Shown here piece after piece: positions 1 through 29,723 of a stretch of DNA of 29,723 nucleotides. Position 1 is the stretch's first letter, and each line of letters opens with the position of its first letter. Location of the stretch: IMG/VR virus record IMGVR_UViG_3300043117_000068, positions 1 to 29,723 of that record. One strand, written 5' to 3'. The position numbers and the translations under genes were made by a program. The notes under the pieces were generated by a model, which did not search any database, was not told where the DNA came from, and saw only the letters and a list, made by a program, of their open reading frames with translations. Source of the stretch: a virus. Its lineage: Duplodnaviria > Caudoviricetes.

Positions 1-127
1 AAAAAAATAAATGTCGAGGTGGCACTAACGCCAGAGAAAATTGTTGTGCAGTTTGTGAAAATTGCCATAAATGGATTCACGAAACTTATGGTAATAACTA
101 TTACGATCCACGCAAATAACTCCTTGG
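1..127. repeat. Terminal direct repeat, left copy (circular-assembly overlap)
   Basis: 1-127 is identical to 29597-29723; 127 is a common de Bruijn k-mer size. Confidence 0.95.
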
Positions 128-174
128 AGGGGGTGTATATAAATATCTGCAACGCAGTATAATACACCTCCTCT
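126..174 (+). terminator. GC-rich hairpin after the HNH gene (terminator or processing stem)
   Basis: GGAGGGGGTGTAT (126-138) pairs with ATACACCTCCTCT (162-174), inner CTGC-AAC-GCAG; no clear U-tract. Confidence 0.55.
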
Positions 175-180
175 GGAAAC

Positions 181-209
181 TTGCCGTATAATTTCCCACA
201 TGATATATT
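181..209 (+). promoter_or_regulatory. Sigma70-type promoter
   Basis: TTGCCG-17 nt-TATATT with TGn extension, upstream of ORF 238. Confidence 0.6.
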
Positions 210-237
210 GTTAATGTTAAATTAAATATATATATTT

Positions 238-549
238 ATGAGTGAAGTAAAACTTACTAATCATAAAAGTCCCCAAATTTCGAGCAGTTTTAAGACCGAG
301 CATATTAAATTTGCGGAGGTTGTTGTTGTGTTAAGAAATGAACAGGGAAGCCCAATTGCTTCAGATGTCTGGAACTTTCAAACAGATAGCCTAGTTCAAT
401 TACATTATATGATAGATAAAAGAGAGGCAGAGTTAAACGACTTTAGAAAGAGAGAAGCTGAAGAAAATGAAGATATAGATTATAACCAAGAGAATTGGGA
501 TGTAGTTCAAATAAGATTTACAGAAACTCCGTATATTTGGAGTAAATAA
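238..549 (+). CDS. Hypothetical protein (103 aa)
   Basis: ORF with its own promoter and AT-rich leader TATATTTATG. Confidence 0.75.
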   Translation: MSEVKLTNHKSPQISSSFKTEHIKFAEVVVVLRNEQGSPIASDVWNFQTDSLVQLHYMIDKREAELNDFRKREAEENEDIDYNQENWDVVQIRFTETPYIWSK

Positions 550-573
550 CCAACTGTATACATTTTTTAACCA

Positions 574-674
574 CTCCCCTACTCTACTGCTTTTTTCAGG
601 TGGGGGAGGGGCAAAAATGCCATAACAAAGGCATTTGTGAAAAAAGGGGTATATCCTTAAAACGGAGTAGGGGA
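574..674. ncRNA. Intergenic nested inverted-repeat structure (candidate structured RNA or DNA element)
   Basis: 575-585 pairs 664-674; 590-598 pairs 638-646; 615-621 pairs 630-636; alternative stem 574-582 with 600-608. Confidence 0.4.
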
Positions 675-784
675 TAGTAAAATACTATAAAAATTATAAA
701 AGATTAATGCTACTTTTACCTATAATAATTTACTACAGAAACATTAATTATTAATAAAAATTATTAGAATCTCATTATAGGATA

Positions 785-813
785 TTGACATGAAAAATTA
801 GTAAAGTTATATT
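785..813 (+). promoter_or_regulatory. Sigma70 promoter of the replication operon
   Basis: TTGACA (785-790)-17 nt-TATATT (808-813). Confidence 0.8.
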
Positions 814-819
814 AACTTA

Positions 820-916
820 TGCTAAGTCGAGATATACATATATTTAGTCGAGGGATTTCAGGGGGAGGTTGTTGCTCGACTCAGCCTCTCTCTCAAGTCC
901 AATATGGAGGTTTTAA
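820..916 (+). promoter_or_regulatory. Structured 5' leader of the replication initiator
   Basis: Hairpin 853-900 (11-bp inner stem 861-871/882-892); loop CTCGACT complementary to AGTCGAG at 825-831 and 846-852; SD GGAGG at 906-910. Confidence 0.6.
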
Positions 917-1663
917 ATGAAAACAAGAATTTTATATCCAAAGGAGATCTGGCATGACAAGTCTTTCCACAAGTTATCCACAAGGGCGAAGAATCTTTCA
1001 CTATATTTAATTGCAAATGACAATTTAGGTCTTACACGTATGTATCCTCAAAAGGATCTAGAATTGCAATTTATTTTAGGACTTACTGAATCTACTTTAG
1101 AAAAATTAAAGAGGGAATTGGAAGAAGCTGAGCTATTTTATTTTTACAAAGAATGGGTTTTTATTAATAATGATTTTTCATATTGTGATTACGAAGGACG
1201 TGATAGAGTCATGCAAGCCAAGAAAAAAGAAGAAAGTTCAATTCCTAGCGATATAAAGGAATATTTTAAAGGGGTTAATAAGGGGTTAATAACAGGTTAT
1301 AAACCCCCTATAAACCATAAACCCAAAACCATAAACCATAAATCAAAAATAAAGAAAGAAGAAAAAGATGAAAAAAGAATCAATTATAGAGAAGAATTAA
1401 AAACACTTATGACTGGATGGAATAAACTAATGGGAACTAAGAAGACGAGCATTGAACCTATGGTAGATAATTATAAATACTGGAGAGAGCAGTATTCTCT
1501 AGAGCAGATTAAAGATGCTATTAAGAATTATGCCAAATATAAAAATAGCTATTGGAACAGAGATGCGGATTTAGTATTTTTATTTAGAACTAAAAATAGC
1601 AATGGTCCTTGTGACTATATTGCAGACTGGTTAAATCTTAAAAATAAGGTAATTAATAAATAA
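917..1663 (+). CDS. Phage replication initiator / replisome organizer
   Basis: N-terminal wHTH-like region (WHDKSFHKLS...LYLIAN), central low-complexity linker encoded by iteron-like repeats, C-terminal domain typical of phage initiators (YSLEQIKDAIKNY...YW...LVFLFR). Confidence 0.75.
   Translation: MKTRILYPKEIWHDKSFHKLSTRAKNLSLYLIANDNLGLTRMYPQKDLELQFILGLTESTLEKLKRELEEAELFYFYKEWVFINNDFSYCDYEGRDRVMQAKKKEESSIPSDIKEYFKGVNKGLITGYKPPINHKPKTINHKSKIKKEEKDEKRINYREELKTLMTGWNKLMGTKKTSIEPMVDNYKYWREQYSLEQIKDAIKNYAKYKNSYWNRDADLVFLFRTKNSNGPCDYIADWLNLKNKVINK
1269..1345. repeat. Iteron-like repeats; putative replication origin inside the initiator gene
   Basis: AAGGGGTTAAT twice plus a degenerate third copy (1269-1301), five tandem TAAACCA-like 7-mers (1311-1345), then an A-rich tract. 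Confidence 0.65.
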
Positions 1664-1681
1664 TTTTTTATAATAAGTTTC

Positions 1682-1915
1682 ATGGAAGATAAATATATAA
1701 ATGTAAATGACCTGGGAATGGTTGTTAGGGATAGACTTAAAAAAGGTGTTAGTATGTCTTGTATTCACTTTGATGATAAAGACAACTCATATACACTAAG
1801 TAAAAGAGCAATGAACGATTTTGAAAATTTCTTTTTATGGCTTTCAGGTAGTAGCAATTATTTGAAATCAAATAGAATACCTTCAAGGCAAGAACAGGAA
1901 ATATGGGAAGATTAA
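1682..1915 (+). CDS. Hypothetical protein
   Basis: 77-aa ORF in operon order. Confidence 0.7.
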   Translation: MEDKYINVNDLGMVVRDRLKKGVSMSCIHFDDKDNSYTLSKRAMNDFENFFLWLSGSSNYLKSNRIPSRQEQEIWED

Positions 1916-1937
1916 TTTTATTAATATATATTAAAAT

Positions 1938-2135
1938 ATGGTTTACGCAGTAAAAAAATACACAAATTATCCTAAGAAGAGTTTAGTAGATCCTGTAATA
2001 CGGATTTATAATAATCAAATCGAAGCACAAGAGAAGGTAGCAAGCCTTAGACAAACCGTTAATATAGAGGGGGATTTTTATATAGAACCTTTAGAAAAAT
2101 ATCAGATGTCTACACGAAACTCGAAAAGGGGTTGA
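1938..2135 (+). CDS. Hypothetical protein
   Basis: 65-aa ORF with AT-rich leader. Confidence 0.7.
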   Translation: MVYAVKKYTNYPKKSLVDPVIRIYNNQIEAQEKVASLRQTVNIEGDFYIEPLEKYQMSTRNSKRG

Positions 2136-2160
2136 CAAACATTCAACCATAGGTTACTAT
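2132..2160 (+). promoter_or_regulatory. Sigma70 promoter of the recombination operon
   Basis: TTGACA (2132-2137)-17 nt-TACTAT (2155-2160). Confidence 0.8.
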
Positions 2161-2197
2161 GTATTAGATCATATATAAATTATAAAAAGTCGAGTGT

Positions 2198-2392
2198 ATG
2201 AAAAGTTTTAATACATTAGCTTCATATAAAAGATACCAACGCAAAATGCGATGGAGAAATTTCAAGGAAACGATTTTCGATGTCCTACGAAGTGTAGGAG
2301 GAAGCATTATGATTATGGTGTTTCTTTTCATTTTATTTCTTTCCATATGGGGTGTAGTTGAGTCATTATCTAAGTTATTAACAATATATTAA
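2198..2392 (+). CDS. Small membrane protein
   Basis: Basic N-terminus and one hydrophobic helix; TAATG overlap with the next gene. Confidence 0.7.
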   Translation: MKSFNTLASYKRYQRKMRWRNFKETIFDVLRSVGGSIMIMVFLFILFLSIWGVVESLSKLLTIY

Positions 2393-3225
2393 TGGCAAAG
2401 TCAGAAAAATATCAAAGTATAAAAGATTTAGAGCTGCTTAAGGGTATAGAAAACCCACAGGAAGAGCTAACACTTTTACGAAAGTTAGTAGTTATAAGAT
2501 CGGGAATTTCAGGAATTACTAAAGATTCCGAAAGTTATAATTACAAATATATTTCTGGTGATCAGATATTAAACAAGATAAAAGATGCAATGGATTATTT
2601 GGGTGTAGTATTAATTCCTAAGCTAAATGATATTAATAGAGAGTCTTTAGAATTTGAAGTAGAGAAGAAGAATAAAAATGGCGAAAGTTATATGGCGATT
2701 AAAAGGGAATTCATTGTAGACGGTAATTTAACATATGTTTGGATAAACGCCTATAATAAAGACGACACATATGAAGTGCCTTGGTATTTAGTAGGAATGC
2801 AATCTGATGACCCATCTAAGGCATTTGGGACAGGATTAACTTACTCAGAGAGATATTTTATACTCAAATTCTTTAACATAGCTACTGATGAAGACGATCC
2901 AGATAATAAAAAACAGAGTAAGACTATATCACACTACAAGCATACTAATAAAAGTTATAAGAATAAGTCAAACAATACAGGAAACGAAACTATCACAGAT
3001 GCACAGCTTTGGAGGTTACAGGAGGATATGAAGACTTTAGATATTACATGGAGTACTAGCGGACTTAAAGATAAGTACGGCGACATGAAAAAACTAACAA
3101 AGGTAACAGCTTCAGACCTTATTGGTAAGCTACAGCAAAGAATTGAAAGTGGTGACAAAAGTGTCAAAGATAAAATATCAGAAACAAAAAGGGAGGTAGA
3201 AGACTATGAGCAACAAACTAGATAA
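2392..3225 (+). CDS. ERF-family ssDNA-annealing recombinase
   Basis: Motifs ITKD..YNYKY, DPSKAFGTGLTYSERYFILKFFNIATDEDDPD; C-terminal ITDAQL module. Confidence 0.9.
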   Translation: MAKSEKYQSIKDLELLKGIENPQEELTLLRKLVVIRSGISGITKDSESYNYKYISGDQILNKIKDAMDYLGVVLIPKLNDINRESLEFEVEKKNKNGESYMAIKREFIVDGNLTYVWINAYNKDDTYEVPWYLVGMQSDDPSKAFGTGLTYSERYFILKFFNIATDEDDPDNKKQSKTISHYKHTNKSYKNKSNNTGNETITDAQLWRLQEDMKTLDITWSTSGLKDKYGDMKKLTKVTASDLIGKLQQRIESGDKSVKDKISETKREVEDYEQQTR

Positions 3226-3574
3226 ACAGTTACAGGTGGTTAGGGATTTGGAGCATGAGAAGAGGGGAATAGAGGAACAGTTAAAAGTAGAGAGAGAGTA
3301 CCTAGAGGAGCTAATGAATATAGATGAAATAGATACGTATAAGTCAACATATGGAACAGCTTCGATTGTTCGTAGACAGGATTTAAAAATAAAAGATAAG
3401 GATAGTTTTCTAAAGTATCTTAAGGATAATAGAAAGACAGAATACATAGAGATAGTGCCTGAACATGAAGAGATACAAACTAAAAAGTTGAGAGAAGATT
3501 TGAGTAAAGGGGTGTTGAAAGAATTAGAGGGTATAGAACTAGAGACCTCAGAATCCATTAGGATTAGATTTTAG
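3206..3574 (+). CDS. Gp157/Gam-like coiled-coil protein
   Basis: N-terminal coiled coil, YGTASIVRR, C-terminal GIELETSESIRIRF; adjacent to ERF. Confidence 0.6.
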   Translation: MSNKLDKQLQVVRDLEHEKRGIEEQLKVEREYLEELMNIDEIDTYKSTYGTASIVRRQDLKIKDKDSFLKYLKDNRKTEYIEIVPEHEEIQTKKLREDLSKGVLKELEGIELETSESIRIRF

Positions 3575-3593
3575 GTGGCTCTTTAAAACTAAA

Positions 3594-3715
3594 TAGGGGG
3601 TATCCAAAGGAGTAAGGTAAATCTAACACTTAAGGTTGGATGTGGTAAGCGAAAGCTCACAGGGTTTTGTTAGACCTAATAGATCCGTTGCATGATTTGA
3701 ATTCATGCCCCCCTA
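3594..3715 (+). ncRNA. tRNA-like RNA with anticodon loop replaced by a ~54-nt structured insert
   Basis: Acceptor TAGGGGG/CCCCCTA, D-arm-like TATCCAAAGGAGTAAGGTA, stem ATCTA (3621-3625)/TAGAT (3680-3684), T-arm CATGA-TTTGAAT-TCATG. Confidence 0.6.
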
Positions 3716-3720
3716 TTTAC

Positions 3721-3757
3721 ACCCTTTTAACTGGTTTCTAACTAGTTATTAAAGGGT
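3721..3757 (+). terminator. Long hairpin immediately 3' of tRNA-like element 1
   Basis: ACCCTTT/AAAGGGT plus TAACTGGTT/AACTAGTTA. Confidence 0.55.
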
Positions 3758-3782
3758 TTAGATAACTTTAGTAATAGTATTA

Positions 3783-4034
3783 ATGGACAGGATTCAAAAA
3801 GAGCTGATTGATGAAATATATAAGATATTTGAGTCAGATCGGTTAAAAATAAGCGAAGTAGAAATGACTAATCATCCTATTGGAATTAGGATAGCATTAG
3901 ACAAGCCTACAAACTCTACGGAAGATATACAGAGAATATTTAAACAACTTGCAGGCTCAGAATACTTTGTATTGATTGAGTTTCATTGGTATAAGGATGC
4001 ATATCCTGAATTTATAATAACTAAGATTGAGTAA
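3783..4034 (+). CDS. Hypothetical protein
   Basis: 83-aa ORF. Confidence 0.7.
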   Translation: MDRIQKELIDEIYKIFESDRLKISEVEMTNHPIGIRIALDKPTNSTEDIQRIFKQLAGSEYFVLIEFHWYKDAYPEFIITKIE

Positions 4035-4452
4035 TACGGGTAGAATGATAAAGATTAAACACTTAATAACAGTTGAAAAAGGAAAGGTAAAGTTTAATAA
4101 CTTAGAACTTTTTAATCAGGACTTAAGAAATTATGAAGGGAAAGAAGCATATATAATTATCAAGCCTTTTAGAAAGAATAGATCTGATAATCAGAACAGA
4201 TATTATTGGGGAGTAGTAATAAAAATATTATCAGATGAAATAGGATTTGAACCCGATGAAATGCACGAAATTTTGAAACAGAAATTTTTAACACGAGAAA
4301 CCTTGAGAATAGGAAATGAAGATTTTATAGTTGCCAAACCTACTCATAATATGAATACTACAGAATTTGAGGAATACTTATCTCATATTAGAACTTGGGC
4401 ATCTATTGACATGAATATTATAATTCCTCAACCCAATGATATAGAATATTAA
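4027..4452 (+). CDS. NinB-like recombination protein (start may be ATG 4045)
   Basis: RSDNQNRYYWG...MHEILKQKFL...NTTEFEEYL..I..WA...IP.P pattern. Confidence 0.75.
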   Translation: MSNTGRMIKIKHLITVEKGKVKFNNLELFNQDLRNYEGKEAYIIIKPFRKNRSDNQNRYYWGVVIKILSDEIGFEPDEMHEILKQKFLTRETLRIGNEDFIVAKPTHNMNTTEFEEYLSHIRTWASIDMNIIIPQPNDIEY

Positions 4453-4479
4453 AATAAATTAAATTAAGCAAATAAGTAT

Positions 4480-4764
4480 ATGGAAAATAGAAAACTAACA
4501 ATAGTGAGTGATAAAGAATATATGCTAACAAAGGAGGAAATAGACTATTTAAAACAGTTGTTCGGAGCTTGGAATGAAACAGAAGAGAAGATAGTATTTA
4601 CACCTGATGCTTTTTTAACTGTTGCAGAGATGACAGAGGTTTTAGGTTGTTCAAAAGCAGCCATATACAAAAGAGCTAAGAATAAAAATAACGGTTGTGA
4701 TTTGGAAACTAGACATGGCGTTAAAGGTGTTACATTTGACAATTTAGTTAAGAATTGGATGTAA
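4480..4764 (+). CDS. HTH DNA-binding protein
   Basis: LTVAEMTEVLGCSKAAIYKR helix-turn-helix. Confidence 0.7.
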   Translation: MENRKLTIVSDKEYMLTKEEIDYLKQLFGAWNETEEKIVFTPDAFLTVAEMTEVLGCSKAAIYKRAKNKNNGCDLETRHGVKGVTFDNLVKNWM

Positions 4765-4766
4765 AT

Positions 4767-5111
4767 ATGACAAACTATATTAAGAGATTAGAAAACATAC
4801 TAAATCAAGAGGACCTTAATATAAAGATAAGTCTTAAGAGTATAAAGAAATTCTTGGTAGAGGATGAAAATTTTGATGATGATAATTGTAATCCTCGTTA
4901 CTACATTATATTCTCAGATAGGAAGACTAAAGATCAATATGTTTTACCTGTAGAAGTAGATAAAGACGAATGGAGAGATATTGCAAACTTTATAAAAGGA
5001 AACGTATTAAATGAATTGTTCAACGAAAGACAAATTGATAGAAGACTTATAGAAGAGAAATTGGCTATTTTATTTGATGATGAATATAGCGAATATGGAG
5101 AAGATCTATAA
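4767..5111 (+). CDS. Hypothetical acidic protein (start ATG 4767 or 4755)
   Basis: ORF track; operon continuity. Confidence 0.7.
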   Translation: MTNYIKRLENILNQEDLNIKISLKSIKKFLVEDENFDDDNCNPRYYIIFSDRKTKDQYVLPVEVDKDEWRDIANFIKGNVLNELFNERQIDRRLIEEKLAILFDDEYSEYGEDL

Positions 5112-5661
5112 TTACATTTTATTTGTATTTATTTGTATATATACAATTACGGTATTAATGGTTGGTAATAAGCAGAGAGCAATTACAGAGGTTGAAGAGA
5201 AACCTGTAATAGGAAATCCAATGCAAGTTACAACAGTATATGCTACCACTGAAAATATAAAGGTCGCAAAAGTTACAAAGGAAATGCAATTAGAGGGTGT
5301 TAGGAAGTATGTGCTGCAAGGCTATAAGGGTTCGAGGATAGATGAAAGTTATTATAATTTATTAGTAGAACATTGTGACATAGAGACACTAAAAACTGTA
5401 ATTGCTATTTCGGTAGCAGAAACTGGCATGGGAAGTGCTACGCCAAGCAGACAGAGTAACTTCTGGGGATACTTTAAGGGTGGAGATAGGTCATACGACC
5501 CTGACAGGGAAACAATGGCTAAGGTTATATGTAGGGGTATTAAGAGTGCATACTCTGATATTGGTACTAACATGGCGAAGGTTAACAGATATACTAACAA
5601 TAATCACGCTTATACTTGGATCAGAAACTTTAATGTGGCAATGAGTGCAATGTCTAAATAA
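5095..5661 (+). CDS. Membrane-anchored lysozyme/glucosaminidase-like protein (likely start ATG 5095)
   Basis: N-terminal TM helix; VIAISVAETGMG (putative catalytic Glu), NFWGY, terminal helix with W...V. Confidence 0.65.
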   Translation: MEKIYNYILFVFICIYTITVLMVGNKQRAITEVEEKPVIGNPMQVTTVYATTENIKVAKVTKEMQLEGVRKYVLQGYKGSRIDESYYNLLVEHCDIETLKTVIAISVAETGMGSATPSRQSNFWGYFKGGDRSYDPDRETMAKVICRGIKSAYSDIGTNMAKVNRYTNNNHAYTWIRNFNVAMSAMSK

Positions 5662-5677
5662 ATTTAAATCTAAATAG

Positions 5678-5860
5678 ATGTTTTATTTAATAAGAATTAC
5701 AGGTTATGCATGGGTCATATTTTTTGTAATTAATTTTCTAATGGGTTTAAAATTAATTAAAGAGGGAAAACAAACTTGGGGGGGTTGGATTTACAATATG
5801 ATTATATTTTTGACTTTAGCCCCTATTATTTTATATGCAATCGGAGTTATAGGGTATTGA
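5678..5860 (+). CDS. Small two-TM membrane protein
   Basis: Two hydrophobic segments. Confidence 0.7.
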   Translation: MFYLIRITGYAWVIFFVINFLMGLKLIKEGKQTWGGWIYNMIIFLTLAPIILYAIGVIGY

Positions 5861-5886
5861 CGCAGGGTTGAAAATTGTTATACTAT
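5857..5886 (+). promoter_or_regulatory. Sigma70 promoter
   Basis: TTGACG (5857-5862) followed by TGtTATACT/TACTAT (5876-5886); TACTATGTA shared with the promoter at 2132. Confidence 0.65.
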
Positions 5887-5929
5887 GTAATGTAGTAAGT
5901 ATGATATATAATTTGTTAAGTATAAAAAT

Positions 5930-6151
5930 ATGGAAATGTGGCAAACGAAACCAATCCTAATGTGTAGACGGAACTTATTAGGAGAACATAACGAACTGCA
6001 TAAACATACAAAGAACTTTCAAATAAAGTATTTTACTAAGTGTTGTGGCAGAGAGGTCATAGGAGAAGTGATAGACAATATAGGTATGTGTCCAGAGTGT
6101 CATGAGTGGTCTGGTGTTGATGCTATAGTATCTAATCTTAGCCATAAGTAG
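5930..6151 (+). CDS. Chimeric ORF: pyrimidine-dimer glycosylase (DenV-like) N-terminal fragment plus Zn-ribbon
   Basis: MEMW..P..MCRRNLLGEHNELH motif, then CCG...CPEC. Confidence 0.55.
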   Translation: MEMWQTKPILMCRRNLLGEHNELHKHTKNFQIKYFTKCCGREVIGEVIDNIGMCPECHEWSGVDAIVSNLSHK

Positions 6152-6152
6152 C

Positions 6153-6458
6153 ATGAATTTATACGATTTAGTTAAATTAGTTATGATGGAGTCTGGTGAT
6201 ACTAGAAGTAGCGATAAAAGACTTATTTGGGAGGTTTTACGTAAAAGGGGTTTGATTACAAAAATTTGGACAGAAGACAAGGTGTTTGAGGGTATTACCT
6301 GGAATGATTTAAAACAAGCTCCAACCTTTGAGTCTATAACTAGGGCAAGGCGAAAGGTACAAGAACAGCACCCAGAGTTACAAGCGGTGGAGGATGTAAA
6401 GAAAAAGAGAGATCAGTTAGCTGATGGGCATCCAATTAATATATTTAGTCAGTTATAA
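6153..6458 (+). CDS. Conserved phage hypothetical protein (HTH-like)
   Basis: TRSSDKRLIWEV...ESITRARRKVQEQHPEL motif. Confidence 0.7.
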   Translation: MNLYDLVKLVMMESGDTRSSDKRLIWEVLRKRGLITKIWTEDKVFEGITWNDLKQAPTFESITRARRKVQEQHPELQAVEDVKKKRDQLADGHPINIFSQL

Positions 6459-6481
6459 TTTAATTTTTATTATATATTTAT

Positions 6482-7216
6482 ATGCAAAATAAAAACTTTT
6501 CTAATCTTACCAACGAGCAGATAATAAAGCTGTCTCATGAACAGATAGAAGAATATGCGAAGAAAGAGGCAATACAAAAGGGTGTCAAATTCGTTGAAAG
6601 GTCTGTTGATGAGCCAAAGCAACCCTCGTTACGATATACTGGTGGACCAGATATTTATAGGTTGGAAATAAAGATTTGTTCACCTGATAAAGAGTCTTTA
6701 GATAGAATACTAGAACATGCTTTACCTAAAATTAGAGAGCTTAACATAGTTACTACCGAAAAGAGAGGTGCATACACTAGCCCAATAACAGCGTATAAGG
6801 TGGTAGAGGGTAAGTCTTGGGACACCAAATGGGAGATAGAAAAGGTTGTAGATGGTCACCTGATAATGAGTGATGATGAATGGAATGAGCAATTTAAGTT
6901 AATTGAACATTATGAAAAGCAATTAGAGAGCTTTGAAAAACAGGCAGATGATAGGAGTCAATATATAGAAATTAAGAACAAATATTATGATAAAGTATAT
7001 GAAGCCATACAGGAACATGAGGAGTTAATAAAAAATGTTGGTGTGTTTGGCGAGTATGTCTCAGTTGAAGAAGATATAGAAAAGGCAAAGAAGTATTATA
7101 AAACTGCATATAAAACATCCGAAAAGGGTCTAGATAGAATAGTTGATAAGTGGGAAGAGCTTCGAAAAACAGAAGACAAAAAAACATCTAATAGTTTAGA
7201 AAAAGAAGACAAGTGA
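6482..7216 (+). CDS. Hypothetical protein (244 aa, partly coiled-coil)
   Basis: Long ORF. Confidence 0.8.
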   Translation: MQNKNFSNLTNEQIIKLSHEQIEEYAKKEAIQKGVKFVERSVDEPKQPSLRYTGGPDIYRLEIKICSPDKESLDRILEHALPKIRELNIVTTEKRGAYTSPITAYKVVEGKSWDTKWEIEKVVDGHLIMSDDEWNEQFKLIEHYEKQLESFEKQADDRSQYIEIKNKYYDKVYEAIQEHEELIKNVGVFGEYVSVEEDIEKAKKYYKTAYKTSEKGLDRIVDKWEELRKTEDKKTSNSLEKEDK

Positions 7217-7389
7217 AAAAAGAGCTGGCTTGTGAATTATCAAAATATTATAAAGTACCAATAAGTTGGATATATGAAGATACTAAGTATTGGGAAAACA
7301 CTTACGGTTTTACGTTTGTCAGTTTGAAGCTAGTACTTAAAGAGCTTGTTAAGGACTTTATAAATATATTTAATAAAAACAAAGAATGA
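7213..7389 (+). CDS. Hypothetical protein (58 aa, not in ORF track)
   Basis: GTG start overlaps the upstream TGA and its TGA overlaps the downstream ATG; MKKELACELSKYYKVP... Confidence 0.65.
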   Translation: MKKELACELSKYYKVPISWIYEDTKYWENTYGFTFVSLKLVLKELVKDFINIFNKNKE

Positions 7390-7754
7390 AGTGTCCGTAT
7401 TGTGGGAAAAAGGCAGAATGGGTAGAAAATAAAGAGATATATGGCAAAAACTATGGTAAATCATATATGGCGTATTTTTGCAGGGACTGTGATGCCTACG
7501 TAGGGTGTCACAATAACAGTGTAATACCGAAGGGTACATTGGCAAATAAAGAACTGAGAGAGTTAAGAATAAAGTGTCATGAAATAATAGATCCTATTTG
7601 GAGGTATCAAGGTATAAAAAGAAAGGTTTTATATAAGGCTTTGAGTAGATGGTGGGGAGGCGAGTTTCATATAGGATGGTTAAGGGAGGATGATTGTAAA
7701 TATTTTATTAAGAATTTTGATCTCAAAAGCTTAGAATTGCAAAAAGGTCGTTAA
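7386..7754 (+). CDS. DUF3268-family zinc-finger protein
   Basis: CPYCG...C..CDAYVGCH...GTLANKELR...H..IDPIW...HIG. Confidence 0.85.
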   Translation: MKCPYCGKKAEWVENKEIYGKNYGKSYMAYFCRDCDAYVGCHNNSVIPKGTLANKELRELRIKCHEIIDPIWRYQGIKRKVLYKALSRWWGGEFHIGWLREDDCKYFIKNFDLKSLELQKGR

Positions 7755-7765
7755 TAACAGAATAT

Positions 7766-7883
7766 GGGGAGGTGGCAGAGTAATTGCACCTTACTATACA
7801 GGGTTGTGATGTGATATGACGAAGCTACTGTATAGAGTAACGCCTTATCATTAAGCTGGTAGGTTAAAATCCTACCCTCCCCA
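7766..7883 (+). tRNA. Interrupted class II tRNA-like gene; tRNA-Leu(UAG) if insert 7796-7832 is removed
   Basis: Acceptor GGGGAGG/CCTCCCC plus discriminator A; TG-GCA-GAGTAAT-TGC-A D arm; CCTTA/TAACG stem (one mismatch); variable arm CTTA-TCAT-TAAG; T arm GTAGG-TTAAAAT-CCTAC; no encoded CCA. Confidence 0.65.
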
Positions 7884-7948
7884 GTTATAGGTAGTACCGT
7901 TAGCTTGGAGCTCACAAGGTATTCTGAGCTAAACGTAGTGCTTATAAT
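7884..7948 (+). other. Long imperfect hairpin starting directly after the discriminator base
   Basis: GTTATAGG/CTTATAAT outer stem; TAGCTTGGAG/TTCTGAGCTA inner stem. Confidence 0.55.
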
Positions 7949-7971
7949 ATAATTTTTAAATAAATAATAAT

Positions 7972-8259
7972 ATGGAGAACTGGAAAGTAAGACTGGCAGA
8001 TATGCTAGTAGGAAGCCGACATAACTTTACATTAAGAGAGGAGTTAGAAGACTTCATAGAACAACTTCTAGAAGAGAAGGAAAAGGAGGCAAGAGAAGAG
8101 GGAAGGAATGAAGTGTTAAAAGACAGGGTGTGTAAAAAGTGTGGACACGGGGAAATGCGACACTACTGGAACGGGGCAGGTAATAGTGAGTATTCTGGAT
8201 TTAGTCATTGCAAAGTAGATGGTTGCGATTGTGTATATGACGAAAGCAATTTTATCTAA
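7972..8259 (+). CDS. Hypothetical protein with C-terminal Cys/His Zn-binding motif
   Basis: LEDFIEQLL helix; CKKCGH...H...C...C.C. Confidence 0.7.
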   Translation: MENWKVRLADMLVGSRHNFTLREELEDFIEQLLEEKEKEAREEGRNEVLKDRVCKKCGHGEMRHYWNGAGNSEYSGFSHCKVDGCDCVYDESNFI

Positions 8260-8279
8260 ATTAAAGGACAATAAGTAAT

Positions 8280-8639
8280 ATGGAGAAGAAAGGAAATGAC
8301 GGAAAAGGAGACAACCCATCAAGGGATTTATGGCAAACGGAACAGGAGTTTTGGAATAAACTAAACAAACAATACTATTTTGGATTTGATTGTTGTGCTA
8401 GTAGAGATAACTCTAAAACAAGAGAGTTCTCAGATGATTTTCAATCTATTAAAAAGGTATATGCCACTGCGTGGATGAATCCACCCTTTTCTAAAGCAAG
8501 AGATATGTTTGAACATTTCTTTAAGGTGGTTAGTAAGGGGGTTGCAATATATAGGTTTGATAATGCAGAAACAAGGATTTGGCAGGAGGTTATATTTCCT
8601 AATGCTAGTTGGATATTTATACCAATAAGTAACAAGTAG
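8280..8639 (+). pseudogene. Phage DNA N6-adenine methyltransferase, C-terminally truncated
   Basis: DLWQT, FDCCAS and WMNPPFS motifs; ends at FIPISNK without the usual R-x-x-F...FPS tail. Confidence 0.7.
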
Positions 8640-8698
8640 TATGGAGAGAATAGATTTAGTACTTAATATTGGTAGTTAAATTTTTATATTTATTTAAT

Positions 8699-8881
8699 AT
8701 GGAAAACAGTTCAAACTTTACTTTTTTGAGGGATTTGAAAAATCCTGATGATTTTACAGAACTTGTAGAGCAAGTGAAGAAATCAGGAGAAAAAGAGTTA
8801 GATGAGTATTCTGTGAGGGTAGCATTAGACTGGTTTATCTCTTGGTTGATGGAACATCTTAACGAATTCAAAAAGAGATAA
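8699..8881 (+). CDS. Hypothetical protein (60 aa from ATG 8699)
   Basis: ORF with AT-rich leader. Confidence 0.6.
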   Translation: MENSSNFTFLRDLKNPDDFTELVEQVKKSGEKELDEYSVRVALDWFISWLMEHLNEFKKR

Positions 8882-8882
8882 T

Positions 8883-8969
8883 TGAGTATTGACTGGTGGT
8901 TAAATCCCACCAGATTAGTATTTAATATTAGTTACTTAGATTGATAATCTAATAACATGCCAATACTCA
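8883..8969 (+). ncRNA. Four-way-junction (cloverleaf) structure overlapping the start of the next ORF
   Basis: TGAGTATTG/CAATACTCA closing stem enclosing three hairpins. Confidence 0.45.
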
Positions 8970-9106
8970 TATTCTTATTGTTACTTGTTATTTTAGTAAG
9001 CACAATATTTTGGGTCTTAGTCTGGCTATTTTTTGCATTGATGGCATTACTTCCAAAGGCATATTATTTAATTAGGAATTTCATACTACGTGAAATAATA
9101 AAATAG
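8957..9106 (+). CDS. Small very hydrophobic protein (49 aa, not in ORF track)
   Basis: MPILIFLLLLVILVSTIFWVLVWLFFALMALLPKAYYLIRNFILREIIK. Confidence 0.55.
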   Translation: MPILIFLLLLVILVSTIFWVLVWLFFALMALLPKAYYLIRNFILREIIK

Positions 9107-9123
9107 AAGTGGTAAAATAACCC

Positions 9124-9561
9124 ATGTTAAAAGAAACTGCCAAATTTGAAGTAGAAAGTATTCCAGTATCTGTAAATAACGGAATCAGATATAGCACTAA
9201 AACCCACAGGTCTTATAAAACTAAGCCCTACAAAGAATGGGAAAAACAATTTACTTATTTCCCTATACAACACATAAAATATTCACAATGGTATCAAATC
9301 GATATATATGTCGGTTTCAAGTTGTTTTATAAAAATGGCAATATAAAAAGAAAGGATATTGATGATATGCTAAAATATACTATTGATTGTGCGTTGTCTA
9401 GAGTCCGAGATGAAGAAGGTGAAATAGATGACAAAAGAATATTAGGTGGATCATTCGCAAAACTACCATCTGACAAGGAATACACTAAGATACTTATAGC
9501 CCCAGTAGAGATAAAAGATATTAAGAATCATATTAAAGAAATCGAGCATTATTTTATTTAA
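9124..9561 (+). CDS. rusA: RusA-family Holliday junction resolvase
   Basis: PVSVNN, RKDIDDMLKYTID, IDDKRI motifs. Confidence 0.85.
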   Translation: MLKETAKFEVESIPVSVNNGIRYSTKTHRSYKTKPYKEWEKQFTYFPIQHIKYSQWYQIDIYVGFKLFYKNGNIKRKDIDDMLKYTIDCALSRVRDEEGEIDDKRILGGSFAKLPSDKEYTKILIAPVEIKDIKNHIKEIEHYFI

Positions 9562-9579
9562 TTTGTTTTATATCTACTT

Positions 9580-9816
9580 ATGAGATTTAAAGACGTGGTC
9601 AATAAGCTACTAGGAGAACTACAAAGCTTTGAAAGTGCTATGGAATTAACTTATAATTCTAACAATAACAAAATTGTAGTAAAAGGATTTAATAAGCATA
9701 CAAGAAGATGGGAAGAGATATTGAATGTGGTTGTAGAAGATAGGATACATATTCATGAATATCAAGACTTTTTTGGAGAATTAAAGTATTGGGATAAAGC
9801 TAACCTAAAGGATTAA
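9580..9816 (+). CDS. Hypothetical protein
   Basis: 78-aa ORF. Confidence 0.7.
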   Translation: MRFKDVVNKLLGELQSFESAMELTYNSNNNKIVVKGFNKHTRRWEEILNVVVEDRIHIHEYQDFFGELKYWDKANLKD

Positions 9817-9838
9817 TTAAAATATAATTTGTTCACTT

Positions 9839-10342
9839 ATGAGTCACAAAATATTCAAACCTACTTTGACTATGCAGTATTATTGGAGGGCATTTGCTGA
9901 CCCTTATACCGAGCCTACCAAAGCTGATACGGCACGAAAAGCTGTAGAAATGATGAAAGAAGATGGCGTGACTAAAAATATCCCAGAGGCGGAGTCTATT
10001 AGAAGAATGACTTATAAGTGGTGGAATAAAGAAGGATATGAGGAATGGCAAGCAGAATATTGGAAAGAATTAATGAAAGATAAGGTGGCTTGGTTAGACA
10101 AAATAGGTATGCTAGAGAGTCGTAAAGATTTTAGATACTGGGAAGCGTTACAAATGAAGTTTGCAGATTTCAAGAGGAAACAGGAAACAAGTGTCAATGT
10201 TCACAGTAACGAAATATTAAATGAACAAGAGAGTTTATTGCAAAGAATGAGAAAACAGGCTAAAGCCGAAGAAGATGAAAAAAAAGAAAAAACAACTAAC
10301 AACAAAACAGGTTCTAAGAGAAGCAACAAAGGATCTAATTAG
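9839..10342 (+). CDS. Putative terminase small subunit
   Basis: Position directly upstream of and overlapping TerL; HTH-like N-terminus and helical middle. Confidence 0.6.
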   Translation: MSHKIFKPTLTMQYYWRAFADPYTEPTKADTARKAVEMMKEDGVTKNIPEAESIRRMTYKWWNKEGYEEWQAEYWKELMKDKVAWLDKIGMLESRKDFRYWEALQMKFADFKRKQETSVNVHSNEILNEQESLLQRMRKQAKAEEDEKKEKTTNNKTGSKRSNKGSN

Positions 10343-11759
10343 GACTTATTTTATTGATCCTCTCACAGGGGAGCCTTTTGAGGCAACTGATGGGCAGTGT
10401 GATATTTTCAACGCAATTTTAGATCCAGACATAGACAGATTACAAGTTGAAACCCCCACGCAGTATGGTAAGTCACGTATAGTAGCAATGGCTATCAATT
10501 GGTATAGAAAAATCTATGGAGGTAGGATAGTAATACTAGCACCTAAAAAGGAGCAGGCTCAAATTATTATGGATTATGTAATGCAGCATGTGTTTGATCA
10601 TCCTGTATTTCAAGAAAGACTTATGGATGTCGAGAGCGTGGAAGATAGGATGAGAACTAAAAAAAGTAATGACAGGTTAATATGGTCTGATAATTCAGAA
10701 ATAAGAGTCCTATCTGCTGGAGCTACAAGAAGAAAGGATGCAGGGCAGTCTATAATGGGATTTGGTGGGGATTTGATTATATCAGATGAGTCTGCTTTAA
10801 TACCTGACAATATATATTCAAAGATATTAAGAATGCTCGGCGGTAATTTAGAAAGAAGTAAGATTGTAAAGATAGGAAATCCATTTAATAGAAACCACTT
10901 TTACAGAAGTTCTAACGATCCTAGATACGATAGAATACGGATAGATTATAAACAAGCCATTGAAGAGGGGCGTTTGACCCAAGCTTTTATTGAGGAGATG
11001 AAAGCTAGTATGCCTCCTGAAGACTTTAGGGTATTGTATGAGGTTAAATATCCAGAAAAAAACTCTGCTAATTCTATATTTACACATAGACATTGGGAGC
11101 AGTTATTATCAAATCATGTGCGAATTCAAAAGAAGATATTAAAGATAAAAGAAGATCAGAGTCCTATTTTAAAGAAATTTGCAGAGCCTGAAGAAGATGA
11201 TGAAGAGGAGATAGAAACATACGAGCCATATTTTTATGCAGGTTTAGACGTGGCTGGAGGTGGTCCAGACCTAAGTGTTTTAACTATAGTGGAGTTTAGT
11301 ATATATGGTGTAGTTATAGTATCACAAGAACCTATAGATATATCTGATACCCACCAAATGGCTTTAGAGGTGCATAATAAGATAAACGGTAAAGTAGAGG
11401 CAATTGGTATAGACTCTGTCGGTATTGGTATTGGTGTTGGAGACCATATGGAAAATATTAATGATAGAGAGTATATTGTTCATAGATACGTAGCAGGCTC
11501 TCGACCAATCAGAACCTTTTATGACAATCGAAAAACCGAGTTATTGTTTACATTAAGACAACTTATTGAGGAATCCAGAGCAAGCCTTGATGAATCTATT
11601 GGACAGCTACGCAAGGATTTGTTAGGCTATGATAAGGAAAGAAGGATTGGAAAGTTAAAATCTTCTGATCCTGACGATTCGCCTGACTATGGGGACTCCC
11701 TTTTGGCAGCCCTAGATGCTTGTGAATCTGTCAAACCAGCTAATATTGAGTTTTTCTAA
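10275..11759 (+). CDS. terL: Terminase large subunit
   Basis: Walker A PTQYGKS, Walker B IISDES, GNP coupling motif, nuclease GLDVAG and DYGDSL. Confidence 0.95.
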   Translation: MKKKKKQLTTKQVLREATKDLIRTYFIDPLTGEPFEATDGQCDIFNAILDPDIDRLQVETPTQYGKSRIVAMAINWYRKIYGGRIVILAPKKEQAQIIMDYVMQHVFDHPVFQERLMDVESVEDRMRTKKSNDRLIWSDNSEIRVLSAGATRRKDAGQSIMGFGGDLIISDESALIPDNIYSKILRMLGGNLERSKIVKIGNPFNRNHFYRSSNDPRYDRIRIDYKQAIEEGRLTQAFIEEMKASMPPEDFRVLYEVKYPEKNSANSIFTHRHWEQLLSNHVRIQKKILKIKEDQSPILKKFAEPEEDDEEEIETYEPYFYAGLDVAGGGPDLSVLTIVEFSIYGVVIVSQEPIDISDTHQMALEVHNKINGKVEAIGIDSVGIGIGVGDHMENINDREYIVHRYVAGSRPIRTFYDNRKTELLFTLRQLIEESRASLDESIGQLRKDLLGYDKERRIGKLKSSDPDDSPDYGDSLLAALDACESVKPANIEFF

Positions 11760-11760
11760 A

Positions 11761-13968
11761 ATGAATAATCAAATTAAACCTTTATTTTCTAAGAGTGATA
11801 TGTCGAAAACTTTATCCCCTGCTAAATTAAACCAAGAGGTGTCTAAAAAGAATATAGATGTGGACGACCTTACGGAAACCTATGTTTGGAAGACCCTATA
11901 TGACAATCCAAATACACAGAGTTTAAAGAACATTGCACAATCATTGCCAGCAAACATATATCCTATTGCATCAGCTATTGCCGAAGACTTTGCTAAATTA
12001 GAGCTAAATCTTGTTAAAGACAAAAAGACAAAGGGTGGGGAAGTTGAAACAGTCCCAGTAGATAGTAACGAAAGTCTAGCAATGGAATGCTTGATGAAGG
12101 TTAATAATCAACAAACTCACTTTAATCTTTTTGAAGAAACAGGATATAGCTATGCTTTATTGGGTGCTAGTTTATGGTATATTCCTAAAGCTCCTAGAGG
12201 TAACTTTAGAGAAATTTATTGGCTAAACCCATTGAACATATCTAACGAAGTTTATGACAAATGGGGATATTTAGTATCCTTTAATTACATTACAGCCGAG
12301 GGAAAAACGGAGAATTATAAAAACGATTACGAAAATGGAGAGATAGAATTTATATACGATATTACATTTAACCTTGCTGATACACGGAAAGGATTTTCAC
12401 CTATACAGCCTATACAGACTATAGCAGAAACATATAAAGCTGCCATTGATTACAATCATAAGTATTTTGTTAATGATGCAACCCCTACCCTGCTTATTAA
12501 AATGAAGCAGAAGCTTTCTGATACTATGAAGAAAATGTTTAAGCTAGATTGGCTAGAGCAGTTTAGAGGTAAAGATAAGTCGCACAAATTTGCTATAACG
12601 GATTCTGACATGGAGGTTGAACCATTATCTTTTAGCAATAAAGATATGGAGTTTGACAAATTAATAGAAAGGGCAAGCAACGAAATAATGACCAATTGGA
12701 GGGTCAACAAGATAATATTGGGTCAAACGGAAAACATTAACAGGGCTACCCTAGAAGGAGCTGATGAAAATCATGCACGAAGAGTGATAGATCCAATGTA
12801 TAGAAGATTTGTAGCTATGCTTAATGAGAAATGGTTACCACTGTTTATCCGAAAGGATAAGATAGTACGAGACAACATAAGGTTTGAGTATGTATCTCCT
12901 ATTACAGCAGATAAAGAAAAAAACAGTAATATAGCCAATACTGGAACTGCTGGCAAACCTTATATGTCAATAAATGAGGCTAGAGAGTTAAACGGACTTC
13001 CTAGACTAGATGAAACTTATGATTATGTACCAACCTATCAAGAAAGCATTAGTATTACAGGAACGCCTTTGGCTAATATAGAAGAAGAACAAAATTCTCT
13101 TAAAAAGGCTATAGAACACTATAAATACATTAATAGAGAGTTAGCGATAGAAAATGCAAAAATAACAGAAACCAAAGAGGGTAAAAAAGCCAAAGAAGAC
13201 ATGACAGAACAACAGGCTAATAGATTAGCAATACAACATCTAGAAAGGGCTTTAAAGTATGAGCCTAAATTTAAAGACGCTGTGGCAGATTATTTTGTGG
13301 GTCTTAAAGAAAGATTTAATATAGAAGAAGCTGTTACTAACAGTCCTAAGGCATATATTGATTTATTTGAGAAACAAGTTAGCTGGGCAGAGGAGATAGC
13401 CGAACTAAAGACAGCCGTCACATCTGTCACTATTGCTATAGCAGCAGAGGCTTGGGTGGATGCAGATAAGCAAGTACCTGGAAATATTGACTTTAATTTG
13501 GATAGTTTTAATCTTTTAGGCTTTATAGAATCAAATTTACAATTCTTTACTCAAACAGTAATAAATAATACAAGAAAAGAATTAGCACAAATTATAGAGG
13601 AATCCTTAGCAAACGGAGAAGGTATGCCAAAGATAGCTAAAAGAATAGATGAGAAGTTTGCAGATTACCGAGGTCCTAGAAGTACGATGATTGCACAGAC
13701 GGAGGTTAATAATATTGCCAATGCATTAGCACAACGCAGATATGAGATAGCAAAAGAGGATGGGTATATAGAAGAGAAGATGTGGTTAAATGCAGGGGAT
13801 AACAGGGTAAGAACAGATCATATAGAAGCAAACTTACAAAAAGCACCTATTGATGGTTATTTCAGGGTTGCTGGCGAGAACCTTAAGTATCCAGGAGATC
13901 AAAATGCATCTCCAGAAAATAGAATAAATTGTAGATGTGCGTCAGTACCATTAGTCAAAAAGGGTTAG
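11761..13968 (+). CDS. Portal protein fused to Mu gpF/SPP1 gp7-like head morphogenesis domain (likely start ATG 11761)
   Basis: GFSPI, YFVNDATP, KDMEF, SINEARELNGLP; C-terminal IAQTE...W...D.RVR..H...PGD...INCRC. Confidence 0.9.
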   Translation: MNNQIKPLFSKSDMSKTLSPAKLNQEVSKKNIDVDDLTETYVWKTLYDNPNTQSLKNIAQSLPANIYPIASAIAEDFAKLELNLVKDKKTKGGEVETVPVDSNESLAMECLMKVNNQQTHFNLFEETGYSYALLGASLWYIPKAPRGNFREIYWLNPLNISNEVYDKWGYLVSFNYITAEGKTENYKNDYENGEIEFIYDITFNLADTRKGFSPIQPIQTIAETYKAAIDYNHKYFVNDATPTLLIKMKQKLSDTMKKMFKLDWLEQFRGKDKSHKFAITDSDMEVEPLSFSNKDMEFDKLIERASNEIMTNWRVNKIILGQTENINRATLEGADENHARRVIDPMYRRFVAMLNEKWLPLFIRKDKIVRDNIRFEYVSPITADKEKNSNIANTGTAGKPYMSINEARELNGLPRLDETYDYVPTYQESISITGTPLANIEEEQNSLKKAIEHYKYINRELAIENAKITETKEGKKAKEDMTEQQANRLAIQHLERALKYEPKFKDAVADYFVGLKERFNIEEAVTNSPKAYIDLFEKQVSWAEEIAELKTAVTSVTIAIAAEAWVDADKQVPGNIDFNLDSFNLLGFIESNLQFFTQTVINNTRKELAQIIEESLANGEGMPKIAKRIDEKFADYRGPRSTMIAQTEVNNIANALAQRRYEIAKEDGYIEEKMWLNAGDNRVRTDHIEANLQKAPIDGYFRVAGENLKYPGDQNASPENRINCRCASVPLVKKG

Positions 13969-14045
13969 TTAATATTGGACATAATAAATTAGTATCTGAT
14001 ATACATTACTAAGGATAAAAAATAATTTTAATTAATAATATATAA

Positions 14046-14885
14046 ATGAATAAACAGTATATATTCGGGGAAGTCAAAAAAGTCGATGATAATATTGTAG
14101 TTGTTGCTTCTGATGAAACATTAGATAGATACGGCGAAGTTATCAAAGCAGAGGGTTGGGAATTAGACAACTTTAAAAAACATTCTCCTATGTTAGTTAA
14201 TCATGATCAAAGTGTAGATTATCTTGTAGGAAAATGGGAAGATGTCAAAGTAGTAGACAATCAACTTCTAATGAGTCCTAAGTGGGCAGATACACCAAAA
14301 GCTAATGAAGTAAGAAGCCTAGTAGAAGACGGATTTTTACCAACAGTATCAGTAGGATTTATAGTAAAACAAAGAGATGAAGAAAACTCTGACGTTATTA
14401 CAAAGGCAGAACTATTAGAAGTTAGTTGGGTCACTATACCAGCAAACCCAAGTGCTATGATGAAAATGATGAAGAAAGGTTATGAATTTGAAATGCATAA
14501 GAAAGAAGAGAAAAAGAAAGATGTTAAAGAGAAAAAGAATGACAAGCAATTGGATAAGAAAGAGTTAGAAAAGAAGGAAGAGATTAAAAAGAACAAAGAG
14601 TTACTAAAACACTATAGACAGGTAATTCCAGAATATAGAACTTTATTAAAGAACTTACAAAACTTATACGAGATAGAAATACCTGAAGGCAAACAGGTAG
14701 ATGAAATAGATCAAATTGCCGATTTAATAAAAGCAGTATCAGAGCAAATGCCTGATAAGGACAGCCAGAAGAAAGAGAACCTTTCGGAGGATATCGAAGG
14801 ACTTGAGACCCAAGAAATTCGAAAAATGATTGAAGACATCACTGTTCAAGCAATCAAGAGCATTTCTGATAAATATGGTATTTAA
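14046..14885 (+). CDS. HK97-family prohead protease with charged C-terminal extension
   Basis: ASDETLDRYGEVI, NHD, SVGF, LLEVSWVTIPANPSA. Confidence 0.92.
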   Translation: MNKQYIFGEVKKVDDNIVVVASDETLDRYGEVIKAEGWELDNFKKHSPMLVNHDQSVDYLVGKWEDVKVVDNQLLMSPKWADTPKANEVRSLVEDGFLPTVSVGFIVKQRDEENSDVITKAELLEVSWVTIPANPSAMMKMMKKGYEFEMHKKEEKKKDVKEKKNDKQLDKKELEKKEEIKKNKELLKHYRQVIPEYRTLLKNLQNLYEIEIPEGKQVDEIDQIADLIKAVSEQMPDKDSQKKENLSEDIEGLETQEIRKMIEDITVQAIKSISDKYGI

Positions 14886-14902
14886 TTTAAGGAAACAATC
14901 TC

Positions 14903-16093
14903 ATGGAAAAGAAAGAATTAGAGAAAGTAATCAGTGAGACAATTTCAAAGGGAATGGCTCCTGTTATCGAAAAACTTGAAAAAGTTGAAGATAAGAAGGG
15001 TACTACTGCTGAGCTTACAAACGAAGAGTTCAAAAGTATGAGTTCCGCAGAAAGAGTCAAAGCCTTTTCAGCTTTAGTTGAAGAGGGTAAAGTAGCTGAT
15101 GCTCAAAAAGTTTCTAAAGAACTTGGGTACGAAGAGGAAGCATTCCTTTTCTTAAAAGCTGTTAGAGATGGAGACAGGATGACTGTTAGGGCATTAAATA
15201 CTGGAACTGATGCCGATGGAGGTTACCTAGTTCCTGAAGCATGGGCAAGCCAGATAGATAACGAGTTGCGAGAGCAAGGAATTACTAGACAGTATGCCGA
15301 TGTCAGGTTTATGCCTGAAGGAACATTGAATCTTCCTAAAGGAGATGCAAATGTAACTGCATATTGGGTAGCGGAAGGTAATACTATTACAGAGAGTAAT
15401 AGAACTTACGGTAATACTAAGCTATCTGCTGAGAAATTAGCCGCAATCTCAACCATGACAACCGAATTACGAGAAGATACTATTGCCGATGTTGTAAGGG
15501 ATGTCACTAGTAACATTGTAGAATCAATCGCTCTCAAAGAGGATGACGCTATGATCAATGGTGATGGAACTGCTTCATTTGGTAATATTACTGGTGTCCT
15601 TCAGGATGCTAATGTAACCGATGTTGTAATGGGTACAGGCGACGTTTCATTCGCTAATGTGGATGCAGATGACATTAAGGATCTTTATTATGGTGTTCCA
15701 CACCAGAAGAGAACTAATGCTGCATTTCTCATGTCTGATTATGTTCTTAGTTTGATTGATAGCTTGAAAGACTCTCAAAACAGACCTCTTTATAGAGGAC
15801 TCAATGATAGTGAATCAGGTATCCTATTGGGTAAACCAGTAGTTATATCAAACCAAGCACCTGAGCTAGCTGACGATGGTGTCAGTACTCCATTTATCGC
15901 CTTCGGTGATTTTGGAAGAGGAGTTGTATTAGGAGATAGAAGAAGAATTACTATCAATCAATCAGACTCTGCAGTTGTAGGAGCTGGGAACATGTTCACT
16001 GAGGATAAGATTGCTCTAAAAGTAACAGAAAGGATAGACATTGCGGTCCATCTACCTGGTTACTTAGCAAGATTAACCACAGCCGCAGCTTAA
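14903..16093 (+). CDS. Major capsid protein, HK97 fold
   Basis: DGGYLVPE, AYWVAEG, LLGKPV, FGDF, ERID motifs. Confidence 0.95.
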   Translation: MEKKELEKVISETISKGMAPVIEKLEKVEDKKGTTAELTNEEFKSMSSAERVKAFSALVEEGKVADAQKVSKELGYEEEAFLFLKAVRDGDRMTVRALNTGTDADGGYLVPEAWASQIDNELREQGITRQYADVRFMPEGTLNLPKGDANVTAYWVAEGNTITESNRTYGNTKLSAEKLAAISTMTTELREDTIADVVRDVTSNIVESIALKEDDAMINGDGTASFGNITGVLQDANVTDVVMGTGDVSFANVDADDIKDLYYGVPHQKRTNAAFLMSDYVLSLIDSLKDSQNRPLYRGLNDSESGILLGKPVVISNQAPELADDGVSTPFIAFGDFGRGVVLGDRRRITINQSDSAVVGAGNMFTEDKIALKVTERIDIAVHLPGYLARLTTAAA

Positions 16094-16140
16094 TATTCTG
16101 CTACGAGAGACTTTTCGGAGTCTCTCTAAGTAGCATATTA
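16091..16140 (+). terminator. Hairpin after the capsid gene
   Basis: GAGAGACTT-TTCG-GAGTCTCTC, extended by GCTAC/GTAGC and TAATAT/ATATTA. Confidence 0.75.
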
Positions 16141-16149
16141 TGCTATAAT
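16141..16149 (+). promoter_or_regulatory. Possible extended -10 promoter
   Basis: TGCTATAAT, 28 nt upstream of ATG 16178. Confidence 0.4.
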
Positions 16150-16177
16150 TTTATATTAAATTATTAAATATATATTT

Positions 16178-16393
16178 ATGAAAGTTGCAATAAGAAACTT
16201 CGTATATAATGGCAAGAAGTATGAAATAGGGATGCCAATCGACCCTAAAGATGTAAAAGAGATTGATAAAGCGGCTCCTGATTTTACTAAAGAGCCTAGT
16301 AAAAAAGAGCTAAAACTTATCAAAAAGAACTTTGGTAAAATGATTGAAAAGTACGAGCGAGAGGAAGAAAAATCAAAGAAAAAGAGTAAGTAG
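16178..16393 (+). CDS. Small basic virion-associated hypothetical protein
   Basis: FVYNGKKYEIG motif typical of post-capsid small genes. Confidence 0.7.
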   Translation: MKVAIRNFVYNGKKYEIGMPIDPKDVKEIDKAAPDFTKEPSKKELKLIKKNFGKMIEKYEREEEKSKKKSK

Positions 16394-16426
16394 TAAAAGT
16401 CGAAGTATAAATTGATTTAAAGAAAT

Positions 16427-16984
16427 ATGTTAGCTTCTCTAGCAGACCTAAAATCTTTTCTTGGTATTAGCACAACTGATAATGACACCTTATTAACAGA
16501 AATCCTAGAATACGTTGATCAGTATGTTAAGACATACACAGGTAGGAGTTTCGAAGAAGCAGCAGTATCAAACGAGATATTTAATACTAACGGATTAAAG
16601 AGAATATTTGCCGTCAAGGAACCTCCTATTAAAGAAAGTCCTACACCAACTGTAACATACGACGGTGTTGCTGTATCAACAGATGATTATGAAATACTAT
16701 ATGACGAGGGGTTATTTGTGTTTGACTCTCCACCAGCTAGGGCAGTAAAAAAGCTTCTTATTAGTTATACAGGTGGGTATGCTACTATTCCAGCAGATTT
16801 ACAACTTGCGACAATTAAAATATCAGCAGGTATATTTAAAAACAGGAAATCTACATCTGGGGCTACTTCTAAAAAGCTTGGGGATTTTTCAATTAACTAT
16901 GGTGAAAGTGGCGATAGTGATTTAGATGCAGTTATACAAAACAATCTTTCTATTTTAGATATGTACAGGAGGATAACTGTTTAG
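16427..16984 (+). CDS. Head-tail adaptor (gp6/gp15-like)
   Basis: LADLKSFLGI, YTGRSF, YTGGYATIPADLQLA, LGDFSINY. Confidence 0.88.
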   Translation: MLASLADLKSFLGISTTDNDTLLTEILEYVDQYVKTYTGRSFEEAAVSNEIFNTNGLKRIFAVKEPPIKESPTPTVTYDGVAVSTDDYEILYDEGLFVFDSPPARAVKKLLISYTGGYATIPADLQLATIKISAGIFKNRKSTSGATSKKLGDFSINYGESGDSDLDAVIQNNLSILDMYRRITV

Positions 16985-16985
16985 C

Positions 16986-17297
16986 ATGGATGACTTATTT
17001 ATACATACAGTAACAATAGAAAGACCTACTAAGAGTGGAAATAAGATAGTGTACACTAGCCAGGGCAGTGAACAGGTATATATACAGAATCTTGACATTG
17101 ACGAGGTATTACAAGCTGATGGCAAGTTTATAAAAGACCAAAAGGCATATGGCAAAGCTGATTCTATAATACAAAAAGGTGATAAGGTTACCTATGGTAC
17201 TAAAGAATATATAGTTAAAAGTAGATTGGATAACGAGATGAGTCTTCATCCTGATATCGAGCATACTAAGTTTATATTAAGAGACGTTGAAAACTAA
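16986..17297 (+). CDS. Head closure / stopper protein
   Basis: HTVTIER...IQKGDKV...YIV; synteny. Confidence 0.7.
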   Translation: MDDLFIHTVTIERPTKSGNKIVYTSQGSEQVYIQNLDIDEVLQADGKFIKDQKAYGKADSIIQKGDKVTYGTKEYIVKSRLDNEMSLHPDIEHTKFILRDVEN

Positions 17298-17664
17298 CCT
17301 GCCTTCAAAATCGGAGATGTATTTAGGAACCAGAATTGCTATAGAAGGTGAAAGAGAAGTTTATGATGAAATGCTTCGATTAGCCAATGCGTTTCCAACC
17401 GCTATTGATGAAATAGCCAATAGGTTTATGTTAGCCCTTGAGGGCGAATCTAAGGTACAAGCACCAGTAGATACAGGTAGATTGAGGGATAGTATTTACA
17501 GTGAGCTTGAGGGCTTTAGTGGGGGCTCACACGTATCAACAGATACAGACTACGCTATATTTCCACATATTAACAATCCGTATATGTTTAGAGCTTTTGA
17601 GGTTACAACTATGAGAGATTTAGAATTAATAATAGATAATGTAATTGATGATCTAAACCTATGA
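17287..17664 (+). CDS. HK97 gp10-like tail completion protein (start may be ATG 17317)
   Basis: APVDTGRLRDSI, YA, NPYMFRA motifs. Confidence 0.85.
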   Translation: MKTNLPSKSEMYLGTRIAIEGEREVYDEMLRLANAFPTAIDEIANRFMLALEGESKVQAPVDTGRLRDSIYSELEGFSGGSHVSTDTDYAIFPHINNPYMFRAFEVTTMRDLELIIDNVIDDLNL

Positions 17665-18077
17665 TAAATCAACTTAAAAACTGGATAGTAACACAGTGTG
17701 AAACAGTAACAGAGCTTAACGGTAACACTTATACTTCTAACAAAGAAAACCCTGATGAATATCCTGTAGCAATTATTACCTTTGTTAAGACTGATGCAGA
17801 CATGAATACTATTAGAACTTCGTATCGTAGATATGTCTATAATGTTAGTTTACAATACGAGATAGGATCAGAGGCAATGACTGTAGATGAGATTGACACT
17901 GCTTTATATAATATAGTAGATAGCATAATCGATAAATTTGACTCTAACAGAAGTGCTGGTGGTATAGCAGATTTATTACTTCCAACAGGTGGACAGGCTC
18001 AATGGTTGGACACAGACCACCAAATACGTTATTGTGATATAAGATTAGAGTTCTTGGATATAAGGAACGCTAGTTAA
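17661..18077 (+). CDS. Tail terminator protein (putative)
   Basis: YPVAII motif; synteny before the tail tube. Confidence 0.65.
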   Translation: MINQLKNWIVTQCETVTELNGNTYTSNKENPDEYPVAIITFVKTDADMNTIRTSYRRYVYNVSLQYEIGSEAMTVDEIDTALYNIVDSIIDKFDSNRSAGGIADLLLPTGGQAQWLDTDHQIRYCDIRLEFLDIRNAS

Positions 18078-18094
18078 TTTGTAAATATATAAAA

Positions 18095-18256
18095 ATGGCT
18101 AAAAAGAAAAGCAAAAAGAAAGAAACTTCTAAAAAAGAAGAAAGTAAAGAAGTTGAAAAGCTTTACTTTTGGAGTAAGTATAATATCTTAGCCCCTTCAC
18201 TTAAGAAAGCGAAGAAGTTATACAATGAAAGAAGAGGTATAAAACCTAAGAAATAA
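18095..18256 (+). CDS. Small Lys-rich protein (53 aa, not in ORF track)
   Basis: MAKKKSKKKETSKKEESKEVEKLYFWSKYNILAPSLKKAKKLYNERRGIKPKK fills the intergenic gap. Confidence 0.65.
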   Translation: MAKKKSKKKETSKKEESKEVEKLYFWSKYNILAPSLKKAKKLYNERRGIKPKK

Positions 18257-18281
18257 TAAATAATTTTTTTAATTAATTAAT

Positions 18282-19289
18282 ATGCAAAAGATAGGACAGC
18301 AAGTCGAGGTGGCGGTAGTCAAGGAGACCACTCGAGGTACTATTCAAGCTCCATTAGCAGGGGACTGGATACCTAGGGGAGGACTTGATATTAGCCCAAT
18401 AAAAGAGACATACGATGTAGAGGCTAACATCGGTGCAATGGTAGTCAAGCAAGACATTCAAGCGGTACAGTTTGAAAATGAAATCACAATCACAATGCCA
18501 TTAGACAGAATATTTTCTGGAATAGCCTTAGCGGGTATGTATGGAGACATTACAACTACAACAGGAGACCCAGAGCTTAATGTAAATACACACGTGTTTG
18601 AAATACTAAATACAGGTGTAGTTCCAACATATACACTACATATAAAGTGGGCAGATGATAGGCAGTTTCAGTATCCATTGGGTATTGTTTCTTCTGCAAG
18701 TATTACTGTAAATACGGAAGGTGTACCAGAATTGTCAATGACATTCTTAACAGCTAAAGCATCTACTACAACAGGATTAACAGCCAGTTATCCAACAGAC
18801 AGTTATTTCAGTATGGTTGATGCTAAATTCTATATGCCAGAAACATACGCAGACTTAGCTTCAGCGTTAGCTATTGATGTACAAGAAGTCGGTGTTGAAT
18901 TTACCAGAGATCCTAAAAAGCTAAAATACATAGGTACTGATACACACTCTAACGTACTTGCAGCTGATTTTGAAGTAACAATGTCAATATCAAAGGACTT
19001 CAATGAAGAAAGTTTCTCTTCAGGAGATGACGCTTATATATTAGATGAATACTTAGCACATGCAACTAGAGCAGCTAGAATAGAATTTATAGATACAAGA
19101 ACTACAATAGGGGCAACCACAAACCCATCAATAAGAATAGATATTCCAGCTTCAAAGCAAATTGACCTAACAGAAGATCCAACACTTAAAGAGGTTGCAG
19201 GGGAAGACTTTATGGTAGTTCCAGTATATACTGACTTAACAAACGGATATAGTCTTGCTCAGTTAATCACTGATGAGGCAGCTTATTAA
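18282..19289 (+). CDS. Major tail tube protein
   Basis: KETTRGT N-terminus, THVF, PTYTL; synteny. Confidence 0.85.
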   Translation: MQKIGQQVEVAVVKETTRGTIQAPLAGDWIPRGGLDISPIKETYDVEANIGAMVVKQDIQAVQFENEITITMPLDRIFSGIALAGMYGDITTTTGDPELNVNTHVFEILNTGVVPTYTLHIKWADDRQFQYPLGIVSSASITVNTEGVPELSMTFLTAKASTTTGLTASYPTDSYFSMVDAKFYMPETYADLASALAIDVQEVGVEFTRDPKKLKYIGTDTHSNVLAADFEVTMSISKDFNEESFSSGDDAYILDEYLAHATRAARIEFIDTRTTIGATTNPSIRIDIPASKQIDLTEDPTLKEVAGEDFMVVPVYTDLTNGYSLAQLITDEAAY

Positions 19290-19313
19290 TATATAAAATA
19301 AAAAAATATATTT

Positions 19314-19622
19314 ATGAAAACCAAAAAGCTTAAGTTAGGAGGAGATTATGTGGTTATTGCAACCGACATTCGTATGGATGACTACGAGCAATTTGCACAG
19401 AAGGCTATAGATGAGGGGAATATTCCTGCTGGAAGATTTGCAAGACTCTCGATGATAAAAGAGATATCAATAGATGGAAAAGTCTATAAAGAGGATACTT
19501 TAGAGGAAGGATACAACGAAATGCCAGGAAGACTAGCAAATAAAGTATTAGTTCATTCAAATAAAGTCTTAGAGTCGGTTTCAGGTGAAGACAAAGAAGA
19601 GGAAAAAAAATTGCAAAAGTAG
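19314..19622 (+). CDS. Tail assembly chaperone (gpG-like)
   Basis: Lies between tail tube and tape measure; ends EEEKKLQK over an A8 run. Confidence 0.8.
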   Translation: MKTKKLKLGGDYVVIATDIRMDDYEQFAQKAIDEGNIPAGRFARLSMIKEISIDGKVYKEDTLEEGYNEMPGRLANKVLVHSNKVLESVSGEDKEEEKKLQK

Positions 19623-19834
19623 CTAAAGCCCTTGTTAAAGGCAGAAGAAATGATTTAACAAGAGAGTTTCAAACACAAACAATAGCCTTAGTTACTGGAT
19701 ATACACAAAAACAAATCCTAGAGACCGATGCTTTATGGTTACGCAGATTAATGCGTTTAGATCGTTATATGAACGAATTTTCTGCGAGAGAAGAAAAGAA
19801 GAAGAGTTTTCTTAGAAATAGACATAAAAAATAA
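19314..19834 (+). CDS. Tail assembly chaperone gpGT-like product via -1 frameshift at 19603-19610
   Basis: GAA AAA AAA slippery run; the -1 frame stays open to TAA 19832-19834 (IAKVAKALVKG...ALVTGYTQKQILETD...). Confidence 0.8.
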
Positions 19835-19851
19835 AATAAGGATATTAATTA

Positions 19852-22152
19852 ATGGCAGATCAAAGTAGAAATATAAGAGTAACTTGGACAGGTGTTGATA
19901 ATGTAACAGCTGTTGCTGAGCAAGTTGCTAAATCTATAAGAAAATACGAAAGAAAAAACAGCAAAGCTTTAAACTCACTAACAAGTGCAGGGAAAAAAGC
20001 TACTTTGACATTAGGGGCATTAGGAGCTGTTGCAGTAGATGCTACCAATGCCTTTGGTAAAATGGAAGGTACAACACAAGGTTTTGCTAGAGGTTTTGGT
20101 AGAGAAGTAACAGCTAACTTGAATACCCTAAGAGATGCAACCCAGGGAATCGTTTCAGATTTTGAGTTGACTAAACAGGCTAGTGCAGCTGCATCTCTTG
20201 GGGTCACCAACGATATCGATGAAATGGCTGCTATTATGCAGGTAGCAAGAATTAGAGGTCGTGAGTTTGGTTTGAGTATGGATCAATCACTTGAAAGTAT
20301 TGTTACTGGTATTGGTAGGATGTCTCCTTTAGTGCTAGACAACTTAGGTATTCGTATTCCAGATGCTCTAAAAGAGACTTTTGATAGTATGAATGAGGTT
20401 GAGAAAAAACAAGCCTTAGTAAATGCTGTATTACAGGATGGAGCTAACATAGCTAAACAATATGGAGATATTCAATTAACTACATCTGAGAGACTACAAA
20501 GAGTTAAAGCTAGTGCAGAAAACCTAAGAACAACATTGGGAGCCGCTTTAGTACCTGTTATGGAAACAGTGGTGGATACTATAGTTCCTATAGTAAGATA
20601 CTCAACAGCGTGGATACAACAAAATGAAAAGTTAGTTCAAAATGCTGTTAAGTTAGTGGCAGGTATATCGGCAGTAGTAATAGTGGCTGGGGCTTTGGCA
20701 AAAGCCGTTAAAATCGCTTCTGCGACCTTGAGTCTGCTAAAAGCGTCTGCCATATCTACTCAATTAGCCTTTGGAGCTTTAGGAATTGCTATTGTAGGAG
20801 TTAGTCTGTTGCTAGGAAGGCAAGTAAAGAAATTGACAGCAGTTAAAGATTCTTCAGGTGGTGCTTTGGATGCACTTAAAAATCTAGGTACTTCTGGTAA
20901 AAAAGCAGCTGCAAAGGTTGGTGAGGGTGCTGATGAGGCTAGAAAGAAAATAGCAGACCTAAGAGAACAGATAGAGCAAGAAAACGAAGCCTTTGAGGAT
21001 CAGTTGGCGAATATTGTTAAAAATGCACAAGAAAGACTTTCAACAAACAAAAGAACACTAAAGGAAGAACAAAAGCAGTTCGAAAGAACAATGCAGGAAA
21101 AAACGGAAGCCTATTTACAAGAGCGTAAAATGATAAAGGAAGGAGGAGAAGAACAGATTAGAGAGTTAGAGGCTGTAGTTGAAAGGAGACTTAGAGAAGA
21201 AAAGGATTTAACGGCGGGTCAACGTCAAGAATTACAACAAAGAATAGTGCTTGCTAAAGCAGCATTGCAAGAACAATTAAATACTGCAGACACTACATAT
21301 CAAGAGGAGACGCAAAGTTTGAAGTCTGAACACCAAGAAAGACAAAATTCTTTACAGGAAAAAATAGCTCAAGACGAGGCTATGCTTAAAAAACATGCGG
21401 AGGATATAAAAGGAATACAATTGCAAACCTCAAAAGACGAGATAGATATATTAAAGGAAACTCACAATAAGAGATTAAATGAGTTAAGAAATCAGATCAA
21501 GAAAGAAGAGTCCGAGTTCTCAAGTATGAATGAGAACATATCTGATATGTATTCGAATACAATAGCTGATATGAATGCACTAGATATAGATTTAGGAGGA
21601 GCTTTAGACTTACCAAGTTTTGGTGAACTTCTTAAGGGTGTTGGTGAGGATATTGAGAACACTGTTAATGGAATAGCTGCTTCTATTAACTCTTTTGTTT
21701 CAGGAGCGTTTTCTAATCTTTCTAGTAGTTTGAGTAATGTATTAACTAATATTAAATTGCCTGCATTTTTTGACAAACTTCTTATGTTGCCAAAGGGGTC
21801 TATTAATACAGCATTTAAAGTTTGGTCTGGTAAGTTACAGGACGCTTCAACTAAAGCTAGTGAGTCTTCGGACTGGTATGCAACGGAGGCTAAAAAAGCA
21901 TTTGATGCTCTTTCCACTTATGATGTAGGTACACCATTTGTACCATCAGACCAAATAGCTAAGATACACAAGGGCGAGGCTGTAATTCCAGCAAGAAATA
22001 ACCCATATGACAAGAGGGGTCAACTGAAAGAGTCAGGACAAACAGGAAATAATAGTACATTTAACAACACATTTATTAATACTCAAGTTGACCCAAATCA
22101 GCTTGCTAGTGCTTTAGACTTTCAATTAAGAACTTTAGGGAGGAGTAGATAA
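19852..22152 (+). CDS. Tail tape measure protein
   Basis: Ala/Gly-rich helical protein with GIGRMSPLVLDNLGI, hydrophobic middle, coiled coil, C-terminal GTPFVP...HKGEAVIPA. Confidence 0.92.
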   Translation: MADQSRNIRVTWTGVDNVTAVAEQVAKSIRKYERKNSKALNSLTSAGKKATLTLGALGAVAVDATNAFGKMEGTTQGFARGFGREVTANLNTLRDATQGIVSDFELTKQASAAASLGVTNDIDEMAAIMQVARIRGREFGLSMDQSLESIVTGIGRMSPLVLDNLGIRIPDALKETFDSMNEVEKKQALVNAVLQDGANIAKQYGDIQLTTSERLQRVKASAENLRTTLGAALVPVMETVVDTIVPIVRYSTAWIQQNEKLVQNAVKLVAGISAVVIVAGALAKAVKIASATLSLLKASAISTQLAFGALGIAIVGVSLLLGRQVKKLTAVKDSSGGALDALKNLGTSGKKAAAKVGEGADEARKKIADLREQIEQENEAFEDQLANIVKNAQERLSTNKRTLKEEQKQFERTMQEKTEAYLQERKMIKEGGEEQIRELEAVVERRLREEKDLTAGQRQELQQRIVLAKAALQEQLNTADTTYQEETQSLKSEHQERQNSLQEKIAQDEAMLKKHAEDIKGIQLQTSKDEIDILKETHNKRLNELRNQIKKEESEFSSMNENISDMYSNTIADMNALDIDLGGALDLPSFGELLKGVGEDIENTVNGIAASINSFVSGAFSNLSSSLSNVLTNIKLPAFFDKLLMLPKGSINTAFKVWSGKLQDASTKASESSDWYATEAKKAFDALSTYDVGTPFVPSDQIAKIHKGEAVIPARNNPYDKRGQLKESGQTGNNSTFNNTFINTQVDPNQLASALDFQLRTLGRSR

Positions 22153-22994
22153 TGTCAGCAGTAAAAATAGTATACAATGGAATAACTATAGGGGACACCT
22201 CACAATACTATATTGACAGGTTACCTGGGTTTTATGATATTAATATACGTACCTCTGAAGATTTTCTTACAGATCAGGATGGAAGTAAGATATGGAATCA
22301 AAAGTATGCTTCAAGAGAATTAGCTATAGAGGGAACTCTTATAGGTACTACTGTTGCAGACTACTTTGAAAAGGCTTCGGATCTTGCTAAGGCTTTTTCT
22401 ATTACAAAGGAGAGCAAACTTCTTACAATTACAAAATGGGATGATGCAAGTACACAAAAGAATATATATGCAAAGGTTGTAAGTATGCCAAGAATTATAG
22501 AAGAGGTTGGTCAAAGTAACTTTGCAGCTTTTAGGATAGAGCTTAAAGCTGAAACACCATTCTTTCTAAGTACTTCAAGTAAATCAGGTTCTACGGCAAT
22601 AGGTACAGCTACTGGAATTCCACTTAGCATACCCATGGGCATACCAATAGGAAGCAATACAAATGGTCAAATAACAATTAATAATGAAGGGGATATAGAG
22701 GCATTTCCCAGTTTTACGATTAGTAATGACCTACAAAATCCAACAGTGACTAATATTACAACAGGAGAATTTTTCCAGATACAGGATACCCTTTCAATTG
22801 GAGATATAGTGTCAGTTTCTGTAGGTAACGATGGTTTAAGGGTAACTAAGAATGGGACTAACATATTTGATAAATTTGCAGGAGATATATTTACACTAGC
22901 AAAAGGTGTAAATACAATTAAGTTTAGTGCTACTGGTAGTAGTAATAGAGGTCTTTTAACAGTAAACTTTACTGATCACTACCTAACAATATAA
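22152..22994 (+). CDS. Distal tail (Dit)-like protein
   Basis: DG...SRELAIEG, AETPFF, NEGD..AFP, LAKGVNTI; follows the tape measure gene. Confidence 0.85.
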   Translation: MSAVKIVYNGITIGDTSQYYIDRLPGFYDINIRTSEDFLTDQDGSKIWNQKYASRELAIEGTLIGTTVADYFEKASDLAKAFSITKESKLLTITKWDDASTQKNIYAKVVSMPRIIEEVGQSNFAAFRIELKAETPFFLSTSSKSGSTAIGTATGIPLSIPMGIPIGSNTNGQITINNEGDIEAFPSFTISNDLQNPTVTNITTGEFFQIQDTLSIGDIVSVSVGNDGLRVTKNGTNIFDKFAGDIFTLAKGVNTIKFSATGSSNRGLLTVNFTDHYLTI

Positions 22995-22995
22995 A

Positions 22996-24072
22996 ATGGA
23001 AAGACCAACAATAACAATTGAACTGTATAGAATAGATTCTACTACTGGAGAATTTACCAAATTTGAAGACGTTACGACATATTTAAATCTTACATGGTAT
23101 GACAAAGAAAATGGAATTGGGGCTGCTTCTTTTGCTTTAAGTATATTTGACCAAAAGGCAAGACTAGAAAATTTTAGAAAGTGGAGAACTATTGTAGCAA
23201 TTAAAGAAAATGACACTATAGTGTGGGTAGGAGTTGTTACAGATAGAACAATTAACTATCAAGATGTTTCTGGTTATATAACTGTACAATGCTCGCATTA
23301 CATTGCTATGCTAACTCATAGATATACACCTTCAATTGATATACACAATAATCAGGATATAGGGGATATTGCCGCAGATCTTATAGCAGCCACACAAAAC
23401 AGAACCAATGGAGAGCTCGGCATAGTTAAGGGTTCTGTAGAAACTTCAAGAAATTTAAATATCACTTATGAATATACAGAAGTTTTTTCTGCAATAGCCA
23501 ATCTTACTAACATTCCAGGAGGATTTGATATTGTTTGGGATTATAATGTAGATGCACTTAATCAATTAGATGAAGTCGAATACAATATATACAAGAATTC
23601 TGGAAGAAGAATTAATAATATTCCTCCACTTCAACTAGGTCGCAATGTAAATGAAATAGTATCTATAGATACTCAAGATGAGATATATAACGCTATAATT
23701 GGACTGGGTTCAGGTACAGGTGGTAATGTAATAACAATTAGTGAGGAAGATACAGCCTCTCAAAAATCATATACAAGAAGGGAGAAGATATTGGCTAGAA
23801 AAGATTTATCTATAGAAGAGGTTTTAGAAACTGTTACTGAAGACGAGTTAAACACTTATAAAGTAGAAAGGCTACATATTAATATTGACATGATACCAGA
23901 GATGCCTCCCCTCCTCGGACAGATTAAGATAGGGGATATAGTACCTATAAAATTAAAAACAGATAATGAATCTTTTGTTAATTTTGTTGGTACTGCTAAA
24001 ATAATAGAAGCAGGTAAAACAATACAAGGAGACTCAATAGTAACTAATTTAAAGTTAGAATATATACCTTAA
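22996..24072 (+). CDS. Minor tail / baseplate hub protein (ReqiPepy6 Gp37-like)
   Basis: NGIGAASF, VWVG, GLGSG, RRE, IGDIV pattern; follows Dit. Confidence 0.75.
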   Translation: MERPTITIELYRIDSTTGEFTKFEDVTTYLNLTWYDKENGIGAASFALSIFDQKARLENFRKWRTIVAIKENDTIVWVGVVTDRTINYQDVSGYITVQCSHYIAMLTHRYTPSIDIHNNQDIGDIAADLIAATQNRTNGELGIVKGSVETSRNLNITYEYTEVFSAIANLTNIPGGFDIVWDYNVDALNQLDEVEYNIYKNSGRRINNIPPLQLGRNVNEIVSIDTQDEIYNAIIGLGSGTGGNVITISEEDTASQKSYTRREKILARKDLSIEEVLETVTEDELNTYKVERLHINIDMIPEMPPLLGQIKIGDIVPIKLKTDNESFVNFVGTAKIIEAGKTIQGDSIVTNLKLEYIP

Positions 24073-24908
24073 TGAAGATGCCTAATATTCCTCAAGCACC
24101 CAGATTAAATCCTACAGACGTTGAATTTGTTAAATATTTAACAGATATTAATCAAAGACTTGAGAATCTAGAAAAAGTAACACAACCGCAGTATATTGAT
24201 TGGTATGGAATAAACCCTGCGTTAGTTGAAAGGATAAATGATTATAAAGTAAACATTACAGGTATTTCCCAATCTCAGTTTGCTGTTGGGGATAAGGTAA
24301 GAATAAAACAAGCTGGAGATTCAGATTACAGATATTTCTATATATACAGAACTGCAAACTTAACTGAGTTAGATCCACTATCTGAACCTGATGATCCTGT
24401 AGTTATGGATTTAGCATTAGCATATGGAAGACCTTTTCTTTCAGGGAGTGACTCGTTGGTTTCTTCTGGTGTAGCGATAGAAGAGTTTTCTATTTCTAAA
24501 AGCCTATCACCATCAGGTATGGGAGGTAGTTTGTTTTTTGATACAGTATTTAAAAGCCCAGGAGGTACTACTAGGTCAACTACAGAAAATGTTACCCAAT
24601 ACTCCATGAGTGGAAATTTATTAACCATAAATTTAAATGTAAACTTTTCATCTACTATAACAGACAGTTACTTAAAGTTTGATATTCCTTTGGGCATAGA
24701 TTTAACATATGACGCTAGTGGTTCAAGCAGAATGGCTATATTGACTTCTGGTGGTAGCGGTCCTCAGGACGTTTGGCTAAATATAGATAAAAATACAACA
24801 CAATTAGAGAAAGAAGTATGGTTAAGACCTTACGCTCCTTTCGCTGTTAGCTTTGCTGATTTGGTGAGTTTAGATACTACAGTTTCTATGTTAATCGATA
24901 ATGCATAA
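24072..24908 (+). CDS. Tail tip / receptor-binding-like protein
   Basis: RLENLEK coiled N-terminus, beta-rich body. Confidence 0.65.
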   Translation: MKMPNIPQAPRLNPTDVEFVKYLTDINQRLENLEKVTQPQYIDWYGINPALVERINDYKVNITGISQSQFAVGDKVRIKQAGDSDYRYFYIYRTANLTELDPLSEPDDPVVMDLALAYGRPFLSGSDSLVSSGVAIEEFSISKSLSPSGMGGSLFFDTVFKSPGGTTRSTTENVTQYSMSGNLLTINLNVNFSSTITDSYLKFDIPLGIDLTYDASGSSRMAILTSGGSGPQDVWLNIDKNTTQLEKEVWLRPYAPFAVSFADLVSLDTTVSMLIDNA

Positions 24909-24944
24909 CTGGACATATATATATAATTTTTGATACAAAGTAAT

Positions 24945-26237
24945 ATGAGTATACATGTAAGTCTTATAAATGGAATGGGGTCGGCAACCGACTCGTTGTC
25001 AGGAACTGTTACAACACAGGGTGCTAACGATTCTGATTTTATGCACATTGCAAGCGATTTTCTTTTAGAACAAGGAGTCCTTTCTAAGGCAGAGAACGAT
25101 TTTAGTGTTGGTGAAAACTCTCCAGCAAATAAAAGTGTTGATGTACAGCCTGGCATTGCTTACGTAAAAAATACTGCGTGGGCAAGAAGTGATTTTCTTA
25201 CCAAATACTATAGAGTAGAAAGTGACGCTATTGAGAATGTTGTAATTTCTGATAATGCATCAGGAAATCCACGTATTGACTTAATAGTTTTAAAAATAGA
25301 TTCCTCTGTAACTCCAGATGCTAATGCTTCTAATGTAGCTACGGTTACAGTTATTGAAGGAACACCTGCTGCTTCTCCTACTGCCCCTGCTATACCATCC
25401 GATGGAAATCATTACTTGGAACTAGCAGAAGTTGCAGTTGCCAACGGATTTAGTAGTATTGTTGATGCTAATATTACAGATAGAAGAAAGAATTTGGCAG
25501 CACTCACAGGACCGTCTTGGGATGGTTGGACTTTATTATCTCCAACAGTAACGTACTCTAGCGTAGATGATCCAACGGGAGTAGTTACTATCTCTGGAAA
25601 TCTTACTAGTTATTTCAGTAATGGAATGAGAATTAAGTTTGACAATGGTGGGAATACTATTTATGGGATTATTACAAAAGTTTCTTATTCAGCTCCCAAT
25701 ACAGTAATTACATTCCTACACGAAATAAATTTTTCAACTGGTCAAGCACTTACATTAATGGCTAATAGTGCAATTACAAACTTTAATTACTCTCCTATGA
25801 AAGCCCCACAAGGGTTTCCTTTAGACCCTACTAAATGGACAATTCTCTGGTCACCAACAGGGTATGTAACGACAGTAACAAGTAATGTGACATATACAAT
25901 TGGTTCTCAAAGTATTCCTATTGGTTCTTGGTATCTTAAGCCCAAACTGTCTATCACTACTTATGCAAACCCTTCTACATATATTCTATTAAGGGCTTCT
26001 TTCTCCACGACACCAGAAGCTATAGATGGTTCATCGGTTGAACTTATGAGATACTATGGAGCTAGTGCAGATTTAAGGATTGCTCTTAATATGGGTGCTA
26101 CTCATATTATTAATCTTTCTAGTAAAGTTACATATTATCTAAATGCAGTTACTACTGCAGCAGGGACAATAGGTTACTTAGGAATAGATAGTACTAACCA
26201 CGGAGCTAGAATTTTAGTTGAATGTGCTTATTTATAA
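24945..26237 (+). CDS. Tail fiber / baseplate protein (likely start ATG 24945)
   Basis: SVDVQPGIAY, NPRIDLIV, GTPAASPTAP, LAEVAV...ITDRR baseplate-type N-terminus with beta-rich C-terminus. Confidence 0.8.
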   Translation: MSIHVSLINGMGSATDSLSGTVTTQGANDSDFMHIASDFLLEQGVLSKAENDFSVGENSPANKSVDVQPGIAYVKNTAWARSDFLTKYYRVESDAIENVVISDNASGNPRIDLIVLKIDSSVTPDANASNVATVTVIEGTPAASPTAPAIPSDGNHYLELAEVAVANGFSSIVDANITDRRKNLAALTGPSWDGWTLLSPTVTYSSVDDPTGVVTISGNLTSYFSNGMRIKFDNGGNTIYGIITKVSYSAPNTVITFLHEINFSTGQALTLMANSAITNFNYSPMKAPQGFPLDPTKWTILWSPTGYVTTVTSNVTYTIGSQSIPIGSWYLKPKLSITTYANPSTYILLRASFSTTPEAIDGSSVELMRYYGASADLRIALNMGATHIINLSSKVTYYLNAVTTAAGTIGYLGIDSTNHGARILVECAYL

Positions 26238-26241
26238 AACT

Positions 26242-26355
26242 ATGAAAAAACTACTGCTCGGAATAACAATAGGAATTTTAACAAGTATTATATTGGTATA
26301 TCTATTTAGATACCATTTAGTTGCATACTTTATATTTTTAATGTTTAATGGTTAA
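26242..26355 (+). CDS. Small membrane protein (37 aa, not in ORF track)
   Basis: MKKLLLGITIGILTSIILVYLFRYHLVAYFIFLMFNG; TAATG coupling to the next gene. Confidence 0.55.
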   Translation: MKKLLLGITIGILTSIILVYLFRYHLVAYFIFLMFNG

Positions 26356-26735
26356 TGGGAAACACAGAAACGCATAATAACTTAAAAGAGATATCTAGAC
26401 TACAAACACAGATGGAAAATGTAAACGAGAAAATAGATGGCTTGAAAGAAGAGCAGGTCAAGATACAGCAGGAACAGAAACAGGGATTTGAAAAAATACT
26501 TGGAAAGATTGATGGTTTAGGTAGGATTTATGTTAGAAAAGACACATACAAAAGGGACATAGCAGAATTGAAAGAGTGGGAAATGCAACAGAAAAAGAAC
26601 AAGACTTGGCTTTGGCAAACAATATTAGTAGTTATTATTGGGATTATAGTCAGTTCTCTTACTAACATTTTAATCAATGGAGTGATAGATGAAGTAAGAG
26701 GAGAACAGACAGTTCAGAGTAGTCCTATTGAATAA
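26355..26735 (+). CDS. XhlA-like coiled-coil plus TM lysis protein (putative holin partner)
   Basis: Coiled coil followed by WLWQTILVVIIGIIVS TM; precedes the endolysin. Confidence 0.65.
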   Translation: MGNTETHNNLKEISRLQTQMENVNEKIDGLKEEQVKIQQEQKQGFEKILGKIDGLGRIYVRKDTYKRDIAELKEWEMQQKKNKTWLWQTILVVIIGIIVSSLTNILINGVIDEVRGEQTVQSSPIE

Positions 26736-26752
26736 ATTGTTATTAAAAAATA

Positions 26753-27697
26753 ATGGCAAGTATAAAAGGAATAGATGTATCTAAGTGGCAAGGTAATATA
26801 GACTATTCAAAGGTTAAAAGTTCTACCAATTTTGTCATTATGAAAGCAACCGAAGGATACGGATACACCGACCCTAAATTCAAAGATAATCAAAAGGGCT
26901 TTAGAAATACTGGTATAGCAATGGGTTATTATCACTTTGCACGACCAGATTTAGGAAACACTCCAGAGAAAGAAGCTGATTGGTTTGTTAAAACAATAGG
27001 AGCGTTAAAGTCAGGAGAAGTTTTGGCATTGGATTATGAGGTTAATTATAGCGACCCTGTAAATTGGTGCAAGAAGTTCTTGGATAGAGTTAAAGCAAAG
27101 ACAGGAGTAAAACCGTTGCTATACATAAATCTTGCTACCAATAACAAGTATAATTGGAGTGGTGTAGTAAAAGGAGATTATGGACTTTGGTTGGCATACT
27201 GGGACGGGAGCTTGACTGCACGCCCTAAAACTGATTGGAATTTCATCGCTATGAAGCAGTATGGCTCGGATACAAGGATTAACGGTATTAGTGGTAATGT
27301 GGACGGAGATATTTTCTTTGGAGATATTGCTACTTTCAAAAAGTATGGATACAACTCTCCACCACCCACACCAGAACCCTCTCCAGAGCCACCAGAGCCA
27401 CCCTGTGATTGCAAACAGCTAGAGAAGCATATACAAGACCTTGAAGATAAAATAGTCCTGCTAGAGGGTAAACTAGAAGCTCAAAAAACAGAGGATAGTG
27501 TAAAAAACGATGAGATAGAGCAACTAAAAAGGGATTTACAAGAATGGAATGAGAAATATGGCACTCTACAAATAGAAAAGAACAGGATTGAAAATGAGAA
27601 AGGGAATTTACAGTTAAAGTATGACAAATTAAAAAAGGATAAAAATTGTGTTAAGATTTTAATAGATAAATTGTTTGGGTTCTTAAAAAGGAAATGA
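26753..27697 (+). CDS. Endolysin, GH25 muramidase with Pro linker and coiled-coil tail
   Basis: GIDVSKWQG, KATEG, YHFA, LDYE, LWLAYW, QY, VDGD. Confidence 0.95.
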   Translation: MASIKGIDVSKWQGNIDYSKVKSSTNFVIMKATEGYGYTDPKFKDNQKGFRNTGIAMGYYHFARPDLGNTPEKEADWFVKTIGALKSGEVLALDYEVNYSDPVNWCKKFLDRVKAKTGVKPLLYINLATNNKYNWSGVVKGDYGLWLAYWDGSLTARPKTDWNFIAMKQYGSDTRINGISGNVDGDIFFGDIATFKKYGYNSPPPTPEPSPEPPEPPCDCKQLEKHIQDLEDKIVLLEGKLEAQKTEDSVKNDEIEQLKRDLQEWNEKYGTLQIEKNRIENEKGNLQLKYDKLKKDKNCVKILIDKLFGFLKRK

Positions 27698-27786
27698 TGG
27701 ACACTATTCTTTGGGGAATAATAAGTGGTGGATTATTGAGTTTAATTATTACATCTATATTATATGGCAGGGAAAAAGATAACTAA
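27694..27786 (+). CDS. Small membrane peptide (30 aa, not in ORF track)
   Basis: MMDTILWGIISGGLLSLIITSILYGREKDN; overlaps the endolysin stop. Confidence 0.5.
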   Translation: MMDTILWGIISGGLLSLIITSILYGREKDN

Positions 27787-27819
27787 TGATGTGGATTTAA
27801 TTTTTTAATAAATATAATT

Positions 27820-28083
27820 ATGGACAAAAATAATCCAGTATATGTAGAAGGGTATCCTGAATACAAAAAAATGCTTTGGGGAGCTTTTAGAGCATTTGTA
27901 GCAGGGTTTCTGAGTGCGTTGGCAACCTTTCTTTTGACAGTAAACGAGGAAAATTTACTTGATAAAGACTGGTGGTTAGGAATTGTATTAGTAGGTTCTC
28001 TAGTAGGTGGGATAACAGCTTTGGGCAAGTGGCTGAGGGATGTATTCCCAGAAAGTGCCATTATGCAAAGATTACCTATATAA
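27820..28083 (+). CDS. Putative holin
   Basis: Two TM helices (RAFVAGFLSAL; IVLVGSLVGGITALGKWLR) in the lysis cassette. Confidence 0.7.
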   Translation: MDKNNPVYVEGYPEYKKMLWGAFRAFVAGFLSALATFLLTVNEENLLDKDWWLGIVLVGSLVGGITALGKWLRDVFPESAIMQRLPI

Positions 28084-28123
28084 AAATAACTCGTTTCTAG
28101 TTAATCTAAAATAAAATATTACT

Positions 28124-29074
28124 ATGCCAGAACAAGATGGCTTATATACGGGGGCTAGTGAAGAGAGTTTTGAAGCAAAAAATGATATAGAAGCAAAATA
28201 CAACCCTATACATAAGGAGTGGGAAAATCCCTATGATGAAATTACATTCAATGACAGAATTGAAGAAGCTATCCACAGACAAGAATGGAGAGAAAAAACA
28301 GATTACATTCCAGAGGAAGCCGAAGTAACTATTAAAACAGATAAACCAATTGCAATTTGTAATCTTGCTGATCCACATTTAGGGGCTAAGCTCACGGATT
28401 ATGAGTATGTTAGATATTTAGTCAATTTGATTAAGTACAACGACAACGCATTTTGCACATTAGGTGGGGATATGGCAGAAACAATATCTTGGAATAGTGG
28501 ACAAAACGACTCCCTACTTAGGTTTGAAGAACAGCACGAAATGCTCTATGCAATGCTTAAAGAGCTGAAAGGAAAGATAATAGCAGGTGTAATAGGAAAT
28601 CATAATTGGGAAGAAAAAAGATGGGTGAGTAAATACCAAGAGTTTTTAAGGAATGCTGACGCACCAATGTTTGACAATTTAGGTTGGTTAACTTTAAACC
28701 TAGATAATGGAGAGGACACAATTCCTTACTATACAGTTTTAGCACATCAACTAAAGGGTTATAGTTACCATAATCCGAATCATCCGCAGGGTAGATTTTC
28801 AAAAGAAGTAGAAGGTTGTGATATTGTTATTTCAAACCATACGCATACAGACGGTGTTCAGGGTGTAGCTAAGACAGTATTCGGGGGAGATTTTAAACGA
28901 ATGACATTTGTTAACGGATATACTCTAAAGAGAAACGACAAGTTCTTAAGGGGTAAAGGTAATCCTAACAGTCCTATTGGTGGTAATTGGTTATATTTGA
29001 GTCCGTACCAGAAACAACATACTGCAATACCAACGACAGAGCTGGCGGTTGAGATAATGGGATGGGAAGCATAG
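28124..29074 (+). CDS. Calcineurin-like metallophosphoesterase
   Basis: DPH, GGD, GNH, H and HTH metal-binding motifs. Confidence 0.88.
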   Translation: MPEQDGLYTGASEESFEAKNDIEAKYNPIHKEWENPYDEITFNDRIEEAIHRQEWREKTDYIPEEAEVTIKTDKPIAICNLADPHLGAKLTDYEYVRYLVNLIKYNDNAFCTLGGDMAETISWNSGQNDSLLRFEEQHEMLYAMLKELKGKIIAGVIGNHNWEEKRWVSKYQEFLRNADAPMFDNLGWLTLNLDNGEDTIPYYTVLAHQLKGYSYHNPNHPQGRFSKEVEGCDIVISNHTHTDGVQGVAKTVFGGDFKRMTFVNGYTLKRNDKFLRGKGNPNSPIGGNWLYLSPYQKQHTAIPTTELAVEIMGWEA

Positions 29075-29118
29075 TAGGTTGTACAGAGTCCTGTTAGCTA
29101 GGATTCTATAGAGTCTAC
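29074..29118 (+). terminator. Hairpin after the phosphoesterase gene
   Basis: AGAGTCCTG/TAGGATTCT inner stem and GTAGGTT/AGTCTAC outer stem. Confidence 0.6.
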
Positions 29119-29152
29119 AATTCTGTAGCTCGCTCATTAAAAGGAGAATAGC

Positions 29153-29281
29153 GTGGTGTGCGTTAATTGTAATGCCAAAATGTACGGTGTAACGTTTACT
29201 GTCAACGGGGTAAAGTATTATTTTTTCTTTTGTGTACATTGCCTCAAAAACACTACAATCCAGCCAATAATGAACAACTAA
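29153..29281 (+). CDS. Small Zn-ribbon protein (42 aa, not in ORF track)
   Basis: SD AAGGAG plus GTG start; CVNC...CVHC. Confidence 0.65.
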   Translation: MVCVNCNAKMYGVTFTVNGVKYYFFFCVHCLKNTTIQPIMNN

Positions 29282-29283
29282 TT

Positions 29284-29349
29284 TCCATATTGCAGATTTA
29301 GGGCAGAAAATGAAATAAGAAAATCCATATTGCAGGCAGATGAAATAAG
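29284..29349. repeat. Imperfect tandem duplication
   Basis: TCCATATTGCAG at 29284 and 29324, each followed by GCAGA..ATGAAATAAG. Confidence 0.7.
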
Positions 29350-29358
29350 GAGAAAGCA

Positions 29359-29544
29359 ATGAAATGTAAACTATGTAAGAGAAACAAAGCGTTACTCAAA
29401 GCCAAGGTGGGAAAAGCTACCATTGAAGTCTGCCTATATTGTGTAATAAGCGAAGGACTAGAACCTACGGAGGTTTTAAATGTCTGGGAAACACAAGAGC
29501 AAGAACGATTGGAAGAAAGAAATCAAAGAGGAACAGAATTATAA
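29359..29544 (+). CDS. Small Zn-finger protein
   Basis: CKLC...CLYC; SD AAGGAG. Confidence 0.7.
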   Translation: MKCKLCKRNKALLKAKVGKATIEVCLYCVISEGLEPTEVLNVWETQEQERLEERNQRGTEL

Positions 29545-29715
29545 GTGTGCTCAGTGTGGAGAAACTTTCGGTGCAAGACAGCTACAAATCCATCACAAAA
29601 AAATAAATGTCGAGGTGGCACTAACGCCAGAGAAAATTGTTGTGCAGTTTGTGAAAATTGCCATAAATGGATTCACGAAACTTATGGTAATAACTATTAC
29701 GATCCACGCAAATAA
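29480..29715 (+). pseudogene. HNH endonuclease split by a 1-nt frameshift at A7 (29597-29603)
   Basis: SD GGAGG plus ATG; CAQC...LQIHHKK in one frame, NKCRGGTNARENCCAVCENCHKWIH in the -1 frame. Confidence 0.8.
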
Positions 29716-29723
29716 CTCCTTGG
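29597..29723. repeat. Terminal direct repeat, right copy
   Basis: Identical to 1-127. Confidence 0.95.

What the first reader, a model, noticed from the sequence alone, without database searches (positions are those of the whole stretch)
7766..7883. Class II tRNA-Leu scaffold with a 37-nt hairpin inserted in the anticodon loop
Seen: a perfect 7-bp acceptor stem with discriminator A, a 3-bp D stem, an anticodon stem CCTTA/TAACG (one mismatch), a 4-bp variable arm and a 5-bp T arm with a 7-nt loop. Removing 7796-7832 gives the loop CT-TAG-AG and an 81-nt tRNA-Leu(UAG); other registers such as AAG or ATA are possible. The insert extends the arm into a rod (CTATACAG/CTGTATAG). Known: 37 nt is far too short for a group I intron, the junction lacks an archaeal bulge-helix-bulge, and bacterial LeuRS reads A73 and tertiary shape rather than the anticodon. 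Inference: this is either a new class of short protein-spliced phage tRNA intron, or a chargeable anticodon-less tRNA mimic acting as a decoy for anticodon nucleases, synthetases or EF-Tu.
Basis: partly seen in the sequence, partly recalled or inferred. Interest (0 to 1): 0.85.

Follow-up and report, generated by a model that had tools for sequence, protein, structure and literature searches.

The report
Anticodon-masked tyrosine tRNA look-alike in phage
A small virus of bacteria carries a tRNA-shaped gene, likely descended from a tyrosine tRNA, whose codon-reading loop is predicted to be locked inside a long hairpin, so it probably is not a spliced leucine tRNA but one more of the little-studied phage RNAs that look like tRNAs without reading codons.

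Summary
The 118-nt cloverleaf at 7766-7883 is real (0 of 30 shuffles), in a 29.6-kb siphovirus. The body is tyrosine-type: its 3' 24-mer matched tRNA-Tyr(GUA) at 39 of 42 GTDB loci and Leu at none, and the variable-arm geometry is Tyr's. A Tyr-like loop lies on the 3' strand of an 8-bp rod. The D loop lacks G18-G19, the T loop has A56, no CCA is encoded. After scrambling the arm, some deletion still gives a passing ARAGORN tRNA in 97 of 200 trials, so 'spliceable' means nothing. No RtcB, EndA or Ro60 was found in the genome. The layout matches phage T5 RNA1, an annotated stable tRNA-like RNA of unknown role. A related contig keeps the T stem through four compensatory changes. No full-length homolog or RNA data were found, so decay is not excluded. 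This scan noted such RNAs on other DNA before. Side finding: an unannotated family with a 6+6-bp acceptor/T branch, present in SPP1 and phi3T; this phage has a second element of that layout.

The parts
7766..7883 (+). tRNA-like gene, 118 nt, no encoded CCA
7766..7772 (+). acceptor stem 5' strand, same as in bacterial tRNA-Tyr(GUA) genes that share the 3' 24-mer
7775..7787 (+). D arm: 3-bp stem; loop 2-3 nt shorter than in relatives, no G18-G19 (a GT that could be G18-U19 is present)
7789..7842 (+).
7794..7835 (+). rod: perfect 8-bp helix 7794-7801/7828-7835 with a weaker, G-U-rich apical part
7828..7834 (+). Tyr-like anticodon-loop heptamer (C-U-GUA-U-A) on the 3' strand of the rod; likely relic, chance about 0.05 in a shuffled arm
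7844..7855 (+). 4-bp variable arm with two unpaired bases before position 48 (Tyr-type geometry)
7859..7875 (+). T arm, 5 bp (6 with G48-C66), loop with A56 instead of C56
7876..7883 (+). acceptor 3' strand and discriminator A73
7884..7948 (+). long hairpin directly behind the discriminator (z = -4.62); shared with a related contig that has another T arm upstream
3595..3715 (+). second tRNA-like element of this genome, 121 nt, 6-bp acceptor plus 6-bp T stem, hairpin in the D loop, no anticodon loop, no CCA
3721..3757 (+). hairpin behind the second element (z = -3.59), same layout as 7884-7948
7386..7754 (+). upstream ORF, DUF3268 zinc-finger protein, same strand, 11 nt before the element

Best explanation
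This is a tRNA-shaped gene, likely derived from a phage tRNA-Tyr, that is predicted to make an unspliced, non-decoding RNA: host RNase P and 3'-trimming enzymes would cut it out of the phage's early transcript by its intact acceptor and T stems, and it would then most likely act as a tRNA decoy. Shown: the cloverleaf, its Tyr-type body, the lack of an encoded CCA, and that no defined excision is implied by the sequence. Predicted: the rod that buries the Tyr-like loop, so that no codon can be read. Inferred: origin by an insertion whose 5' strand is complementary to the old anticodon loop; processing by host enzymes that measure the 12-bp acceptor-T stack; membership of the broad class typified by T5 RNA1. 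Untested: expression, CCA addition, charging, and the job. Of the 0.6, about half goes to a decoy that occupies host proteins binding the tRNA top half (defence toxins, nucleases), and half to a mere processing and stability mark in the transcript.
For: Tyr-type body: 39 of 42 GTDB loci with the 3' 24-mer are tRNA-Tyr(GUA), none Leu; two unpaired bases before 48 in 28 of 31 Tyr, 2 of 12 Leu, 0 of 19 Ser genes in my loci. All helices but the anticodon stem are perfect. T5 RNA1, annotated 'tRNA-like stable RNA with unknown functions', has the same order of parts: class II D arm, anticodon stem enclosing a long hairpin, variable arm, T arm, no CCA. Nine look-alikes with the same D and T motifs have free-form interiors, mixed discriminators and 0 of 9 CCA. 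One 179-nt contig of run X6 has the same downstream hairpin behind a T arm that differs by four double changes in register, also ending in A without CCA. That T-arm motif retrieves a family with a covarying 12-bp branch and no anticodon arm. A56 goes with U19 in 12 of 15 phage tRNAs against G19 with C56 in 143 of 156, so the odd T loop is a lineage trait, not damage. The genome holds a second element of this kind.
Against: No full-length homolog was found: the only full copies are identical ones of the same phage, so conservation of the rod could not be tested. The D loop is shorter than in every relative aligned, which could break the elbow that RNase P reads. The X6 evidence is one contig at depth 3.1 of which 30 upstream letters were visible. 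The family-B model scores the element only 18.7 bits (E 0.008), like generic tRNA-likes (22-24) and far below members (46-79). The nine look-alikes were found with the element's own motifs and picked by eye. No capsid relative (best 41% identity, flanks often too short) showed such an element in 40 non-identical loci.
Confidence: 0.6

Rival explanations
1. A decaying tRNA-Tyr pseudogene, disabled by a hairpin insertion (for example an inverted duplication of its own anticodon loop) and now losing D-loop bases.
For: No full-length homolog; shortened D loop, C.C mismatch, no CCA; a nearby methyltransferase ORF (8280-8639) covers only positions 6-73 of a 169-position Pfam model and related contigs run on where it stops.
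Against: Acceptor, T, D, variable and rod helices are all unbroken; a relative keeps the T stem through four double changes; a second element with the same layout lies in the same genome; whole families of such RNAs covary.
Confidence: 0.27
2. A short protein-spliced intron, as proposed for the 'enigmatic' introns of Lak phages, removed by host enzymes to give a working tRNA.
For: Some deletions give a passing ARAGORN tRNA (best 106.6, reached by 5 of 200 scrambled arms); tRNA genes with inserts that relatives lack are reported for Lak phages (PMC6784885, passages); other phage tRNAs with 35-60-nt anticodon inserts are in my loci.
Against: 97 of 200 scrambled arms also pass, 52 of 200 reach the Leu score; no unique junction; the best product has an A34 anticodon; the GUA reading scores only 94.6-95.3; the one 3-4-3 arrangement at the rod has lone closing pairs and would leave a 10-nt loop; no RtcB or EndA family match in the genome; the host is bacterial by the GH25 endolysin; the exons lack G18-G19.
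Confidence: 0.09
3. A DNA-level feature such as an attachment-site relic or recombination hairpin, not an RNA.
For: The last 25 bases match a bacterial tRNA-Tyr 3' end at 24 of 25, as attP cores do.
Against: The 5' half is present and pairs with the 3' half, which att relics lack; no integrase among 46 ORFs scanned; the T loop differs from host tRNAs at 56.
Confidence: 0.04

Closest known systems
Phage T5 RNA1 (AY543070 30501-30644, 'tRNA-like stable RNA with unknown functions'; record annotation and sequence seen; no paper found)
   Same: Class II-type D arm, anticodon stem enclosing a long hairpin, variable arm, T arm, no encoded CCA, no usable anticodon loop.
   Different: RNA1 has a Leu-type D arm with G18-G19 and C56 and sits in a large tRNA cluster of a 122-kb phage; this one is Tyr-type, has a truncated D loop and A56, and stands alone in a 29.6-kb phage. 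No sequence likeness outside the shared tRNA motifs.
T4 species 1 RNA (rnaC) and species 2 RNA (rnaD) (passages of PMC9697503 and PMC3014915)
   Same: Phage RNA from the tRNA region, rnaC with a T arm and long internal hairpins; expressed, function unknown.
   Different: No recognisable tRNA D arm in my fold of rnaC; expression is shown there, not here.
'Enigmatic' tRNA introns of Lak megaphages (Devoto et al. 2019, PMC6784885, passages read)
   Same: Insert in a phage tRNA gene with no known splicing route.
   Different: There the same tRNA occurs with and without the insert, which fixes the junction, and inserts are conserved; here neither holds, and splicing was not shown there either in the passages I saw.
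Bacterial and phage tRNA-Tyr(GUA), especially phage tRNAs with U19-A56
   Same: Acceptor, T stem, A73, variable-arm geometry, T loop with A56.
   Different: Those have a 7-nt anticodon loop and full D loop; 14 of the 15 A56 genes listed encode CCA.
YrlA Y RNAs (Chen et al. 2014, PMC4201824, passages; Rfam RF02553)
   Same: Non-decoding RNA that mimics the tRNA elbow.
   Different: YrlA is permuted, with a looped acceptor stem, and lies beside Ro60; here the order is that of a tRNA, Rfam gives no match and no TROVE protein was found.
allo-tRNAs with 8/4 and 9/3 branches (Mukai et al. 2017, PMC5389517, passages)
   Same: 12-bp acceptor-T branch kept while the split shifts; relevant to the 6/6 family met here.
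   Different: Those keep an anticodon arm; the term '6-bp' does not occur in that paper's main text (supplement not seen).

Membership tests
Bacterial tRNA-Leu (class II) | Leu-type acceptor and T arm | tested here: not met
   0 of 42 GTDB loci with the 3' 24-mer are Leu; 39 are Tyr
Bacterial tRNA-Leu (class II) | variable-arm geometry (mostly one unpaired base before 48) | tested here: not met
   window has two; two is seen in 28 of 31 Tyr and 2 of 12 Leu
Bacterial tRNA-Leu (class II) | discriminator A73 | tested here: met
   7883 = A; shared with Tyr
Canonical tRNA of any kind | G18-G19 with C56 (or a compensated 19-56 pair) in a full D loop | tested here: inconclusive
   no GG; a GT with A56 could be the U19-A56 variant but the loop is 2-3 nt short
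Canonical tRNA of any kind | 5-bp anticodon stem with 7-nt loop | tested here: not met
   54-nt arm; ARAGORN and Rfam find nothing at default
Group I intron in tRNA | catalytic core of 200 nt or more (size recalled) | tested here: not met
   insert about 35-37 nt, single rod; no Rfam match
Archaeal-type BHB tRNA intron | bulge-helix-bulge at the junction giving a 7-nt loop | tested here: not met
Archaeal-type BHB tRNA intron | splicing endonuclease and RtcB available | tested here: inconclusive
   absent from the phage record; host unknown
Lak-type enigmatic tRNA intron | same tRNA gene found without the insert, fixing the junction | tested here: inconclusive
   no insert-less twin in five D-arm or T-arm pattern scans; one truncated relative, L058
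T5 RNA1-like tRNA-like RNAs (no formal definition or Rfam model) | tRNA top half with paired acceptor, D and T arms | tested here: met
T5 RNA1-like tRNA-like RNAs (no formal definition or Rfam model) | no 7-nt anticodon loop, extra hairpin, no encoded CCA | tested here: met
T5 RNA1-like tRNA-like RNAs (no formal definition or Rfam model) | accumulates as a discrete stable RNA | not testable with these tools
   no RNA holder listed
6/6 family seen here (T loop UGCAAAU) | score within the family's range under a model built without the window | tested here: not met
   18.7 bits against 46-79 for members
YrlA Y RNA | Ro60/TROVE gene nearby and RF02553 match | tested here: not met

The most novel reading that the evidence does not exclude
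Phages, including very small ones, carry a widespread class of anticodon-free tRNA mimics that keep only the 12-bp acceptor-T stack and elbow. This one hides an old tyrosine anticodon inside its own antisense strand, and a sister family uses an undescribed 6+6-bp cloverleaf that sits unannotated in the model phages SPP1 and phi3T. They are processed like tRNAs and serve as decoys against host defences that attack tRNA.
Probability: 0.25. Interest if true: 0.8.

Novelty: new variant of a known kind. Interest (0 to 1): 0.47.

Why it matters
T4 and T5 have long been annotated with stable tRNA-like RNAs whose job is unknown. Finding two such genes in a 29.6-kb phage with no ordinary tRNA suggests they are kept for their own sake and not as by-products of tRNA clusters. 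The element itself cannot be tested without its host, but it led to a covarying 6/6 family present in Bacillus phages SPP1 and phi3T, where expression, processing and deletion phenotype can be tested directly. It also warns that a passing tRNA score after in-silico excision is weak evidence for a phage tRNA intron: about half of scrambled arms pass.

Tried and rejected
tRNA-Leu identity: rejected. In-silico splicing as evidence: rejected by the shuffle control. BHB intron, group I intron, YrlA: rejected. HDV-like theta ribozyme for the downstream hairpin: considered from recall, dropped because it folds as one simple hairpin and Rfam gave nothing. Homolog hunts that gave only identical copies or nothing: terminase, DUF3268 neighbours, 0 of 6 non-identical loci with a similar element behind the gene, downstream-hairpin pattern, capsid alignment, blastn against GenBank phages, metagenome pattern (one hit, a tRNA-Cys). 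Expression: no RNA holder listed; this says nothing either way. Host: five Atribacterota genomes were tried because their tRNA-Tyr shares the 3' end; 1 of 5 matched, only at that tRNA, so the host stays unknown. T4-type RNA ligase search rang in no control and is uninformative. Two unknown ORFs gave no usable family; NCBIfam gave nothing above cut-off for 29 ORFs. A promoter-like site at 7708-7737 is at chance level (26 found, 22.9 expected). A model from the nine closest look-alikes was not built because they were selected with the element's own motifs. Literature: ten searches listed no paper describing this class, the 6/6 form or U19-A56 in phage tRNAs; I saw listings only, except passages of five papers; subscription papers and supplements were not seen.

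Full report
Setting. The window is the whole record G000: an HK97-type siphovirus with terminase, portal, protease, capsid, tail and a GH25 endolysin, all genes on one strand. It has a 127-nt terminal repeat, and IMG/VR classes it as having direct terminal repeats, though CheckV estimates 35% completeness, so absence of a gene is likely but not certain. Public runs that hold it are labelled oil field metagenome; none is RNA. ARAGORN finds no tRNA in it and Rfam nothing to E = 1.

Observation. The cloverleaf is there and is not chance: one hit in the window, 0 of 30 shuffles. Acceptor, D, variable and T helices and the 8-bp rod are unbroken; rod pairs have probabilities 0.86-0.99.

Identity. 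An exact search of GTDB genomes with the element's T arm and acceptor 3' strand gave 42 loci: 39 ARAGORN tRNA-Tyr(GUA), one Tyr-like undetermined, one tRNA with an insert, one no call, no Leu; the Tyr genes also share the 5' acceptor strand. Two unpaired bases lie between the variable stem and position 48, as in 28 of 31 Tyr, 2 of 12 Leu and 0 of 19 Ser genes in my loci (many of the Tyr genes come). A Tyr-like loop heptamer lies at 7828-7834 on the rod's 3' strand; such a motif arises in about 5% of shuffled arms, so it is suggestive only. Among ARAGORN calls in viral loci, C56 went with G19 in 143 of 156 genes and A56 with U19 in 12 of 15, mostly Cys and Tyr; the closest top half is a tRNA-Cys of this lineage (37 of 40 positions, L113; found with the element's own motif). 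Inference: the element descends from a phage tRNA-Tyr of the A56 lineage.

Intron test. With the 54-nt arm scrambled, some deletion passed in 97 of 200 trials, reached 102 in 52 and 106.6 in 5. The only 3-4-3 arrangement at the rod has lone closing pairs and would leave a 10-nt loop. RtcB and tRNA splicing endonuclease models found nothing in the record while ringing in 10 and 4 of 14 controls. Lak phage introns are defined by relatives lacking the insert (PMC6784885, passages); no such twin was found here.

Relatives. Full copies were found only as identical sequence in a second record of the same phage. A pattern of the D and T motifs gave 47 viral loci. I picked by eye eight distinct elements, plus one neighbour found by Rfam, with the same D and T motifs and free-form interiors; none of the nine encodes CCA and the discriminators are A, T or C. 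The remaining loci were ordinary tRNAs, 3' fragments, duplicates or class I-like tRNAs with anticodon inserts. One 179-nt contig of run X6 (depth 3.1) carries 7880-7956 with four differences behind a different T arm; in register its 6-bp stem differs from the window's at four pairs, each on both sides, and it too ends in A with no CCA (30 upstream letters visible).

A sister family. That T-arm motif gave 35 viral loci, 30 distinct rows, 18 parsing as a 6-bp acceptor plus 6-bp T stem. Anchored by the D-arm motif alone, 12 of 17 had a perfect 6-bp acceptor, none a 7-bp one, all 17 a 48-66 pair and none CCA; 84 of 102 cells paired against a shuffle mean of 56.6 and maximum of 75. In an alignment of 16 rows that I chose, covariation was 0.61 against 0.17 (the T stem was fixed by the search). 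Rfam matched only neighbouring tRNAs in 20 of these loci. A model built from them, without the window, scored unannotated copies in SPP1, phi3T, Enterococcus phage EFP01 and Lactiplantibacillus phage H1-Guo at 53-63 bits (4 of 4 fetched). It ranks the window's element first in the window but at only 18.7 bits, near T5 RNA1 (22.1), so the element is not a core member. A detector for the 6/6 layout, written after I had seen the site, finds 3595-3715 in the window and nothing in 100 shuffles; the model does not find that site. Both window elements are followed at once by a strong hairpin, which 1 of 23 family members shows.

Mechanism. What such RNAs keep is the 12-bp acceptor-T stack and the D-T elbow; what varies is the interior, the discriminator and the acceptor sequence. 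From established knowledge (recalled, and stated for EF-Tu in PMC5389517), that stack is what RNase P, the CCA-adding enzyme and EF-Tu measure, while synthetases need fixed identity bases, and TyrRS reads the anticodon. The likeliest working: the RNA is cut from the early transcript as a tRNA would be, is not spliced, does not decode, and offers a tRNA top half to host proteins. Whether this serves as a decoy or only as a processing mark is open. Decay remains a real rival because the D loop is truncated and no full homolog exists in what I could search.

Comparison. The architecture is that of T5 RNA1; T4 rnaC and rnaD are expressed RNAs of unknown role. The lead to T5 RNA1 came from earlier notes of this scan, which list 21 findings of tRNA-shaped non-decoding RNAs on other DNA; I checked the T5 record myself. 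Ten literature searches listed no description of the class (see Tried and rejected); that library lacks most subscription papers.

Verdict. Real element, wrong isotype, intron unsupported; a new variant of a known but unexplained kind. Interest 0.47, lifted by the second element and by the testable 6/6 family.

Noticed in passing
L198-L232; L236:700-833 (phi3T), L237:698-805 (SPP1), L238:696-823, L239:700-804: Unannotated family of phage tRNA-like RNAs with a 6-bp acceptor plus 6-bp T stem, Leu-type D arm, T loop UGCAAAU, free-form interior of 89-201 nt total length, no CCA, no Rfam match; strong acceptor covariation. Present in model Bacillus phages, so directly testable; deserves its own study.
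   Followed up: partly
window 3595-3757: Second tRNA-like element (6/6 layout, hairpin in D loop) followed by a hairpin, mirroring 7766-7948. No homolog found in GenBank phages.
   Followed up: partly
L065, L070, L074, L075, L077, L087, L089, L091, L100-L102: Phage tRNAs (mostly Cys and Tyr) replace the near-universal G19-C56 elbow pair by U19-A56 (12 of 15 A56 genes).
   Followed up: partly
L001:935-1602, L010:1058-1607, L007:1493-1611: Tandem tRNA bodies that each carry a related anticodon-loop insert: a short hairpin followed by a CAGCAA or CTGCAA motif.
   Followed up: no
L017:1493-1626 and L144: Homologous tRNAs with a roughly 60-nt structured anticodon insert showing apparent compensatory changes between the two copies.
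   Followed up: no
window 8881-8926: Very stable hairpin (z = -5.47) capped by a T-arm-like stem and loop with A56.
   Followed up: no
window 8252-8291: Gene-start motif shared by many other contigs in the same runs, placed before different ORFs; one contig joins 7956 to 8270, lacking the 95-aa ORF. Possibly a cassette-exchange site.
   Followed up: no
window 8280-8639: Adenine methyltransferase ORF looks truncated (119 aa; related contigs continue beyond about 8625).
   Followed up: no
window, 46 ORF starts: Only 8 of 46 ORFs have a Shine-Dalgarno-like motif; leaders are AT-rich. Host unknown.
   Followed up: no
L083:721-964: Weak Rfam match to archaeal RNase P RNA (26.3 bits, E 0.00095, below gathering) next to a tRNA-like RNA in a 373-kb phage contig.
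   Followed up: no
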